64,000 nucleotides of DNA from Candidatus Eiseniibacteriota bacterium (GCA_963792585.1 CAWBWI010000001.1:1-64000); one strand, 5' to 3'. Numbered from the stretch's first letter, positions 1 to 64,000 are shown. Translations and numbers: made by a program. Notes: generated by a model not told the origin, from the letters alone.

Positions 1-1086
1 GGCGGAACAATTTGATGAGCAATTCACCGACATCTTCACTGTCGAAGATCATATTTCAGAGCAGGTGACACGGGCGCTGCTACGGCAACTGAGCAGCACC
101 GAGCAACAACAACTCAGCCAGCGTTACACGCAAAATGCAGAAGCCTATCGGCTCTATCTGCAAGGCCGCTACTTCTGGAACAAACGCACAGAAGCCGCCT
201 TGCAAAAGGGTATTGCTTGCTTTCAGCAGGCGATTGCGATTGATCCTCATTTTGCGTTGGCCTGGCAGGCCTGGCCGATTCCGAACTGCTCGGAGCCAGT
301 TCATCGTCGCCGAAAGAAGCAATGCCGAAAGCAAAAGCGGCGGTCATCAAAGCTCTGGAGTTGGATGATGGCCTGGCTGAGGCGCACGCATCGCTGGCGC
401 GCATCAAGATGGCCTTCGACTGGGACTGGGTCGGTGCGGAGCGGGAATTCAAGCGCGCGCTCGAACTGAATCCGAACTCGCGACCGCACATCAATGGTAT
501 GCGAATTACTTACTGGCAGTAGGGCGAACGGAGGAGGCGATTGCCGAGATCACGCTGACTTGTGAGATGGAACCGTTCTCGCTGATTCTCAATTGTGCGC
601 GCGGCTGGGTGTGTTACATGGCGCACCAGTATGACCAAGCGGAGGAGCAGTATCGCCGGACGCTAGAGATGGAGCCGCATTTTGTCATGGCGCAACGCGA
701 GATCGCTGTGGTTTATGGGCAGCAAGGAAAGTATGAAGAAGCGCTCGCGGCCATTCGCCAGGCCGTCGGCCAGGGCGGGGAGAATCCCATTGTGCTGACT
801 GTTTTAGGACACATCCAGGCCACAGCAGGACAGCGGAAAGAAGCGCGCAAGGTGATCGCACAATTGCAAGCATGGCAACAACGCGCCTACCTCACGCCGC
901 AACTGATCGCGGTCATCCACGCCGCTTTAGGTGAGCGGGATCAAGCCATCGAAGGGTTGTGGCAGGCGTATGAAGATCATTCTTCCCCGGCTCATGTGGC
1001 TCAAGGTAGATCCGTGGGTTGACGGTCTGCGTGCTGATCCACGCTTTGCCGACTTGCTGCGGCAACTCGGGTTAGAGACAAAATAG
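1..1086 (+). CDS. TolB-like/TPR repeat protein, C-terminal part (5' partial, several frameshifts)
   Basis: Consecutive ORF pieces 65-469, 322-522 and 567-1022 give [33 protein letters not shown]...[18 protein letters not shown], and the terminal [26 protein letters not shown], typical of TolB-like/TPR tails. Stop TAG at 1084-1086. Confidence 0.8.
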
Positions 1087-1107
1087 TTGAGGCATTTTCT
1101 TCCTCTT

Positions 1108-1137
1108 CTGCAATATACCTATTCCCTCCACGTCGTC
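1108..1137 (+). promoter_or_regulatory. putative ECF-sigma promoter (CTGCAATAT-N17-CGTC)
   Basis: The same motif recurs at 2121-2150 and 2931-2959, each just upstream of a gene start. Confidence 0.55.
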
Positions 1138-1181
1138 CTTGCTTGTACAGCAAAACTAAACTGAAACAAGGAAGGAACCCC

Positions 1182-1568
1182 ATGACAGAAACTCGCAACG
1201 ATACCCCTGAGATGACGCGCCACTTGTTAGTTGGGGTTTGGGTGCCGATTGAAGGCAATCCCAACGAAACGGTGGAATATCGTGCGGACGGCGCAGTGCA
1301 AATGAAAATGTTCGGCGGGATGCTGAGTATGGATGGTGTGTGGCACTTCATCGCAAACGACACCATCGAAATCAACTGGGGCGTTTCCGTCGGCCCCGAA
1401 GCCGAACAGGTGATTGCATCAGTCAATGACCAATTGGCGCAGATGCCGGAGGCCCCGCAAATGCGCGTAGTGCAACGCAGCGTTCTGGCCATTCTGGTGA
1501 GTGAAACAGACCTGACAACCTTTCACCTGGAAAAAGCGCGTGTCGGACGTTTCCGCCGCGCTTCTTAG
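1182..1568 (+). CDS. hypothetical protein
   Basis: Open ORF with an AAGGAAGG RBS before ATG 1182. LLVGVW motif resembles small beta-barrel (lipocalin-like) proteins. Confidence 0.6.
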   Translation: MTETRNDTPEMTRHLLVGVWVPIEGNPNETVEYRADGAVQMKMFGGMLSMDGVWHFIANDTIEINWGVSVGPEAEQVIASVNDQLAQMPEAPQMRVVQRSVLAILVSETDLTTFHLEKARVGRFRRAS

Positions 1569-1619
1569 GGGAAGACTTTACAGTACGCCTTTCGCTTGCG
1601 CGTTAACCTGAATTTGAAG

Positions 1620-2053
1620 ATGTGGATGATTCTGCGAGACCTGTATTTGGGAGACGCGCGTGATGCTCGCGACCGCGATTTGTTGGCCGAATGCGGTATC
1701 ACGCACGTCTTGAATTGTGCGTATGACGTGCCGTGCTATCACGATGGCAGGTTCGAATATCTGCATCTGCCACTGGCTGATCCCGACCCTGAGTTTTCCG
1801 ATTGCATCCCTGACATCTGTGATTTTATCAGTGCTGGCCTGGAAGAAGGGGCAGTGCTGGTGCATTGCCGGATGGCACTGAGTCGCAGCCCGGCGGCGAT
1901 CCTTGCGCATCTGTGTCAGGTTGGGAATGACCTGAACAAGGCATTGAATTGCTGAGCGAAAGGGTCGGCAAAAAGGGGAAGTTCATCGCCCCTTCCGAAG
2001 TTTTTCTGGAGCAGTTGCGCGATTATTTTGCCTCGCCTGACCGCGCTCCGTGA
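1620..2053 (+). CDS. dual-specificity protein phosphatase (frameshift near 1950)
   Basis: LYLGDA, GITHVLNCA, catalytic loop VLVHCRMALSRS. Continues in another frame as FIAPSEVFLEQLRDYF to TGA 2053. Confidence 0.8.
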
Positions 2054-2120
2054 GCTTTTCTGATTTCTTTGCCCATGTTACCGGTGCAATGAAAAAACGG
2101 GCAAGATTTTTTTCAAGGGC

Positions 2121-2150
2121 CTGCAATATTCCCAGCGAATTTGCGCCGTC
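2121..2150 (+). promoter_or_regulatory. putative ECF-sigma promoter (CTGCAATAT-N17-CGTC)
   Basis: Second copy of the motif, upstream of ATG 2217. Confidence 0.55.
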
Positions 2151-2216
2151 CTCTACTGAATGGACGGGCGGACGGTTCGAGTAACCCATCATTGAAACCT
2201 CAAAGGAGATACGACA

Positions 2217-2896
2217 ATGGCAAAAACTACGCTCTTCAAACTCGTAACAGTAGCATTAACAATTATGCTGATTTCACCCGGTCAGCCTGAAATCGCTGGG
2301 GACACTTACCAATTTTCATACGCGGCGAATAGTAGCGGTCTCACTAGCCCTGTGACACAATCTGAACTGAATATAGTCGTGAGCAAAAGCAAAAGCGCAC
2401 TGGCGTTTTTGGATCAGTTGTGGGCAGAGGAATTCAGAAAAGCCAATCGGCCTTTCGCCAAGCCCGGCGGTTGTCGGTGATGCGGACGGGACAGGCGTTT
2501 TACAAATCGCAGGATCATACGATCTATCTTAAGCCCGGTTTCTTTGTCGAACGGATGCGCGCTGCCGCGGAACAAACGCGAACTGATGGCGATATGGCGT
2601 TCATTGTGATTCTCGCACATGAATATGGTCACAGTGTCCAACGGCAACTCAATCTGCTGGGCAACGATTGCCTGCGCGTGGAATTGCAAGCTGACCGCCT
2701 GGCTGGGGCGTTTACCGAAGCCGCGAATGAGAAGGGCTTGGTTGATCGAGGTGATTTTGATGAAGCGACATTCACGTTGTTCAGCGGGCGCGACGATACC
2801 GACAAATATTACCAATGCGCCCACGGCAGCGGCACACAACGAGTCGAAGCGTTCCACACCGGGCTGAAAGGCGGAGTACGCGCCGCACTTCAGTAA
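2217..2896 (+). CDS. secreted neutral zinc metallopeptidase, YpfJ-like (frameshift near 2470)
   Basis: N-terminal signal-like segment. ILAHEYGHSVQ, ELQADRLAG and HGSGTQRVEAF motifs. AAAGGAG RBS. Confidence 0.8.
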
Positions 2897-2930
2897 AGCA
2901 TAATGCCCGATGACCGATATTTTGGGGCCG

Positions 2931-2959
2931 CTGCAATATCCCGAGGCTTCGGCGTCGTC
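2931..2959 (+). promoter_or_regulatory. putative ECF-sigma promoter (CTGCAATAT-N16-CGTC)
   Basis: Third copy of the motif, upstream of AGGAGG and ATG 2995. Confidence 0.55.
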
Positions 2960-2994
2960 TCTATCTGTCGGGTAAGTACACAGGAGGAAAACTT

Positions 2995-3153
2995 ATGAAT
3001 GAACCAAGCGTTGTCAGAAAATTCTTCGCGGTTGTTTTTGGAGTCATGTTTGTCTGCCTGCTTATCGGATTGATCGCCACTCTCTTCGGCTTCGGTGATC
3101 TGGATGTTTCGGCAAATTGGAATCGGGTGTCTCATTACTGCGATAATCTCTAG
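2995..3153 (+). CDS. small membrane protein, 52 aa (not in ORF track)
   Basis: AGGAGG RBS, then MNEPSVVRKFFAVVFGVMFVCLLIGLIATLFGFGDLDVSANWNRVSHYCDNL with one hydrophobic helix. The C-terminus could be altered by a frameshift. Confidence 0.5.
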   Translation: MNEPSVVRKFFAVVFGVMFVCLLIGLIATLFGFGDLDVSANWNRVSHYCDNL

Positions 3154-3332
3154 AGATTGTTGAAGTCGTAAGATATGCGCCATCAGGTACGACTGGCATT
3201 GCATCTATCTTAGTTCAGGCGTAGTTCAGCAGGCCGCTTACTGTGATTTTGCGTTGGGGCTGTACGCCCCCGGCCTGCTTTCGCCGCCAAGCTGATAAGT
3301 GACGTTACTTTGTTTGAAAAGGAGAATTACTT

Positions 3333-5906
3333 ATGTTGAATCCGAAAGCTTACGAAAATTCACGTCCCGATGGATTCGGGGTTTTAGAAATTGTGGACGA
3401 AAAAGAACCGCGCCTATTTGTGCCACTCAAACGTACCGAACTCGGTGGCGAAGTGATGGGGCCATTGGCTTCACTCCGCTTGACGCAAATCTATGGCTAT
3501 TCGCGCGCGCAATGCGACAAAGTACTGGAGGCTGTCTATCGCTTTCCGCTGCCCGGCGATGCCGCGGTGACGAGCGTCGTCGTTTCGTTTGGCGAAGTGG
3601 AAATCATCGCCGAATTGAAAGAACGTAAGCAGGCCGAAGCCAGATTACGAAGCAGCGAAACAGGAAGGCCGACAAGCCGCGCTCGCTACGCGCGAAGCGC
3701 CCGATGTGTTCACGTTGCAGGTCGCTGGGATTCAGCCCGATCAGGATATAAAGGTCGTCACGTCTTACGTGCAACTCGCGCGTGTCGAAGGCGACAACTG
3801 GTCGCTGCGCATTCCGTTGACGACTGCACCGCGTTATGTGCGTAGCGATGAACTCACTTCACGGTATGCACAAGGGCAACCGCTCGCGTTATTGCGCGAT
3901 CCGGGGCATCGCTTCCGTCTTGATCTCAAGGTGAGTGGCGTCGAAACGGTCGCGAGCCGCACACATCAATTCAGCTTGACGCCGAGCGAAGATGGTATTC
4001 AAGTGCAGTTGCAGGACGGCGAAGTCATTCCTGATCGCGACTGTGTCTTGTCGTGGCAACCACGCAAGACGGCAGACCAAGCCTCGATGCAGGTTTGGCT
4101 GCACAATGACCAGAATCAACTTTATTTTCTCGCGCTTGTCACCCCGCCCGCGACGCGCACGCAACATCGCACGCCGCGCGAGGTCACATTGCTGGTGGAT
4201 CATTCCGGTTCGATGGAGGGCGCGAAATGGCAGGCGGCGGATTGGGCAGTTGAAAGTTTTCTGCTCGGACTAAAAGATCACGATGCGTTCGCGCTGGGGC
4301 TGTTTCACAACACGACGCGCTGGTTTGACAACGGGATGAAGCGCGCTGACGCCGCAACGGTCAATCAGGCGGTGCAGTTTCTGAAACAACACAAAGACAG
4401 CGGCGGCACGGAACTCGGCGTCGCGCTCGAACAGGCACTGTCGTTACACGCCTGAGCGGTGAACCCGCGCGGCACACGCTCATCATCACCGATGCCGAAG
4501 TCACCGACGAAGGCCGCATCCTACGCTTGGCGGACGAAGAATCGCAGCGCCACCATCGTCGTCGGGTTAGTGTGTTGTGCATTGATGCCGCGCCGAATTC
4601 GCATCTAGCGTTGGAACTCGCCGAACGTGGCGGCGGCATTGCCAAGTTTCTTACCAGCAATCCGGCGGAAGAAGACATCACCACCGCGCTCGATGAAGTC
4701 CTCGCTGATTGGGCCGACCCGTCTTGCCGAATCTACGCCTGGAAGTGAATCGGCCAAGCGCACAAGCCGCCGGACGTGACGTGCGCAAGGGCAGGGAAGC
4801 GGGATGGAGCGTGATTGATTTGGGCGATTTGCCCGCCGGACGTGCGGCCTGGGTTGTCGGGCGCGTTTCCGGCACGCAACCTCTGGCTTTCAACGTCAGA
4901 GCCTCAAACGACTGGGAAGTGGCTTCGTGTGAAGTAGACAGCAAGACCGATGCACACCCCGCGATCAAAGCCTTGTTTGGGGCGCGCAAAGTCTTGGGGT
5001 TGGAATTTCTGATGCACTCCCATTTCGGAGCAGCGGAACTGCGCGAGCGATTGCAGCGGATGGGATATGACGCGGATGCAGTGTTGACAAGCCCATCCAA
5101 TCAGCCCGCGAAAGTGTACGCCGAAAACGTGCGGGCAGATGCCAGCGCTGCCTTGCACGATTTGCTTGTGTCAGAAGCCTTGCAATATGGGCTGGCGTCT
5201 TCTGAAACGGCTTTTGTTGCGGTGCGCAAGGAAGCTGGCAAAGTGATTGAAGGCAGCGTTGTGATCGCCAATGCCTTGCCATCAGGCTGGGACGATCATT
5301 TTGGGAGTCCTCTCTATCGGGGGGCTGGTGGAATGCCTTCTATGCCGATGCTAACGATGGCTGCGATGCCGAGTCCCGCTCCTGCCAGAAGATCAAGGCC
5401 CACAGGAAGCAGTGGCGGAGCGTTTGGCAGTTTGAAGAGACTCTTTAAGTCTACTGCCGATGATTCATCCGATGCGGCTGTGTTTCAAGACATCGCTTCC
5501 TCCGGTAGCAGTGCCGATGAAATGGAAAGCAGTGCGCCGCCAGATCACGCCATCGCATTGTTTTCCGGGCATGCCACAATTCACAGGCGGCGAAGCGATA
5601 CTGTTTGATTCGAGTCATAACCAAACAATGTTGCCGGAACGCGGTACGATTACGGCGCTCATGGTCCAATTCACCGATGGAGCGCCAGCTAACATTGATG
5701 CTGGTCTAAGCCTCTTGTTGTTCGTGGATGATTTCTCGACGCCACGGGCACGCGTACGGCTGGCCGATCTAATGCGGCAAGGCGGCGTGCGGCCTGTGAA
5801 CTTGCAGAAGCTGCCGGGACAGGTTGTCCGCATCGTGCTGAGTGATCCAGCAGGCGTATGGACAGATGGCGCACCGAAGCTTAAAGTCGCACTGGTTTAC
5901 GACTGA
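3333..5906 (+). CDS. VIT and vWA domain protein (split by several frameshifts)
   Basis: VIT motif LEAVYRFPLPGDAAV. vWA MIDAS LLVDHSGSM, GGTELGVAL and IITDAEV. LASSETAFVAV. Pieces 3333-3845, 3706-4455, 4527-4748, 4709-5608 and 5460-5906. Confidence 0.8.
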
Positions 5907-5929
5907 TTGTCCGATGAAACAACTGATGC

Positions 5930-5966
5930 CTGATGCCAAAGGGAAGCAATTTTCCTTTGGCATCAG
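5930..5966 (+). terminator. hairpin after the VIT-vWA gene
   Basis: CTGATGCCAAAGG / CCTTTGGCATCAG perfect 13-bp inverted repeat. Confidence 0.55.
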
Positions 5967-6027
5967 CCGTCAGGTTTTCATGTTGGTTTATTCCCGCCTG
6001 CGCTTTTCCCACTCGCAAAAAAAATAA

Positions 6028-6250
6028 TAACTATTCAGCCCTCTTCGTCCCGGCGGGACGGTTGAGTTTAGGCAGGTCATTTATGGCCTGTTTGTGCGCA
6101 GGAAACATTGCGGTCGCGTCGCGTAGTGACGATTGAATCCGTCGGCTCAATTTCAATCGTCGCTACGCGACGCGGGAATCTCTTGGCTATCTCACGCAGG
6201 CCATAAATGACCTGCCTAAATTCAAATGCCGCTACGCGGCTGAATAGTTA
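6028..6250. repeat. nested palindromic REP/MITE-like element
   Basis: Terminal IR TAACTATTCAGCC/GGCTGAATAGTTA. Inner IRs 6062-6090/6197-6225 and 6115-6137/6152-6174. Confidence 0.75.
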
Positions 6251-6363
6251 CAAAAAATATTCTTTGCCTGCGCCTCTTGCCCGCACTTTTGCACATTGCT
6301 CCATGAGGAATATAGTATGCATCTGCTCGGAACAACGGCAACGAGCAGTCACAGGAAGCAACC

Positions 6364-7457
6364 ATGACAGGCAGCGCCTTTCAATCCCAGCTTGACCCCA
6401 TTCTGTTGCCCCTTTTGCACGCCACAGATGAACCAGCCATCCAGCAGGCGCAGGATGCGTTGATCCTGCAAGCGGATCGTGTCATCAAAGGAATTATCGG
6501 ACAGAAATTGCGTGTGTCCTTCAACCGCTTTGGCGAAGCGCACGGGGCCGATGCTGTGGATGCCGAAGGCGCACAAAATGTGTATGGCAGAGTGCATCTT
6601 CAATTGCTGAAAAAACTCGCGTTGCTGCGTGCTGATGCGCAACAACACAACATAGGCGATTGGCGCGGATTCGTGGCGAAGGTGGCGTATAACAAAGTCA
6701 GCGATTACTTGCGGGCCAAACATCCGCATCGTTACAGCCTCGAAAACAAAGTGCGCTTTCTCTTCGAGCATCAGTCTGGGTTCGCTACGTGGTATGACGA
6801 TGCTGCCGGACTGGTCTGCGGATACGCCGCCTGGCGGCAGCAAACGATTGAGCGCAGTTACAATCTTTCCCAATTACTGGATGATCCGCATTCTTTCGCC
6901 CGCGAAGCTTTGCCGAGCAAAGACCTGCAAAGCCTGCCGCTTCCCGATTTGGCGCAGGCGATCCTGCAATGGATTGGCTGTCCGCTCAAACTCGACAGCC
7001 TGATTCATATCATCGCTACGTTACCGAATGTTGAAGGAAGACCTACAGGTCTCCGCACGTCGCACCGGAAGAAGACGATGAAGAAGAACTGATTTTGCGC
7101 TTGCCTGATCCGCAGCCTGGGCAGGATCGCGTGTTGCTCGTGAAGCTCTTTCTGCAACAAATTCTGGATACAATAGCTGCGATGTCATTGCGGCATCGGT
7201 ATGCGTTGCTGCTGAACTTGCGCGATGAAAATGGCGGCAATGCGCTCGTGTTGTTTCCGCCCACCGGCATTGCGACGATTAGTCGGCTGGCGCAGATGTT
7301 GGAGATGTCGCCGCAACAATTGGCAGCCTTATGGCATCGGCTCCCGCTGCCGGATTTGGAGATTGCGCGTTTGCTGGATTGTGAACGCAGTCAGATTATC
7401 AGTTGTCGTAACAGCGTGCGGCGAGTGCTGGTCAAATTACGAAAGGATTTTGAGTGA
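6364..7457 (+). CDS. extended sigma-70/ECF-like RNA polymerase sigma factor (frameshift near 7050)
   Basis: Region-2-like FVAKVAYNKVSDYLR. Region-4-like MSLRHRYALLL...DLEIARLLDCERSQIISCRNSVRRVL. Directly upstream of an anti-sigma gene. Confidence 0.65.
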
Positions 7458-7631
7458 ACATTTATTCTTCGGCGCCGCTATATCGCCCTGCGTTTGACGG
7501 CTCATGAGGCGAGAGGCAGCGCCAAACTGGGGGAAGTAAACTATGCTTTCATTCATCACGACAAATATAGCAACAGCCATGAACATCTCTCTGGCTAACT
7601 TCTGGTGGCAGCAAAAATCGGGAGCATAGCT

Positions 7632-8739
7632 GTGACAGACCATCTTTCCGCACAACTGCTGGAACGCTATCAGCAACCGGACATTTCGCCGGAGGAATTG
7701 CTGACAATAGATCAGCATCTGGAAACCTGTGATGTCTGCCGCGAGCGTCTGCTCCATCTGCAACTGGCGTCGCTTCGCCCTCCAATGATTCCTGTACAAC
7801 TTGCTGCGCCCGCTCCGTCCCTGCGTGCCGCGAGCGCTTCCGCTGCTCGCGTTGAGGCCGATCATCTGACGTATGAACAAATGGCAGCTTTTGTGAAAGG
7901 GGAACTCAGCGTCGAGGAACATCGGCAAACAGAAGCGCATCTCAAACATTGTATCGAGTGTGCCTGGCAGGTTGGGCAGTTGCGTGAATTCGCCGCGACA
8001 ATCAACGCGCACAAAAGCTATCAACCGCCCGTTTCCGCGTGGGAAAAATTTCGGGCGCTCTGGCGCGCGCCACAAAGCGCCGAAGCCTTAAGCGCTCCCT
8101 TACCAGCCAGTCCTCGCGCTACAATGGCAATGCCTGTGCCGTCTGGTATGCCATCATCCCGACCGTCGTTCTTTCGCCGACCAATCTTGCAAGGCGCGGT
8201 TGCGTTCGCACTATTGCTGGTCGCAGCAACCATCGTGTGGCAACTGCGCAAACCCGCAACACAAGTTGTGCAGCAATTCCCCTCTGCCACGCCATCTTTA
8301 CAACCAACAGCGACACAAGAACCCAATCTCGGCAGCCCGCCCGCGACAACGCCACCGAGCGAGAGAACAACGCCTGCGCCTCGCACTGATACACCATCCA
8401 TATTTGCGATGACGCTCGCGCCGCTGCGTGCCAGAGGCAGTGCGGGTAGAGCAGGTAGCTTCAATCTTCCTGCCACGACGACGGACGTGAAGGTTACGTT
8501 GACGGAGATTGTCAAAGCGGATGCGGATGGCAATCCATATCAACGCTACGTCGTTGCACTTGACCAACAAGCGCGGAAATTGAAAACCAATGTGATCGCA
8601 GGCGGCAAGGTGGATTGGACCTTTCCGGCGGGTGTCGCTCAGCAATGGCCGACACAAGCTAACCCTGTACGGCATCACCAAAGATGGCACGGAAGAAGCT
8701 CTGCGGGAATATCCATTCAGCATTACCGGAAAGAAGTAA
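7632..8739 (+). CDS. anti-sigma factor with two zf-HC2 fingers and a TM helix (frameshift near 8635)
   Basis: HL...HLETCDVC and HL...HLKHCIEC. TM segment GAVAFALLLVAATIVW. Pro/Thr linker. C-terminus LSNGRHKLTLYG...YPFSITGKK* in the shifted frame. Confidence 0.75.
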
Positions 8740-8743
8740 AACT

Positions 8744-9353
8744 GTGCATTGTAGATTTCATCAGTTTACGTGGTTGCTGCTGTGCTTGCTGCTCGCGCTG
8801 TGTGGTGCTGCCGTGGGGAAGACGCAAGGGAATCGTCCGCCTGTAATCACGCGGCCTCGGCTCGTCGTCCAGCTTGGGCATCCCGGTGGTGTCACGGCTG
8901 TGACTGTTTCTCAGGATGGTCGGTTTGTTTTGACGGGTGGCGCAGACAATACGGCTTGTTTATGGGACAACGCTTCCGGCAGAGAGTTGGTGCGCTTCAG
9001 CGGACATCAGTATCCGGTTAACTCCGTCGCGTTCCTGCGCAACGACCGCGAAGTGATGACGGCGAGCGCCGATCACACAGTTCGCTTTCACGATGCGATG
9101 ACCGGAAAGACATTGCGGCACATTGTGGAGACGGCGGGCAATCGGGCTGTGCTCTCGCCAGACGAGCGGTACATCCTGACTTTCGGCTCAAGCGTGACGT
9201 TGTGGGATGTGGTTACAGGACAGCGGTTGCGGCAATTTGTAGGGCATATCTATTCGGTCGAGTTTGCCGCTTTTTCTGCGGACAGCCAGCGCCTGCTGAC
9301 CGGGCGGCAGTCTGGATCGTAGCGTGCGCCTGTGGGAAGTCGAAACGGGCAAG
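8744..9353 (+). CDS. secreted WD40-repeat protein, truncated at the segment junction
   Basis: Signal peptide, then GH...LTGGADNTACLWD, GHQYPVNSVAF...TASADHTVRF, GHIYSVEFAAFS and VRLWEVETGK. WD40 similarity stops abruptly after this. Confidence 0.85.
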
Positions 9354-10494
9354 CCAGAATCTGCCCTCCGAGATGGAAGTCGTCGCCAGTTCTTCCATGG
9401 GCGATCGCGCCCAGAAGCTCCTCGACGACGCCAAGGCGGTCGATTCCCAGGGCAAGCCGATCAAGTTCGATTTCAGCAACGTCAAGGTGATCACGAGCGG
9501 AAAGTCGAGCGTCCTGGTCATCTCCTACTCGGGCGTCGACAAGACCGAGGCGCGGGAGGCGTTGCGCGCGCTGACGCGCGCGTACATCGACTCCCGAAGC
9601 ATCGAGCGGACGCTTCCGATCGTCGATGGTTTCTTCCAGGAGCAGCTCGAGGCGCTTCGCGACCAGCTTTCCCAGTGGGAGCAGAGACGTGCGGATTTCA
9701 TGGTCGATGAGGGGATCGTCTCGATCCCGACGCAGCGCGAGAGCCTGATCCGCGAGAAGGAAGGCGCGTCGTCTTCCCTCATGAGGGCGAAGGTCGCTCT
9801 CGCCGACTACGCAGCGCGGCTCGAGGCCGTCAAGAGCCTGCAGCAGGAGAAGCGGCTCAACCCGGAGATCGAGATCTTCGGGCTCGGCGATGCCGAGTTC
9901 AACGACGAGGAACTTCTCTTCAATCTCCGCAAGGAGGTCGCCGCCCAGCAGGCAACCTATTTCCAGAAGAGGGGGACGTTCACGGACGATCACCCCGACG
10001 TCAAAGCGGCCAAGGACGTTCTCGAGAGCCTCCAGGCGCAGCTCGATATCGAGTTGGATAGTTACGTGAAGTTCCTGGAAGCCCGGCTCGACGTCGCACG
10101 GGCGCGCTCCAACTCGCTCGAGACCGCGATCCGCGGCATCGAGGAGGAGCTCGTGGGCCTGCCGGACAAAGAGGCCCGCCTGGGGCAGTACGACCGGATC
10201 CTCGATGCGATGCGCACCGACTACACCACGATGGTCCAGCGGCAGATCTCTGCGAAGGCGGAGACGGCCGGACGGCCGGAGTGGCGCGTGATTCTCTTGC
10301 AGCCCGCCTCCGCCGCGGTGCGACAGCGCACGCGGGATTATATCCGCCTGGCCCTGGTGCCGCTCTTCTCGCTCTTGATCGGGCTCGCACTGGCGTTCCT
10401 GGTCGACGGCCTGGACCACACGATCAAGGATGCGACCGACGCGGAGACGAATCTCGGGGCTCCAGTCCTCGGCTCCCTGTCGAAGACCCACTAG
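9354..10494 (+). CDS. polysaccharide chain-length determinant (Wzz/GumC-like), 5' truncated
   Basis: Coiled coil, FTDDHPDVKA, C-terminal TM and LAFLVDGLDHTIKDATDAETNLGAPVLGSL. Confidence 0.8.
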
Positions 10495-10503
10495 GAGTCT
10501 CCG

Positions 10504-11355
10504 ATGTATGAGGGGCATTACGGATTCGGGGAACCGCCCTTTCAGATCACGCCGGATCCCCGATTCCTGTTTCTCACCCGGGCCCACCGGGACGCTCTCG
10601 CGTACCTGACCTACGGCATCCGCGAGCGCAAGGGGATCCTCGTGCTGACGGGAGAAGTCGGCGTCGGGAAGACCCTGATGATCCGCACCCTTCTCGAGCA
10701 GCTGCCGGAGACCGTTGCGACGGCGGTTGTCATGAACGCGCGGCTGAACTTCAAGCAGCTCCTCTATCTCGCGCTGCTGGACTTCGGGGTCGTGCCACCT
10801 GGGCGGACGAAGGTGGACTTGCTTCTCTCCCTCCAGGAGCATCTGCTCCGTCTGCGCGCAAAGGACTCGACCGCCCTGCTGGTCGTCGATGAGGCGCAGA
10901 CGCTGACGGCCGGGGCGCTCGAGGAATTTCGGCTGCTCTCGAATTTCGAGACCAGCACCCACAAGCTGCTGCAGGTGCTGCTGGTCGGCCAGCCGGAGCT
11001 GAAGAGCACACTGAGCCTCCACTCGCTTCGCCAGCTCCGCCAACGAATCCCGGGGATCTGCGACATCTCGCGCATCCAACCGGAGAGCGTCATCGAGTAC
11101 GTCGAGCACCGTCTGCACCTGGCGAGCGACGGTCGATGCAGCGGGCTCTTCACGCCGGGGGCTCTCGCGGAGGTCGCCCGGTACTCGAATGGGATCCCGC
11201 GGATGATCAATCAGGTCTGCGAGCGCTCCCTCATCATCGGTTACGCTCAGGGCGCGGACCGGATCGAGGAATGTCACGTCCGCGACGCGGCTCGCGAGTT
11301 GGACGAGGGGTACGTCGGAATGACCGCCCCCACGTATCACGGCGATTCGATCTAG
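10504..11355 (+). CDS. ExeA/GspA-family AAA ATPase associated with the polysaccharide locus
   Basis: MYEGHYGFGEPPFQITPDPRF, Walker A GEVGVGKT, VVDEAQ, LVGQPEL, GIPRMIN. Confidence 0.9.
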   Translation: MYEGHYGFGEPPFQITPDPRFLFLTRAHRDALAYLTYGIRERKGILVLTGEVGVGKTLMIRTLLEQLPETVATAVVMNARLNFKQLLYLALLDFGVVPPGRTKVDLLLSLQEHLLRLRAKDSTALLVVDEAQTLTAGALEEFRLLSNFETSTHKLLQVLLVGQPELKSTLSLHSLRQLRQRIPGICDISRIQPESVIEYVEHRLHLASDGRCSGLFTPGALAEVARYSNGIPRMINQVCERSLIIGYAQGADRIEECHVRDAARELDEGYVGMTAPTYHGDSI

Positions 11356-11364
11356 GGGACCAAG

Positions 11365-12123
11365 ATGAGCAACATCTTCGATGCTCTCAAGAAGAACCAA
11401 ACGACGACCCCAAAGAAGCCGACGACAGGGGAGCCGTTTCCCGTCCGCCCGGCTGCGCAGGCTCCGGCAAAGGGGCCCGATGTCCCGTACCGGGCGGTGA
11501 GGGAACTCGAGGTTCTCTCCGAACGGGTCGAGTCCGAACTTCCGCGAACGGGCCGGCGGGTCTTTGCCGTCACCGCAGCGGTGGCCGGGGAGGGGGCCTC
11601 GACGATCAGCCTGCAGCTGGCCCGCACCCTCGCGCGCAAGAGCGACGGAAAGGTCCTCCTGATCGATGGAGACACCTCGCGCGGCGCGGGCACTCTCTCG
11701 CAGTCGATCGGGAAGGCCGGGAGTTTGCCGGGCCTCGCCGAGGTGCTCCAAGGGGAGGTCGAACTCTCGAAGGCGATCCTCTCGACGGACGAACCCAACC
11801 TCCACTTCCTGCCGGCGGGACTGTCTCCCATCGCTTTCGGGGACGGCGCCGTCGGCGACAAGATGCGCCAGTTCCTGGACGACATGGCGACCCTCTACCG
11901 GGTGGTCGCCGTCGACTCACCGCCGGTGTTGAGCCATCCGGAGTCCCGGAGTCTCGCCGCGCTGACCGACGGCGCCGTTGTCGTTCTGCAAGCCCATCGG
12001 ACCCGCCGCGAGGTCGTGCAGAAAGCCATGGCGATCCTCCAGGGCGCGCATGTTCGCGTGCTCGGCGTCGTTCTGAACCGTCGCCGCTACCCCGTCCCAG
12101 AGTTCCTCTACCGCCGCCTGTAA
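11365..12123 (+). CDS. CpsD/CapB-family tyrosine kinase-like protein
   Basis: GEGAST (variant Walker A), VLLIDGD, VDSPP, LGVVLN. Confidence 0.8.
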   Translation: MSNIFDALKKNQTTTPKKPTTGEPFPVRPAAQAPAKGPDVPYRAVRELEVLSERVESELPRTGRRVFAVTAAVAGEGASTISLQLARTLARKSDGKVLLIDGDTSRGAGTLSQSIGKAGSLPGLAEVLQGEVELSKAILSTDEPNLHFLPAGLSPIAFGDGAVGDKMRQFLDDMATLYRVVAVDSPPVLSHPESRSLAALTDGAVVVLQAHRTRREVVQKAMAILQGAHVRVLGVVLNRRRYPVPEFLYRRL

Positions 12124-12130
12124 GTCGGGC

Positions 12131-13285
12131 GTGGAGGGGAACGAAGGGATGCCGGCCGTGGCGGTCCGCGTCGGGTTTCCCGAAGCAAATGCTCTAAGCC
12201 ACCAAGCATGGGTCGGAGAGCGGGCGGCCGCGACGCTGCCGCTCGTCATCGAGACCGTAGGGAAGCGCTGTGAACCGTTCACAACGCTTCTCATCTTTCT
12301 TGCCGGCAGCGCGCTCCATGGGGAGCTCTGCGGGATCACCATCCCCGACGGCCGGAGACGCTACCTATCCGACATCGATGTGGGGATCCTGACCCGGTGG
12401 CGCGTACCGGCGTCCGATCAGGGGGAGATCGCGCGGGCGGCCGCATCGACGGCGGGCGAGGCTCCGGAGCCACGCTTGGGCTTCTACTGTGAAGAGGATC
12501 TTTCGCGTCAGGATCCGACCCTCGGTCTCGTCGAGGGGGTGCGGCACGGGATCGTCGTGCGTGGCGACGCCGCGCAGTTGAGTCGATTCCGGGTTCCCGC
12601 GCTGCGGGCGATTCCGGCGGCGGAGGCCAGACGTTTGCTCGCCAACCGGGTTCTCGAGTGGTTGGCGTGCCGTGTCGCCGGGGAAGCGGATCCCGGGCCT
12701 ACCTACGCCGCCTGCAAACTGGTCGCGGACCTTGCGGCCGTTTCGCTGCTGGCGCGAGGAGCCTATCGGGGCGGCGGATACCGAGAGCGCGCCCGGATGG
12801 CTCGGGAACTCGCTTGTCTCGATGCGCCGGCTCAGGCCCAGGTCGATGCCTGGACCGAGTGGAGGCTTCTACCCCGTTGGGATCTCACACCGGTCGGGAC
12901 CGCTGTGGACGATGGCCGGGCCCCCGAGCTGCTCTCCGCCCGCGTGCGGGAGGCGACCCGCGAGGGGTTGCGTATCTGTTCCGGTGACGTCGACATCGGT
13001 CGTTTCCTCCGCGGGATCGATCCCGGTCCCCGCGTGCGCGCGCGTTCTTGGAAGCGGTGGACCGCCTCCAGGCCTGGTAGAATCCTGGGTCTGCGGCCCG
13101 CGAACTGGTTGCACAGCCCGCGCGGTCTGCTCTGGGGCGCGGCGATCGCATGCGCGCTCGACGATGAAGCGATGACCGCGCAGTGGCTCTCGCGGCTGGG
13201 GGCGGCGCGGGAGTTCGAGGCGGCTCCCGATGCGGAGCGGATCGTGGCGATCGCGCGCTCGATGGAGAGAGAGGGGATCGACTAG
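12131..13285 (+). CDS. hypothetical protein with nucleotidyltransferase-like motif
   Basis: LAGSALHGE...LSDIDVGIL resembles the Pol-beta-type GS/DxD motif. Lies within the operon. Confidence 0.55.
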   Translation: MEGNEGMPAVAVRVGFPEANALSHQAWVGERAAATLPLVIETVGKRCEPFTTLLIFLAGSALHGELCGITIPDGRRRYLSDIDVGILTRWRVPASDQGEIARAAASTAGEAPEPRLGFYCEEDLSRQDPTLGLVEGVRHGIVVRGDAAQLSRFRVPALRAIPAAEARRLLANRVLEWLACRVAGEADPGPTYAACKLVADLAAVSLLARGAYRGGGYRERARMARELACLDAPAQAQVDAWTEWRLLPRWDLTPVGTAVDDGRAPELLSARVREATREGLRICSGDVDIGRFLRGIDPGPRVRARSWKRWTASRPGRILGLRPANWLHSPRGLLWGAAIACALDDEAMTAQWLSRLGAAREFEAAPDAERIVAIARSMEREGID

Positions 13286-13288
13286 AAG

Positions 13289-14461
13289 ATGACGGAAGGG
13301 GACGGTCGCGATCTTTCGCTCGTCTTCCTGATCGACGCGCTCGGTTACGAGCAGGTCGGGAGAGGCGGTTTCCTCGACGATCGCATTGCTCTCGATCGCC
13401 CGAGGGTGCGCTCCGTCTTCGGTTTCTCGTCCGCGGCAATCCCGAGTTTGCTGACCGGACGGCCGCCGCGCGAACACGGCCACTGGTCGATGTACCGGCG
13501 CGACATGGGCGATTCGGTCTTCGCCCCCTATGCGGACTTGCTGAGAATCGCGGGCCGCCTGCCGCGTGGCCAGTGGCGTACCCGGAGCTGGCTCAGTGGA
13601 CGGCTCCGTCGAAGGGGTCTCACGGGCTATTTCGATCTCTACGAGGTCCCGCTCGCCTACCTGCCCCTCTTCGACCTCTGCCAGCGTAGGAACATCTACA
13701 GGCCCGGGGCCTTCGCGACGACCAAGAGCCTATTCGACCGGCTCGAGGCGGCGCGCGTCGCGTGGCGCGTCTGGGACTGGTCGTGCTCCACCGAACGGGC
13801 GTTCGTCGAGATGAAGCAGGCGGCGGCAGGGGGCAATGAGCGCCTGCTCTTGCTCTACACGCCGGAACTCGACGCGACCATGCACACCCACGGGCCCGGT
13901 TCCGCAGCCGCCAGAGCATGGCTCACGCGATGCGAGGAGAGGATCGGAGAGGTCATCGACGCCGCCCGCGCGGCGGGGCGTCAACCGCGCATCCGGATTT
14001 TCGGGGACCATGGGATGGCGCAGGTGCGCGGATACGCGGACGTCATGGCGGCGCTCACGCGGCTCGAATGGCGGATGCCGCGCGACTACACCGTCTTCCT
14101 CGACAGCTCGATGGCGCGCTTCTGGTTCGCGAACGAGCGTGCCCGCACGGAGATCCTCTCGAAGCTCACGGGGCTGCCCGGAGGGCGGTTCATACCGGAA
14201 TCCGAGATGGGCGAGCTCGGCGTCGATGTGGCCGGGCATGCCTATGGCGAAGCCGTCTGGCTCTGCGATCCCGGGATCGTCATCCTGCCCAGCTTCATGG
14301 GGAGCACCCCGCTCGAGGGCATGCACGGATACCACCCCGACGATCCGGACACCGACACCACGTTGCTCGCCGATCCTCCTCCGGAGCGGCCCGTCAACTC
14401 GATCCTCGACATCACGCCGATGCTCCTGTCCGATCTGGGACTGGGGATGGGGGAGGAATGA
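13289..14461 (+). CDS. alkaline phosphatase superfamily / nucleotide pyrophosphatase-like protein
   Basis: LIDALG, ELDATMHTHG, GDHGM and GMHGYHP metal-binding motifs. Confidence 0.8.
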   Translation: MTEGDGRDLSLVFLIDALGYEQVGRGGFLDDRIALDRPRVRSVFGFSSAAIPSLLTGRPPREHGHWSMYRRDMGDSVFAPYADLLRIAGRLPRGQWRTRSWLSGRLRRRGLTGYFDLYEVPLAYLPLFDLCQRRNIYRPGAFATTKSLFDRLEAARVAWRVWDWSCSTERAFVEMKQAAAGGNERLLLLYTPELDATMHTHGPGSAAARAWLTRCEERIGEVIDAARAAGRQPRIRIFGDHGMAQVRGYADVMAALTRLEWRMPRDYTVFLDSSMARFWFANERARTEILSKLTGLPGGRFIPESEMGELGVDVAGHAYGEAVWLCDPGIVILPSFMGSTPLEGMHGYHPDDPDTDTTLLADPPPERPVNSILDITPMLLSDLGLGMGEE

Positions 14462-15462
14462 GCCGCAGGATCTCATTCGTCCTCGGACTCGCCCTGAGCG
14501 CGCTCTTTCTCTACCTGGCCGTGCGCGGGGCGCGGCTGTCGGACATGACAGCCGTGTTCGCAAGGGCGAACTACTGGTACATGATTCCGTGCGTGGCGTT
14601 CACGCTGATCGCCTACTGGCTCCGTTCCCTGCGGTGGCGCTATCTCCTCCACTCGGTTCGCCCGATCCCGCTGGCAACGCTGTTCTCGGCGACGATGATC
14701 GGCTTCTTCGCGAACAACGTTCTGCCCGCACGGTTGGGGGAACTGGTGCGTGCGCACGTTGTCGGACGGCGGGCGGGCATCAGCCGGACCGCGGCCCTCG
14801 CGAGCATCGTGATCGAGCGGATCTTCGACCTCTTCACGCTCCTGGCCCTGTTCGGGGTGGTCTCCTTCATCTCTCCCTATCCGGGGATCGTCGGAAAGGC
14901 GGCCCTGGTCGTCTTTGGATTCGGCTTTGCGGCGTTGATCGGCTTGATCGTCTGGAATCGCCATCCGGACCGTTTCGTCAAGGTCCTGCTCCGGTTCGTT
15001 CCCTCGCGAGGGCGGGATCGGGCGGCCGGGCTTGCCGGCGGCTTCCGGGAGGGTCTCGGCGTTTTCGACACCGGCGCCCACCTCTGGATCGTGGGGCTGA
15101 TCTCCCTGCTTCACTGGGCGGCGATCATCGTCGTGACATGGCTCTGCATCCGCTCCCTGGGAATCACGGCGCCGCAGCCGCAGGCTTCCCTGGTGGCCCT
15201 GGTCGCGATCGCCCTGATCACCATGGTGCCCAGCGCCCCCGGATTCGTGGGGACCCTGCAAGGGGCGGGCACGGCGGCTCTGCTGGTTTTCGGCGTTCCG
15301 AAGGAGCAGGGCCTGGCCTTCTCGATCCTGTACCACGCGACCCAGTGGCTACCGGTCAATATCGTCGGGGCGTTTTACCTGGTTCGCGAAGGACTGAGCC
15401 TGGGTCAATTGAGTCGGATCGCCTCCCCGGGAGGGGGAGGGGAGGCCGGTCGGACGTCTTGA
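14458..15462 (+). CDS. lysylphosphatidylglycerol synthase TM-domain (flippase-like) protein
   Basis: RSLRWRYLL, NNVLPARLGELVRA, ERIFD, PSAPGFVG. ATGA overlap with the upstream gene. Confidence 0.85.
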   Translation: MSRRISFVLGLALSALFLYLAVRGARLSDMTAVFARANYWYMIPCVAFTLIAYWLRSLRWRYLLHSVRPIPLATLFSATMIGFFANNVLPARLGELVRAHVVGRRAGISRTAALASIVIERIFDLFTLLALFGVVSFISPYPGIVGKAALVVFGFGFAALIGLIVWNRHPDRFVKVLLRFVPSRGRDRAAGLAGGFREGLGVFDTGAHLWIVGLISLLHWAAIIVVTWLCIRSLGITAPQPQASLVALVAIALITMVPSAPGFVGTLQGAGTAALLVFGVPKEQGLAFSILYHATQWLPVNIVGAFYLVREGLSLGQLSRIASPGGGGEAGRTS

Positions 15463-15603
15463 CCGACGAATAAACATGCGATATGATTCAAACCGTCCAA
15501 CTGAATGCTGGAAAGGAGGGATTTACCCGAACCCCTTGCTAACGGGATCTTCGAGGTCGCAACCTTCAGGATCACCGAACTCTAACTGACACACATCTTA
15601 AGG

Positions 15604-16479
15604 ATGCGGCCCAGCTCCAGGGGGCTGCCCGGACAACACGTTCCGTCGGTGGAGGTCCCGTCGCACGGCAAGGAGTGTTCATCTGTGTTTCCAGCATCGC
15701 TGCTTGGACGCCGCCACAACCACGTCCCGGATCCGGGCGGATGTCGCCCCGTCCTCTTCGCCAAGGACTCTCCCTTAGGTCCACCGGCGGGGGGTGAGGC
15801 GGGCATCGGGTCCCGGACGGAGACGCCCGATCCCGCGGCGAGCCGTGGTCAGGTTCCCGTGGAACCCGATCGCGGGTTCTACCTGCGCCGCGGCAAGCGA
15901 GTCCTCGACCTGGCGTTCGGCGCCGCAGGCTTGCTGGTTGCTCTGCCCCTCTATCTCCTCTGCGCTCTCGCGATCAAGTTGGACACTCCTGGCCCCGTTC
16001 TCTATTGCTCCACCCGGGTCGGACTGGGGGGAAGGACGTTCACGTTTTACAAGCTCCGCTCGATGATCCACGGCGCGGACAAGACGCGCCATCAAATCGC
16101 CCACTTGAACGAGGTGAGCGGACCGGTCTTCAAGATCGCCCGCGATCCTCGCATCACGCGGGTGGGACGCATTCTTCGGCGGACGAGCCTGGACGAACTT
16201 CCGCAGATATTCAATGTCCTGAAGGGGGACATGTCCCTGGTCGGACCTCGACCTCCGATTCCGCAGGAGGTCGTTCAATACGAGCCGTGGCAATTGCGCA
16301 GGCTTTCCGTGCGTCCGGGGATCACCTGCCTCTGGCAGGTGAGCGGCCGGAGCCGGCTCGGTTTCGACGAGTGGATGCGGCTGGACATGGAGTACGTCGA
16401 GCGCCGGAGCTTCGGCCTCGACCTTTCGATCCTCGCGCGCACGATCCCCGCCGTCTTCGGCGGGAAGGGCGCGTACTAG
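15604..16479 (+). CDS. priming sugar transferase (Bac_transf family); start uncertain
   Basis: [55 protein letters not shown]. Confidence 0.9.
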
Positions 16480-16539
16480 GGTCATCCGGGACGCCTCGGG
16501 AGCGATCCTCCCGAGTCGGGCGAGGAGTTCGATTCGATC

Positions 16540-18072
16540 GTGGTCCGGGGTGAGAGGAAAGCCGTAATCGTGTTGATGCTCCTGTGCGCGGCGGCGCTTG
16601 CGCTACGCCTATGGGGTCTCACGCGTCAATCTCTCTGGATCGACGAGATGTTCTCACTGAAGTACGCCAAACCGGGCGAGGCGCTTCAGTGGATCCACCT
16701 TCGGGAGAACCTGCATGGTCCCCTCCATGCGCTCCTCCTGCATCTCTGGTGCGGGGTCGCGGGTTGGGGGGAACTGGCGTTGCGTTTGCCCCAGGCGCTG
16801 GCCTCCGCAGCGACGATTCCGTTTTTCTTCTTCGCGGTGCGGCCGGCATTCGGTGAGCGGCGCGCCCTCGCAGGGGCGATCGCCCTGACGCTGAATCCCT
16901 TCCACATCTGGTACGCGCAGGAAGTTCGCAACTACGCATTCCTCGTCCTGTTCACCGTTCTGGCGCTTGGCGCGATCCAGAGCCTGGAGGCGCGGGGGCG
17001 TCTGCGCTCGATCCTCGGCCTGGCGTTCAGTTGGATCGGGGGGCTCTTGTTCAATCTGAGCTTCCTCTTCCACATCGCCTCCGCGGCGCTCTGGGGGCTC
17101 ATCCAGATGCGCGGCCGGCCGGCGCGGATCGCTGCCCTCGCGGGGGCCGCGGCGATCACGGTTCTGGCGATGCTCCCATGGGGGCTCGAGTTCTATCACC
17201 AGCGCATCTCGCAGTCGTACCTGCTCCGTCTCGAGCCTGTCCCACAGGAGGAGAGGCTGCGGGGCGAGGCGACCGCGCCGATCCTCGCCCTTCCGTATGC
17301 AGCCTATGCGTGGTCCGTCGGGTACAGCCTGGGACCATCCTTGCGCGAACTGCGCCGGAGTCCTTCCGTGCAGATGCTGGCCCGGCATCCGATCGCTGTT
17401 GGCGCGACGGCGGTTTGCTTCGGCACGCTCGGGGTTGCAGGGCTTTGGTCCTGGTTGAGGAGGGACAGTCGCAAGCGCCTTTGGCTGCTCTGTCTGATCC
17501 TCCCGCTTGCCCTGGCGTTCCTCGCGGCCACCCGAAACGTCAAGGTGTTCAACCCGCGCTACGTCTCCGTCGCGCTGCCCGCCTATTTGATGCTTCTCGT
17601 CGATGGGGCCGCTTCGTTGAAGGTCCGCGGGCTCGGAGGGCTCCTCGCCGCGGGCGCCGTGGTTCTTTCGCTGGTGAGCGTCGTTCAGTTGCAGACCCAG
17701 CCCCGATACTGGAAGGAGGACGCGCGGTCCGCCGCGCGAATTCTCCGGTCCGAGGTCGCCGCCGGCGACTTGATCCTCGTGGCTGGGACCTGGGATCCCA
17801 TCTATCGCTACTACTGGCCGGGTCTGCGCGAGGACCGCTCGATCGGCCGTTGGTTCGTTCCCTACCGGGAGGGACCCGAAGGGCTGCGCGGTCAGGAAGC
17901 GCTCGCGGCCGTCCGTGAGGCGCGCCGGACCTACGTCCTGTTCTATCGCGACGACTTCCACGATCCATCCGGGGCCTGGGAGGCATTCCTGAGGGAACGT
18001 TTCCCGATCGATCGGACATGGGAGTTCCCGGGGGCTCGGATCTGGCGCCTCGGCGGGGGAGGTACCCCGTGA
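16540..18072 (+). CDS. GT-C (family 39 / PMT-like) membrane glycosyltransferase
   Basis: QSLWIDE, HGPLH, LRLP, NPFHIWYAQEVRNYA, many TM helices. Confidence 0.8.
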   Translation: MVRGERKAVIVLMLLCAAALALRLWGLTRQSLWIDEMFSLKYAKPGEALQWIHLRENLHGPLHALLLHLWCGVAGWGELALRLPQALASAATIPFFFFAVRPAFGERRALAGAIALTLNPFHIWYAQEVRNYAFLVLFTVLALGAIQSLEARGRLRSILGLAFSWIGGLLFNLSFLFHIASAALWGLIQMRGRPARIAALAGAAAITVLAMLPWGLEFYHQRISQSYLLRLEPVPQEERLRGEATAPILALPYAAYAWSVGYSLGPSLRELRRSPSVQMLARHPIAVGATAVCFGTLGVAGLWSWLRRDSRKRLWLLCLILPLALAFLAATRNVKVFNPRYVSVALPAYLMLLVDGAASLKVRGLGGLLAAGAVVLSLVSVVQLQTQPRYWKEDARSAARILRSEVAAGDLILVAGTWDPIYRYYWPGLREDRSIGRWFVPYREGPEGLRGQEALAAVREARRTYVLFYRDDFHDPSGAWEAFLRERFPIDRTWEFPGARIWRLGGGGTP

Positions 18073-19220
18073 TCGCCGGGCGGACGCGCGTGACGCTCTA
18101 CAGCGACGCGGCCTACTACGGAGGCGCCGAAGTCTATCTATCGATGCTGGCGCGCCATCTCGATCGAGAACGCTTCGAGCTGTCCGCCCTCGTACCCTCG
18201 GATCCGCCCGTCGAGCGACTGGAGAGCGAGTTGCTTGCGGCGGGCGCATCCCTCGTCCGGCACGAGCGCCCCGGATTCCGTTGGTGGAAAGCCGTCCCCC
18301 GCCTGCGCCGCGCTTTGGCCGATATCGGCGGCGAGGTTCTTCATATCAATCTCCCGAGCGCATACGACGCGTGCCTCTCCTCGGTCGCCCTGGCGGCGAA
18401 GCTCGCCGGCTATCGTCGCGCCGTCACGACAGAGCATCTGCCGATGATCCGCCGGCGGTATCGAAAGTTCCCCGGCAAGGTCCTCTTCGGGGAATCGTTG
18501 GATGCGATCATCGTGCCCGCCCGCGCGACGCGGGCCTTCGTCGTCGATCTGCACCGGATGCCGTGGGAGAAGACGCGCATCATCCCCTACGGGGTCGAGG
18601 AGCCGGGGCCGCTCGGGGCCGGGGTGGAAGAGACCCTCCGCGAGCGGACCGGCGCGCCGCGGGGCATGCTCATCCTGGGGATCGTGGGACGGCTCACGGA
18701 GCGCAAAGGACATCGCTATCTTCTGGACGCCCTCACGATCCTCGGGGGCGCGGCCGGCCTGCCGGCGATGCGCGTCTGGGTGATCGGGGAAGGGGAGGAT
18801 CGCGAGAAGATCGAGGAGATGATCCGCGCCCGTGGGTTGGGGGAGATCGTCCGTCTTCTGGGCCCGCGAGCCGATGCGGCCGCGCTGATGCCGCTGCTCG
18901 ATCTCCTGGTGGTTCCTTCCCTGATGGAGACGACACCGTTCGTGATCCTCGAGGCGATGGCGGCGGGGCGCGCGGTCGTCGCTTCGAGCATCTACGGCAT
19001 TCCCGAGATGATCGAGGAAGGAGAGAGCGGTTCCCTGGTAGAGCCGGGGGATGGGGAAGGGCTCGCGCGCGCCCTCTCCCCGCTCATCGCCGACCGCGCG
19101 CTGCGCGAGAGGTTTGGGCGACGGGGGCGGGAGCGATACGAGGCGACCTTCTCGGCCGATCGGATGGCCCGCGCCACCGAGGCCGTCTACCTTGCGCGCG
19201 AATTGGAGGCGGCGGCATGA
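18069..19220 (+). CDS. glycosyltransferase family 4
   Basis: GGAE, GRLTERKGH, ETTPFVILEAMAAG. Confidence 0.9.
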   Translation: MIAGRTRVTLYSDAAYYGGAEVYLSMLARHLDRERFELSALVPSDPPVERLESELLAAGASLVRHERPGFRWWKAVPRLRRALADIGGEVLHINLPSAYDACLSSVALAAKLAGYRRAVTTEHLPMIRRRYRKFPGKVLFGESLDAIIVPARATRAFVVDLHRMPWEKTRIIPYGVEEPGPLGAGVEETLRERTGAPRGMLILGIVGRLTERKGHRYLLDALTILGGAAGLPAMRVWVIGEGEDREKIEEMIRARGLGEIVRLLGPRADAAALMPLLDLLVVPSLMETTPFVILEAMAAGRAVVASSIYGIPEMIEEGESGSLVEPGDGEGLARALSPLIADRALRERFGRRGRERYEATFSADRMARATEAVYLARELEAAA

Positions 19221-20440
19221 CCGTCCTCCTCGCAAACAAGTTCCACTATCTGAAGGGGGGCGCGGAGCGCTACTACCTCGACCTCGGCGAGCTCCTCGCG
19301 CGCAACGGCGAGCGCGTCGTCCACCTCTCGATGCGCCATCCCTCCAACCTTCCGGCAGGCGCGGACGACCGGTTCGTCCGCGAGGTCGACTACCGCGGCC
19401 GGATGGGTTTGGCCGCCCGGATCGGACACGGACTTCGCAGCATCTCGAACGGCGAGGCTGCTGCGGCCGCGAGAGGGATCGTGCGGGTCGTGAGACCCGA
19501 CGTCGCCCACCTGCACAACGTCTATCACCAGCTTTCCCTTTCGGTGGTCCGGGCACTCGACGCGGAGGGAATCCCGGTCGTCCAGACCCTGCACGACTAC
19601 AAGCTGGTCTGTCCCGCATACCTCCTGATGACCGAGGGCAAGGTCTGCGAGCGCTGCCGCGGCGGGCGTTTCTACGAGGCGGTCCGGCACCGCTGCTTGC
19701 TCGACTCGCACGCGGCGAGCGCCGTCGGCGCCTTCGAGGCGTATCTTCACCAGTGGATCCGGACCTACGCGAAGGTGCGTCTCTTCATCTGTCCCAGCGA
19801 GTTCATGCTGGAGAAGGTCGCCTCTTTCGGCGTGGATCGCCGGCGCCTGGTCCACCTGCCCTACTTCATTCCGCTGGACCGCTACACGCCGTCGCCGGAG
19901 CGTGGGGACTACTACGTATACGCCGGACGCCTCTCGCGAGAGAAAGGGATCGTCACCCTGCTCGAGGCGCACGCCCGTCTGGGCCGCACGCGGCCGCCAT
20001 TGCGCGTGCTGGGCGATGGGCCGCTGCGGGAATCGCTTGAGGCGCGTCGCGCCGAACTCGGGCTCGAAGACGTGTCCTTCGAAGGACACCAGAGCCTGCC
20101 GCGGCTCGAAGAGATCATCGGCCGCGCCCGATTCGTCGTCGTGCCGAGCGAATGGTACGAGAACTACCCTTATGCGATCCTCGAGGCCTTTGCGCTGGCC
20201 AGGCCCGTTGTCGGCGCCCGGATCGGCGGGATCCCCGAGCTCGTTCGCGACGGGGAGACCGGCAGGACCGCCCCCTCCGGCGATTCGGAGGGATTGGCGG
20301 AAGCCCTCGCGTCGATGATCGCCGACCCGGCGAAGGCCGAGGAGATGGGGCGCGCCGCGCGCGCCTGGGTCGGCTCGCAACTTGCCCCCGAACCCCACCT
20401 GTCCCGCATCCGCGAGATCTACGCGGAGGTGGCGAGATGA
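19217..20440 (+). CDS. glycosyltransferase family 4
   Basis: KGGAERY, HLHNVYHQ, GRLSREKG, PSEWYENYPYAILEA. Confidence 0.9.
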   Translation: MTVLLANKFHYLKGGAERYYLDLGELLARNGERVVHLSMRHPSNLPAGADDRFVREVDYRGRMGLAARIGHGLRSISNGEAAAAARGIVRVVRPDVAHLHNVYHQLSLSVVRALDAEGIPVVQTLHDYKLVCPAYLLMTEGKVCERCRGGRFYEAVRHRCLLDSHAASAVGAFEAYLHQWIRTYAKVRLFICPSEFMLEKVASFGVDRRRLVHLPYFIPLDRYTPSPERGDYYVYAGRLSREKGIVTLLEAHARLGRTRPPLRVLGDGPLRESLEARRAELGLEDVSFEGHQSLPRLEEIIGRARFVVVPSEWYENYPYAILEAFALARPVVGARIGGIPELVRDGETGRTAPSGDSEGLAEALASMIADPAKAEEMGRAARAWVGSQLAPEPHLSRIREIYAEVAR

Positions 20441-21579
20441 GAATCGCTATGGTGGGGCAGAAGGGAATCCCCGCAACCTACGGAGGGATCGAACGGCACG
20501 TCGAGGAGATCGGCGCGAGGCTCGTCGAGCGCGGACACGAGGTGACAGTCTATGCGCGTCCCCACTACACGCGGCTTGGCGGGATGTACCGCGGGATGCG
20601 GATCCAGAGGCTTCCGAGCATCAACACGAAGCACCTCGACACGATCACCCACTGCATGATGTCGACGGTGGACGCGCTATTCCGAAAGTTCGACATCGTC
20701 CACTTCCATGCGCTGGGACCGAGCCTCTTCTCGTCGTTCCCGCATCTGCGCAAGACCCGGACGGTGGTCACCGTGCACGGACTCGACTGGCAACGGGGTA
20801 AGTGGGGGAGGCTCGCCGCCTGGTTCCTGCGCGAGTGCGAGCGTCCGGCCATCGCGTTCCCCGACCGGACGATCGTCGTCTCGAAGGCGTTGCAGGAGTA
20901 CTTCCGCAACCGTTACAAGGTCGAGACGGCCGTGATTCCGAACGGCACGAACCCGGCGGTCATGCGTCCACCCAACAAGATCCGGAAGTACGGCCTGGAC
21001 CGGCACCGCTACGTCCTCTTCGTGGGACGCCTGGTTCCGGAAAAGGGATGCCACATGCTGCTGGAGGCCTTCACCGGGTTGAAGACCGACGCGCAGCTCG
21101 TGATGGCGGGCGGTAGTTCCTTCTCGGACGGCTACGTCGACTCGTTGATGAGGATTCGCAACGGCGACGAGCGGATCCACATGCTGGGCTACGTCTATGG
21201 AGACCTCCTGGAGGAATTGTTCAGCAATGCCTACCTGATCGTGCAGCCGTCGTTCCTCGAGGGTTTCTCGATCTCCCTCGTGGAGGCGATGAGCCACGGG
21301 AAAGCGATCCTGGCGAGCGACATCCCGGAGAATATCGAGGTCATCGAGGACTGCGGCATGACCTTCCGGACACAGGACGTCGACGATCTGCGTGAGAAGC
21401 TCCAGCTGCTTCTGGACGATCCGCCCGCGGTCGAGCGGATCGCGAGCCGTTGCGGCGCCCACGCGCGTGATCGATTCAGCTGGTCCAAGATCGTCGAGGC
21501 CACGGAAGGGGTCTATCGTTCGGTCCTCGCCGAGGGGCGGGCGCCCGCGCGGATCCGAGTAGATTCCAAGCGCCGCTGA
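20437..21579 (+). CDS. glycosyltransferase family 4
   Basis: MRIAMVGQKGIPATYGGIE, GRLVPEKG, EGFSISLVEAM. Confidence 0.9.
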   Translation: MRIAMVGQKGIPATYGGIERHVEEIGARLVERGHEVTVYARPHYTRLGGMYRGMRIQRLPSINTKHLDTITHCMMSTVDALFRKFDIVHFHALGPSLFSSFPHLRKTRTVVTVHGLDWQRGKWGRLAAWFLRECERPAIAFPDRTIVVSKALQEYFRNRYKVETAVIPNGTNPAVMRPPNKIRKYGLDRHRYVLFVGRLVPEKGCHMLLEAFTGLKTDAQLVMAGGSSFSDGYVDSLMRIRNGDERIHMLGYVYGDLLEELFSNAYLIVQPSFLEGFSISLVEAMSHGKAILASDIPENIEVIEDCGMTFRTQDVDDLREKLQLLLDDPPAVERIASRCGAHARDRFSWSKIVEATEGVYRSVLAEGRAPARIRVDSKRR

Positions 21580-21664
21580 TTTCGGCGTCCGATCCCGGCC
21601 AGCGATCCTGGCCTCGGATCCCTACCCTTGCCCCGGCGCCCGTCGAAGGGCAGAATCGAAGTTG

Positions 21665-22757
21665 ATGCACCTACACGCCGTCATTCTGGCCGGTGGTCGG
21701 GGAGAACGGTTCTGGCCCCTCTCGCGACGCGACCGTCCCAAGCAGTTCCTCCGGCTGATCGGAGATCGATCGATGCTGCAGTCGACCTTCGATCGACTCG
21801 CCGATTGGATTCCCGTGGACCGGCAGTGGGTCGTCGCGGGCGGTCCGCTGATTCCCAGTATTCGAGAGCAGGTGCCCCACTTGCGGGAAGATCGGATCAT
21901 CGTGGAGCCGGTGGCGCGGAATACGGCGGCCGCGATCGGCGCGGCGGCGGTGGTGATCGAGTCGATCGACCCGGGCGCGGTGATGCTCATCCTGCCGTCC
22001 GACCACTGGATCCCGGATCGCAGGGTGGTTCCATGAGGATGTGGCGCGCGCTGCGGAGTCCGCGGTCGCGATCGGCGGGCTCTACCTTTTCGGAATCCCG
22101 ATCACCTATCCGGAGACCGGCTACGGGTACCTCGAAGAGGGGGCCGCTATTCCGGATCGCCTCGGGATCGCAAGGGTTGCGCGATTCCGTGAGAAGCCCG
22201 ATCGCGAACGCGCCGTCTCGTTCGCCGGACGCGCCGACATGCTGTGGAACTCGGGCATCTTCGTCTGGTGCGCGCAGACGATTCTCGACGCGATTGCGGC
22301 GCAGATGCCCGGGGTGCGAGACTCCCTCGACGGACTGCGTGCCGCGCTTCGTGGGGGGAGGGGCCACAGCCCGCCGGCGGCGCGCGCAGCGCTCGACCGC
22401 TACTTTCACGAGGCCCCGTCCGAGTCGATCGACTATGCAGTGCTGGAGAGGCACGAGGAGACCTATGTCTCGCGGGCCCGATTCCGCTGGAGCGATGTCG
22501 GAACGTGGCTCTCCTGGGGCGAACGCCTGGATCCGGATGCGGCGGGGAATCGGGGATCGGGAACCGCAATCATCACCGACAGCCGTGACTGCGTCTACTA
22601 CGCGGAGGGGGGGCTCGTCGCGCTGCTCGGCGTCAACGATCTGATCGTCGTCCGCTTGAAGGATGTGACCCTCGTCTGCGCCCGCGATTGCGCGCAGGAT
22701 GTCCGCAGGCTCGTCAGGGAGGCAAGCCAACGTGAAGATCTCAAGGACTTCTTCTAG
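21665..22757 (+). CDS. manC: mannose-1-phosphate guanylyltransferase (frameshift near 22030)
   Basis: ILAGGRGERFWPLSR..PKQFL, EPVARNTA, PSDH, PETGYGY, FREKP, WNSGIF, SIDYAVLE, WSDVGTW. Confidence 0.9.
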
Positions 22758-23373
22758 CGCGATCCTCACGATCCTGCTGCTCGCGAGCGGCTGCGGGGGG
22801 CGCGCCCGCACCGCGCCGCCTCCGGTGAAGGACGTGACGGCGCCCCGCAATGCATCTGCAGCCAAGGGCTCAGAAGAGGTGAAGGACGTTGAAGAGGCCG
22901 GCGTCCGTCTCCCGGGGCAGGATCGATCCTATCCGTCCGAGGACCCGAAGAACCGACCCCAGTCCAATTCGCCGGCGCCGGCGTCCGCCCCCCTGGCGGT
23001 GCCCTCCTCGCCGGCGCCGCCCACATCGCCGGGCGGCGCAACAGGGGGCGCATCCTCCACCCCGGCGCCCAGAGAGCCGGCCGTCGCGAAGGCCCCGGGC
23101 GAGCTATCGGATTTCGGCCCGCCGCCGGTTCTGAGGGGAGAAATCCGGTTCCGCGTGCAGATCCTGGCGAGCGTGGCGTTCAACACGGCGCTCCGCGTGC
23201 GTGATGAGCTGTCGAAGACCTTCGAGGAGCCGGTGTACCTGGAGAGAGAGCAGGAGATCTGGAAGGTGCGGGTCGGTGATCTTCGGAACCGCGCCGCGGC
23301 GGACGACGTCCGCCGCCACCTGGTCGGACTCGGCTACGATGATGCTTTCGTTGTCGAGGCGCGCGGCCGATGA
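22732..23373 (+). CDS. SPOR domain lipoprotein
   Basis: Lipobox LLASGC, Pro/Ser/Thr-rich linker, FRVQI...WKVRVGD...GYDDAFVV. Confidence 0.8.
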   Translation: MKISRTSSSAILTILLLASGCGGRARTAPPPVKDVTAPRNASAAKGSEEVKDVEEAGVRLPGQDRSYPSEDPKNRPQSNSPAPASAPLAVPSSPAPPTSPGGATGGASSTPAPREPAVAKAPGELSDFGPPPVLRGEIRFRVQILASVAFNTALRVRDELSKTFEEPVYLEREQEIWKVRVGDLRNRAAADDVRRHLVGLGYDDAFVVEARGR

Positions 23374-24623
23374 AAGAAGGGTCGATGGAAATCCTGCTCA
23401 TCGAGGACTCTGGATGGGAAGCGCTCCGGCCGCTGACCTGGCTGCGACCGGCCGGTGAGCTATTCGTCGGCTCCCTCAGCAACAGGGAGCGATGGGCCGC
23501 CACGACGGGACTCGTTGCGCGCATCCTCTGCCGGGCCGAGGTCGCACGACTCCACGCGCACGGCCTGGCGGCGCTTCCGGAGGGGGGAGGGCTTCGGATC
23601 TGGGCCCGGGATCGCTGGGCTCCGGATGAAGCTTGGATTCGGGCCGCGGTCGATCGCAAGGCTGCCGCGGCCTGGTGGAGCGGAGATCGCGTCATCGCGG
23701 TGCTGACCGATGCAGCCCCGCCCGCAGACCATCTCCCCGGCAGCGATGCATTCTGGCAGTCCCTCGCCGGTGGCGCTGAGGGTCTGCAGGTCCCGAAGGG
23801 AAAGCTCATCGTCGAGCTGTCGGATCTGATTTCCGAAGGGGCGGAGCGACTGAAGCGCGATCTCGACGCAATGCTGGCTGGCTCCGCGAGTCCGGACGGG
23901 GTCGGGGACGGCATCGCCTATGCTCTCGGCCGCATCCGGATCGGAGCTGGGTGCAGGATCGACCACGGCGCCGTGCTCGACGCCCGCGAGGGGCCGATCG
24001 TGCTGGGGGCCGGGACGGTGGTTTTTCCCCACACATGGATCCGCGGGCCGTTTGGCTGCCGGAACGACTGTCTTCTCCTGGGAGGACGGATTGGTGGTGG
24101 GAGCTTCTTCGGTCCCGTTTGCCGCGTCCGGGGGGAGGTCGAGGCTTCGGTGTTCCACGGGTACACGAACAAGGCCCACGACGGCTTCATCGGCCACTCC
24201 TACATCGGGGAGTGGGTCAACCTCGGCGCTCTGACCACGACGAGCGACCTGAAGAATAACTACGGCTTCGTTCACCTCGATGTCGACGGTCGTCGGATCG
24301 AGACGGGGCAGAGCAAGGTCGGAGCGTTTCTCGGCGACCATGCGAAGACGCGGATCGGCGCCCTTCTGAATTCCGGCACGGTGGTCGGTATCGCGGCCAA
24401 CCTCTTCGGGGATGCGGCGATCTTTCCGAAATGGGTGCCGGATTTCGCCTGGGGGACCGGGCCGCATGCGGCCGAGTACGCTCTCGGCCCGTGCATGGAA
24501 ATGGTGCGCGCGGTACTCGCGCGCCGCGGACATGTCTGTTCCACGGAACTCACCGAGGCGATGGCGCGCGCGTTCGAAGTCAGTCGCCCTGCGAGGGATC
24601 GCTTTCTCTCCAAGGAGTCTTGA
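23370..24623 (+). CDS. GlmU-like putative sugar nucleotidyltransferase with hexapeptide repeats
   Basis: LRPLTWLRP, hexapeptide region, NKAHDGFIGHSYIGEWVNLGA, SDLKNNY. Confidence 0.8.
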   Translation: MKEGSMEILLIEDSGWEALRPLTWLRPAGELFVGSLSNRERWAATTGLVARILCRAEVARLHAHGLAALPEGGGLRIWARDRWAPDEAWIRAAVDRKAAAAWWSGDRVIAVLTDAAPPADHLPGSDAFWQSLAGGAEGLQVPKGKLIVELSDLISEGAERLKRDLDAMLAGSASPDGVGDGIAYALGRIRIGAGCRIDHGAVLDAREGPIVLGAGTVVFPHTWIRGPFGCRNDCLLLGGRIGGGSFFGPVCRVRGEVEASVFHGYTNKAHDGFIGHSYIGEWVNLGALTTTSDLKNNYGFVHLDVDGRRIETGQSKVGAFLGDHAKTRIGALLNSGTVVGIAANLFGDAAIFPKWVPDFAWGTGPHAAEYALGPCMEMVRAVLARRGHVCSTELTEAMARAFEVSRPARDRFLSKES

Positions 24624-24625
24624 AG

Positions 24626-25669
24626 ATGCCCGAACTTCGGAAGGATCCGATCGTCGGCCGGTGGGTCATCATCGCCACGGAGCGCGGAAAGAGGCCGTCC
24701 GACTTCGATCGGATCGAGATGCCGCGTAAGGGTGGATTCTGTCCATTTTGCCCGGGCAACGAGTCGAAGACGCCGCCCGAGGTCTATGCCGATCGGGAAC
24801 CGGGCAGCCCCAGGGACGGTCCGGGATGGCACGTGCGGGTCGTATCGAACAAGTTTCCCGCCCTCCAGATCGAGGGCGACCTCAAGCGCCGTGGCGAGGG
24901 GATGTACGACAAGATGAACGGCGTCGGCGCTCATGAGGTGATCATCGAGAGTCCGGCGCACGAGACCGATACGAGCGAACTCCCCTTGATCCAGATCGAG
25001 AGAGTCCTCGTCGCTCTCAGGGAGCGGATGCTCGACCTGGCGAAGGACAAGCGCTTCCGTTATGTGCAGGTCTTCAAGAACCGCGGCGATGCGGCGGGCG
25101 CGAGTCTGGAGCACAGCCACACGCAACTGATCGCCACCCCGATCATCCCCCGTCGCGTCGACGAGGAACTCCGGGGTTGCGCGAGCCACTTTCTGGCGAA
25201 GGAACGATGCATCTACTGCGACATCGTCGACCAGGAGTCGGACTACCAGAAGAGGATCGTTTGCGAGAACGAGCACTTCCTCGTCTTCGAGCCGTTCGCC
25301 TCCCGCTTCCCGTTCGAAACGTGGGTCCTGCCGAAACACCACGCCCAGTACTTCGAGGAAGCGCCGATCGCCACGATCCCGAGCTTGGCGGCGATCCTGA
25401 AGGAATTGCTGGTGCGGATGAACATCGCCCTGAACGACCCGCCGTACAACTATGTGCTCCACACGAGTCCCTGCAATGACTGGGACCTGCCGCACCACTA
25501 TCACTGGCACCTCGAGTTGATGCCGAAGTTGACGAAAGTGGCCGGATTCGAGTGGGGGACCGGCTTCTACATCAACCCGACCCCGCCGGAAGAGGCGGCG
25601 GCCCATCTTCGTGAGGTAGACCTGCCGGTCGAGAGCAACATGATCGGCGGCTCCTCGTCCGCTTCGTGA
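24626..25669 (+). CDS. galT: GalT-family hexose-1-phosphate nucleotidyltransferase
   Basis: ELRKDP..GRWVIIATERGKRP, CPFCPGNE, NKFPAL, GASLEHSHTQ (HxHxQ), GFEWGTG. Confidence 0.9.
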   Translation: MPELRKDPIVGRWVIIATERGKRPSDFDRIEMPRKGGFCPFCPGNESKTPPEVYADREPGSPRDGPGWHVRVVSNKFPALQIEGDLKRRGEGMYDKMNGVGAHEVIIESPAHETDTSELPLIQIERVLVALRERMLDLAKDKRFRYVQVFKNRGDAAGASLEHSHTQLIATPIIPRRVDEELRGCASHFLAKERCIYCDIVDQESDYQKRIVCENEHFLVFEPFASRFPFETWVLPKHHAQYFEEAPIATIPSLAAILKELLVRMNIALNDPPYNYVLHTSPCNDWDLPHHYHWHLELMPKLTKVAGFEWGTGFYINPTPPEEAAAHLREVDLPVESNMIGGSSSAS

Positions 25670-25685
25670 GAGGGGGCCCGTTGGC

Positions 25686-27164
25686 ATGAGAATCGCGCTC
25701 GCTGCCTCGGAGATGGTGCCGTACGTGAAGGTCGGCGGCCTGGGCGATGTGATCGGCGCCCTGCCGAAGGAACTCGCACGGCTGGGTCATGATGTCGCTG
25801 TTCTCATCCCGCGGCCCCCGGATTTCGAGCACAAGTTCCCCGATCTCGCGATCGAGACGATCGGAGAGCTCCTGGTGCCGATGGCGGGAAGGACGGAGCG
25901 CGTGGGGATCGAGCGGGCGCGGATCGTCGCGGACGGAGTCGATCTGATCCTGGTCCGGCACGACCGATCCTTCGAACGCCCGAACCCGTACGTCGATCCG
26001 GCGACCGGAATGGACTGGCCCGACAACGCGGCGCGATTCATTCTCTTCTCGAAGGCGATCATCGAGGGCCTGCTCCTCCTCGACTTCGCTCCGGACGTGA
26101 TCCACCTGAACGACTACCAAACGGGCCTCGTCCCGATCCTGCTCCGGGAAGTCTATGGGGATCGGGCGGACCTGGCGCGCGCCGGCGTGGTCTACACGAT
26201 CCACAACATGGGCTACCAGGGGATCTACCCGCCGGAGGTCCTCGAGGAGATCGGGCCCGATATCGGTGAGCGCTTCTTCCAGCCGATGGGTCCTCTCGAA
26301 TTCTGGGGCAAGGTCAATTTCATGAAGGCGGCGATCCTCTATGCGGATCTCGTGACGACGGTGAGTGAGCGCTACGCCGAGGAGATCCAGAGCGCCGAGG
26401 AATTCGGCTTCGGGCTCGAGGGTGTCCTGCGGACGCGGACGAACGATCTCATCGGGATCTTGAATGGAATCGATACCGAGATCTGGAATCCCGCAACCGA
26501 TCCCCTGATTCCCCACAATTACGGGGCCTCCGACTTCGGCCCGAAGCGCGAGAACAAGCTGCGCTTGCTCCAGGCGATGGAGTTGCCGGAGGAGAAGGAC
26601 GTTCCCGTGATCGGCATGATCTCGCGGCTCGTCGAGCAGAAGGGATTCGATCTTGTCGACGAGGCGAGTGCCCACCTCATGGAACTGGACGCGAAGCTCG
26701 TCGTCCTCGGGAGCGGTCCGCCGCGTTACGAGGAGATGATGAAGAAGCTCCGCAAGGATCATCCCACCAAGGTCGGCGTCAGTCTGATGTTCAACAACCC
26801 TCTGGCGCACCTGATCGAGGCGGGGAGCGACTTCTTCCTGATGCCGTCCCGATACGAGCCCTGCGGCCTGAATCAGATGTACTCGCTTCGCTATGGCACC
26901 GTGCCGATCGTCCGGGCAACCGGCGGCCTGGCGGACACCGTGCGCCCTTACGACCCCGAGACCGGGCGTGGGAACGGATTCGTGTTCGAGGAATACACAG
27001 CGGAGGCGATGCTCGCCGCGATCCGCAAAGGGCTTGCCGCATACGGTCGGAAGCGATCGTGGAAGAAGCTCGTGACGGACATCATGCGAATCGACTTCTC
27101 GTGGACGCGGGCGGCGGGGAAGTACGTCGAGGCCTACGGCCGCGCGAGGGCCGCAAGGATGTAG
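25686..27164 (+). CDS. glgA: glycogen synthase
   Basis: KVGGLGDV, HLNDYQ, TIHNMGYQG, SRLVEQKG, MPSRYEPCGLNQ, TGGLADTV. Confidence 0.95.
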   Translation: MRIALAASEMVPYVKVGGLGDVIGALPKELARLGHDVAVLIPRPPDFEHKFPDLAIETIGELLVPMAGRTERVGIERARIVADGVDLILVRHDRSFERPNPYVDPATGMDWPDNAARFILFSKAIIEGLLLLDFAPDVIHLNDYQTGLVPILLREVYGDRADLARAGVVYTIHNMGYQGIYPPEVLEEIGPDIGERFFQPMGPLEFWGKVNFMKAAILYADLVTTVSERYAEEIQSAEEFGFGLEGVLRTRTNDLIGILNGIDTEIWNPATDPLIPHNYGASDFGPKRENKLRLLQAMELPEEKDVPVIGMISRLVEQKGFDLVDEASAHLMELDAKLVVLGSGPPRYEEMMKKLRKDHPTKVGVSLMFNNPLAHLIEAGSDFFLMPSRYEPCGLNQMYSLRYGTVPIVRATGGLADTVRPYDPETGRGNGFVFEEYTAEAMLAAIRKGLAAYGRKRSWKKLVTDIMRIDFSWTRAAGKYVEAYGRARAARM

Positions 27165-27219
27165 ACCGGAGGCGCGCCCGTCGGATCGACAGGACGCCGG
27201 GGACGATCGGCTGGGTGAG

Positions 27220-27256
27220 GCGAAGGGGCGACCGCGGTGTGCGGTCGCTCCTTCGC
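27220..27256. terminator. hairpin between convergent genes
   Basis: GCGAAGGGGCGACCGC / GCGGTCGCTCCTTCGC inverted repeat. Confidence 0.6.
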
Positions 27257-27266
27257 AGTTCATGGA

Positions 27267-27632
27267 TCAGCGGTAGATCGCCTTGATCTTTCCCCATGTC
27301 GTGTTTCGTTGAGGGGTCGGGCAAGGACTCGGATCGCAACTCGTGCACGGCTCCATCCAGGAGCCTCCGCCCTGCTCGCAGTCTTCCTGAAGGATGAACT
27401 CACAGTGGCTGTCAGGAAAACAGCAAGCAGACTCCGGCGGCGGCGGTCAGGGATTCGGTTCGCAACTGGTGTTGTCCCCGAAATAGTAGCCACCCTGGGC
27501 CAAACACGCCTCCTCCGTGGTGATGATGCAGTCGTAACACGGGGGAAAACAGCAAGCTCCCTCTTGGGCGGCGACAGGAACCGCGACCACGATCCCGCCG
27601 AATAACGCGAGCATCGGCAAGATCCATTTCAT
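27267..27632 (-). CDS. secreted Cys-rich repeat protein with C-terminal TWGKIKAIYR; in-frame TGA at 27447-27449
   Basis: AAAGGAGG RBS and signal peptide. Repeat 1 GACCFPPC...CEPNP[TGA] continues in frame to repeat 2 SACCFPDSHC...CDPSPC and TTWGKIKAIYR*. Confidence 0.75.
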
Positions 27633-27914
27633 CGCATTCCTCCTTTCAGGCGCAGGTTCTACAGCGTGAACAGCCCCCCAAGCGTCCATTCACACGACTC
27701 AATTGTACCCCCGAACTCCGGCGCAGGCCAGGTACATGGCTGTCTTCCCACGGATACCGGGGGAACGCCGGCCGCGGTCGCGACCCTCACAAGATCGCTC
27801 AACATGCACCCATAACAAATAGCAGCATAACGGGTTGTAACTCTGTGGGCTGCGACCCTCCCTGATGGCACGGCCATGGTTGTTAGTGCGGACGAGGAAA
27901 GGGGGACGGCGGCC

Positions 27915-29003
27915 ATGAGACCGTTCTACTTCATCACAGGGGGCCTGGGATCGTTGGGTCGCGAGATCGTCCCCCGGATCCTCTCCCGAGAGCCCCGCGC
28001 TGAGATCGTCCTCCTGGTGCGGGCGAGAGACGACGCGGGGGTTGGGCTCCGTATGGACGAGCTTGGTCGCTACCTGTCCACGTACTGGCCCGGCGTCGAC
28101 CGGACGCGTTTGCATGCCTGCAGGGGCGATGTCACCCTGTTTCGCTTCGGGCTTGGGGATACCACCTACCGGGACCTCGCGGGACGCGTGACCCACATCG
28201 TTCATGCCGCCGCCTGCATCGACCTGGGCCAACCCCTCGAGCAGGCGCGCCGCGTCCATGCCGGCGGAGTCCGCGAGGTGCTTCGCTTCGCCGCGCGCTG
28301 CCCCCGCTTGATCCACCTCGCGCACGTGAGCACGGCGTTCGTAGCCGGCACTCGCGAGGGGATGATCCTCGAGCGGCAGCGCCTCTGCGGCCAAGGCTTT
28401 CGTAACGCATACGAGCAGAGCAAGTGCGAATCGGAGGAGATCGTCCGGACGTGGATGGACGAACTGCCCATCACGATCTTCCGGCCGAGCATCATCGTGG
28501 GAGACGCAAGCGACGGCCGCACGTGCAACTTCGCGACCTTTTACCGCGCCCTGAGGATGATCGCGATGGGCCGGATCCGCGAGCTCCCCGTCGATCCAGA
28601 GGCCCGCCTCGACATCGTCACCGTCGACTATGTCGCCGAGGCCGTCGTGGAGCTGACCCTCCATCCACGCCGCAGAGGCGCCGTCTATCACCTGGTCGCG
28701 GGCTCCGAGCGCTCGATTCGGATCGGCGATCTTGTGGAGGCCGCTCATTCCTGGGGCCAAGGGGCGAAGCCGGGGAGCGCGACGCGACCCTCGACCCCGC
28801 GCGCAGGACTTTCGATCTTCTTCAGCTACCTGGGCGGAGGGCAGACGTTCGACGACGCAACGACCCGCTTCGATCTCGGTCCGGACGGTCCGGTGCCCGA
28901 TCGCCCGGAAGTTTACCTGCCGAGGATGCTCGCTTTCTGTGTCGGAACCAATTGGGGGAGAGATCTCCCCTGGGAGGCAAGGCAATGGCAACCCGCAGCC
29001 TGA
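27915..29003 (+). CDS. extended SDR reductase (fatty acyl-CoA / thioester reductase-like)
   Basis: ITGGLGSLG, GDVT, IVHAAA, HVSTAFV, YEQSK, FRPSIIVGD. Confidence 0.85.
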   Translation: MRPFYFITGGLGSLGREIVPRILSREPRAEIVLLVRARDDAGVGLRMDELGRYLSTYWPGVDRTRLHACRGDVTLFRFGLGDTTYRDLAGRVTHIVHAAACIDLGQPLEQARRVHAGGVREVLRFAARCPRLIHLAHVSTAFVAGTREGMILERQRLCGQGFRNAYEQSKCESEEIVRTWMDELPITIFRPSIIVGDASDGRTCNFATFYRALRMIAMGRIRELPVDPEARLDIVTVDYVAEAVVELTLHPRRRGAVYHLVAGSERSIRIGDLVEAAHSWGQGAKPGSATRPSTPRAGLSIFFSYLGGGQTFDDATTRFDLGPDGPVPDRPEVYLPRMLAFCVGTNWGRDLPWEARQWQPAA

Positions 29004-30175
29004 CGCGACCGGCAGCCGCCCCCATCCTGGAGCGGCCGGTCTTCGAGCGGCTCCTCTTCGCACAGTGCTGGGAGGATCCCCGCATGGACATCGAGGCCCT
29101 CCGCCCGCGGGACGGCAGCACGCTGGTCGTCGTGACTTCCGGCGGATGCACCGCGCTCACACTGGCCCTGGGGGGGGCGGAGAAGGTGATCGCCGTCGAT
29201 CTCAACACGGCGCAGAGTTGGCTCCTCCACTTGAAGATCGCCGGGGCGCGCGTGCTGGACCATGGGGAGTACCTCGAGTTGCTCGGGGCCCGCACCTCGA
29301 CGCGGCGCCAGGACCTCTATACGCGTTGCCGTCCCGTCATGCCGGCGCGTGCCCGCGCCTACTGGGATCGCGAAGAAGATCGCATCGACGCGGGCGTCCT
29401 CGAATCGGGGCGCTACGAACGATACCTCGCGAAGTTTCGAGGCCTCCTCCGGACCCTTCATGGAGAGAAGCGGATCGCCCGCCTCTTCGACCTCCACGAT
29501 CTTGATGAGCAACAGCGGTTCTACGATGATGAATGGGACACCGTCGCCTGGCGCCTCTTCTTCCGCGTCTTCTTCTCCAGGACGGTTCTCGGCGTTGCGG
29601 GTCTCGACCGGGCGTTCTTCACCTACGTCGAGGGCATTCCGGACTTCGGGGCGCATTTCCTGGGCCGCGCGCGCCACGTCCTGACCGAGCTGCCGATCCG
29701 CGAGAACTACTTCCTCGCGCAGATATGCCTCGGGCACTACCTCGAAGAACTCTCCCTGCCGCCCTATCTCCAGCCGGCCAACTTCGAGCGACTCAAGACG
29801 GCCGTTCGCCGCATCGAGGTGGTGACGGAGGAGCTGGGGGCACTTCTCGCGCGGCTTCCGGAGAAGAGCGTCGACGGCTTTGCCTTCTCGAACGTGTTCG
29901 AGTGGGTTTCTCTCGAGGCGTTCGAGTCCCTGTTGCGGCAGACCCACCGCGTTTCGCGGCCCGGCGCGCGGCTCTGCTACCGGAATCTGCTCGTGCGCCG
30001 CAAGCATTTGCCTTCCCTCGACGGTCTCTTCGCCCCGGACGACGCGCTGGCGGCACGCCTGCTGTACGAGGATCGCTCGTTCGTCTACTCGCACTTCGAG
30101 ATCGCGACGGCGCTCGAGCCGGTGGGTGCTGGAAACGGCCGCTCGACGGATGCGCGCCACGGAGGTTCGAGATGA
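28985..30175 (+). CDS. BtaA/DUF3419-family SAM-dependent 3-amino-3-carboxypropyl transferase
   Basis: LLFAQCWEDPRMD, VTSGGC, AVDLNTAQ..LL.LK, ENYF, PPYL, SNVFEW, PGARLCYR, DRSFVY. Confidence 0.8.
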   Translation: MATRSLTRPAAAPILERPVFERLLFAQCWEDPRMDIEALRPRDGSTLVVVTSGGCTALTLALGGAEKVIAVDLNTAQSWLLHLKIAGARVLDHGEYLELLGARTSTRRQDLYTRCRPVMPARARAYWDREEDRIDAGVLESGRYERYLAKFRGLLRTLHGEKRIARLFDLHDLDEQQRFYDDEWDTVAWRLFFRVFFSRTVLGVAGLDRAFFTYVEGIPDFGAHFLGRARHVLTELPIRENYFLAQICLGHYLEELSLPPYLQPANFERLKTAVRRIEVVTEELGALLARLPEKSVDGFAFSNVFEWVSLEAFESLLRQTHRVSRPGARLCYRNLLVRRKHLPSLDGLFAPDDALAARLLYEDRSFVYSHFEIATALEPVGAGNGRSTDARHGGSR

Positions 30176-30657
30176 AGACCCGGAAGATCCCGACCATCAA
30201 ACGCGAAACCGCGCGCGTTCTGACCTTGGTCACGCTGGCGGCCTTGCTGACACAGGTCATGGGGTGCTGCACCCTGATCGGACTCGGCGTCGGCGCAGCC
30301 ATTGATCGTGCAAAGCCCTCCGGCTTCGTGGCTCGGGAGCAATGGTCAGCGCTGCCGCTCGACGCCCACGTTGAGGTCCTTGAGAGGAACGGAAGCGAGG
30401 TGGCGGGTCGATTCATCGGGATGGAGTCGATCCGTCCGGACAGCGCGATCGTCACCGTTCGAACGGATTCGATCGACACGAGCATGCCCGCCTCGCGCAT
30501 TGCGAGCATCTGTCGTTGCGGTTCGAGCGATGGAAAGATCGTCGGTCTCTTCGCGGGGTTTGTCGTCGACTGCGTAGTGACGGTCGCGGTCATCCATGCA
30601 CTGGAAGATGAGAATTGGGTCTTCGGATCCGGGTCGTGGGGGAAGACCACGCGGTAG
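30172..30657 (+). CDS. hypothetical lipoprotein / membrane protein
   Basis: ATGA overlap with the BtaA-like gene. Hydrophobic N-terminus ending MGC. C-terminal TM. Confidence 0.55.
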   Translation: MKTRKIPTIKRETARVLTLVTLAALLTQVMGCCTLIGLGVGAAIDRAKPSGFVAREQWSALPLDAHVEVLERNGSEVAGRFIGMESIRPDSAIVTVRTDSIDTSMPASRIASICRCGSSDGKIVGLFAGFVVDCVVTVAVIHALEDENWVFGSGSWGKTTR

Positions 30658-30709
30658 ACCGGCCCCCCGGGGCGCGGCCCGCATGTGCCGAGCGAGTTGG
30701 AGGATTGCG

Positions 30710-31429
30710 ATGAAGGCATACATGAAGTGGAGTTTCCTGATCCACCTGTGGACATTGGCCGGACTTGGGTTCGCCATGCTGGCCGCGCAGCAGATCTTCC
30801 TCGGGCATCTCGACGCCGCTGCGCGGTGGTTGCTGATGGTTCTCGTGGTCGACCACACGGACGGCACGATGGCGCGGGCCTTCCAGGTGAAGCGTCGGCT
30901 CCCCGAGATCTCGGGGGAGACGCTCGATCTCATCACCGATGTGATCGGATTGACCTTCGTGCCCATGATCTTCTGCTGGCGCGCGGGGGTGTTCCTTTCG
31001 GGATGGGGAGAGGCGATCGCCGTCGCAGCGGCCGCGACCTGTAGCCTGAAGTACGCGATGAAGGCGCGTTTGCTCGAGGAGGGCGTGAGCCGGGGAGCGC
31101 CGCCCATCTTCTTCTCGGTCCTCCTGTTCTGGTTCCTGCGGCTCCCTCCCGTGTGGGGAACGGTCTACACGCTGGTCCTGATCCTCCTCTGCTGGTCGCC
31201 GATCCGCTATCCGATCACGAGTCTCATGACGACCCACTGGAAGCCGGGATTCCAGAGCCTCACGAACTACGCGAGCTTCATCGCCATGGTCCCGGCGATG
31301 ATCTGGCTGCAGCGCGCCCCGGTGATCTTCTTCTGGTCCTTGCTCGCATTGCTGCTCTTCCACCTATTCATCTCGCCAGCCCTGCTGGCCGCCGGCATCG
31401 TGCGGCCAGGGCTGCGGCGTGTCTACTGA
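30710..31429 (+). CDS. CDP-alcohol phosphatidyltransferase (phosphatidylcholine synthase-like)
   Basis: Signature DHTDGTMAR...GETLDLITD. IHLWT N-terminus resembles Pcs. Confidence 0.8.
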   Translation: MKAYMKWSFLIHLWTLAGLGFAMLAAQQIFLGHLDAAARWLLMVLVVDHTDGTMARAFQVKRRLPEISGETLDLITDVIGLTFVPMIFCWRAGVFLSGWGEAIAVAAAATCSLKYAMKARLLEEGVSRGAPPIFFSVLLFWFLRLPPVWGTVYTLVLILLCWSPIRYPITSLMTTHWKPGFQSLTNYASFIAMVPAMIWLQRAPVIFFWSLLALLLFHLFISPALLAAGIVRPGLRRVY

Positions 31430-31438
31430 GGTGGTGCG

Positions 31439-32833
31439 ATGAGCAGGAACGTCACGGATTGGGGTTTCGCCCTGGATGAAAGCGGGGGGCTTCGGATCGG
31501 CGAGGCTTCGGCCGAGGAACTCGCGCGCGCGCACGGCACGCCACTCCATCTGATCGACGAGGTCGGTCTGCGTCGGCGGGCCGCGGACTTCATGCGCGCT
31601 TTCGTGACCGCATACGCGGGGTGCGTCCATGTCCAGTATGCCCTGAAGTGCAACAACACTCCGGGGGTGGTCGCCATGGTGCTCGACGAAGGGCTCGCCC
31701 CCGAGGTCGGCACGCCATACGAATGGGCTCTGGTGCGGCGCCTCGGCGTGCCTCCTGAGCGGATCGTCGTGAACGGTCCGTACAAGGGCCTCCTCCTGGA
31801 ACACGCGGTGCGCGAGGGGGCGGGACTGATCGTGGTCGACGGCCCGGCCGACCTCGAGGCGATGGTCGGGGCGGGCCGCGCCGCGAACCGGCGCGTGCCG
31901 ATCCTGCTTCGGATCAACCCCAACTGCGTGCCCAAGGGGATGAATCGGGCATCCGCGACCGGTTCGCGCACCCACAGCGTCTTCGGATTCGATTCCGTCA
32001 CCGGAGAGATCTCAGAGGCGCTCGAGCGGGTCGCCGCCTCGCCGTTCCTCGATTTCCGAGGTTTCCACTGCCATGCGGGTACGGGTATCCGTCGTCCGGA
32101 GGACTACCTTCGTCCGATCGAGATTCTCCTCGACTGCGCCCTCCACGCGGAGAAGCGTGGGTTGAGCGTGAAGACGCTCGACGTCGGCGGCGGGTTTGGT
32201 GTGCCGACGAGCCGTGAGATGAGCACTGCGGAGTTCCTGCTCTATCAGTCGATGGGAAGGTTGCCGAAAGCGCCCGACGCGGGCCGATTCCCGGCGATCG
32301 AGACCTTCGCGACGACGATCGCGGAGGCGATTCGCCGTGGATGCGCGAAACGCGGTCTGGAGAACCCGGAGCTCGTGATCGAGCCGGGACGCGCGGTGGT
32401 CAGCGGCGCGGGCGTCCTGCTCCTCACCGTCGGGGCCATCAAAGGGCGCGCAGGGGTCGGGACATGGGCGATCACCGACGGCGGGGCGGGAACCGTGGCG
32501 TTTCCTCTCTTCTATGAATACCACGAGGTTCTTCTATGCAGGGCCGCGAGCGAGGAGGGGAGAATGCGGTACTCGATCGTCGGCCCGGCATGTTTCAGCG
32601 CCGACTGGATCTACCGCAACAAGAAGATGCCGGAACTCGCGCCCGGCGACGTGCTCGCGATCTGCGATGCGGGCGCCTACTTCACGGTTCAGGAGTCGAA
32701 CTTTGGCTTCCCGCGCCCGGCGATCCTTGCGGTGCGGGACGGTGCAGCCCGCGTTCTGCGGCGCCGCGAGACCTTCGATGACATGGTGGCCCGCGATGTC
32801 GGGTGGGAAAACGGCGATGGACGCGGTGCGTGA
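31439..32833 (+). CDS. fold-type III PLP-dependent decarboxylase (LysA/NspC-like)
   Basis: GTPL, YALKCN (PLP Lys), LLRINP, HCHAG, DVGGGFG, EPGR, GPACFSAD, DAGAY, NFGFPRP. Confidence 0.85.
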   Translation: MSRNVTDWGFALDESGGLRIGEASAEELARAHGTPLHLIDEVGLRRRAADFMRAFVTAYAGCVHVQYALKCNNTPGVVAMVLDEGLAPEVGTPYEWALVRRLGVPPERIVVNGPYKGLLLEHAVREGAGLIVVDGPADLEAMVGAGRAANRRVPILLRINPNCVPKGMNRASATGSRTHSVFGFDSVTGEISEALERVAASPFLDFRGFHCHAGTGIRRPEDYLRPIEILLDCALHAEKRGLSVKTLDVGGGFGVPTSREMSTAEFLLYQSMGRLPKAPDAGRFPAIETFATTIAEAIRRGCAKRGLENPELVIEPGRAVVSGAGVLLLTVGAIKGRAGVGTWAITDGGAGTVAFPLFYEYHEVLLCRAASEEGRMRYSIVGPACFSADWIYRNKKMPELAPGDVLAICDAGAYFTVQESNFGFPRPAILAVRDGAARVLRRRETFDDMVARDVGWENGDGRGA

Positions 32834-33461
32834 GCGGGGGCTCCGGTTCCGCGTCTTGGGCCCGAGCGACCACGCGGGGGCGGCCGCGATCGCCGGGGAG
32901 GCCTTCGCGGGGAATCGGTTCTACGAAGACGTCGCCGGCCTCGATCGAGAGGGCTTCGCGGCCTACTGGGACGCGTTCCTCTCCCTCGCCCTTGGCGATC
33001 GATCCGCCCGGGTGTTGGGCGTCGAGCTCGACGGCAAACTCGGAGCGCTGGTCGTGGTCGCCTATCACGGCTTCCCTTCAGCGCGCGGCGCCATCCGATT
33101 CGTCTCCAAGTTGACCCCGAGGATTGGTCTCCGCCGTGCATGGGGATATCTCCGGTTCGTGGCCGCATACGATCGGGCCATGCGCCGGCCTCGCTGTGAG
33201 GAGCGCCGCGAGGCGCGCGGCCTCTGGTTGATGGCGGATTCCCGGACAGCGCGCCCGCGGGTCGGCGCTGCCTTGATGCGTTTCACCGCCGGGTACCTCC
33301 GCGCCGAGGGCAAGGAGATCCTCACCGGATTCGTCGACGCGGGCAACATACCGCTGCTCGCTTTCTACAGGCGACTGGGGTATCGGCTCGGTCCACGATT
33401 CCGCTTCGCGGGGCACTGGGCGACCATCGCCGAGTTGAGGAGTGGAGGCGCGCCGTGTTGA
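32817..33461 (+). CDS. GNAT family N-acetyltransferase
   Basis: RVGAALM (motif A-like) and NIPLLAFYRRLGY. Confidence 0.7.
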   Translation: MDAVRERGLRFRVLGPSDHAGAAAIAGEAFAGNRFYEDVAGLDREGFAAYWDAFLSLALGDRSARVLGVELDGKLGALVVVAYHGFPSARGAIRFVSKLTPRIGLRRAWGYLRFVAAYDRAMRRPRCEERREARGLWLMADSRTARPRVGAALMRFTAGYLRAEGKEILTGFVDAGNIPLLAFYRRLGYRLGPRFRFAGHWATIAELRSGGAPC

Positions 33462-34618
33462 TCCGACGCTACGACTCGATCGACGCGGTCGATCCCGGGC
33501 GCTGGGACGCCCTCTGCAGCGATCCGTTCAGCGCGCACGCGTGTCTCGCCGCGCTCGAGCGCGCGGGGATGGATGGGGTCCACATGCGCTACGCGATCAT
33601 CGAGAGCGGGCGCGGGGACTGGCTCGCTGCGGCCCCCTTCGCGCGGATCCCGATCGACGCCGGGCGGCTCACGCACGGCATCTTCCGCGGGATCGTCCAC
33701 GGCGCCCGGAGGATCCAGCCGGGGTTCCTGCACACGAGCCTCACGATTTGCGGCGCGCCCCTATCCGTCGGCAATCCCCCCGCGCGCGTCGCGCTCGGGG
33801 CCGACCAAACCATCGTCTACCGCCTCCTCGCGGGTCTTCTGCAGGAGATCGCGGAGGAAGATGGCTCCCCGTGGTGTGCCTTCAAAGAGTTCGGCGCTAC
33901 AGAACTTGGGGTGGCGGAGCGAGTCCTGTCGCCCCTCGGGTGGATCTTCGCGCCGGGGGAGCCCAACCACCGCATGGCAATCCGGTGGGCCGGATTCGGG
34001 GAGTACCTCGCGGATCTGCGGAGCGTCTATCGAACGAAGCTCCTGCGCGAGAGGGCGCAACTCGCGGACGCGGGGGTCACAGCGGACGTCGTTCCGCTCG
34101 CGGATGCCTACGACAGCCGGATCCACTGTCTCTACGAAGACGTCTTCGATCGCGCCGTCGTGCAGTTCGAACGACTGACGCCGGCGTTCTTCTCCGTCCT
34201 GGGCGACGCGTACGCGTCGCGCGCCTCGTTGATCCGGCAGCGTATCGACGGCCGGACGGTCGGCTGGGTCGCGGTGCTCGTGGACGGGGACGGGGTCTAT
34301 GACCTCTTCCACGGAATCGACTACGAGGTAAACGGGCGACTCCCGCTCTACTTCGGGCAACTTGCGGAGGTCGTTCGCTTCGCGATCGACCAGCGCGCCG
34401 GATGGCTGTCGATGGGCCAGAGCACCCCGATCGCCAAGGCGCGATTCGGCGCCGGCACTGTCCCGCTCTGGGTCGCCGTTCGACACCGGAACGCTTCGAT
34501 CACCCGCCTGCTCCGCGCCGGGCGGGGAACCCTCTTCCCGGAACCGGTCGTCCCTCGACGACGCGTCTTTCGACATTCCTCGGAGACGGAGGAGACTCGA
34601 TGCGCTACCGGTTCGTGA
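33455..34618 (+). CDS. double-GNAT FemAB-like acyl/aminoacyl transferase
   Basis: WDAL..DPF....LAALE, FGEYLADLRS..R, GIDYE....LYF, MGQS...KARFGA. Confidence 0.7.
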   Translation: MLIRRYDSIDAVDPGRWDALCSDPFSAHACLAALERAGMDGVHMRYAIIESGRGDWLAAAPFARIPIDAGRLTHGIFRGIVHGARRIQPGFLHTSLTICGAPLSVGNPPARVALGADQTIVYRLLAGLLQEIAEEDGSPWCAFKEFGATELGVAERVLSPLGWIFAPGEPNHRMAIRWAGFGEYLADLRSVYRTKLLRERAQLADAGVTADVVPLADAYDSRIHCLYEDVFDRAVVQFERLTPAFFSVLGDAYASRASLIRQRIDGRTVGWVAVLVDGDGVYDLFHGIDYEVNGRLPLYFGQLAEVVRFAIDQRAGWLSMGQSTPIAKARFGAGTVPLWVAVRHRNASITRLLRAGRGTLFPEPVVPRRRVFRHSSETEETRCATGS

Positions 34619-35508
34619 TCAACACGGCTGCCGGCCGCGCCCGGCCCGAGTCGGTCCGGGAACTGATCGATCGCGAATTCGAAGGCCTTCCCCACGAGAT
34701 CGTGATCGATCCCTCCGCCGCCCGTCTGGAGGCCCTCTGCGATGCAAGGCTGTGTCCCGACGGACTGACGATCATTGCGGTCGGAGGGGATGGGACGATC
34801 AACCGGCTGGTCAACACGCCGCGCCCTGACGAAGCAATGATCGGGATCATCCCGATGGGCACGGCGAACGACCTCGCTGCGGCCCTCGGCATCCCGGACG
34901 ACCCGGTCGCGGCTTGCCGCGTGATCCGTGCGGGGCGGATCCGCCGGATCGACCTCGTGGGGGTCAACACGAAGCGATTCGCAACCTGCGGAGGGATCGG
35001 TCTCGCGGCCGAGGCCGCCATGCGCGCGAATCGCTGGCGGCAATCGAGACACCATCCGGGGGGCAGGTTTCATGGATGGCTCTATCCCGTCGCCGCGATG
35101 TGCGAGATCGCGACCCGCCGGCGGCCCGGAATGGTGGAGATCCGCTGCGAGGGCCGGCGGCTGGCCGCAGAGACGATGACGCTCGTCGTCTCGAATCAGG
35201 CCCGCTTCGGAGGTCGTTTCGCGGCCTCGCCCAATGCATCGAACACCGACGGCCTCTTCGATATCTGTGAGATCCGGGCGCCGGGCTCGAGGATGCGGAT
35301 GCTCTGGGTGGTCCTGCGGGCGCTGGGAGGTCGGCTCGACAGGGTGCGCGAGATCGTGCGGATGCGGGGGGCCGCAGCGACCCTGACCTCGCCCCGCGAC
35401 GTCTGTTTCTTCGGGGACGGCGAGATCCTCGACGTGGCCCGTTCCTTCGAGATCCGTCTACTCCCGTCGGCGTTGCGGGTTCTGGCCCCTGCTGGGGGTG
35501 GACGATGA
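34600..35508 (+). CDS. diacylglycerol/lipid kinase (YegS/DAGK family)
   Basis: INTAAG, VGGDGTIN, IPMGTANDLA, NQARFGG, DGLFD, GDGE. Confidence 0.9.
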   Translation: MRYRFVINTAAGRARPESVRELIDREFEGLPHEIVIDPSAARLEALCDARLCPDGLTIIAVGGDGTINRLVNTPRPDEAMIGIIPMGTANDLAAALGIPDDPVAACRVIRAGRIRRIDLVGVNTKRFATCGGIGLAAEAAMRANRWRQSRHHPGGRFHGWLYPVAAMCEIATRRRPGMVEIRCEGRRLAAETMTLVVSNQARFGGRFAASPNASNTDGLFDICEIRAPGSRMRMLWVVLRALGGRLDRVREIVRMRGAAATLTSPRDVCFFGDGEILDVARSFEIRLLPSALRVLAPAGGGR

Positions 35509-36233
35509 ATCCGGGATCGCTCCTTCTCATCGCGGGAGGCCTATTCGCGTTCGGAGGGTCGCTCATGATCCTGGGGCAGATCGTGCGCCGCGCCGATCCC
35601 GCCCGCAGGCGTTCCGACGGGATCAAGTACGCGGTCTACGTCGCCGTCATCGGAAGCCTGCTGGCGTCGCTGGCCCTCTCGCGGATTCTCGCGGCAATCT
35701 TGCTGTCGGCGATCGCCATCGGGGGAGCCCGCGAGCTCCATGCCAACCTGCGGGGGCGTAGGACCTGGCCTGCGGGCGTCTCGATAATCTCCGGGCTCTT
35801 GGCGGCTTGGAGTCTGGGCCACCTACTCTTGGGAGAGTGGGGGGCGACCTTGGTCCTGCTCGTCGCGACGTGCGACGCATTCTCCCAGCTCTGGGGCCGC
35901 CTCTTGGGGCGGCGTCCGCTCTGCACGCGGATCAGTCCCGCCAAGACCGTAGAAGGGTTGGCGGGGGGAGTCGCGACGACCGTGCTGGTCGCGGCGCTGA
36001 TCAGCCCGCTCTTGCCGGGTCTTCAAGTCGATCGGCGGGTCTTTCTGGGCGCGGTCGTCGCGGCGGGGGCCACGGCCGGCGACCTGGGCTTCTCGTACCT
36101 CAAGCGCCGTCTCGGCATCAAGGACTTCGCCTCGACCCTGCCGGGACATGGCGGCCTGCTCGATCGGTTCGATAGTCTCATCCTCGCCGCCCCTCTCGGG
36201 ACATGGGTCCTGCGATGGATCCTCTCCCGGTGA
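35505..36233 (+). CDS. cdsA: phosphatidate cytidylyltransferase
   Basis: ISPAKTVEG, GDL.FSYLKR.LGIKDF..LPGHGGLLDRFDS. Confidence 0.9.
   Translation: MNPGSLLLIAGGLFAFGGSLMILGQIVRRADPARRRSDGIKYAVYVAVIGSLLASLALSRILAAILLSAIAIGGARELHANLRGRRTWPAGVSIISGLLAAWSLGHLLLGEWGATLVLLVATCDAFSQLWGRLLGRRPLCTRISPAKTVEGLAGGVATTVLVAALISPLLPGLQVDRRVFLGAVVAAGATAGDLGFSYLKRRLGIKDFASTLPGHGGLLDRFDSLILAAPLGTWVLRWILSR
36169..36233 (+). repeat. 65-bp direct repeat, copy 1 (cdsA 3' end; attL-like)
   Basis: Matches 43886-43950 with 4 mismatches. Confidence 0.9.
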
Positions 36234-36397
36234 GGGGCAAGGCGCTGTGTCCGTCCGTGGAGGGGTTCTCGCTGTATGCAGCGCAGGCTGTTCCGGTGGA
36301 GGATCGAGAAGCGCTGGCGCGGCACCTCCACTACGGGCTTCGTGCTCTCTTCTCCCAGGAGCGGCTCTCCCGGCGACCTGATGGAAGGGTCGTCTAG
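36234..36397 (+). pseudogene. IS91/ISCR-family (Y2) transposase remnant
   Basis: VEGFSLYAAQAVPVEDREALARHLHYGLRALFSQERLSRRPDGRVV resembles the GFSLHA...DR..LERL.RY..R..L..ERL....DG.V segment of these transposases. Confidence 0.6.
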
Positions 36398-36546
36398 GTG
36401 CCTCGGGCACCATTTCTTCGGTCCGTGACGGGGCGTGTCTTCCCTTCACCGCACGCGGAAGACTGGTAGAATGAGTCCAGAGTCGTTTCAACTGATCCTT
36501 GGCGGTCGGCATTCGATGACAGCTGACCAGACCAGGAGAAGTCCTC

Positions 36547-36753
36547 TTGATCCGAAACCGGGAACTGCTGGATGCCTCCGAGCGGGCGCAGTTGCGTCGG
36601 CACCCGCCGGACTACCTGGAAAACCTGGCGATCTTCGAGGCCCTATACGAAGAGGGCCGGCTTCTCGGCGTCATCCCATCCGAGGACCCACTCGAGGGGA
36701 TCGAATCCGACATCCGATTGGCACGAGCGCTCTGTGTTCGGCCCCCTTCTTGA
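36547..36753 (+). CDS. small hypothetical protein (putative antitoxin-like partner of the nucleotidyltransferase)
   Basis: AGGAG RBS. NLAIFEALYEEG..LG......PLEGIESDIRLARAL. Overlaps the downstream nucleotidyltransferase. Confidence 0.55.
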   Translation: MIRNRELLDASERAQLRRHPPDYLENLAIFEALYEEGRLLGVIPSEDPLEGIESDIRLARALCVRPPS

Positions 36754-37153
36754 GAGGATTGCGATCGGGCTAGCGCCTCTTGTCGATCCGGAGTCGTTCA
36801 CCCGCTCTACGATGGTGTTACCCTGCCAAGATCCTGTTACCAAGATTCGGGTCGACCTCACCTTCTCCTTCAGTCCGTACGAGCGGGGAGCGATCCAACG
36901 GGCCGGCGGGGTAGAGATCGGTGCCGCCCGAGTTCGCTTCGCCTCCGTCGAGGATCTCATCATCCACAAGGTGATCGCCGGTCGGCCGCGCGACCTCGAG
37001 GACGTCCGCATTCTCCTGATCGAAAACCCACAAGCAGATATCGTCGTGATTCGTCGAGTCCTTGCGGAGTTCTCCGAAAGCCTCTCCGAGCCTCTATCGG
37101 AGCATTTCTCGCGGATCGAAGCCGAAGCTCGGGGTCCTGAGGAAGTCGGCTGA
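36734..37153 (+). pseudogene. nucleotidyltransferase (AbiEii/DUF6036-like), apparently internally deleted
   Basis: RVDL, SVEDLIIHKVIAGRPRDLEDV present. The N-terminal GG..A...RxTxDxD catalytic segment is absent. Confidence 0.55.
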
Positions 37154-37369
37154 AGCGCGAGCCCTCGCGGATTCAGCACGGGCCGGACGTCATGACGAGA
37201 ATCCTGCCTGAACCGGGCCAACCGTCACAACTGACGTTCGCCCGAGAAAATTGAGATCCACCGGGTTTCAGGTCCCATGACAGTAGGCCCGAGGCCTGCA
37301 GGAGCGCTCAGTGCGGCGAATCCGCACGCTGCGTGCGAAGCGATGGGGAGCTGGAGACGGAGTCGCGGA

Positions 37370-37696
37370 TCACCCTACCCAGGCACGAAGGGGGAAACCC
37401 CGGAGACAACCATCCCAAACTGTGGCCTGCGCCCCTGCGGGAAGCTCCCCGGCCAGGAGGGTTCGCACGCCGTCGAAGTCGCGGTCGGTGGGGTGCGCAT
37501 CGTCGCTGATGCAGTCGAGGTTCCAGGGCAGGTCGAGGGCCAAGCTGCGGGTGGGGGCGAGAGTGCTCGCGGGCTTCGCGAGTTCGAGCGCGAGGGTGCG
37601 CGGCTGGAGTGGCTTCAGGTCGCAGGTGACTGCGCGCTTCCCGCGTTGCAGGTCCTTGCCGCCGGCCTGGAAGGTCATGGGCATTGGATTTTCCAT
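37370..37696 (-). pseudogene. possible fragment of an alpha-mannosidase C-terminal region
   Basis: DLKPLQPRTLALELAKPA...LDLPWNLDCISDD...DFDG recalled from GH38 C-termini. Not verified. Confidence 0.3.
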
Positions 37697-37703
37697 CTTC
37701 CAT

Positions 37704-37743
37704 TTGACAACTGAGAATATCTGTGTATACTAACTATATACAC
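37704..37743 (+). promoter_or_regulatory. sigma70 promoter overlapped by a YtrA-type operator
   Basis: TTGACA (37704)-N16-TATACT (37726). Palindrome GTGTATA-N7-TATACAC at 37723-37743. Confidence 0.8.
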
Positions 37744-37759
37744 TAGGTGGAAAGGTCGC

Positions 37760-38185
37760 ATGGGCACGGAACTTCTACTTTCTCCGCATTCGAACACGCC
37801 GATGTACGCGCAGATCGTGGAGCAGATCGTCGCCAAGGTGATGGCGGGGGTGTGGAAAGCGGGCGATCCCCTGCCCTCGATCCGCGAGCTCGCCGGCGAC
37901 AGTCAGGTCAGCGTGATCACGGTGAAGCGTGCCTATCTGGAACTGGAAAGGGCGGGCGTGATTGTCACGCGGCAGGGCAAGGGTTCATTCGTGGCCGACA
38001 CGATCGACGCGACGCGGACCCTCGCCGCCGAAGCATTCCAGTCGCAGTTGAATGGGCTGCTGGATGCGGCCAGGAAGCTGGGACTCAACCGGCAGGACGT
38101 CGTCGAACGGGTCGAGCAGGCGCTGTCCAGGCAGCCGGAACCCTCGCAATCGAGCAATGAAACGAACCGAAGGAAACCGAGATGA
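37760..38185 (+). CDS. GntR family regulator (YtrA subfamily)
   Basis: PMYAQIVEQI, GDPLPSIRELA, TVKRAYLELE.AG......GKGSFV. Followed by an ABC ATPase. Confidence 0.9.
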   Translation: MGTELLLSPHSNTPMYAQIVEQIVAKVMAGVWKAGDPLPSIRELAGDSQVSVITVKRAYLELERAGVIVTRQGKGSFVADTIDATRTLAAEAFQSQLNGLLDAARKLGLNRQDVVERVEQALSRQPEPSQSSNETNRRKPR

Positions 38186-39066
38186 ACCCCGCAATCACTC
38201 TTAGAGACGTGAGCAAGCGATACGACGAGTTCGCCCTGTCCGGCATTGACCTCGAACTGCCAGCCGGCCAGGTCATGGGCCTCGTCGGCGTCAACGGCGC
38301 CGGCAAGTCCACCCTGCTGCGCGTGCTGATGGGCCTAATCCGAGCCGACGGCGGCGAGGTTGAGGTGCTTGGGCAGCGAATGCCGCAGGCGCAGGTCGCG
38401 GTGAAGCGGGACATCGGCTACGCATCGGATGACATGCGCCTGTACCGCGGCCAGTCGCTGCGCTGGCACATGGATTTCATCCGCAGCATCTATCCCGGCT
38501 GGGATGAAGCCTATGCGCGGGACCTGCTCGGGCGGTTCGACCTGAAGCCCCAGCAGAAGCTGGGCGGGTTCTCGCACGGCCAGCGTGTCAAGGCGTTGCT
38601 GCTGCTGATTTTCGCGCGGCATCCTCGCCTGTTGCTGCTGGACGAGCCGACCACGGGGCTGGATCCAGTCGCGCGCGGCGAGGTGCTCGAAGCGCTGGCC
38701 GACGCGCTCCGCGACGAGCGGCGCTCGATACTGTTCTCGTCGCACAACACCGCCGACATCGAGCAGATTGCCGATTCGATCACCTTCCTTCACGCCGGTA
38801 GGATCGTCGCTTCGCGCGACAAGGAGTCGTTCCTCGACAGCTGGCGGCGGATTCTGTGCCGGGGCGAGTGGACGGACCGGGTGCGGCATCTGGCGGGCGT
38901 GGCCTCGGTGCGCAACAGCGCGCCATTGATCGAACTGAAAACAGGCGCCTTCGACGAATCCACGCTGCCCGCGCTGCATGCGATCGGGCTCGCCGTGGAT
39001 TCGGTCGAGGCGATGTCGCTGGAAGACATCTTCGTGACCACCGTTCGGGGAGACAATAACGCATGA
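38182..39066 (+). CDS. ABC transporter ATP-binding protein
   Basis: GVNGAGKST, FSHGQ, LLLDEPTTGLDP, SSH. Confidence 0.95.
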   Translation: MNPAITLRDVSKRYDEFALSGIDLELPAGQVMGLVGVNGAGKSTLLRVLMGLIRADGGEVEVLGQRMPQAQVAVKRDIGYASDDMRLYRGQSLRWHMDFIRSIYPGWDEAYARDLLGRFDLKPQQKLGGFSHGQRVKALLLLIFARHPRLLLLDEPTTGLDPVARGEVLEALADALRDERRSILFSSHNTADIEQIADSITFLHAGRIVASRDKESFLDSWRRILCRGEWTDRVRHLAGVASVRNSAPLIELKTGAFDESTLPALHAIGLAVDSVEAMSLEDIFVTTVRGDNNA

Positions 39067-39750
39067 ACTGGCTCGCATCCGATTCCGGAATGGTGAGGAA
39101 GCTGATCGTCAAGGACTGGCAGGTCTACCAGAAGCAACTTGCCGGATACGTCGCCGGGATGCTGCTGGCGCTCGGCCTGATCGGCTCGGGCACCTCCTTG
39201 CTGGCCGCGGCCGGCGCCCTGCTGTTGCTGGTGCTGCTCGTGGTGGTCGGTTCCTACGCGATCGCAGTCCTCGATCATGGCCGAGCGCAAGCTGCAGACC
39301 GTGCCTTTCATCATGAGCCTGCCGGTCACGCCGATGGATGTCTTCTGGGGCAAGTTGCTCGCCAATCTGGCCATCTACCTGGTGCCGTTCCTTCTGGTCA
39401 CGGGCGGCTTGCTCGCGCTGATCCTGACCACGCCACATCCCGACGGAGCGGTGACGTGGGTGGTGGTAATCGCGACGTTCATGTTGGTGATCTTCTGCAT
39501 ATCGCTGTGCGTGGCGATCGCGATCGACTCCGAAGGCTGGAACGTCTTCACGATGCTCGCGCTGATGACGCTGATCGGACCGTTCATCTTCTGGGTTAGC
39601 CGCCTCGACGGTATCGCCCAATACCTGAAGACCGACGACATCGTCTGGAGCGAGCCCGTTCTCGGCCTGCTCGTCGCGCAGCTATCGGTGATCGTCATCG
39701 CGATCTTCGTCACAAGCTGGATCCACGCCCGCAAGGCATCGTTCCTCTAA
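39063..39750 (+). CDS. ABC-2 type permease (frameshift near 39265)
   Basis: LIVKDW, ERKLQTVPFIMSLPVT...GK, multiple TMs. Confidence 0.8.
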
Positions 39751-39760
39751 GGCCATCGCA

Positions 39761-40879
39761 ATGCAGGACGCGGACCGCATCCACTACATGGACAACCTGC
39801 GGGCGCTGGCCATGCTGGCTGGTGTCGTATTCCACGCCGCGCTCGCCTATAGCCCCTTGATGCACCCGATCTGGCCGGCGGCCGATGCTGGGAGATCCAT
39901 CACTGTCGATGCCGCTGCCTGGTTCCTGCACATGTTCCGCATGCCGCTGTTCTTCGTGATCGCGGGATTTTTCGCGGCATTGCTGGTGGCTCGTCGCGGC
40001 TTGGGAGGTCTCTTTCGGAACCGGTGCGCGCGCGTGCTATTGCCGCTGCTGCTGTTCCTGCCGCTGGTCGTGGGTAGCATGCACTGGCTGACCGCGCAGG
40101 CCGCCGCCAATACCGCGAGCCCATCGCCGGCCCTGATCTGGCTCCACGCCCATATCGAAGAGCACGGCACGCTGCCGTCCTTTCCGGGCTGGGTCCATTT
40201 GTGGTTCCTGTTCTACCTGATGCTGTTCACGGTGCTGGTCTGGGTCGTGTCCGCGCTTGAACTCGGGCGCATCGGCGACAGGATTGCGGCGCTGCCAGCG
40301 GCCGTGTTGCCGGTGGCAATGCCCTTGCTCCTGGCGCCTGCGTTGGCCTGCGTCGGCGCCCCCTGGCCTGCGCCCGAGTTCTTCCTCCCGTCGCTGTGGG
40401 CGCTGGCTTTCTTCGGGACGTACTTCGCGCTGGGTTACCAGGCGTTCCTCCGGACAGCCTTACTCGATCGCCTGCGCTCCCTGTCGCCCTGGCTGTTGGG
40501 CGGTGCCGTCGCGACCTACGCGGTGCTGTTCTGGTCGACCGACGGGTTTGCCAGTACCCGGCCGTCGCAACTGCAGCGCATCCTGCACGCCGTGTTGGAA
40601 GCGTATGCGGGGTGCTGGATGACGCTCTGGTGCCTGCTGGCCGCCAGGGGGAGGCTGGATGGGAGGAGCGCGGCCATGCGCTGGTTCTCCGACGCCTCGT
40701 ACTGGGTCTATCTCGTGCACCTGCCGGTGCTGTTCGCGATCCAGTACCGGTTACTGAACCTGCAGATGGATTGGGCGGCGAAGTTCGTCATCGCGACGGT
40801 GTCAACGCTGGTGCTGTCGTTCGCCAGCTACCAGTTGCTGGTTCGGCATACCTTCATCGGAAGGTTGCTCAACGGATAG
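39761..40879 (+). CDS. acyltransferase family 3 (OpgC/MdoC-like)
   Basis: RIHYMDNLRA, FRMPLFFVIAGFF, HLWFLFYL, ASYWVYLVHLP. Confidence 0.85.
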   Translation: MQDADRIHYMDNLRALAMLAGVVFHAALAYSPLMHPIWPAADAGRSITVDAAAWFLHMFRMPLFFVIAGFFAALLVARRGLGGLFRNRCARVLLPLLLFLPLVVGSMHWLTAQAAANTASPSPALIWLHAHIEEHGTLPSFPGWVHLWFLFYLMLFTVLVWVVSALELGRIGDRIAALPAAVLPVAMPLLLAPALACVGAPWPAPEFFLPSLWALAFFGTYFALGYQAFLRTALLDRLRSLSPWLLGGAVATYAVLFWSTDGFASTRPSQLQRILHAVLEAYAGCWMTLWCLLAARGRLDGRSAAMRWFSDASYWVYLVHLPVLFAIQYRLLNLQMDWAAKFVIATVSTLVLSFASYQLLVRHTFIGRLLNG

Positions 40880-40898
40880 CTGTCACTCCGGAACCCCA

Positions 40899-40980
40899 TT
40901 TCCGCGAGGCCCCCGCCCACTTTCCCGTCATGCTCGTCACCGGGGCCGGCCGGTAGGCGAGACGACGTTCCTCCGCGAGG
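40899..40980 (+). pseudogene. remnant of an AAA+ ATPase N-terminus
   Basis: HFPVMLVTGA followed, across a frameshift, by PVGETTFLRE, a degenerate GxRQVGKTT Walker A. Confidence 0.35.
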
Positions 40981-41373
40981 TTGCGACAAGACGGCGTTTC
41001 TGCGCTTCGCGGCTTGATCCGCGTGACGTCGTGTTGGACGACTATTTACAGCTTGTTTCCATGGCTGTTCCCCGCACGTATCGCCACAACCCGAAAGGGG
41101 TTGCTCGCGGACAATCACACGGCATGGCGTGATCGTCGGCCTGGCGCCAACCGAGGTGCGCTCTTCCGGTAGGCTTTGCGCCGGCGCAATTCGCGCCTCG
41201 TCTAAGGCCGGTGCCGCAGCGCCTCCAGCGGCACCATCTGCAGCGGCACTCCCGGCCCCGTCTACTTCAAGTGGCGTACGCACGCTGGATGGAACTCGAG
41301 ACCCTCGCGGCCGGCGAGGAGCAGTGACAGAGGGAAAGAGGGGGCTTGGGCGGCCGCGCCTCCAACCTCAACC

Positions 41374-42501
41374 CTATGCTCCGGGCCTCTCGATTGTCCC
41401 ATCCGGGTACTTTGCAAACCTTTCAAAGGCGGGTCCGTGGACCATATCGTGCCGGGGCCAGGGCCAGCCTCCAAACTGGGTGCTCTGGTAGTCCTCGAAG
41501 GCCTGGCGGATTTCGGCCCGACTGTTCATCACGAAGGGACCATGCTGAACCACGGGTTCGCCAATCGGGCGGGCCTGAAGGAGCAGAACCTCAATTGCGG
41601 TAGCGCCGGCGGCCAATACCGTCTGACTTCGGCTGTCGACGGATAAGCCTTTGGATCCTTCGACCGTCCGCCCATTCAACAAGAGTCCCTCGCCCTCGAA
41701 GAAGTAGATCATTCGGGTTGTGGGAGCGTGAGTCGTTGGCAGATTGAGCGTACCTCCCGGTAGGATTCGGATCAGGAAGACGCTGACTTCGTTCTCCGGC
41801 TGGCTGGCCCAACTGTCGGGAGGAGGGGCGAGAGCCATCGTGTCGCCCCACGTCCCGGCTATGAGATTGATGTGCACGCGATCGCTGTCGAGGCGGATCT
41901 GCGGAATCGCTTCACTCCAGAACATTGTAAAGTGGGGCTTCGTCATCTTCTTCTTGGCCGGCAGGTTGAGCCATACCTGAAACAGCTCGAGGACATTGCC
42001 ACCCTCCTGCCGCAAGAGCGGGAACATTTCCGAGTGTTGGATTCCACTTCCCGCAGTCATCCATTGCACATCGCCTTCACCATAGCGGCCGGCGGCGCCC
42101 ATGGAGTCGCAATGATCGACATAGCCCTTCCGGACAATGGTGATTGTCTCGAACCCCCTATGCGGGTGGACGGGGAAGCCCGGAACCGTCTCGCCGTGAT
42201 ACATGCGGAAGCCGTCCTTCGGAACGAAGTCCTGACCCATATCACGACCTGCAAAATGGCCTGGATCGGGCCCCAGATTGGATCCTCCGTTGGGATACCT
42301 GTCGTGGTGATGGACGCAGAACAGGAATGGTTCCTGAACGGGCCACTGAAAATCCAGGTCGTACTCCGATTTGATCACGGGCAACCCTCCGATCGCTTCT
42401 TCCCCTGCATAGAGTTTCCGCGGCAAGAGTCCTGCTCCGACTATGGCGCCCAGCGAGGCAAACCTCGCCAAGAATCGTCTTCGGTTCCACTCGAAGGACA
42501 T
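41374..42501 (-). CDS. pirin family protein with Tat-like N-terminus
   Basis: PGFPVHPHRGFETIT, VQWMTAGSGIQHSE, FQVWLNLP, GPFVMN. N-terminus NRRRFL plus a hydrophobic stretch. Confidence 0.9.
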   Translation of the reverse strand: MSFEWNRRRFLARFASLGAIVGAGLLPRKLYAGEEAIGGLPVIKSEYDLDFQWPVQEPFLFCVHHHDRYPNGGSNLGPDPGHFAGRDMGQDFVPKDGFRMYHGETVPGFPVHPHRGFETITIVRKGYVDHCDSMGAAGRYGEGDVQWMTAGSGIQHSEMFPLLRQEGGNVLELFQVWLNLPAKKKMTKPHFTMFWSEAIPQIRLDSDRVHINLIAGTWGDTMALAPPPDSWASQPENEVSVFLIRILPGGTLNLPTTHAPTTRMIYFFEGEGLLLNGRTVEGSKGLSVDSRSQTVLAAGATAIEVLLLQARPIGEPVVQHGPFVMNSRAEIRQAFEDYQSTQFGGWPWPRHDMVHGPAFERFAKYPDGTIERPGA

Positions 42502-42610
42502 GACATCCACCTCCCAATAAGAAATCTAAGGCGAGACCGGGGCCGACGTAAGCCGGAACTGTGCGGGTCACATGCGTCGACCTCGTTCGGGCTCGGAAGA
42601 TAGCCCTTTC

Positions 42611-43465
42611 TTAGTCCACGACTCCGATCTCATCTCCCTCCTGCGCCTGTCCCTCTTCGATCACGCGCGCGTAGATGCCCGCGATGTGCTTCGTCTCCCG
42701 GACGAGGGTGCGCATGATGCGATGGTCCTGCGGAACGTCGTCCACGCCCTGCGTGGCCATGACGCAGCGCGGACAGCCGGCGACCACCTCGATCACGGCG
42801 CTGCCTATGCGCAATCGGCGACCGATCCATCCGAGCTCGGGATAGCCATCCGGGTCATCCGCCTCGACGAATACGTTGGGTCGAAAGCGGCGCTCGTCCC
42901 ACACGGAGTCCGGAGCGAGACGCGCGAGGGTTTTCAGCGTGGTCCGCGTGAGGAGGTGGATCGGAAGCGCGTCGAAGAAATTGCCCTGGCGCAGCAAACG
43001 CAATCGTTCCGGCGGAAACGCGCTGAAGTCGGGCATGGGTTCGTCCGGCAGGATTCCCATCAAAGCGCGCATGGTGTCCGGTGGATCGCCCTCCGCCGTG
43101 ACGCGCGGGGCCGCTTCCGTTCCGACCGGGCCGAGTGACCGGAGAGAAACGGCGCGTCCCAGATACTCGCTCAACTGGCGCGCCGCGTCGGGGGAATCAC
43201 TCGAAAGGGACGTTCCATCGGGCAGCGTGATCCCGGCCGGCGGTGAACCGGCGCCCGGGATCGGCTCGTTCACGTAGCGGGCCTGACAGGTGCGCAGGAG
43301 AGGCACGCGTTTCGCGTTCGTGATTCCGCCGCGCGATTCGTCGTAGACCGCCCAGCCGCGGTCACCGGGAATCCCGCGCTGCGTCAACCCGGCGTGCTCC
43401 CGACGCTCGCCGCCCATGCTTTTCACTGGATAACGCCACAACTGGGAAACCGTTCCGATCCGCAT
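42611..43465 (-). CDS. MOSC domain protein
   Basis: LWRYPVKSMGGE, GDRGWA, RRFRPN, CPRC. Confidence 0.9.
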   Translation of the reverse strand: MRIGTVSQLWRYPVKSMGGERREHAGLTQRGIPGDRGWAVYDESRGGITNAKRVPLLRTCQARYVNEPIPGAGSPPAGITLPDGTSLSSDSPDAARQLSEYLGRAVSLRSLGPVGTEAAPRVTAEGDPPDTMRALMGILPDEPMPDFSAFPPERLRLLRQGNFFDALPIHLLTRTTLKTLARLAPDSVWDERRFRPNVFVEADDPDGYPELGWIGRRLRIGSAVIEVVAGCPRCVMATQGVDDVPQDHRIMRTLVRETKHIAGIYARVIEEGQAQEGDEIGVVD

Positions 43466-43617
43466 GAGCGCACGGTAGCGCCGCGGCATCCCGACGGTCA
43501 ACCAGCGCGCGGTGTCTCAGTCGTGATCCCAGCGAATGGCCACGGGCCGGTCGATCCCGGGCAGCGGGAGTGAAGCCGTTTCCGCCTCGGCCGCCTCGCG
43601 CTGGGCGCGGGAAAGGC

Positions 43618-43794
43618 GACGCCAAGGTCGAATCGTGAGCATATGCTCCGCCCGTCGCCAGGTGCCGGCGGTCTTCACCCTCAACTGGCGCCCGCCCGGG
43701 GATGGAGGGTCGCGAGGAGGAAGTGGGATCTACTACCTGAGGTTGGACACGGAGGGATTCAAGAGCAGCGCAAGATCGTTCTGCTCCATGAGTA
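43618..43794 (+). pseudogene. FlgD-Ig / C-terminal sorting domain remnant
   Basis: QGRIV...TLNW......SGIYYLRLDTEG resembles the domain at 63779-64000. Confidence 0.4.
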
Positions 43795-43885
43795 GGCTGG
43801 TCTACTTGCGCGTCTCTGAGCGACAACCCCTTTGGCTCCAAGAGAACCATCCCCGTGACGAATAGGAACTGGTAGCTGGCCAACG

Positions 43886-43950
43886 TCGATAGCCTGATCC
43901 TCGCCGCCCCTCTCGGGACATGGGTCCTGCGCTGGATCCTCTCCCGGTAA
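43886..43950 (+). repeat. 65-bp direct repeat, copy 2 (displaced cdsA 3' end; attR-like)
   Basis: Encodes the same DSLILAAPLGTWVLRWILSR* as 36169-36233. Confidence 0.9.
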
Positions 43951-44074
43951 ACGTCGGGCCGTTCGGGTCGATCCGGGTCTTCTCATCGATCTGCAGATGC
44001 TCTATATGATGGACGGCGAAGCGCGTCTTCTTCCCAGGACTGCTGGAGCAGCGCAACAGTAATGGAGGCCCCTC

Positions 44075-44662
44075 ATGGCGGATGATCGAACGCCGCTCGT
44101 CGGCGACTACACGGTCGGACAGATGGATCCGGCAGCATTCGGCCCCGTCTTCAACGATCTTCGTCCGAGAGTCTTCTCCGACACCCTCTCCTACGACCCG
44201 CGGACGATCTGGACGCAGGAAGAGAAGGATGCCCTCGCCCAACTCCGGAAGCGGATGGGAGAGGTCTTCGAGCTCGTCCTCGGGGTCTACCGGGGGGAGG
44301 AACTCGTCGGCTGGACGATGGGCTGGCAGGAAGACGCTGCCACCTACAAGATGGTGAACACCGGACTTCTCCCCGAGCACCAGGGGAAGGGGATCTACAA
44401 GGCTCTGCTGCCCCGTGTCCTCGATGTCCTGAGGCAGGAAGGCTTCCAGGTGGTCGTGAGCTATCACTGCGCCACCAACAACGCGGTGATCGTTCCGAAG
44501 CTGCGCGCGGGCTTCATCATCTCGGGGTTCGAGGTCTCGGACCGGTTCGGCCTGATCGTCCGTCTCGCCTACTACTTCAACGAGACCCGCAGACGGATCA
44601 TGGATGTCCGTGTGGGACAAACGCGTCCCGACGCCGAGATCAGGAGGATCCTGGGGCTCTAG
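44075..44662 (+). CDS. GNAT family N-acetyltransferase
   Basis: LLPEHQGKGIYKAL, NNAV..PKLRAGF. GGAGG RBS. Confidence 0.85.
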   Translation: MADDRTPLVGDYTVGQMDPAAFGPVFNDLRPRVFSDTLSYDPRTIWTQEEKDALAQLRKRMGEVFELVLGVYRGEELVGWTMGWQEDAATYKMVNTGLLPEHQGKGIYKALLPRVLDVLRQEGFQVVVSYHCATNNAVIVPKLRAGFIISGFEVSDRFGLIVRLAYYFNETRRRIMDVRVGQTRPDAEIRRILGL

Positions 44663-44680
44663 CCGCGTGGGCGCGGCCGC

Positions 44681-46027
44681 TCAAAGCCCGTACTCCTTGA
44701 TCAGCCGGTTGAGGAAGGTCCTCTGCAGCCCCAGTTGCTCCGCGGCCTTCGTCTGGTTGCCGCCGTTGCGTGCGAGCGCGCGCGCGATGTACTCACGGCG
44801 GAAGTCATGAACGGCGTCCCTCAGGGGGCGAATCGTCTCGTCGGGGAGCGGCGCCTCGACGGGACCGAAGACCTCGGGCGGCAGCAGGTCAGGGGTCAAG
44901 GTCTCCGTTCGCGCCAGAACGACCATCCTCTCGACTGCATTCTTCAACTGGCGCACGTTTCCCGGCCATGCATAGCCCTGCATGATCTCCTGCGTGCGCG
45001 TGGCCAGCTTGATCCGGCCCCGGCGGAGCTCCCGCCCGTAGCGCTCCAGGAACGCCTCTGCGAGCGCGGGGATATCTTCGCGGCGTTCGCGTAGCGGCGG
45101 GATCCCGAGGCGGATCACGTTCAAACGGAAGTAGAGATCCTCGCGGAAGCGGCCTTCCTTGACCGCCGCCTCGAGCTGCTTGTTGGTCGCCGCGATGATC
45201 CGGCAGTCGATCGATATCGTGCGGGTTCCGCCGACCCGCTCGAACTCGCCCGTTTCGAGGAAGTGGAGGAGCTTCGTCTGCAGGCGCGGCGTGATGTCCC
45301 CGATCTCGTCGAGGAATGCCGTCCCGCCGGAGGCCGCCTCGATCCGCCCCTCCTTGCGGGCGATCGCCCCGGTGAAGGCTCCTCGCTCGTGGCCGAAGAG
45401 GGTCGACTCGATCAGCTCGTCCGACAGGGCGACGCAGTTGACGTAGACGAAGGGACCGTGGGCGCGGGGGCTCCGGTGGTGGATCATCTCCGCAAGCACC
45501 TGCTTGCCGCAGCCGCTCTCGCCCGTCAAGAGGATCGTCGCGTTCGACTGGGCGGCGCGCGTGGCTGTGTCGAGCAGCTCCCGCATCGCCGGCGAGTCGC
45601 CCACGACGAAGCCGGGCCGCTCGCCGAGCTGAGCGGTGAGGGCGCGGTTCACCTTCTGCAGTTGCCGTTTCTCGATCGATCGCTCGACGACCGCCTTGAG
45701 CAGGTCGAAGTCGGCCGGCTTCAGCATGAAGTCGACCGCGCCGAGCCGGATCGCCTCGACCGCGTTTCCGATCGAGCCGTGGGCGGTGAGGATGACGACA
45801 TCGGCGGCGCAACCGGATTCGTGAAGGTTGCGCAACACCTCCATTCCATCCATGCGCGGCATCGTGAGATCCAGCAGGATCAGATCGAACTCCCGCCGCG
45901 CGACGGCCTCGAGCGCGGCCTGGCCGTCCGCAGCCTGCTCGGTCGCGTGTCCCCAGAAATCGAGCCGATCGGCCAGCGCCCGCCGCAGACCGGCGTCATC
46001 ATCGACGATCAGGACATTTGCTTTCAT
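44681..46027 (-). CDS. sigma54-dependent response regulator (NtrC family)
   Basis: Receiver domain, GESGCGK, GAFTGA, FREDLYFRLN, WPGNVRQL, Fis HTH. Confidence 0.95.
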   Translation of the reverse strand: MKANVLIVDDDAGLRRALADRLDFWGHATEQAADGQAALEAVARREFDLILLDLTMPRMDGMEVLRNLHESGCAADVVILTAHGSIGNAVEAIRLGAVDFMLKPADFDLLKAVVERSIEKRQLQKVNRALTAQLGERPGFVVGDSPAMRELLDTATRAAQSNATILLTGESGCGKQVLAEMIHHRSPRAHGPFVYVNCVALSDELIESTLFGHERGAFTGAIARKEGRIEAASGGTAFLDEIGDITPRLQTKLLHFLETGEFERVGGTRTISIDCRIIAATNKQLEAAVKEGRFREDLYFRLNVIRLGIPPLRERREDIPALAEAFLERYGRELRRGRIKLATRTQEIMQGYAWPGNVRQLKNAVERMVVLARTETLTPDLLPPEVFGPVEAPLPDETIRPLRDAVHDFRREYIARALARNGGNQTKAAEQLGLQRTFLNRLIKEYGL

Positions 46028-48428
46028 CCCTCGGCCACCTCCGACGCGTCCCAGTCGAGCAGGACGCAGGTGAAGGCCGCGCCGCCTTGCGGGTGGTTGA
46101 CGGCGGTCACCGTGCCTCCCATCAACTCGACGAACTGGCGAACGACGTACAACCCCAGCCCGAACCCGCCCCTCTGAACATAGGGGCTCGGTCGGCCCTG
46201 CTTGAACCTCTCGAAGATGATCTCATCCTCTCCGGGGGCGATACCGGGACCGTGATCGCGCACGGAGAACTGCTGGCACGCCCCATCCATACGATGGATC
46301 ACGATATCGACCGCCCCGCCGTCCGGCGAGTAGCGCAGCGCGTTTTCGATCAGATTCGTCATGATCTCGATCAGCTTGTCCCGATTGCCGCGCACCGGCG
46401 GCGTGTCCGGCGGGACCGTGCGCTCGAGGAGGATCCGTCGCTGGATCGCGACCGGCTTCAAGCCCGTGATGGTCTCTTCCAGGGCTCCAACGAGATCGAC
46501 CGGCTCGACCTCGATTCGACCCCGCGAAAGTTCGAGGCGGCTGATCTCGACCAGATTGTTCACGAGCCGGGCGAGCTGGCCCGAGGAGGTGCGGACGGCG
46601 TCGAGATACTCCCGCTGGCGATCGCTGAGCGGGCCGACGACCCCGTCTAGGAGGTTCTGGACCGACCAGGTGATCGAGGTGATGGGCGTCCGCAGGTCGT
46701 GGGAGACCCGGGAGAGAAAGTCGCTCTTCAGGCGGTCGATCTCATCGAGACGCTGCCTTGCGATCGCCTCCTCGGCGACCTGCTGCACCAGGCGGATCCG
46801 CTCCATGGCGACCGCCGCTTCCTCCGCGACGCCCCCGATGAGTTCCAGGTCCTGCTCGACGTAGCGTCGCTCGTTCCGTCGTTCGGAGAGCAGGACCCAT
46901 CCAAGCGCCCGCCCCTCGATCGCGATCGGAGCGAGGATGCGCAGCCCCGCTTCACGGAGGACCGCGGGGAAGTCCGGGTTCTCGATCTCGGGGAGACTCG
47001 TGGAGTTCGGCGCGACGATCGGCCTGCCCGCATAGCCGAGCAGCGGCTCCGCGAGAGCGACCGCCTCGCGGGCGAGTTCCGGATCGATCTCGCCCGCCGC
47101 GTGGTATTCCGACCCCACGGGGACGAGAACCGCGATCGTCCGTGGTTGCAGGCTCTCATCGAGCAGCGACCGAACGAGACCCGCCATCTCCAGCGGGCTC
47201 GGCACCGAGGGGGAGCGCTCCTTGAGGGACCGGAGAGCCTGCGCGTGGTCGTAGTCGATCTTGAAGAAGGTACGATCGACCCAGCCGCCGATCGCCCGGC
47301 GCGTGGGTCCATAGAGGGCGACCGGGACGATGGCGGCCACGAACGGGATCATCTGGGAGGCGGCCGGGACGAAGTGGCGCACCACGCGGCCGACGAGAAC
47401 CGCGAGGAAGATGTAGACGGCCCCCATGATGCCCGCGAGAACGGTGTAGATGATGCTCCGGCGGATGATGATGTCGATGTCGAGGAATCGATAGCGGACA
47501 ACGGCGAAGGTGAAGGAGATGGGGATCGCGAGCTCGAGGATCCGATCGAACTCCGTGCCGATCGGTGTCTCCCACCCGAAAATGCGCGGCAAGGTCCTCA
47601 AGAAGACGTACGGCGTGATGCCGATCGTGAACCCCCAGAGGAGCCACTTCGTCGAGTCCCGTTCCCGCGTCAGCTCGAGCCGCCGGCTGGAGTCGAGGAG
47701 CACGAGGCAACCCGCGCCGACCATCCCGACCAGGAACACCTGCGCGAGGACCCCGGGAAGCCGCGAGGCCCGCCAGGCCTCGGAGTCGCGGACGAAGACG
47801 TAATAGAGGAAGGCCGAGGCCTCCAGGAGGACGACGACGACCGCGGTCGCGATTACCGCCGGCATGAACCAGCGCGCCCGGTCGATGAATGGCCGCCGTC
47901 TGGGGAATGTCAGGGTCATGTGGATGAAGAAGACGGGAAGGGCGGCGAGGCTGATCATCCAGAGGATCGGCATGCCGAGCGGGACGAGCGCCGCGCCTGC
48001 GGGTGGGTAGACGCCGCCGATCATCACCGCGAGACCGAAGAAGATCGTCGCCCAGTAGAAGTCCCGCGCCGGCGTCCGATCGATCCGGCCCAGGAAGACG
48101 AAGAGGTTGACCGCGAAGAAGAAGATCCCGCGATCAGCGCGGTCGTGAACTGGATCGGGCTCATGAGACGACGCAGGCGGATCGTCGTCGAGCCCTGGGG
48201 GGTTCGGATCTCGACTGTGGAGCCGATCGGTCTCGTCTGGATCTCGAAGCGGAGTTGGTCGGCGGAGCCGACATGCGCGGGGCCGACAATGATGGGGTAG
48301 GGGAGATTCCTCGCGTCGAATCCGCGCGGGAGCCCGGCGTGGGTCCACTGGCTGTGGATTCCCCAGAGCCCCAGGGTGAGTCCCAGGCAGGAGACCACCA
48401 GATAGAAGCCGTGTCGGGCGCTCGTCAC
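46024..48428 (-). CDS. membrane sensor histidine kinase with GAF domain (frameshift near 48125)
   Basis: Multi-TM N-terminus, GAF-like region, SHDLRTP, NLIENA, DHGPGI, GFGLGL. Confidence 0.9.
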
Positions 48429-48608
48429 AATCTCGTTCCTCCCGCACCACGTTTGCAGGCGATTCCAGTCTACGGTGGCGGTAGGGACTGGGAAAGGACG
48501 AAGGAGAGGGCCGCGGGCGGTGTCCAGCCCGGCCTTGTCAAGGCACCCCCCTCCACCGTACGATTTCCGCGGGGCGAAAGGGTTCGCCCAGGGGAGGAGG
48601 GGACGACG

Positions 48609-49182
48609 ATGAAGATCCAGGGAACCCGCACCGAGAAGAACCTGCTCGCGGCCTTCGCGGGCGAATCGCAGGCCCGAAATCGGTACACCTACTTCGCATC
48701 CCAGGCCCGCAAGGAGGAGCTCTTCCAGATCGCCGACATCTTCGAGGAGACGGCGAACCAGGAGAAGGAGCACGCGAAGCGCTTCTTCAGCCAACTCCAG
48801 GGCGGAGGAGTGGAGATCACGGCAACCTACCCCGCGGGCGTGGTCGGCAAGACGCTCGAGAATCTCAAGGCCGCGGCGATGGGGGAGCACGAGGAGTGGA
48901 CCGACCTCTACCCGGGCTTCGCGAAGGTCGCCCGAGAAGAGGGCCTCGAGGGGGTCGCGAAGCTCTTCGAGTTCATCTGCGTGGCCGAGAAGCAGCACGA
49001 GAAGCGCTACAACGATCTCGCGAAGAACGTCGAGACGGGGGCGGTCTTCAAGAAGGCCAAGCCGGTCGTCTGGCGTTGCCGGCAATTGCGGCTATCTCCA
49101 CGAGGGACCCGAAGCGCCCGGGGCCTGCCCGGCATGCGCCCATCCGCGGGGGCACTTCGAACTGCTCGGAGAGAACTGGTAG
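48609..49182 (+). CDS. rbr: rubrerythrin (frameshift near 49080)
   Basis: [34 protein letters not shown]. Rubredoxin domain WRCRNCGY...CPACAHP. Confidence 0.9.
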
Positions 49183-49203
49183 GAATACGATCGGACTCGA
49201 GGG

Positions 49204-49233
49204 CGGGGTCGGCCGGTCCTTCGGCCGGCCCCG
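49204..49233. terminator. hairpin between convergent rbr and lysC
   Basis: CGGGGTCGGCCG / CGGCCGGCCCCG. Confidence 0.55.
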
Positions 49234-49236
49234 TCT

Positions 49237-50473
49237 CTACTTCGCCTCGATGAACCTCTCGTGGAGCAGGCGCACCGCATCGGGGGCTTTCGGCCCGTCG
49301 ATCACGAAGCTCACTGCAAGGCTTGCCGTCCGACAGGACTTCGGCTCGATCCCCGCCTTCTCGAGCACCGTCATCGCCTCGCCGAGCAGATCGGGGCGGG
49401 CCACGATCCCCTCGCCGATCAGGCTCACCACGGCGAGTCCGCGGCAAACGCGCACGATGGCGTTCGTCCCGCGGCAGCGATCCCGTAACTGCTGCTCGTC
49501 CGGGCCCGGCTCGGGCCGCATCGCCCGCACGCGCGTGGCGTCGGCCATCACCTGCACCTCGCACCAAGTCCAGGGCACGGCAGTGGGACCCTCGTCGAGG
49601 ATCGCAAGGAGTGTTTGCGCGTTCGCCTTTCCCTCGATCTCGACGGCGACGCAGCGCGCCTCCATCGCGACGGATAGGATGCGATCGCTTTCCAGTGGGC
49701 CTTCCGTGCGGCCCGGTTCGGGATTCATCTCGTCCTCCTTCGGAGGCGGACCGATCCAGGTGTGCGGTCCGTCGGACAGGGAGCAGCGGACGCGAAGCGG
49801 CATTCCGAACTTGCGCGCGAGGATGACCGAGCGGCGGAATAGAACCTGCGCGCCCATGTGGGACAGGACGATCGTCGGCTCGTAGCCGATGTTGCGGAAT
49901 CGTACGCGCGGCCGGCACGATCCGCGGATCCGCGGTCAGCACACCGTGCACGTCCGTATAGATCTCGCACCAGGGGCTGCCGAAGCGGATCGCGAGACCG
50001 ACGGCGGTCGTGTCCGATCCGCCGCGGCCAAGGGTGGTGATCTCCTTGCGGGAACTGACGCCCTGAAAGCCCGCGACGATGGCGACGGTGTCCTGCGCGA
50101 CCGTCTCCTCGATGCGGAAGGGCCGGATGTCGACGATCCGCGCATCGCTGTGACGGTCGTCGGTGATGATCCCGCTCTGGCTGCCGGTGAACGACATCGC
50201 GCGCGCGCCGAGCGACTCGAGCGCCATCGCGAGCAACGCCATCGAGATCCTCTCGCCCGCGGTGAGCAGCATGTCCATCTCGCGGCGCGGCGGATCCGGG
50301 CTCACTTGATGGGCGAGATCGACCAGCTCGTCGGTCGTCTGACCCATTGCGGAGACGACGACGAGGATGCGGCGCCCCCGGCTCTTCTCCTCAAGGACGC
50401 GGCGCGCGACGCCGAGAAGGTGTTGGGGGGTCGCCACGGAGGTCCCGCCGAATTTCATCACGAGGGTGGTCAT
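49237..50473 (-). CDS. lysC: aspartate kinase (frameshift near 49890)
   Basis: [47 protein letters not shown]-like C-terminus. Confidence 0.9.
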
Positions 50474-50663
50474 CGGGGGCCGAGGATAGGGGGGATTGGG
50501 TCCTCGCGCCAGGGTCGGCTTGCGGGCCGAAAGTGGCGCATACCGTGGCCGAAATCCAGGGGTTGACGGAGGGACCCGGCCGTTCCTAGAATCCGATCCG
50601 CGGGCAGGTTTCAGAGAACCACCGCCGTTCGCCCCCCAGGGAGGACGACAACAAGGTTTTTGA

Positions 50664-50740
<77 letters not shown>

Positions 50741-50787
50741 TTTTTATTCCCCCCAACGGCTTATGGCCGTTCACGCCGGTTCGAGGG

Positions 50788-50862
50788 GGCGCCATAGCCA
50801 AGTGGTAAGGCGACGGTCTGCAAAACCGTTATTCCCCGGTTCAAATCCGGGTGGCGCCTCCA
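50788..50862 (+). tRNA. tRNA-Cys(GCA)
   Basis: GGCGCCA/TGGCGCC acceptor stem, CTGCAAA anticodon loop, GGTTCAAATCC, TCCA end. Confidence 0.95.
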
Positions 50863-51170
50863 GTTCATTCGTCCAACGCACAGGAAGAGCGGCAACCAAG
50901 CATTGGAGCTTGCAGGGGATCCTCCTGCGGGCTCGGTGCTCTTCCTTCGCACCGGTTCCACTTTATGTAGGCAGCCCCGTCGGGCGCGGATCACCGTCTG
51001 CATCGACCACGCAATCGGCCACGCACTTCTACGGTCGCCTGCTCTCCGCCGCAAGCTTGTGGGCCGCTCGATGTTGGCCACGATCCCATCCCCACCGCGT
51101 CTCCCCGGGGGTGTATACTCGTTCCGGTCCTTCACCCGCTCGATCGATTGGCCTTTCCTGCGACCGGAGG

Positions 51171-52703
51171 ATGAAATTGAGCACGCCGCGTTTCGCGCTC
51201 CTGTTCCTGACCCTCTGCGTCCTCTTCCTGTCCACCTGCTCCGATGACAACCCGGGATCTCCTTCCGACGGTGTCATGAAAATCTACGGCACCGTCTCAA
51301 CTCCCGAGGGGCCGCTGGGGAATGCGACGACCAGTCTCGAGGGCTATGAGAACAGTCTCCTGGTGTCGATCCAGACGAACGAGGCGGGCGAGTATGCCAT
51401 GACCGTGCCAGAGGGGCGCTACCGCCTGATCCTGAGGCCGCCCGGGAGCCGGCCCATGTTCTATGCCCGGGGCGGGCCCACCTACAGGGGTGATGATGCG
51501 GAGGAGATCGTCGTCTCCGACAGCCGGCCCGACCTTCGGGCGGACTTCCGGCTGGGGCGGGTCGAGCTGACCCTTCAGGTGCCGTCGGGCATGCAGAGCT
51601 TGGAATGGGGCTGCGGCATGACCGATGCAACAACCGGTTACACGGTGGACAACGGCTTGAGGACCTGGCGCGATGGGTCTATCGAGTTCGTCTTCTCCGC
51701 CGTCGTCCCGGGACGGTACTGCTTCCGCGTAGGCTCCCTTGGGTCCCACTTCTGGTATCCCAACGCCATGAGCGTCGCCGATGCCCGAGCGATCGAGGTT
51801 GGCGCGTTGGAGAAGATCTCGCTGTCAGACTCGCTCGCCGCACCGGGGCATGTCACAGGGACACTCGTCGGAGCGTGGGCGCTCATCGCTGATCCACCTC
51901 CCGAGATCCAGCTCTACGGGCCCGACTCGACGGTGACGTCGCGAAGCTCCTGCGGGGAAGACGGTCGGTTCGACGTCCCCGTGATCGTCGACGGCGTCGT
52001 CCGGCTCAAGGTCGAGGCGGGAGACCAGGAGATCTGGCTGGGTGGCCGCGAACTCGGGGACGCGGATCCGCTGACGGTGACATCAGGCTCGATCGTCGAG
52101 GCGGGTGCGATCCAGACGCATGGACTCACCTGCAGGATGATCGGTGCGCCGGGCTGGGAGCGCGACGAATGGAAAGCGATCCTCACGAACGGTGAGCATG
52201 GTGTCACGATCATCGCCAGCAAGGGAGATGCGGAGGGGGAGTGGATCGTTCCGCTGAGCGGTCCAGCCACCGGCGGACTGCGGGTGCAGTGGCTCAACCC
52301 AAGCGAGTGGAGGCCTCAATGGTACGATCGCAAAGCGTCGCTGGTCGATGCCGACTTCCTGTACGTGAACGACGCCAGCGGCCCGACCTCGATCGACGTT
52401 CAGCTCGAGCGCGGGGGGACGATCTCGGGACGCGTGCGCCCGAGTGACGGCTCCCCGCTTCAGCGCTATCCCATCGTAGTTCGTCTCCCGGGCGGTCTAT
52501 ACGGGGGCTGGTTGACAGAGTCTGACGGGAGTTTCCGGATTGCGGGCCTGCCGGATGGCCCGATCCCGCTGGCGGTGCATCACCCAACCGGCCTGATCTG
52601 GTATCCCGGAACGCTGGACGAATCTCAGGCCGAACCGATCGAGATCGTCGACGCGGGCGACCGCACGGGCCTCGAGTTCGTCTTGGCTACGCCCGGGGAA
52701 TGA
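51171..52703 (+). CDS. lipoprotein with carboxypeptidase-regulatory-like beta-sandwich repeats
   Basis: GGAGG RBS, lipobox LSTC, repeated G.ISGRV / T..DG.F / WYP motifs. Confidence 0.7.
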   Translation: MKLSTPRFALLFLTLCVLFLSTCSDDNPGSPSDGVMKIYGTVSTPEGPLGNATTSLEGYENSLLVSIQTNEAGEYAMTVPEGRYRLILRPPGSRPMFYARGGPTYRGDDAEEIVVSDSRPDLRADFRLGRVELTLQVPSGMQSLEWGCGMTDATTGYTVDNGLRTWRDGSIEFVFSAVVPGRYCFRVGSLGSHFWYPNAMSVADARAIEVGALEKISLSDSLAAPGHVTGTLVGAWALIADPPPEIQLYGPDSTVTSRSSCGEDGRFDVPVIVDGVVRLKVEAGDQEIWLGGRELGDADPLTVTSGSIVEAGAIQTHGLTCRMIGAPGWERDEWKAILTNGEHGVTIIASKGDAEGEWIVPLSGPATGGLRVQWLNPSEWRPQWYDRKASLVDADFLYVNDASGPTSIDVQLERGGTISGRVRPSDGSPLQRYPIVVRLPGGLYGGWLTESDGSFRIAGLPDGPIPLAVHHPTGLIWYPGTLDESQAEPIEIVDAGDRTGLEFVLATPGE

Positions 52704-52802
52704 CGTCGCGATTTCGGTGGTGGTCCGGGGAGGGCGCCTCCACATCCCCACACGCCGGCAAGCGCGCATGTTCTTCCCTCGCGCGGGCAAGCCGAGCCGT
52801 TC

Positions 52803-54178
52803 TCAGCTCAGCAGCCCGTACTCGTGGAGCTTCCGGTAGAGATTGCGCTCGCTGATGCCGAGGGCGCGAGCCGCGTTGCCGCGGTGGCCGTCGCTCTCAC
52901 TCAGGGCGCGCTCGATGAGGGCGCGCTCCATCTCTTGGAGTGTGGGCATCCTCGCTTCGTCTGTTCGACTCGGGGGGATCGAGGGCGCGACGCGAAGCGA
53001 CGAGGGAAGGTGCTCCGGGCGGATCTCGGCGCCCTCGCAGACGACCATCGCCGCTTCGATGACGTGCAGGAGCTCCCGGACGTTGCCGGGCCAGTCGTGC
53101 GTGCGCAGGAGCTCCAGCGTCTCGGGCAGGCCGCCGTCCGGGACGACCCGTAGCGCTCGTTCAGAAGCGCGACGAAGTGCCGGCCAGCAGCTCGACGTCG
53201 TCCCGGCCGCTCGCGCAGCGGGCGGCAGCTCGACGGTGATCGTGCTGAGCCGGTAGAAGAGGTCCTCGCGGAACAGCCCCTGGCGCACCAGGGCCGCCAG
53301 GTCCCGGTTCGTGGCGGCGAGCACGCGCACGTCCACGCTGGATCTCCGTCGTCCCCCCGACGTGGCGGAAGGTCGACGTGTCGAGGACGCGGAGCAGCTT
53401 GACCTGCGTGGCCTGGCTCACCTCCCCGATCTCGTCGAGGAAGATCGTGCCGCCGTGGGCCACCTCGAAGAGGCCGGGCTTGGCCCGGTCGGCCCCGGTG
53501 AACGCGCCGCGCTCGTGGCCGAACAGCTCGCTCTGGAGCAGCTCCTCCTGTAGGGCCGCGCACTCGACGACGACGAACGGCCGGCTCCGCCGGGGGCTGC
53601 GGGCGTGGAGGAGCTTCGCGACCATCTCCTTGCCGGATGCCGGTCTCGCCGGTGACGAGCACGGTCGAATCGCTCGGCGCCACCCGCTCGATCAGGCTCA
53701 GGAGTCTGCTGGAACGCCGGGCTGTCGCCGACGAAGGAGCTCGCCGAGATCCGGCGGCGTCAGCCCACGCTCGAGCAGGCTCGCGCGCAGCTGCAGGGCC
53801 TGCCGCTCGAGCGCCCTCTGGATGCGGATCTCGAGCTCGTCGAGCGGGCACGGCTTGACGACGTAGTCGAAGGCCCCGATCCGGATCGACTCGATGGCCG
53901 TGTCGATCGAGCCGTGCCCGGTCAGCATGATCACCTCGCTCGCGGGGCTCTTCTCGCGGATGGCCTTCAGCACCTCGAGGCCGTCCATGTCGGGCAGCCT
54001 GCAGGTCGAGCAGGACCACGTCCGGCTCGAGCTTCGCCGCGCTCTGGTCACGGCCTCGCTCGCCGAGTCCCGACGGTGGCGACCTCGAAGCCCGAGCCGC
54101 TCGAGCTCCGCCGGCCATCACCCGGCGGAAGGTCGGGTCGTCGTCGACGAGCAGGAGGGAAACGGCGTTCGGCTTCAT
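52803..54178 (-). CDS. sigma54-dependent response regulator (heavily frameshifted)
   Basis: Pieces: [62 protein letters not shown]. Confidence 0.85.
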
Positions 54179-56091
54179 GGATGCTCCGGGCGTGGCGCGT
54201 CCCGCGTACGGCGGGCAGGGAGACCTCGAACGTGGACCCCGCCCCGGGCGCGCTCCGAACCTCGATATCGCCGCCCCAGTCGGCGGACGAAGTCGAGCGA
54301 CAGGAAGAGACCGAGCCCCGTCCCCCCTCGCCGGAGGCTGAAGAACGGCTCGAAGATCCTCTTCTGGTCCTCCGGCGCGATCCCGCACCCGTCGTCCGCG
54401 ACTCGGATGCGGATCGGGATCGCCGGGCTCGACCGAGAGCCGCGAGTCCGCCCTTCGGCGGCGACGCCTGGACGGCGTTCAGAAGCAGGTTGAGCAGCAC
54501 CTGCTGGAGTTCCGCCTCGTTGACGCGCACGTGCAGTGCCCGGCGGGAGCGGCTCGACGCGATCTCCACCGCGTGGGCGCGGGCGGTGGGCTCGATCAGG
54601 GGGACGACCGCCTCCACGGTCGGCGCCCAGATCGACGAGGTCGCCCGGCGATTCCTGGCCCCTGCGAGAGACGCAGGAAGTGCTGGGTGATGCCCCGGCA
54701 GCGCAGGAGCTGCTCGCGGGCGATCCGGGCGCTCTCCTCGATCCGCGCCACGGTCCGCCGTCGGATCGCCCGCTTGCCGCGGCGCGCAGTGCGCAGGATC
54801 CCTTCCACGCACGTCAGGATCGTCGCCAGCGGGGTGTTCAGCTCGTGCGAGAAGCCCGAGGCGAGCAGACCGAGCGAGGCGAGGCGGTGGGACTCGGCCA
54901 GCTGGGCCTCGGCCGCCCGCCGCTTCGGAGATGTCGCGCCACACCTCCACGACCTGGACGATCGTGCCCGACGGTCCCAGGATCGGGGAGGTGTGGACCT
55001 CTTCCCAGTGGTCTCGCCCGTGCCTGTCCTGCGCTCGCAGATGCGCACCTGGCGCTCGCCCGGTGCCAAGGCAGGCCAGGGTGGGGCAGTCGGCCGGTAC
55101 CGCAGATCCCGGCGCCGGCGTCGCGGCAGGAGGTCGCCGAGCACGTCCTCCCGGTCGCGTCCGGTGCGTCGCAGGAAGGCGTCGTTCGCGGCGATGACGT
55201 TGCGATCCGGCGTCCAGCACCACGATGCCGTCGTCGATGCTGTTGATGACGGTCTCGAGCCGCTCGCGCTGTGCGCGCACATCCCCGAGGAGGCCGTTCA
55301 TCGAGTCGGCCATGGCTGTTGAACTCACGGGCCAGCCAGGCGACGGTGTCGGAGCCGCTCGACGGGGACCCGCCGCTCGAGGTCGCCGGCGGCGATCAGG
55401 CGGGCGGTGGTCTCGAAGCGCTGCAGCCGGCGCATCACGAGAATGCGGACGAGCACGCCGATGGCGCCGACGAGGAGGAGCGCAGCTGGCGCCGGCCCGA
55501 CGGCCATCCAGCGGAGGTCGCGGTTCATCGTGGCGCGGATCTCGCCGGCGTCGATGTCGACGATCAGGACGCCGTTGATCTCGGTGCTTCGGATCGTGGC
55601 AGCGAAAGCAGGCCTCTCGGTTGCGGATCGGGATCGACGGTCCGGAGGATCGTGCCTCCGCGCGTCTCGATGACCCGGCTCGAGGTCCGCTGCTCGGGGG
55701 GAAACCGGTGGCAGGCCTGGCAGGTCGGCGAACCGAGCGTGAGGTCGGTGCCCGTCACCGAGCGGGAACGCTCGCGTAGCGCGCCTGCCCCTGTCGATCG
55801 AGCAGGATGACGGCGGCTCGACCCGCGGCTCGTTCCCGAAGCTGCTGGATCATCTTGCTCGATCAGGCTGCGGTCGTTCTCCATCATCTGGTGCTCGAGC
55901 GCGACCTTGATCAGCTCGCTCTGCGAAAGCGCCGTGGCGCGCGCGGTCTCAAGGAGCGTCTGGAAGTGGTGGCGCGAGTAGAGATACGTTCCCAGACGCG
56001 CAGGAAATGAACACCGCAAGCGCAGATGCCGAGCGCAAGCCCGGCCGTCATGCGGGTCATGCGCGGTCTCATGGACCCAGGGGCGTCCCAT
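54175..56091 (-). CDS. sensor histidine kinase with two CxxCH motifs, HAMP and PAS (heavily frameshifted)
   Basis: CQACH and CFRCH in the N-terminal extracytoplasmic part. INSIDDGIVVLD, FSHELNTPL, NLLLNA. Confidence 0.75.
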
Positions 56092-56130
56092 TCATGGTGG
56101 ATTGATCATACAGGTGGACTGATACGCACC

Positions 56131-56166
56131 TGACAGTTTGTCATTCGCGAATCTGCCATGTTGTCA
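56131..56166. promoter_or_regulatory. tandem putative enhancer-binding-protein sites
   Basis: TGACAGTTTGTCA (56131-56143) and TGCCATGTTGTCA (56154-56166). Confidence 0.5.
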
Positions 56167-56255
56167 CGCTTGTTCAACTTCTCAGCAAGCGGCGTCACTC
56201 CGGAGCGTCGTCGCAAGCTGCGTGTCTCTGCTTGCGATCACCGCCGCATCGCCGA

Positions 56256-56271
56256 TGGTCCGGGAATTGCT
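56256..56271 (+). promoter_or_regulatory. putative sigma54 (-24/-12) promoter
   Basis: TGGTCCG-GGAA-TTGCT with canonical GG/GC spacing, upstream of ATG 56309. Confidence 0.6.
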
Positions 56272-56308
56272 CTTGGATGCGGTGCGGGTCCAACGAGGGG
56301 GGTATCGC

Positions 56309-56631
56309 ATGTTGATGTTCCTGATGATCCTGTTCACCAGCTTGCCGGTGATGATCCTGAGCTGTCTCATGTTCAAGGGGCTTTCCCCGAAGCCGAAGGA
56401 GCAGGAAGCCCCGGAAATGCCCGCCGAGAGATGGAAGTCGCGGACGGGGCGCCGCGCTTCTTCGTGGAGAATGCTACGGGTCGACTCGCGCAGTCGCGCT
56501 TCCCGGTCGAGGTTCTGCTGAGTCAGATCGAGCGCCACGTGCGCTTGGAGCAGGCCGCAGCCGAATCGCACCTCGACGGCCCGACGCGGGAATCGCTCCA
56601 CTCACGCAGCGGCTCCCCGTTGCTGAACTAG
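56309..56631 (+). CDS. small single-TM hypothetical protein (frameshifted)
   Basis: Hydrophobic N-terminus. C-terminus PVEVLLSQIERHVRLEQAAAES in the second frame. Confidence 0.55.
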
Positions 56632-56642
56632 CGGGTCCGACA

Positions 56643-57117
56643 ATGCCAACCCTACGGACGGATCTGCTGAACGGACTATCGGAGCCGGAGGCCGCCCGGG
56701 TTGCGGCGCTCGGCGTGACGATCACCACGCCTGCCGGCCACGTGCTCTTCAACCTCGGAGAGCCGACGCGGAGAAGGTCTACCTCGTCATGAAGGGACGG
56801 ATCTCCCTGACCCTGCCGATGCAGATCCGGGCGAGCGGAGCAGGACGTTCTCGTGGAGGAACGCTTGGCTGGAGAAACACTGGGCTGGTCGGGTCTCATC
56901 CCCCCCCATCGATTCACCCTGAAGGCGAGCGCATCGGTGGAGAGTGAGCTGCTCGCGTTTCCGCGGCCGGCCCTTCTCGAGTACTTCGATGAGAATCCCG
57001 ACGGTCGGGTACACCGTGTCCCGCAACGTCGCGTCGGTGATCGGCCACCGGCTGGAGGTCTTCCAGACGATGTGGCTGCGCGAGATGCAGCGGGTGATCG
57101 AACTCCGCTATACCTGA
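56643..57117 (+). CDS. cyclic nucleotide-binding (Crp-like) domain protein (frameshifted)
   Basis: HVLFNLGE, GETLGWSGLIPPHRFTLKA. Confidence 0.65.
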
Positions 57118-57130
57118 TGGGGGGCTCGCG

Positions 57131-57680
57131 ATGAGGTGGGCGATCCCGGCCGTGCTCTTGCTTGCGGTGTGCGCACTGGCGCGCCAGGCGACGGCCGATA
57201 CGAGCCCCGCAGGCGGCGAAGGACGCGGAGGATCGCCCGAGAAGTCCCTCCTCCGCCCTTCTCCGACGGGATCTACCCGTGCTCGGGCTGTCACGCCGAC
57301 ATGAAGGTCAATCGGACGCGCCGGACCTTGACCGAGTTCCACGACGGACATCGTTCTCGAGCACGATGAGCAGCACCGCTGGTGTCTGGACTGCCACGAT
57401 CCCGTCAGACCGGGACTCTCTCCATCTTGCGAGCGGGGAGCGCGTCTCCGTTCGAGCGAGTCGTACCGGCTTTGCGGTCAGTGCCATGGAGAGAAGTTGC
57501 GGGACTGGAGGGCCGGGGTTCATGGTAGGCGCACCGGTGCCTGGAACGGCCACAAGCAGTACCTGCTCTGCGCCCATTGCCACAACCCCCACCAACCCCG
57601 TTTCCAGCCGCTCGTCCCGAACCGCCGCCGGATCCACCGCGACGGCCCGGGCCGGATCCAGCGACGGCCCGGAGAACTAG
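57131..57680 (+). CDS. multiheme cytochrome c (frameshifted)
   Basis: CSGCH, CLDCH, CGQCH and CAHCH across frames. Signal-like N-terminus. Confidence 0.75.
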
Positions 57681-57695
57681 AGGTGGAGTCACCCG

Positions 57696-58580
57696 ATGGA
57701 ACCCGACGAAGCCGGGCGTTCATGCGTCTCACGAAGGAAGTTCGTGTCGGTGGCCGCGGCAGCCGCGGCGGGCTGGCTCTTGACCTCGTGCGGGCCGCGG
57801 CGTCTCCGTGGAGTATGCCGCCCGATCGTCTGAAAGCGCGCTCTGGCTGATCTCGAGAGGAAGTACTCGAGGGACGTGTGGAACCGATGTGAGGTCAGCG
57901 GACGCCCCCGCGATTCCCGGGGTCCTCTTCGGCTACGCCCTCGACATCTCGCGGTGCGTCGGCTGCCGTCGGTGCGTGTACGCGTGCGTCGAGGAGAACA
58001 ACCTGTCGCGGGATCCCCAGATCCACTGGATCCGGTCCACTCGATGGAGAAGGGGAAGGGCGTCGACTTCACCCACGCGGACCCGTACTACAACCCGCCG
58101 GAGGTGCCCGAGGAAGGGCATTTCTACGTCCCCGTCGCGTGCCAGCAGTGCCGGAACGCGCCCTGCACGAAGGTCTGTCCGACAGGCGCGACCTGGACGG
58201 AGCCGGACGGAATCGTCGTCATCGATTACGACTGGTGTATCGGCTGCCGCTACTGCATGGCCGCCTGTCCGTACGGCGCGAGGCATTTCAACTGGTCCCA
58301 ACCTTCGATCCCCGATAAGGAGATCAATCCGAAGATGCACCATCTCGGCAACCGGCCCCGCCCTAAGGGCGTCGTCGAGAAGTGCACCTTCTGCATCCAG
58401 CGCACCCGGCAAGGACGATATCCCGCGTGCGTGGAGATCTGTCCGGTCGGTGCGCGGAAGTTCGGCAACCTCCTCGATCCGGACAGCGAGATCCGCTACA
58501 TCATCGAGCACAAACGGGTCTTCGTCCTCAAGGAGGACCTGAACACGGTGCCCAAGTTCTTCTACTTCTACGCCACGTGA
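57696..58580 (+). CDS. 4Fe-4S dicluster protein, NrfC/DsrO/QrcC-like (frameshifted)
   Basis: CVGCRRCVYAC, CQQCRNAPCTKVCP, CIGCRYCMAACPY, EKCTFC...PACVEICP. Confidence 0.9.
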
Positions 58581-58585
58581 GGTGC

Positions 58586-59904
58586 ATGTGAACGCCGTCC
58601 GGTCTTCCGCGATTCGTCACGGGGAGCATCCGCCTCGTTCTCACGCGGGAACGCCACCTACTGGTCCTGGATCGCCGTCCTCGTGGCCCTGATCGTCTCC
58701 GGCGTGCTCGCCTTCGCCCGGCAGGTGGGATCCGGCCTCGTCGTCACGGCCATGCGGGACCAGGTCAGCTGGGGCTTCTACATCGGCAACTTCACCTTCC
58801 TCGTGGGAGTCGCCGCGGCGGCGGTCGTGCTCGTCATCCCCGCATACGTCTATGACTGGAAGCCGATCCGGCAGATCGTCGTCTACGGGGAACTCCTCGC
58901 GGTGAGCGCCATCGTCATGTGTCTGCTCTTCGTGCTGGTCGACATCGGCCGGCCGGACCGCTTCTGGCATCTGCTGCCGCCGTGGGGCACGTCTGAACTT
59001 CCCGACCTCGCTCCTGGCGTGGGACGTCTGGTCCTGAACATCTACTTCGTCCTCAACTTCGCCGTCGTGACGCACATCCTCTATCGGGCGTTCACCGGAC
59101 CGGCCTACGCCAAGACGCCTCGTCGTCCCGCTCGTCCTCCTGTCGATTCCGATGGCGGTCGGGATCCACACGGTCACCGCCTTTCTCTACAACGGTCTCG
59201 CGGCGCGACCCTACTGGAACGCGTCGATTCTTGCGCCGCAGTTTCTCGCCTCCGCATTCTGCTCGGGTCCGGCGATCCTCCTCTTCATGCTGCAGCTTCT
59301 GCGGCAGTTCACGCGGTTCGAGATCAAGGACGAGGCGATCTGGAAGATCGCGGAGCTGATGGCGTACGCGATGTTCCTCAATCTCTTCCTGCACGGCGCG
59401 GAGGCGTTCAAGGAGTACTACTCCAACACCGAGCACCTGCTCTATACGCGGTACTGGTATCAGGGGCTCGGCGGCCACAAGACGCTCGTGCCGTACGCCT
59501 GGTCGGCGGTCAGCCTGAACTTGATCGCCTTCGTGCTGTTCATCGTACCGGCCACGAGACGAAACTGGGTGACGCTGAACCTCGGGTGCCTTGCGACCTA
59601 TGCGGGTGTGTACATCGAGAAGGGGATGGGGCTCATCATTCCAGGCCTGACCCCAGACGCGCTCGGTGAGATCTACGAGTACTACCCGACCCTCACCGAG
59701 TTGCGGGTGGCGGCGGGGATCTTCGCCTTAGGCTTCCTGGTCTTCACCTTGATGCTGAAGGTGGCCGTGCCCGTCGCGCTCGGGGAGTTCCGATATGACC
59801 GCAGCAACGCCGGAAGCGACCTGGAAAAGCTGGGCGCCGCCGGGATGACCGGAGCCGTCGCGCCGGCCCATCCCGCTAGCGGCCGGATCGCCTCCACCCG
59901 CTGA
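58586..59904 (+). CDS. NrfD/PsrC/DsrP-family membrane protein (frameshifted)
   Basis: VSWGFYIGNFTFLVGVAAAA, DIGRPDRFWH, GIHTVTAFLY, multi-TM. Confidence 0.9.
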
Positions 59905-61141
59905 CGAAGGCGCCGAGCATCTCGCCCGCGAGATGATTGCCGCGCACGTTCCAGTGGCCGTCGTCGGGGATGTAGAGGCTGCTATCCGGCCGGTTCTGCG
60001 CGCGCATTTCGCTCAAGGGATCGACCACGGGGATCCCCCGGGCATCCGCGAAGGCGCGAAGGCGGCGCTGCGGCGCGTCGAAGTCCAACCCGGCGGGAGA
60101 GAGCGAGAAGCGTTTCTCCACCGCCCGCTGAAGTTCCGGGTCGACCTGCACCTGGGCGGGGATCAGCAGGAGGATCCAGGGGACTCCCGCCTCGTCGCAG
60201 AGGCGGTCGAACTCCTCGAGACATCTTTCGGATTCCTGCCACATCCCCTCCGTCTTCGCGTCCGGAGTCGCCGCGAAGACCGGCATGTCCTTCAGGATCG
60301 CATGGAGATACCAATCGGAGGGAGCCGCATGCGCGGGGGCACCGGAAGCGTGGTCCGCCGGGAAGACTCCTGTCGCGGGGATTCCGCTCACGGCGCCGCC
60401 GGCCGTGCTGCCGGTGGGTGCGGGAGGCTGTGCCGGCGTTACGGGCGCGTCCCCGGCCGTCTTCTTCGCACCGTCCCGATCGTGCAGGTAGAGCCGCAGC
60501 AGAAACCCGCGGAATGGTGGAAGCAGGAGCCTCTCCGCGAGCAGGAAGACATCGGACTTCCGGAGGACGTTGAGCCAGCCGTACGGTGAGCTCGCCGGAT
60601 ACCACTGGCCGCCGAGAACCTTCCCCCGGAGACGGATCCCGGTCACATCGTTGCCGATGAAGAAGTTCAACACGACGAGATCGGGCGCGAGCGGCAGGGC
60701 GATGGAGCGAAGGACCCCCACCTCGTTCTCCGGCGAGTAGCCGCCGACGCCCATGAGGATCATCTCGACGGCGGTGGAGTCGGATGCGCGCCGAGCGATC
60801 TCCCCCTCGGCCACCCTCAGGAAGTGATCCGACAGGTGACGGATGTTAGCGTAGACGAAGGAGTCGCCGATGCCGACGATCCGATAGGTCCCGGGGGGCT
60901 TCGCCCGAGGGTGCTCGCGATCGCGGAAGCCGAGGCTGTTCGTGTAGTTGTCCGGATCCTTCAGGAAGACCGCGGGAGGATCGGGGCGAAGCCGGTATCC
61001 TGCGTGTTTGTCGCGGATATACGCCGCCCCGCGAGGGGAGGGCGCGACGGCGAAGTAGAGCCTCACGAGTCCTTCGGCCAGGATGAGGCCGACGATCGTG
61101 CCGAGCAGCAGGACCGCCGCCGATCGCATGAGACGACGCAT
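59876..61141 (-). CDS. membrane-anchored SGNH/GDSL hydrolase
   Basis: NSLGFRDRE, IGDSF, GVGGYS, GND, DGHWN. Confidence 0.85.
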   Translation of the reverse strand: MRRLMRSAAVLLLGTIVGLILAEGLVRLYFAVAPSPRGAAYIRDKHAGYRLRPDPPAVFLKDPDNYTNSLGFRDREHPRAKPPGTYRIVGIGDSFVYANIRHLSDHFLRVAEGEIARRASDSTAVEMILMGVGGYSPENEVGVLRSIALPLAPDLVVLNFFIGNDVTGIRLRGKVLGGQWYPASSPYGWLNVLRKSDVFLLAERLLLPPFRGFLLRLYLHDRDGAKKTAGDAPVTPAQPPAPTGSTAGGAVSGIPATGVFPADHASGAPAHAAPSDWYLHAILKDMPVFAATPDAKTEGMWQESERCLEEFDRLCDEAGVPWILLLIPAQVQVDPELQRAVEKRFSLSPAGLDFDAPQRRLRAFADARGIPVVDPLSEMRAQNRPDSSLYIPDDGHWNVRGNHLAGEMLGAFVSGWRRSGR

Positions 61142-61153
61142 GCGATCTCCCGC

Positions 61154-61312
61154 CTAGAAGAGGGCGTAGATGAACGGGGCCAGCGCGCTTCCCGCGGTGA
61201 TCACCAGCGCGATGCCCACGATGAGGAGGATGATGACCACCGGCGTGAGGAAGAGCTTGTTGCGCGACCTCAGGTGCGTCCAGAACTCACGGACTATGGA
61301 CAGGCGGCTCAT
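61154..61312 (-). CDS. DUF5989 / SxtK-like small membrane protein, 52 aa (not in ORF track)
   Basis: MSRLSIVREFWTHLRSRNKLFLTPVVIILLIVGIALVITAGSALAPFIYALF, with the characteristic APFIYxLF end. Confidence 0.85.
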   Translation of the reverse strand: MSRLSIVREFWTHLRSRNKLFLTPVVIILLIVGIALVITAGSALAPFIYALF

Positions 61313-61333
61313 GCGCGCATCCTCCGAAGATCC

Positions 61334-61741
61334 TCAGTACAGCTTCTCATATCGTTCGGGCCCGCCCGGCTGCTCGACCTTGTCGACCCAGTAACTCGGA
61401 CTCCGGCGTTTCCAGCTCAGGTCCAGCGGGTCCTTCCGGAAGAGCCGCGAGACGAGCCCGTAGGGCGTGATGAATCCGTAGTAGAGCGCGGTGAGCAACA
61501 CCCGCGTCATTACCCAGGAGATCGCGAGGGCGAGCTTCATCCAAAGCCTGAAGAACCGCACCCAGACGGACCGCAGGAGGAATGCGACGAGGACCGCGGT
61601 CACGCCCACGGCAACGAGCACGATCGCGCGCGTCGGATGATGCCTCCACCACGAGACGGCCGCGATCAAGGTCAGGAGGCACGCCAGGATCACCGCGAAA
61701 CGGCGGGCCTCGGCGCTTTCCGGTCGCTTTGCTTTCGCCAT
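61334..61741 (-). CDS. SxtJ-family membrane protein
   Basis: WMKLA..ISWVMTRVLL..LYYGFITPYGLV.RLF.KDPL...SYW. Confidence 0.85.
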   Translation of the reverse strand: MAKAKRPESAEARRFAVILACLLTLIAAVSWWRHHPTRAIVLVAVGVTAVLVAFLLRSVWVRFFRLWMKLALAISWVMTRVLLTALYYGFITPYGLVSRLFRKDPLDLSWKRRSPSYWVDKVEQPGGPERYEKLY

Positions 61742-61757
61742 CCCCGGCCTCCGTCCC

Positions 61758-63581
61758 TCAGTCGAGGGCGAATTCCTCCATCCACTTCTTGTCCATCTCC
61801 GGGATCTCCTGCTCCTTCTTGTCGATCAGCCACGAGCCCAGGACGAGGTAGTCCATGTGGGTCCGCGTGAAGCAGCGGTATGCATCCTCGGGCGTGCAGA
61901 CGATCGGTTCGCCGCGGACGTTGAAGGAGGTGTTGACGATCACCGGGCAGCCGGTCTTCTCGTAGAAGCGCTCGATCAACCGGTGATAGCGCGGAGAGTC
62001 CTCCTTGGAGACCGTCTGGATCCGTGCCGAGTTGTCGACATGGGTGATGGCCGGAACCACCGATCGGATCACCTTGAGCTTGTCGAGACCGAAGAGCCCG
62101 TCCATCTTCGCGGGAAGCAAGCGATCCGGATGGACCTGGGCGACCAGCAGCATGTAGGGGCTGTCGGCGTCGAGCTGGAAGTACTCCGACGTTCGCTCCC
62201 TCAGAACGGAGGGGGCGAACGGGCGGAATGACTCCCGGAACTTGATCTTCAAGTTCATCTTGGTTTGCATGTCGCGACTGCGCGCATCGCCGATGATCGA
62301 TCGCTGGCCGAGCGCTCGGGGTCCGAACTCCATCCGGTCCTGGAACCATCCGATCACGTTCTCCTCGCAGATCAGATCGGCCACGCGATCGGCGAGGCTC
62401 TCGAAGTCGGCGAAACGCGTGGCCGTGATGCCGCGCTCGGCGATGAATCGTCCGATTTCCTCGTCATCGAATGCGGGGCCCAGGAGGGTGGCCTTCTGCA
62501 GGTCGCGACTCCCGTTGACGGTCCGCCCTCCGTTCAGGAGTTGATGGTGGACGAAGAGAGCCGCGCCAAGCGCCCCACCCGCGTCTCCCGCGGCCGGCTG
62601 GATCCAGATCTTATCGAATGGACCGTCCCTGAGAACCTGGCCGTTGGCGACGCAGTTGAGCGCCACGCCCCCCGCGAGGACAAGATTCTCGCATCCCGTT
62701 TGCGCGTGGGCATGGCGCGCCATCGCCATCATCACCTTTTCGGTCACCACCTGGACGGAGGCGGCCATGTCCATCTCGCGCTGGGTCAGTGCGCTCTCGG
62801 GCGCCCGGGGCGGTCCGCCGAAGAGCTGCGCGAAGCGCCCGTTGGTCATCCTCAATCCGGCGCAGTAGTCGAAGTAGCGGAGGTTCAGCTTGAATGAGCC
62901 GTCCTCGCGGATGTCGATCAACTCGCGCTCGATCAAATCGACGTACCGCGGCTCGCCGTAGGGAGCGAGCCCCATGAGCTTGTATTCGCCGCTGTTCACC
63001 TTGAACCCGGTGAAGTAGGTGAAGGCTGAATAGAGGAGCCCAAGGGAGTGCGGGAAGTGGATCTCCTTGAGGATCCGGATTCGATTGCCCTCTCCCAGGC
63101 CGAGGCTCGCGGTAGCCCACTCGCCGACCCCGTCGATCGTGAGGATCGCGGCCCTCTCGAACGGCGACGGGAAGAACGCGCTGGCCGCGTGCGATTCGTG
63201 ATGCTCGGTGAAGAGGATCTTTCCCTCGTAGTCGAGATCCTCGCGGATGTTCTCCCGGACCCAGAGCTTCTGTTTGAGCCAGAGCGGCATCGACTTGAGG
63301 AACGATGAGAGGCCCGCGGGCGCAAAGCGCAGATAGGTCTCGAGCAGCCGCTCGAACTTGAGGATCGGCTTGTCGTAGAAGACGACGTAGTCGAGATCGT
63401 GCGACCCCGAGAGACCCCCCTCCCGAAGGCAGTAGGCGATCGCGTTCCCCGGGAAGTTGTGATCGTGTTTCTTGCGGGTGAAGCGCTCTTCCTGAGCGGC
63501 GGCAACGATCTGGCCGTCGACCACAAGGCAGGCGGCGCTGTCGTGATAGTACGCGGATATCCCGAGGATCCTGCTGCTCAC
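61758..63581 (-). CDS. carbamoyltransferase (NodU/CmcH/SxtI family)
   Basis: ILGISAYYHDSAA, QEERFTRKKH, HHESHAASAF, EYKLMGLAPYG, EFGPRALG, KFRESFRPFAP, NTSFNVRGEPIV. Confidence 0.95.
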   Translation of the reverse strand: MSSRILGISAYYHDSAACLVVDGQIVAAAQEERFTRKKHDHNFPGNAIAYCLREGGLSGSHDLDYVVFYDKPILKFERLLETYLRFAPAGLSSFLKSMPLWLKQKLWVRENIREDLDYEGKILFTEHHESHAASAFFPSPFERAAILTIDGVGEWATASLGLGEGNRIRILKEIHFPHSLGLLYSAFTYFTGFKVNSGEYKLMGLAPYGEPRYVDLIERELIDIREDGSFKLNLRYFDYCAGLRMTNGRFAQLFGGPPRAPESALTQREMDMAASVQVVTEKVMMAMARHAHAQTGCENLVLAGGVALNCVANGQVLRDGPFDKIWIQPAAGDAGGALGAALFVHHQLLNGGRTVNGSRDLQKATLLGPAFDDEEIGRFIAERGITATRFADFESLADRVADLICEENVIGWFQDRMEFGPRALGQRSIIGDARSRDMQTKMNLKIKFRESFRPFAPSVLRERTSEYFQLDADSPYMLLVAQVHPDRLLPAKMDGLFGLDKLKVIRSVVPAITHVDNSARIQTVSKEDSPRYHRLIERFYEKTGCPVIVNTSFNVRGEPIVCTPEDAYRCFTRTHMDYLVLGSWLIDKKEQEIPEMDKKWMEEFALD

Positions 63582-63696
63582 GATCGAAACCCCATGCGAA
63601 CAATCGTATCAGCCGGCGACGGAACGGAAAAGGGATCTTCGAGGCAGGGGGACTGCGCGGAGGGAGCGGACGCAGATCCGGACTTTCACAAGCGAT

Positions 63697-63728
63697 GAGC
63701 CCCATCCCCCGGGTGGGGGACGGGGCTC
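63697..63728. terminator. hairpin downstream of the FlgD-domain gene
   Basis: GAGCCCCATCCCCC / GGGGGACGGGGCTC. Confidence 0.5.
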
Positions 63729-63778
63729 CTTCGTTCGAGGGGATCGGGCAGCCGGAGAGGCGGCCCGATCGACTCTTC

Positions 63779-64000
63779 CTACTTGATCAAGAGCATCCGC
63801 GCGCTGTGGGTCCTGCCTTCCGACTCGAGTCGGCAGAAGTAAATCCCGGCCGCGACGGCACGGCCCGAATCGTCGGTGCCGTCCCAGCGCACATTGTGAT
63901 CTCCTGCCTTCAAGGAGCCGCGGGCGAGATTGCGCACGCGACGTCCCGTTCCGTCATAGACCGCGAGCGACACCGATCCCTCCTGCGCGAGGCGGAAGCG
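63779..64000 (-). CDS. C-terminal FlgD-Ig / sorting domain of a secreted protein (partial)
   Basis: LAVYDGTGRRVRNL...WDGTDDSGRAVAAGIYFCRL. Confidence 0.85.
   Translation of the reverse strand, partial: RFRLAQEGSVSLAVYDGTGRRVRNLARGSLKAGDHNVRWDGTDDSGRAVAAGIYFCRLESEGRTHSARMLLIK

What the first reader, a model, noticed from the sequence alone, without database searches (positions are those of the whole stretch)
27915..36233. Nine-gene operon for an apparently undescribed amino-lipid / phospholipid
Seen: nine same-strand, mostly overlapping genes encoding an SDR acyl reductase, a BtaA-like protein, a lipoprotein, a CDP-alcohol phosphotransferase, a fold-III PLP decarboxylase, a GNAT, a FemAB-like GNAT, a DAG kinase and CdsA. 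Known: BtaA moves the 3-amino-3-carboxypropyl (ACP) group of SAM onto DAG and normally pairs with the methylase BtaB, which is absent here. DAG kinase, CdsA and a CDP-alcohol transferase together form a complete route from DAG to phosphatidyl-X. Inference: the operon makes a non-betaine lipid, for example an ACP adduct that is decarboxylated to an aminopropyl group and then N-acylated. Alternatively it makes a phospholipid with such a head group, possibly with a fatty-alcohol (ether) component from the reductase. I know of no characterised pathway with this gene set.
Basis: partly seen in the sequence, partly recalled or inferred. Interest (0 to 1): 0.85.

Follow-up and report, generated by a model that had tools for sequence, protein, structure and literature searches.

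The report
Undescribed aminopropyl-phospholipid biosynthesis operon
This gene cluster is real and recurs in several uncultured bacterial groups; it likely takes a three-carbon amine from SAM and attaches it to a membrane phospholipid, probably a ceramide-like one, by a route I could not find described.

Summary
Observation confirmed: nine same-strand genes, six of eight junctions overlapping. Housekeeping cdsA and lysA lie elsewhere, and no BtaB orthologue was found in this 84%-complete genome. The 'lipoprotein' is a passenger: 0 of 83 related loci, skipped in a related strain. The decarboxylase defines a family tied to a BtaA-like gene: 62 of 70 type A/B loci, the 8 misses cut by contig ends. 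Type A (this one) is rare (4 of 206 genomes of its phylum, some Gemmatimonadota) and usually adds an ABC exporter missing here. A commoner sister operon (57 of 80 loci) has a ceramide-synthase-like GNAT, a PEMT-like methylase and an MtnB-like enzyme instead. The decarboxylase keeps PLP residues but lacks LysA's substrate Arg/Glu. The FemAB-like model best matches aminoacyl-tRNA transferases, so it likely adds an amino acid, not a fatty acid. Best reading (about 0.5): SAM aminocarboxypropyl transfer plus decarboxylation puts an aminopropyl group on a phospholipid whose anchor is likely ceramide-like. Acceptor and product are untested. This scan earlier noted BtaA paired with a different, PSD-type decarboxylase on other DNA.

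The parts
27915..29003 (+). Stand-alone thioester reductase (extended SDR, NAD_binding_4), 362 aa; predicted to reduce an acyl-thioester to a primary alcohol
   Evidence: PF07993 E 3e-52; TGxxGxLG and YExSK present; closest solved relatives MxaA R domain E 2e-23, a PKS R domain, fatty acyl-CoA reductase. Present in G073, G074, G188 at 44-51%; an HMG-CoA-reductase-like gene with intact motifs is found instead in 6 of 13 type A loci; no reductase in L043.
28985..30175 (+). BtaA-like (DUF3419) SAM-dependent 3-amino-3-carboxypropyl transferase, 396 aa; acceptor unknown
   Evidence: PF11899 E 2e-70; WED, Gly54 and Asp72 invariant with canonical BtaA; only copy in G000; groups with type A/B/C proteins, apart from 3 canonical BtaB-paired BtaAs (quick tree).
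30172..30657 (+). Orphan 161-aa lipoprotein-like gene; passenger insertion, not a pathway gene
   Evidence: No Pfam or NCBIfam hit; 0 of 83 related loci; Atlas neighbours are hypothetical proteins; an X20 contig joins 30122 to 30737, while X2 carries it; lowest GC3 of the nine, 0.77.
30710..31429 (+). Pcs-like CDP-alcohol phosphotransferase, 239 aa
   Evidence: Best NCBIfam hits are five phosphatidylcholine synthase models, 43-70 bits against cut-offs of 300-440; D48xxD51G52xxA55R56...G69xxxD73xxxD77 invariant in 12 of 12; 70-79% identical among type A.
31439..32833 (+). Fold-III PLP decarboxylase of an uncharacterised family, 464 aa; predicted to decarboxylate the ACP adduct
   Evidence: Model pLDDT 89, DAPDC/DOKDC fold at 21-27% identity; K70, H212, E315, R318, C385, Y414 kept; DAPDC Arg becomes F355 and Glu becomes F386; lysA 239 bits, under the 298 cut-off; housekeeping LysC-LysA at C3.
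32817..33461 (+). Small GNAT, 214 aa; likely acetyl or acyl capping of an amine
   Evidence: PF00583 weak; fused to the decarboxylase in P0077, P0079, P0082 and to the FemAB-like protein in P0131; 9 of 13 type A loci.
33458..34618 (+). Tandem-GNAT FemAB-like protein, 386 aa; likely aminoacyl-tRNA-dependent transferase
   Evidence: Model pLDDT 95; top folds Sbb17 Z 21.5, FemX 21.4 and 21.2, FemA 21.0, then an uncharacterised tandem GNAT 18.8 and MprF 17.9 (Foldseek agrees); R192 and K327 invariant in 98 of 98; not detectably related to bCerS/YghO.
34600..35508 (+). Soluble YegS/DgkB-family lipid kinase, 302 aa
   Evidence: PF00781 and PF19279; TIGR00147 over cut-off; GGDGT, GTAND and GDGE motifs; absent from the G188-type loci; replaced by a PEP-utiliser-type kinase in L045 and L104.
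35505..36233 (+). Second CdsA-type cytidylyltransferase, 242 aa
   Evidence: PF01148 E 2e-38; SPxKxxEG and the KR..KD..HGG.DR.D motif intact (pattern recalled); housekeeping cdsA at C1:1023906-1024685; a CarS-like gene takes this slot in L045.

Best explanation
The operon likely makes an undescribed membrane phospholipid that carries a SAM-derived 3-aminopropyl group, on an anchor that is probably amide-linked (ceramide-like) rather than ordinary diacylglycerol. Shown: the gene families, intact catalytic motifs, and co-inheritance of BtaA-like, decarboxylase, CdsA and Pcs-like genes. Inferred steps: (1) the kinase phosphorylates a lipid alcohol, the extra CdsA makes the CDP-lipid, and the Pcs-like enzyme joins it to an alcohol, which the reductase may supply; (2) the BtaA-like enzyme transfers the aminocarboxypropyl group of SAM to an oxygen of that lipid or of its head group, releasing MTA; (3) the decarboxylase removes CO2 to leave a primary amine; (4) the FemX-like enzyme adds an amino acid from aminoacyl-tRNA and the small GNAT caps an amine; (5) in most relatives a MacB/LolCDE-type ABC exporter moves the product. 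In the sister type B operon the same core would go on a ceramide phosphate and be N-methylated, giving a sphingomyelin-like lipid with a three-carbon head. I put the core claim (a lipid aminopropylated by ACP transfer plus decarboxylation) at about 0.7 and this whole scheme at about 0.5.
For: Coupling: of 80 decarboxylase loci, BtaA-like is present in 11 of 13 type A, 51 of 57 type B and 1 of 10 others; all 8 A/B misses have the decarboxylase within 1201 nt of a contig end; groups were defined by other neighbours. Specificity: position 386 (Glu in LysA) is Phe in 65 of 66 BtaA-linked-type decarboxylases and 1 of 10 others, and position 355 (Arg in LysA) is F/M/L/T/I. No BtaB orthologue in G000 (best hits E 5e-8, against 1e-30 to 1e-87 among true BtaBs) or in the 80 loci. 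In type B a PEMT-like membrane methylase is fused or adjacent to the BtaA-like gene (51 of 57), and a class II aldolase whose best hit is MtnB, an MTA-salvage enzyme, is present in 56 of 57. Lipid product: kinase, cytidylyltransferase and Pcs-like slots persist under gene swaps (PEP-type kinase, CarS-like; L045, L104); the exporter's best hits are DevA/DevC and LolD/E. Amide anchor: the type B GNAT is a full-length YghO homologue (27%, E 2e-44), and yghO lies in the E. coli BL21 spt cluster; two type A hosts carry an spt-yghO-like-cerR-like cluster; 10 of 10 other type A hosts have an Spt-like hit of at least 489 bits; L097 places an Spt-like gene right after the decarboxylase; L045 adds a desaturase and a fatty-acid hydroxylase. 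Precedents (passages read): MccD/MccE aminopropylate a phosphate by ACP transfer plus PLP decarboxylation (PMC10491745); Caulobacter uses a ceramide kinase and proposes a CDP-DAG-synthase-like and a CDP-alcohol-transferase step on ceramide (PMC11324152).
Against: No biochemistry; the related genomes listed are nearly all metagenome-assembled. The scheme is not one obligatory chain: the kinase is missing from G188-type loci, the reductase from L043, both GNATs from L061, and the exporter from this window and L061. Spt-like genes occur in 97 of 206 genomes of the phylum, so their presence in hosts is not discriminating. G000 itself lacks that Spt class (84% complete), and its yghO-like gene is in pieces. 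The window's FemAB-like protein is not a bCerS homologue. The decarboxylase insertion I first read as a membrane helix is not amphipathic (moment 0.07) and also occurs in non-lipid contexts. In type A, direct ACP transfer to a lipid phosphate would compete with CdsA for the same substrate, so the acceptor there is unresolved. DUF3419 also occurs beside a natural-product cluster (noc/cly, PMC7923214). The order SAM-decarboxylation-first is not excluded (as for MccE).
Confidence: 0.5

Rival explanations
1. DAG-based version, close to the first reader's: BtaA-like acts on diacylglycerol as canonical BtaA does, giving diacylglyceryl-homoserine, which is decarboxylated to a phosphorus-free aminopropyl ether and then aminoacylated; kinase, CdsA and Pcs-like make a separate ordinary phospholipid or balance the DAG pool.
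For: The only shown DUF3419 chemistry is ether formation on DAG (PMC10685587 passage); SAM-site motifs are shared with canonical BtaA; the kinase can be absent (G188-type); G000 lacks the common Spt class.
Against: The protein sits outside the canonical BtaA branch (only 3 references, long branches); kinase, CdsA and Pcs-like stay with the core through gene swaps, which argues for one product; a housekeeping CdsA already exists; type B carries a bCerS-like gene.
Confidence: 0.15
2. Serine-palmitoyltransferase-independent pseudo-ceramide: fatty alcohol from the reductase, ACP ether, decarboxylation, serine added from Ser-tRNA by the FemX-like enzyme, N-acylation by the GNAT; the serine hydroxyl is then phosphorylated, CDP-activated and capped.
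For: It uses all eight conserved genes in one chain; the SDR is an alcohol-forming thioester-reductase type; FemX-like fold; FemAB-like relatives are fused to alpha-oxoamine synthases (P0139, P0144, P0251); decarboxylase-GNAT and GNAT-FemAB fusions exist.
Against: Loci lacking the reductase (L043), the GNATs (L061) or the kinase (G188-type) exist; nothing points to serine specifically; an HMG-CoA-reductase-like protein with intact motifs is an odd source of fatty alcohol; type B has neither reductase nor FemAB-like gene.
Confidence: 0.12
3. The product is an exported lipidated small molecule (microcin-, nocuolactylate- or lipopeptide-like), not a structural membrane lipid.
For: Rare, patchy spread: 4 of 206 own-phylum genomes, 1 of 401 in a Gemmatimonadota sample including the seed genome; ABC exporter; MccE-like decarboxylase-GNAT fusions; a DUF3419 gene flanks the noc/cly cluster and nocuolin takes Met C2-C4 plus N and loses C1 (PMC9486936 section 9); the top fold matches include natural-product peptide synthases.
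Against: No carrier protein, NRPS, PKS or precursor peptide among the conserved clusters; CdsA, Pcs-like and PEMT-like proteins are integral-membrane lipid enzymes.
Confidence: 0.12
4. The decarboxylase acts on something other than the ACP adduct (a free or carrier-bound amino acid, giving the amino alcohol for the Pcs-like enzyme), and the BtaA-like step keeps its carboxyl, giving a homoserine-type lipid.
For: Close relatives of the decarboxylase occur without BtaA, for example in exopolysaccharide-type loci (L105, L132) and beside PEMT-acyltransferase fusions (L109, L116, L118); L104 and L151 have two copies.
Against: Most BtaA-free relatives (9 of 10) lack the F386 signature, and 7 of 10 branch outside the A/B group; linkage to BtaA is complete where sequence allows.
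Confidence: 0.08

Closest known systems
BtaA/BtaB betaine-lipid (DGTS) pathway
   Same: DUF3419 SAM-dependent ACP transferase with shared WED, Gly-rich and acidic SAM-site residues; in type B it is fused to or beside a methylase, as in BTA1.
   Different: No BtaB; separate branch; always with a fold-III decarboxylase; phospholipid enzymes in the operon; type B uses a PEMT-family methylase.
Microcin C aminopropylation (MccD + MccE)
   Same: ACP transfer from SAM followed by PLP-dependent decarboxylation (PMC10491745 passage); decarboxylase-GNAT fusions occur in this family. MccE's C-terminal GNAT is recalled, not seen in a call.
   Different: The review states that BtaA is not homologous to MccD; MccD was not hit by the DUF3419 profile; substrate there is a peptidyl-adenylate, here lipid enzymes surround the pair.
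Caulobacter phosphosphingolipid (CPG/CPG2) pathway: CC_1160 ceramide kinase, CC_1161, CC_1159
   Same: Lipid kinase, CDP-lipid-synthase-like and CDP-alcohol-transferase trio dedicated to a non-DAG anchor (PMC11324152 and bioRxiv 10.1101/2023.05.01.538943 passages); type B holds a YghO/bCerS-like GNAT.
   Different: No SAM or ACP step, decarboxylase or FemX-like enzyme is described there; head group is phosphoglycerate; orthology of our kinase to CpgB was not tested.
Phosphatidylhomoserine and phosphatidylpropanolamine of E. coli (PssA, then probably Psd)
   Same: Gives a lipid-phospho-aminopropyl head, one candidate product class (PMC12221286 passages).
   Different: Made as a side reaction from free homoserine, PPA at very low level; no dedicated operon, no SAM donor, no PLP decarboxylase.
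FemABX / MprF aminoacyl-tRNA-dependent transferases
   Same: Tandem-GNAT fold as best match (Z 21), invariant Lys327 and a basic helix with invariant Arg192; FemX uses Lys305 and a basic helix (PMC12945691 passage).
   Different: 8-16% identity; residue equivalence not shown by superposition; relatives are fused to alpha-oxoamine synthases; donor and acceptor unknown.

Membership tests
BtaA/BtaB DGTS pathway | DUF3419 ACP transferase with SAM-binding motifs | tested here: met
   PF11899 238 bits; W29-E30-D31, G54, D72 invariant with canonical BtaA
BtaA/BtaB DGTS pathway | BtaB-type class I N-methyltransferase beside it or in the genome | tested here: not met
   Three BtaB queries: none in 80 loci; best G000 hits E 5e-8 against 1e-30 or better among BtaBs; genome 84% complete
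BtaA/BtaB DGTS pathway | Groups with BtaB-paired BtaA proteins | tested here: inconclusive
   Separated by a 98% SH-aLRT branch, but quick tree, 3 references, long branches
BtaA/BtaB DGTS pathway | Diacylglycerol is the acceptor | not testable with these tools
   Needs an assay
Diaminopimelate decarboxylase (LysA) | Fold-III PLP site (Lys, His, EPGR, Cys, Tyr) | tested here: met
Diaminopimelate decarboxylase (LysA) | Substrate Arg (xRP) and Glu (CE), equivalog score | tested here: not met
   F355 and F386 instead; 239 bits against 298; LysC-LysA elsewhere
MccD/MccE aminopropylation | SAM ACP transferase paired with a PLP decarboxylase | tested here: met
   62 of 70 type A/B loci, 8 misses truncated; works-like claim only
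MccD/MccE aminopropylation | Transferase homologous to MccD, peptide-adenylate genes nearby | tested here: not met
   No MccD hit at E up to 1; none among conserved clusters
Phosphatidylcholine synthase (Pcs) | CDP-alcohol motif with four Asp, Pcs as best family | tested here: met
Phosphatidylcholine synthase (Pcs) | Equivalog cut-off | tested here: not met
   43-70 bits against 300-440; these models are lineage-specific
Phosphatidylcholine synthase (Pcs) | Choline is the acceptor | not testable with these tools
   No solved relative at E under 0.7
Caulobacter-type phosphosphingolipid pathway | Kinase + CDP-lipid synthase + CDP-alcohol transferase | tested here: met
   Families present in the window
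Caulobacter-type phosphosphingolipid pathway | Host makes ceramide (spt, bcerS, cerR) | tested here: inconclusive
   Cluster present in G073 and G206; in G000 the yghO-like gene is in pieces, cerR-like intact, common Spt class not found, another alpha-oxoamine synthase on C5
Caulobacter-type phosphosphingolipid pathway | Kinase is a CpgB orthologue | not tested
   No CpgB sequence was at hand
Bacterial ceramide synthase (bCerS/YghO) | Homology of the window's FemAB-like protein to YghO | tested here: not met
   hhalign probability 0.1-0.2%; type B GNAT does match, E 2e-44
FemABX aminoacyl-tRNA transferases | Tandem GNAT fold | tested here: met
   Top four VIA-align rows and top twelve Foldseek rows are aminoacyl-tRNA-dependent enzymes
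FemABX aminoacyl-tRNA transferases | Catalytic Lys and basic tRNA-binding helix | tested here: inconclusive
   K327 and R192 invariant in 98 of 98, helix 188-201 rich in R/K; equivalence to FemX Lys305 not shown
FemABX aminoacyl-tRNA transferases | Uses aminoacyl-tRNA as donor | not testable with these tools
   Needs an assay with and without RNase

The most novel reading that the evidence does not exclude
A family of operons across at least eight phyla builds a new lipid class around a SAM-derived aminopropyl linker. Type A assembles a ceramide mimic without serine palmitoyltransferase (reduced acyl chain, aminopropyl ether, tRNA-donated amino acid, N-acyl) and gives it a phospho-head. Type B makes a bacterial sphingomyelin analogue with a three-carbon head and no CDP chemistry.
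Probability: 0.15. Interest if true: 0.88.

Novelty: new variant of a known kind. Interest (0 to 1): 0.66.

Why it matters
DUF3419 hits are commonly read as betaine-lipid (DGTS) potential. This operon and its sisters show a large DUF3419 branch that lacks BtaB and pairs with a decarboxylase, kinases and amide-forming enzymes, so such annotations may be wrong. If the product is as predicted, it is a new amino-phospholipid class in uncultured bacteria, with a clear isotope signature (methionine C2-C4 plus N, C1 lost) that can be sought among unassigned lipids in environmental lipidomes. It would also give first functions to an uncharacterised decarboxylase family annotated as LysA and to the FemAB_like family.

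Tried and rejected
Housekeeping explanation: rejected; separate cdsA, LysC-LysA, SpeA-like and three other CDP-alcohol transferases exist. Assembly artefact: rejected. FemAB-like as a ceramide synthase homologue: not supported. SDR as CerR: only a 31-residue match; the CerR-like gene lies on C3. Decarboxylase insertion as an amphipathic membrane helix: rejected. Expression: contigs of two metatranscriptome runs cover 26 and 27 of 30 bins, but they are contigs of related strains with no silent control, so they do not show transcription. Promoter and terminator scans: at chance level. PDB sequence searches with the bCerS-like, DUF3419, Pcs-like and small-GNAT queries found nothing significant. 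The metagenome scan gave 71 loci, most of them distant LysA-like; I examined the 17 close ones. The careful DUF3419 tree did not finish; the quick tree is cited. No complex prediction was run, as no binding is claimed. The primary bCerS paper was not held, so YghO = bCerS rests on gene context and recall.

Full report
OBSERVATION. Nine + strand ORFs fill 27915-36233, and six of eight junctions overlap by 4-19 nt. Two labels are weak by score (CDP-alcohol transferase, small GNAT), but the transferase has the full four-Asp motif and its best families are all phosphatidylcholine synthases. A 10-kb contig from an independent DNA run covers 28312-36235 in one piece at about 93% identity, so the layout is not an assembly artefact.

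NOT HOUSEKEEPING. G000 (5.4 Mb, 84% complete) has a second, full-length cdsA, a LysC-LysA fusion and a SpeA-like gene (SpeA by my reading of the sequence) and three other CDP-alcohol transferases. The DUF3419 gene is the only one. Three BtaB queries find no orthologue.

CONSERVATION. I clustered their ORFs and sorted them by neighbours other than BtaA. Type A, 13 loci: BtaA-like 11, Pcs-like 11, CdsA 9, small GNAT 9, FemAB-like 9, permease 8, DAGK-type kinase 7, HMG-CoA-reductase-like 6, SDR 2; several are cut by contig ends. Type B, 57 loci (by record title Bacteroidota, Aminicenantes/Acidobacteriota, Ignavibacteria, Gemmatimonadota, Chlorobi, WOR-3, Nitrospirota and others): YghO-like GNAT 56, class II aldolase 56, BtaA-like 51, PEMT-like 51, kinase 48, permease 44; no CdsA, Pcs, reductase or FemAB-like. 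Other, 10 loci: BtaA-like in 1. All 8 type A/B loci without BtaA-like have the decarboxylase within 1201 nt of the contig end. Type A is rare: 4 of 206 genomes of the own phylum, in 3 families, none of the 5 closest relatives; 1 of 401 in a Gemmatimonadota sample, the seed itself. Of 17 close metagenome loci examined, those long enough repeat the type A order. Gene 3 is in none of 83 loci, and a contig of run X20 runs from 30122 to 30737 without it. The permease and ATPase normally lie between Pcs-like and decarboxylase; here that gap is 9 nt.

WHAT VARIES. The reductase is an SDR in G073, G074, G188 and here, HMG-CoA-reductase-like with intact motifs in six Gemmatimonadota loci, an aminotransferase-III/reductase fusion in L045, and absent in L043. 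The kinase is absent in G188-type loci and is PEP-utiliser-type in L045 and L104. CdsA is replaced by a CarS-like gene in L045. L061 lacks both GNATs and the exporter. So the fixed type A core is BtaA-like, decarboxylase, cytidylyltransferase and Pcs-like. Fifteen or so other DUF3419 hits in the own phylum belong to a third layout (HMGR-like, UbiA, PEP-type kinase, DUF3419, membrane protein, YghO-related GNAT, AMP ligase) that has no decarboxylase of this family.

ENZYMES. DUF3419: SAM-site residues are shared with canonical BtaA. In a quick tree of 81 rows, types A (11 rows, 98%), B (50, 99%) and C (14, 99%) each form one side of a branch, and three BtaB-paired BtaAs lie far off (rows under 300 aa and two duplicate loci left out; few references, long branches). 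Decarboxylase: DAPDC/DOKDC fold with PLP residues intact, but the LysA substrate Arg and Glu are replaced by hydrophobic residues; F386 marks 65 of 66 type A/B/L097 proteins and 1 of 10 others (77 rows of at least 400 aa). A 16-21-residue insertion is family-wide and not amphipathic, so it is no evidence for a lipid substrate. FemAB-like: a confident model matches aminoacyl-tRNA-dependent enzymes first in both fold searches, with invariant R192 and K327. It is not detectably related to YghO. Three of its 150 listed relatives that I scanned are fused to alpha-oxoamine synthases (19 long proteins scanned). Decarboxylase-GNAT and GNAT-FemAB fusions tie these three genes to one amine. SDR: closest solved relatives are alcohol-forming reductase domains (MxaA chemistry recalled).

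ANCHOR. The type B GNAT matches E. coli YghO over its length, and yghO sits with spt, ACP and a reductase in BL21. That YghO is bCerS is recalled; the primary paper was not held and the paper I searched does not name it. G073 and G206 carry an spt-yghO-like-cerR-like cluster, and type B host G232 an spt-yghO-like pair, so the operon's copy is a second paralogue at 28-31% identity. Against: Spt-like genes are common in the phylum, and G000 lacks that class, though it has a broken yghO-like gene, a cerR-like gene and another alpha-oxoamine synthase inside a second lipid cluster on C5.

MECHANISM. Shown: families, motifs, linkage. Inferred: ACP transfer from SAM then decarboxylation to an aminopropyl group (about 0.7), on a phospholipid made by the kinase, CdsA and Pcs-like enzymes from a probably amide-linked anchor, with tRNA-dependent aminoacylation and GNAT capping (whole scheme about 0.5). 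Type B reads most simply as ceramide, ceramide-1-phosphate, ACP on the phosphate, decarboxylation, N-methylation, with MTA salvage. In type A the acceptor is open: lipid hydroxyl (BtaA precedent), phosphate (MccD precedent), carboxylate or amine. Rivals: a DAG ether with a separate phospholipid route (0.15), an Spt-free pseudo-ceramide (0.12), a secreted metabolite (0.12), a decarboxylase unrelated to the ACP step (0.08).

LITERATURE. [quoted passage not shown] Searches for this gene set found no description: BtaA + decarboxylase + aminopropyl + lipid (3 papers), DUF3419 (6), BtaA + ceramide + homoserine (1); most were seen as listings only. The library lacks most subscription journals, and no supplements were read, so a description may exist there.

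EARLIER SCAN NOTES. None matched this decarboxylase by sequence or either full word set. Unchecked notes describe BtaA-like genes with a PSD-type decarboxylase (two genomes), with a Fem-like transferase, and an operon like my third layout. They came after my reading was recorded and are not independent support.

VERDICT. Real, conserved, rare, and not found in print in my searches. The enzymes belong to known families and the logic has precedents, so I class it as a new variant of a known kind; the product would be a new lipid. Interest 0.66.

Noticed in passing
G000:C5:119428-126193 (L124:9429-16194): Second unexplained lipid cluster: PlsC-like acyltransferase, an unnamed 322-aa protein that I read as Tam41-like (recalled), a PIP-synthase-like CDP-alcohol transferase, and divergently an alpha-oxoamine synthase, an unnamed 220-aa protein, a lipid kinase and a Zn dehydrogenase. 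The synthase and 220-aa pair also follows the decarboxylase in L097 (55% and 46%).
   Followed up: partly
L046-L115 (57 loci), e.g. L068:6056-14341: Type B sister operon: lipid kinase, PEMT-like (often fused) BtaA-like, YghO/bCerS-like GNAT, decarboxylase, MtnB-like class II aldolase, permease, ATPase. Commoner than type A and a strong target by itself.
   Followed up: partly
L025, L027-L038, L129, L130: Third DUF3419 layout without BtaB: HMG-CoA-reductase-like, UbiA, PEP-type kinase, DUF3419, membrane protein, YghO-related GNAT, AMP ligase; also in cultured Roseinatronobacter and Brevibacillus records.
   Followed up: partly
L045:3872-15355; L104:7741-21033; L151: Variants: aminotransferase-III/reductase fusion, PEP-type kinase, CarS-like, Pcs-like, decarboxylase, BtaA-like, desaturase, hydroxylase (L045); BtaA-methyltransferase fusion with two tandem decarboxylases, glycosyltransferase, PEP-type kinase, Pcs-like, CdsA (L104).
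   Followed up: partly
G000:C3:368949-371040 and C3:388800-390100: yghO/bcerS-like gene in three frames before an intact cerR-like gene, with no spt upstream; a Kbl-like gene also frameshifted. May be assembly errors or decay.
   Followed up: partly
window 27267-27633, - strand: Small Cys-rich exported-type protein ending TTWGKIKAIYR, divergent from the operon, with one in-frame TGA at 27447-27449 where paralogues on C5 have Cys.
   Followed up: no
window 36572-37153, + strand: Nucleotidyltransferase-like gene (weak DUF6036/AbiEii hits) just after the operon; a related strain's contig skips 36235-36808, so the spot is variable.
   Followed up: no
L109, L113, L116, L118; L105, L132; L100, L117: Relatives of the decarboxylase in other settings: beside PEMT-acyltransferase fusions (catalytic Cys replaced by Pro in four), in exopolysaccharide-type loci with GNATs (including plasmid pDV), and in Bryobacteraceae loci.
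   Followed up: partly
P0139, P0144, P0251, P0212: FemAB-like domains fused to alpha-oxoamine synthases (BioF2-like layout) or to a histidine kinase.
   Followed up: partly
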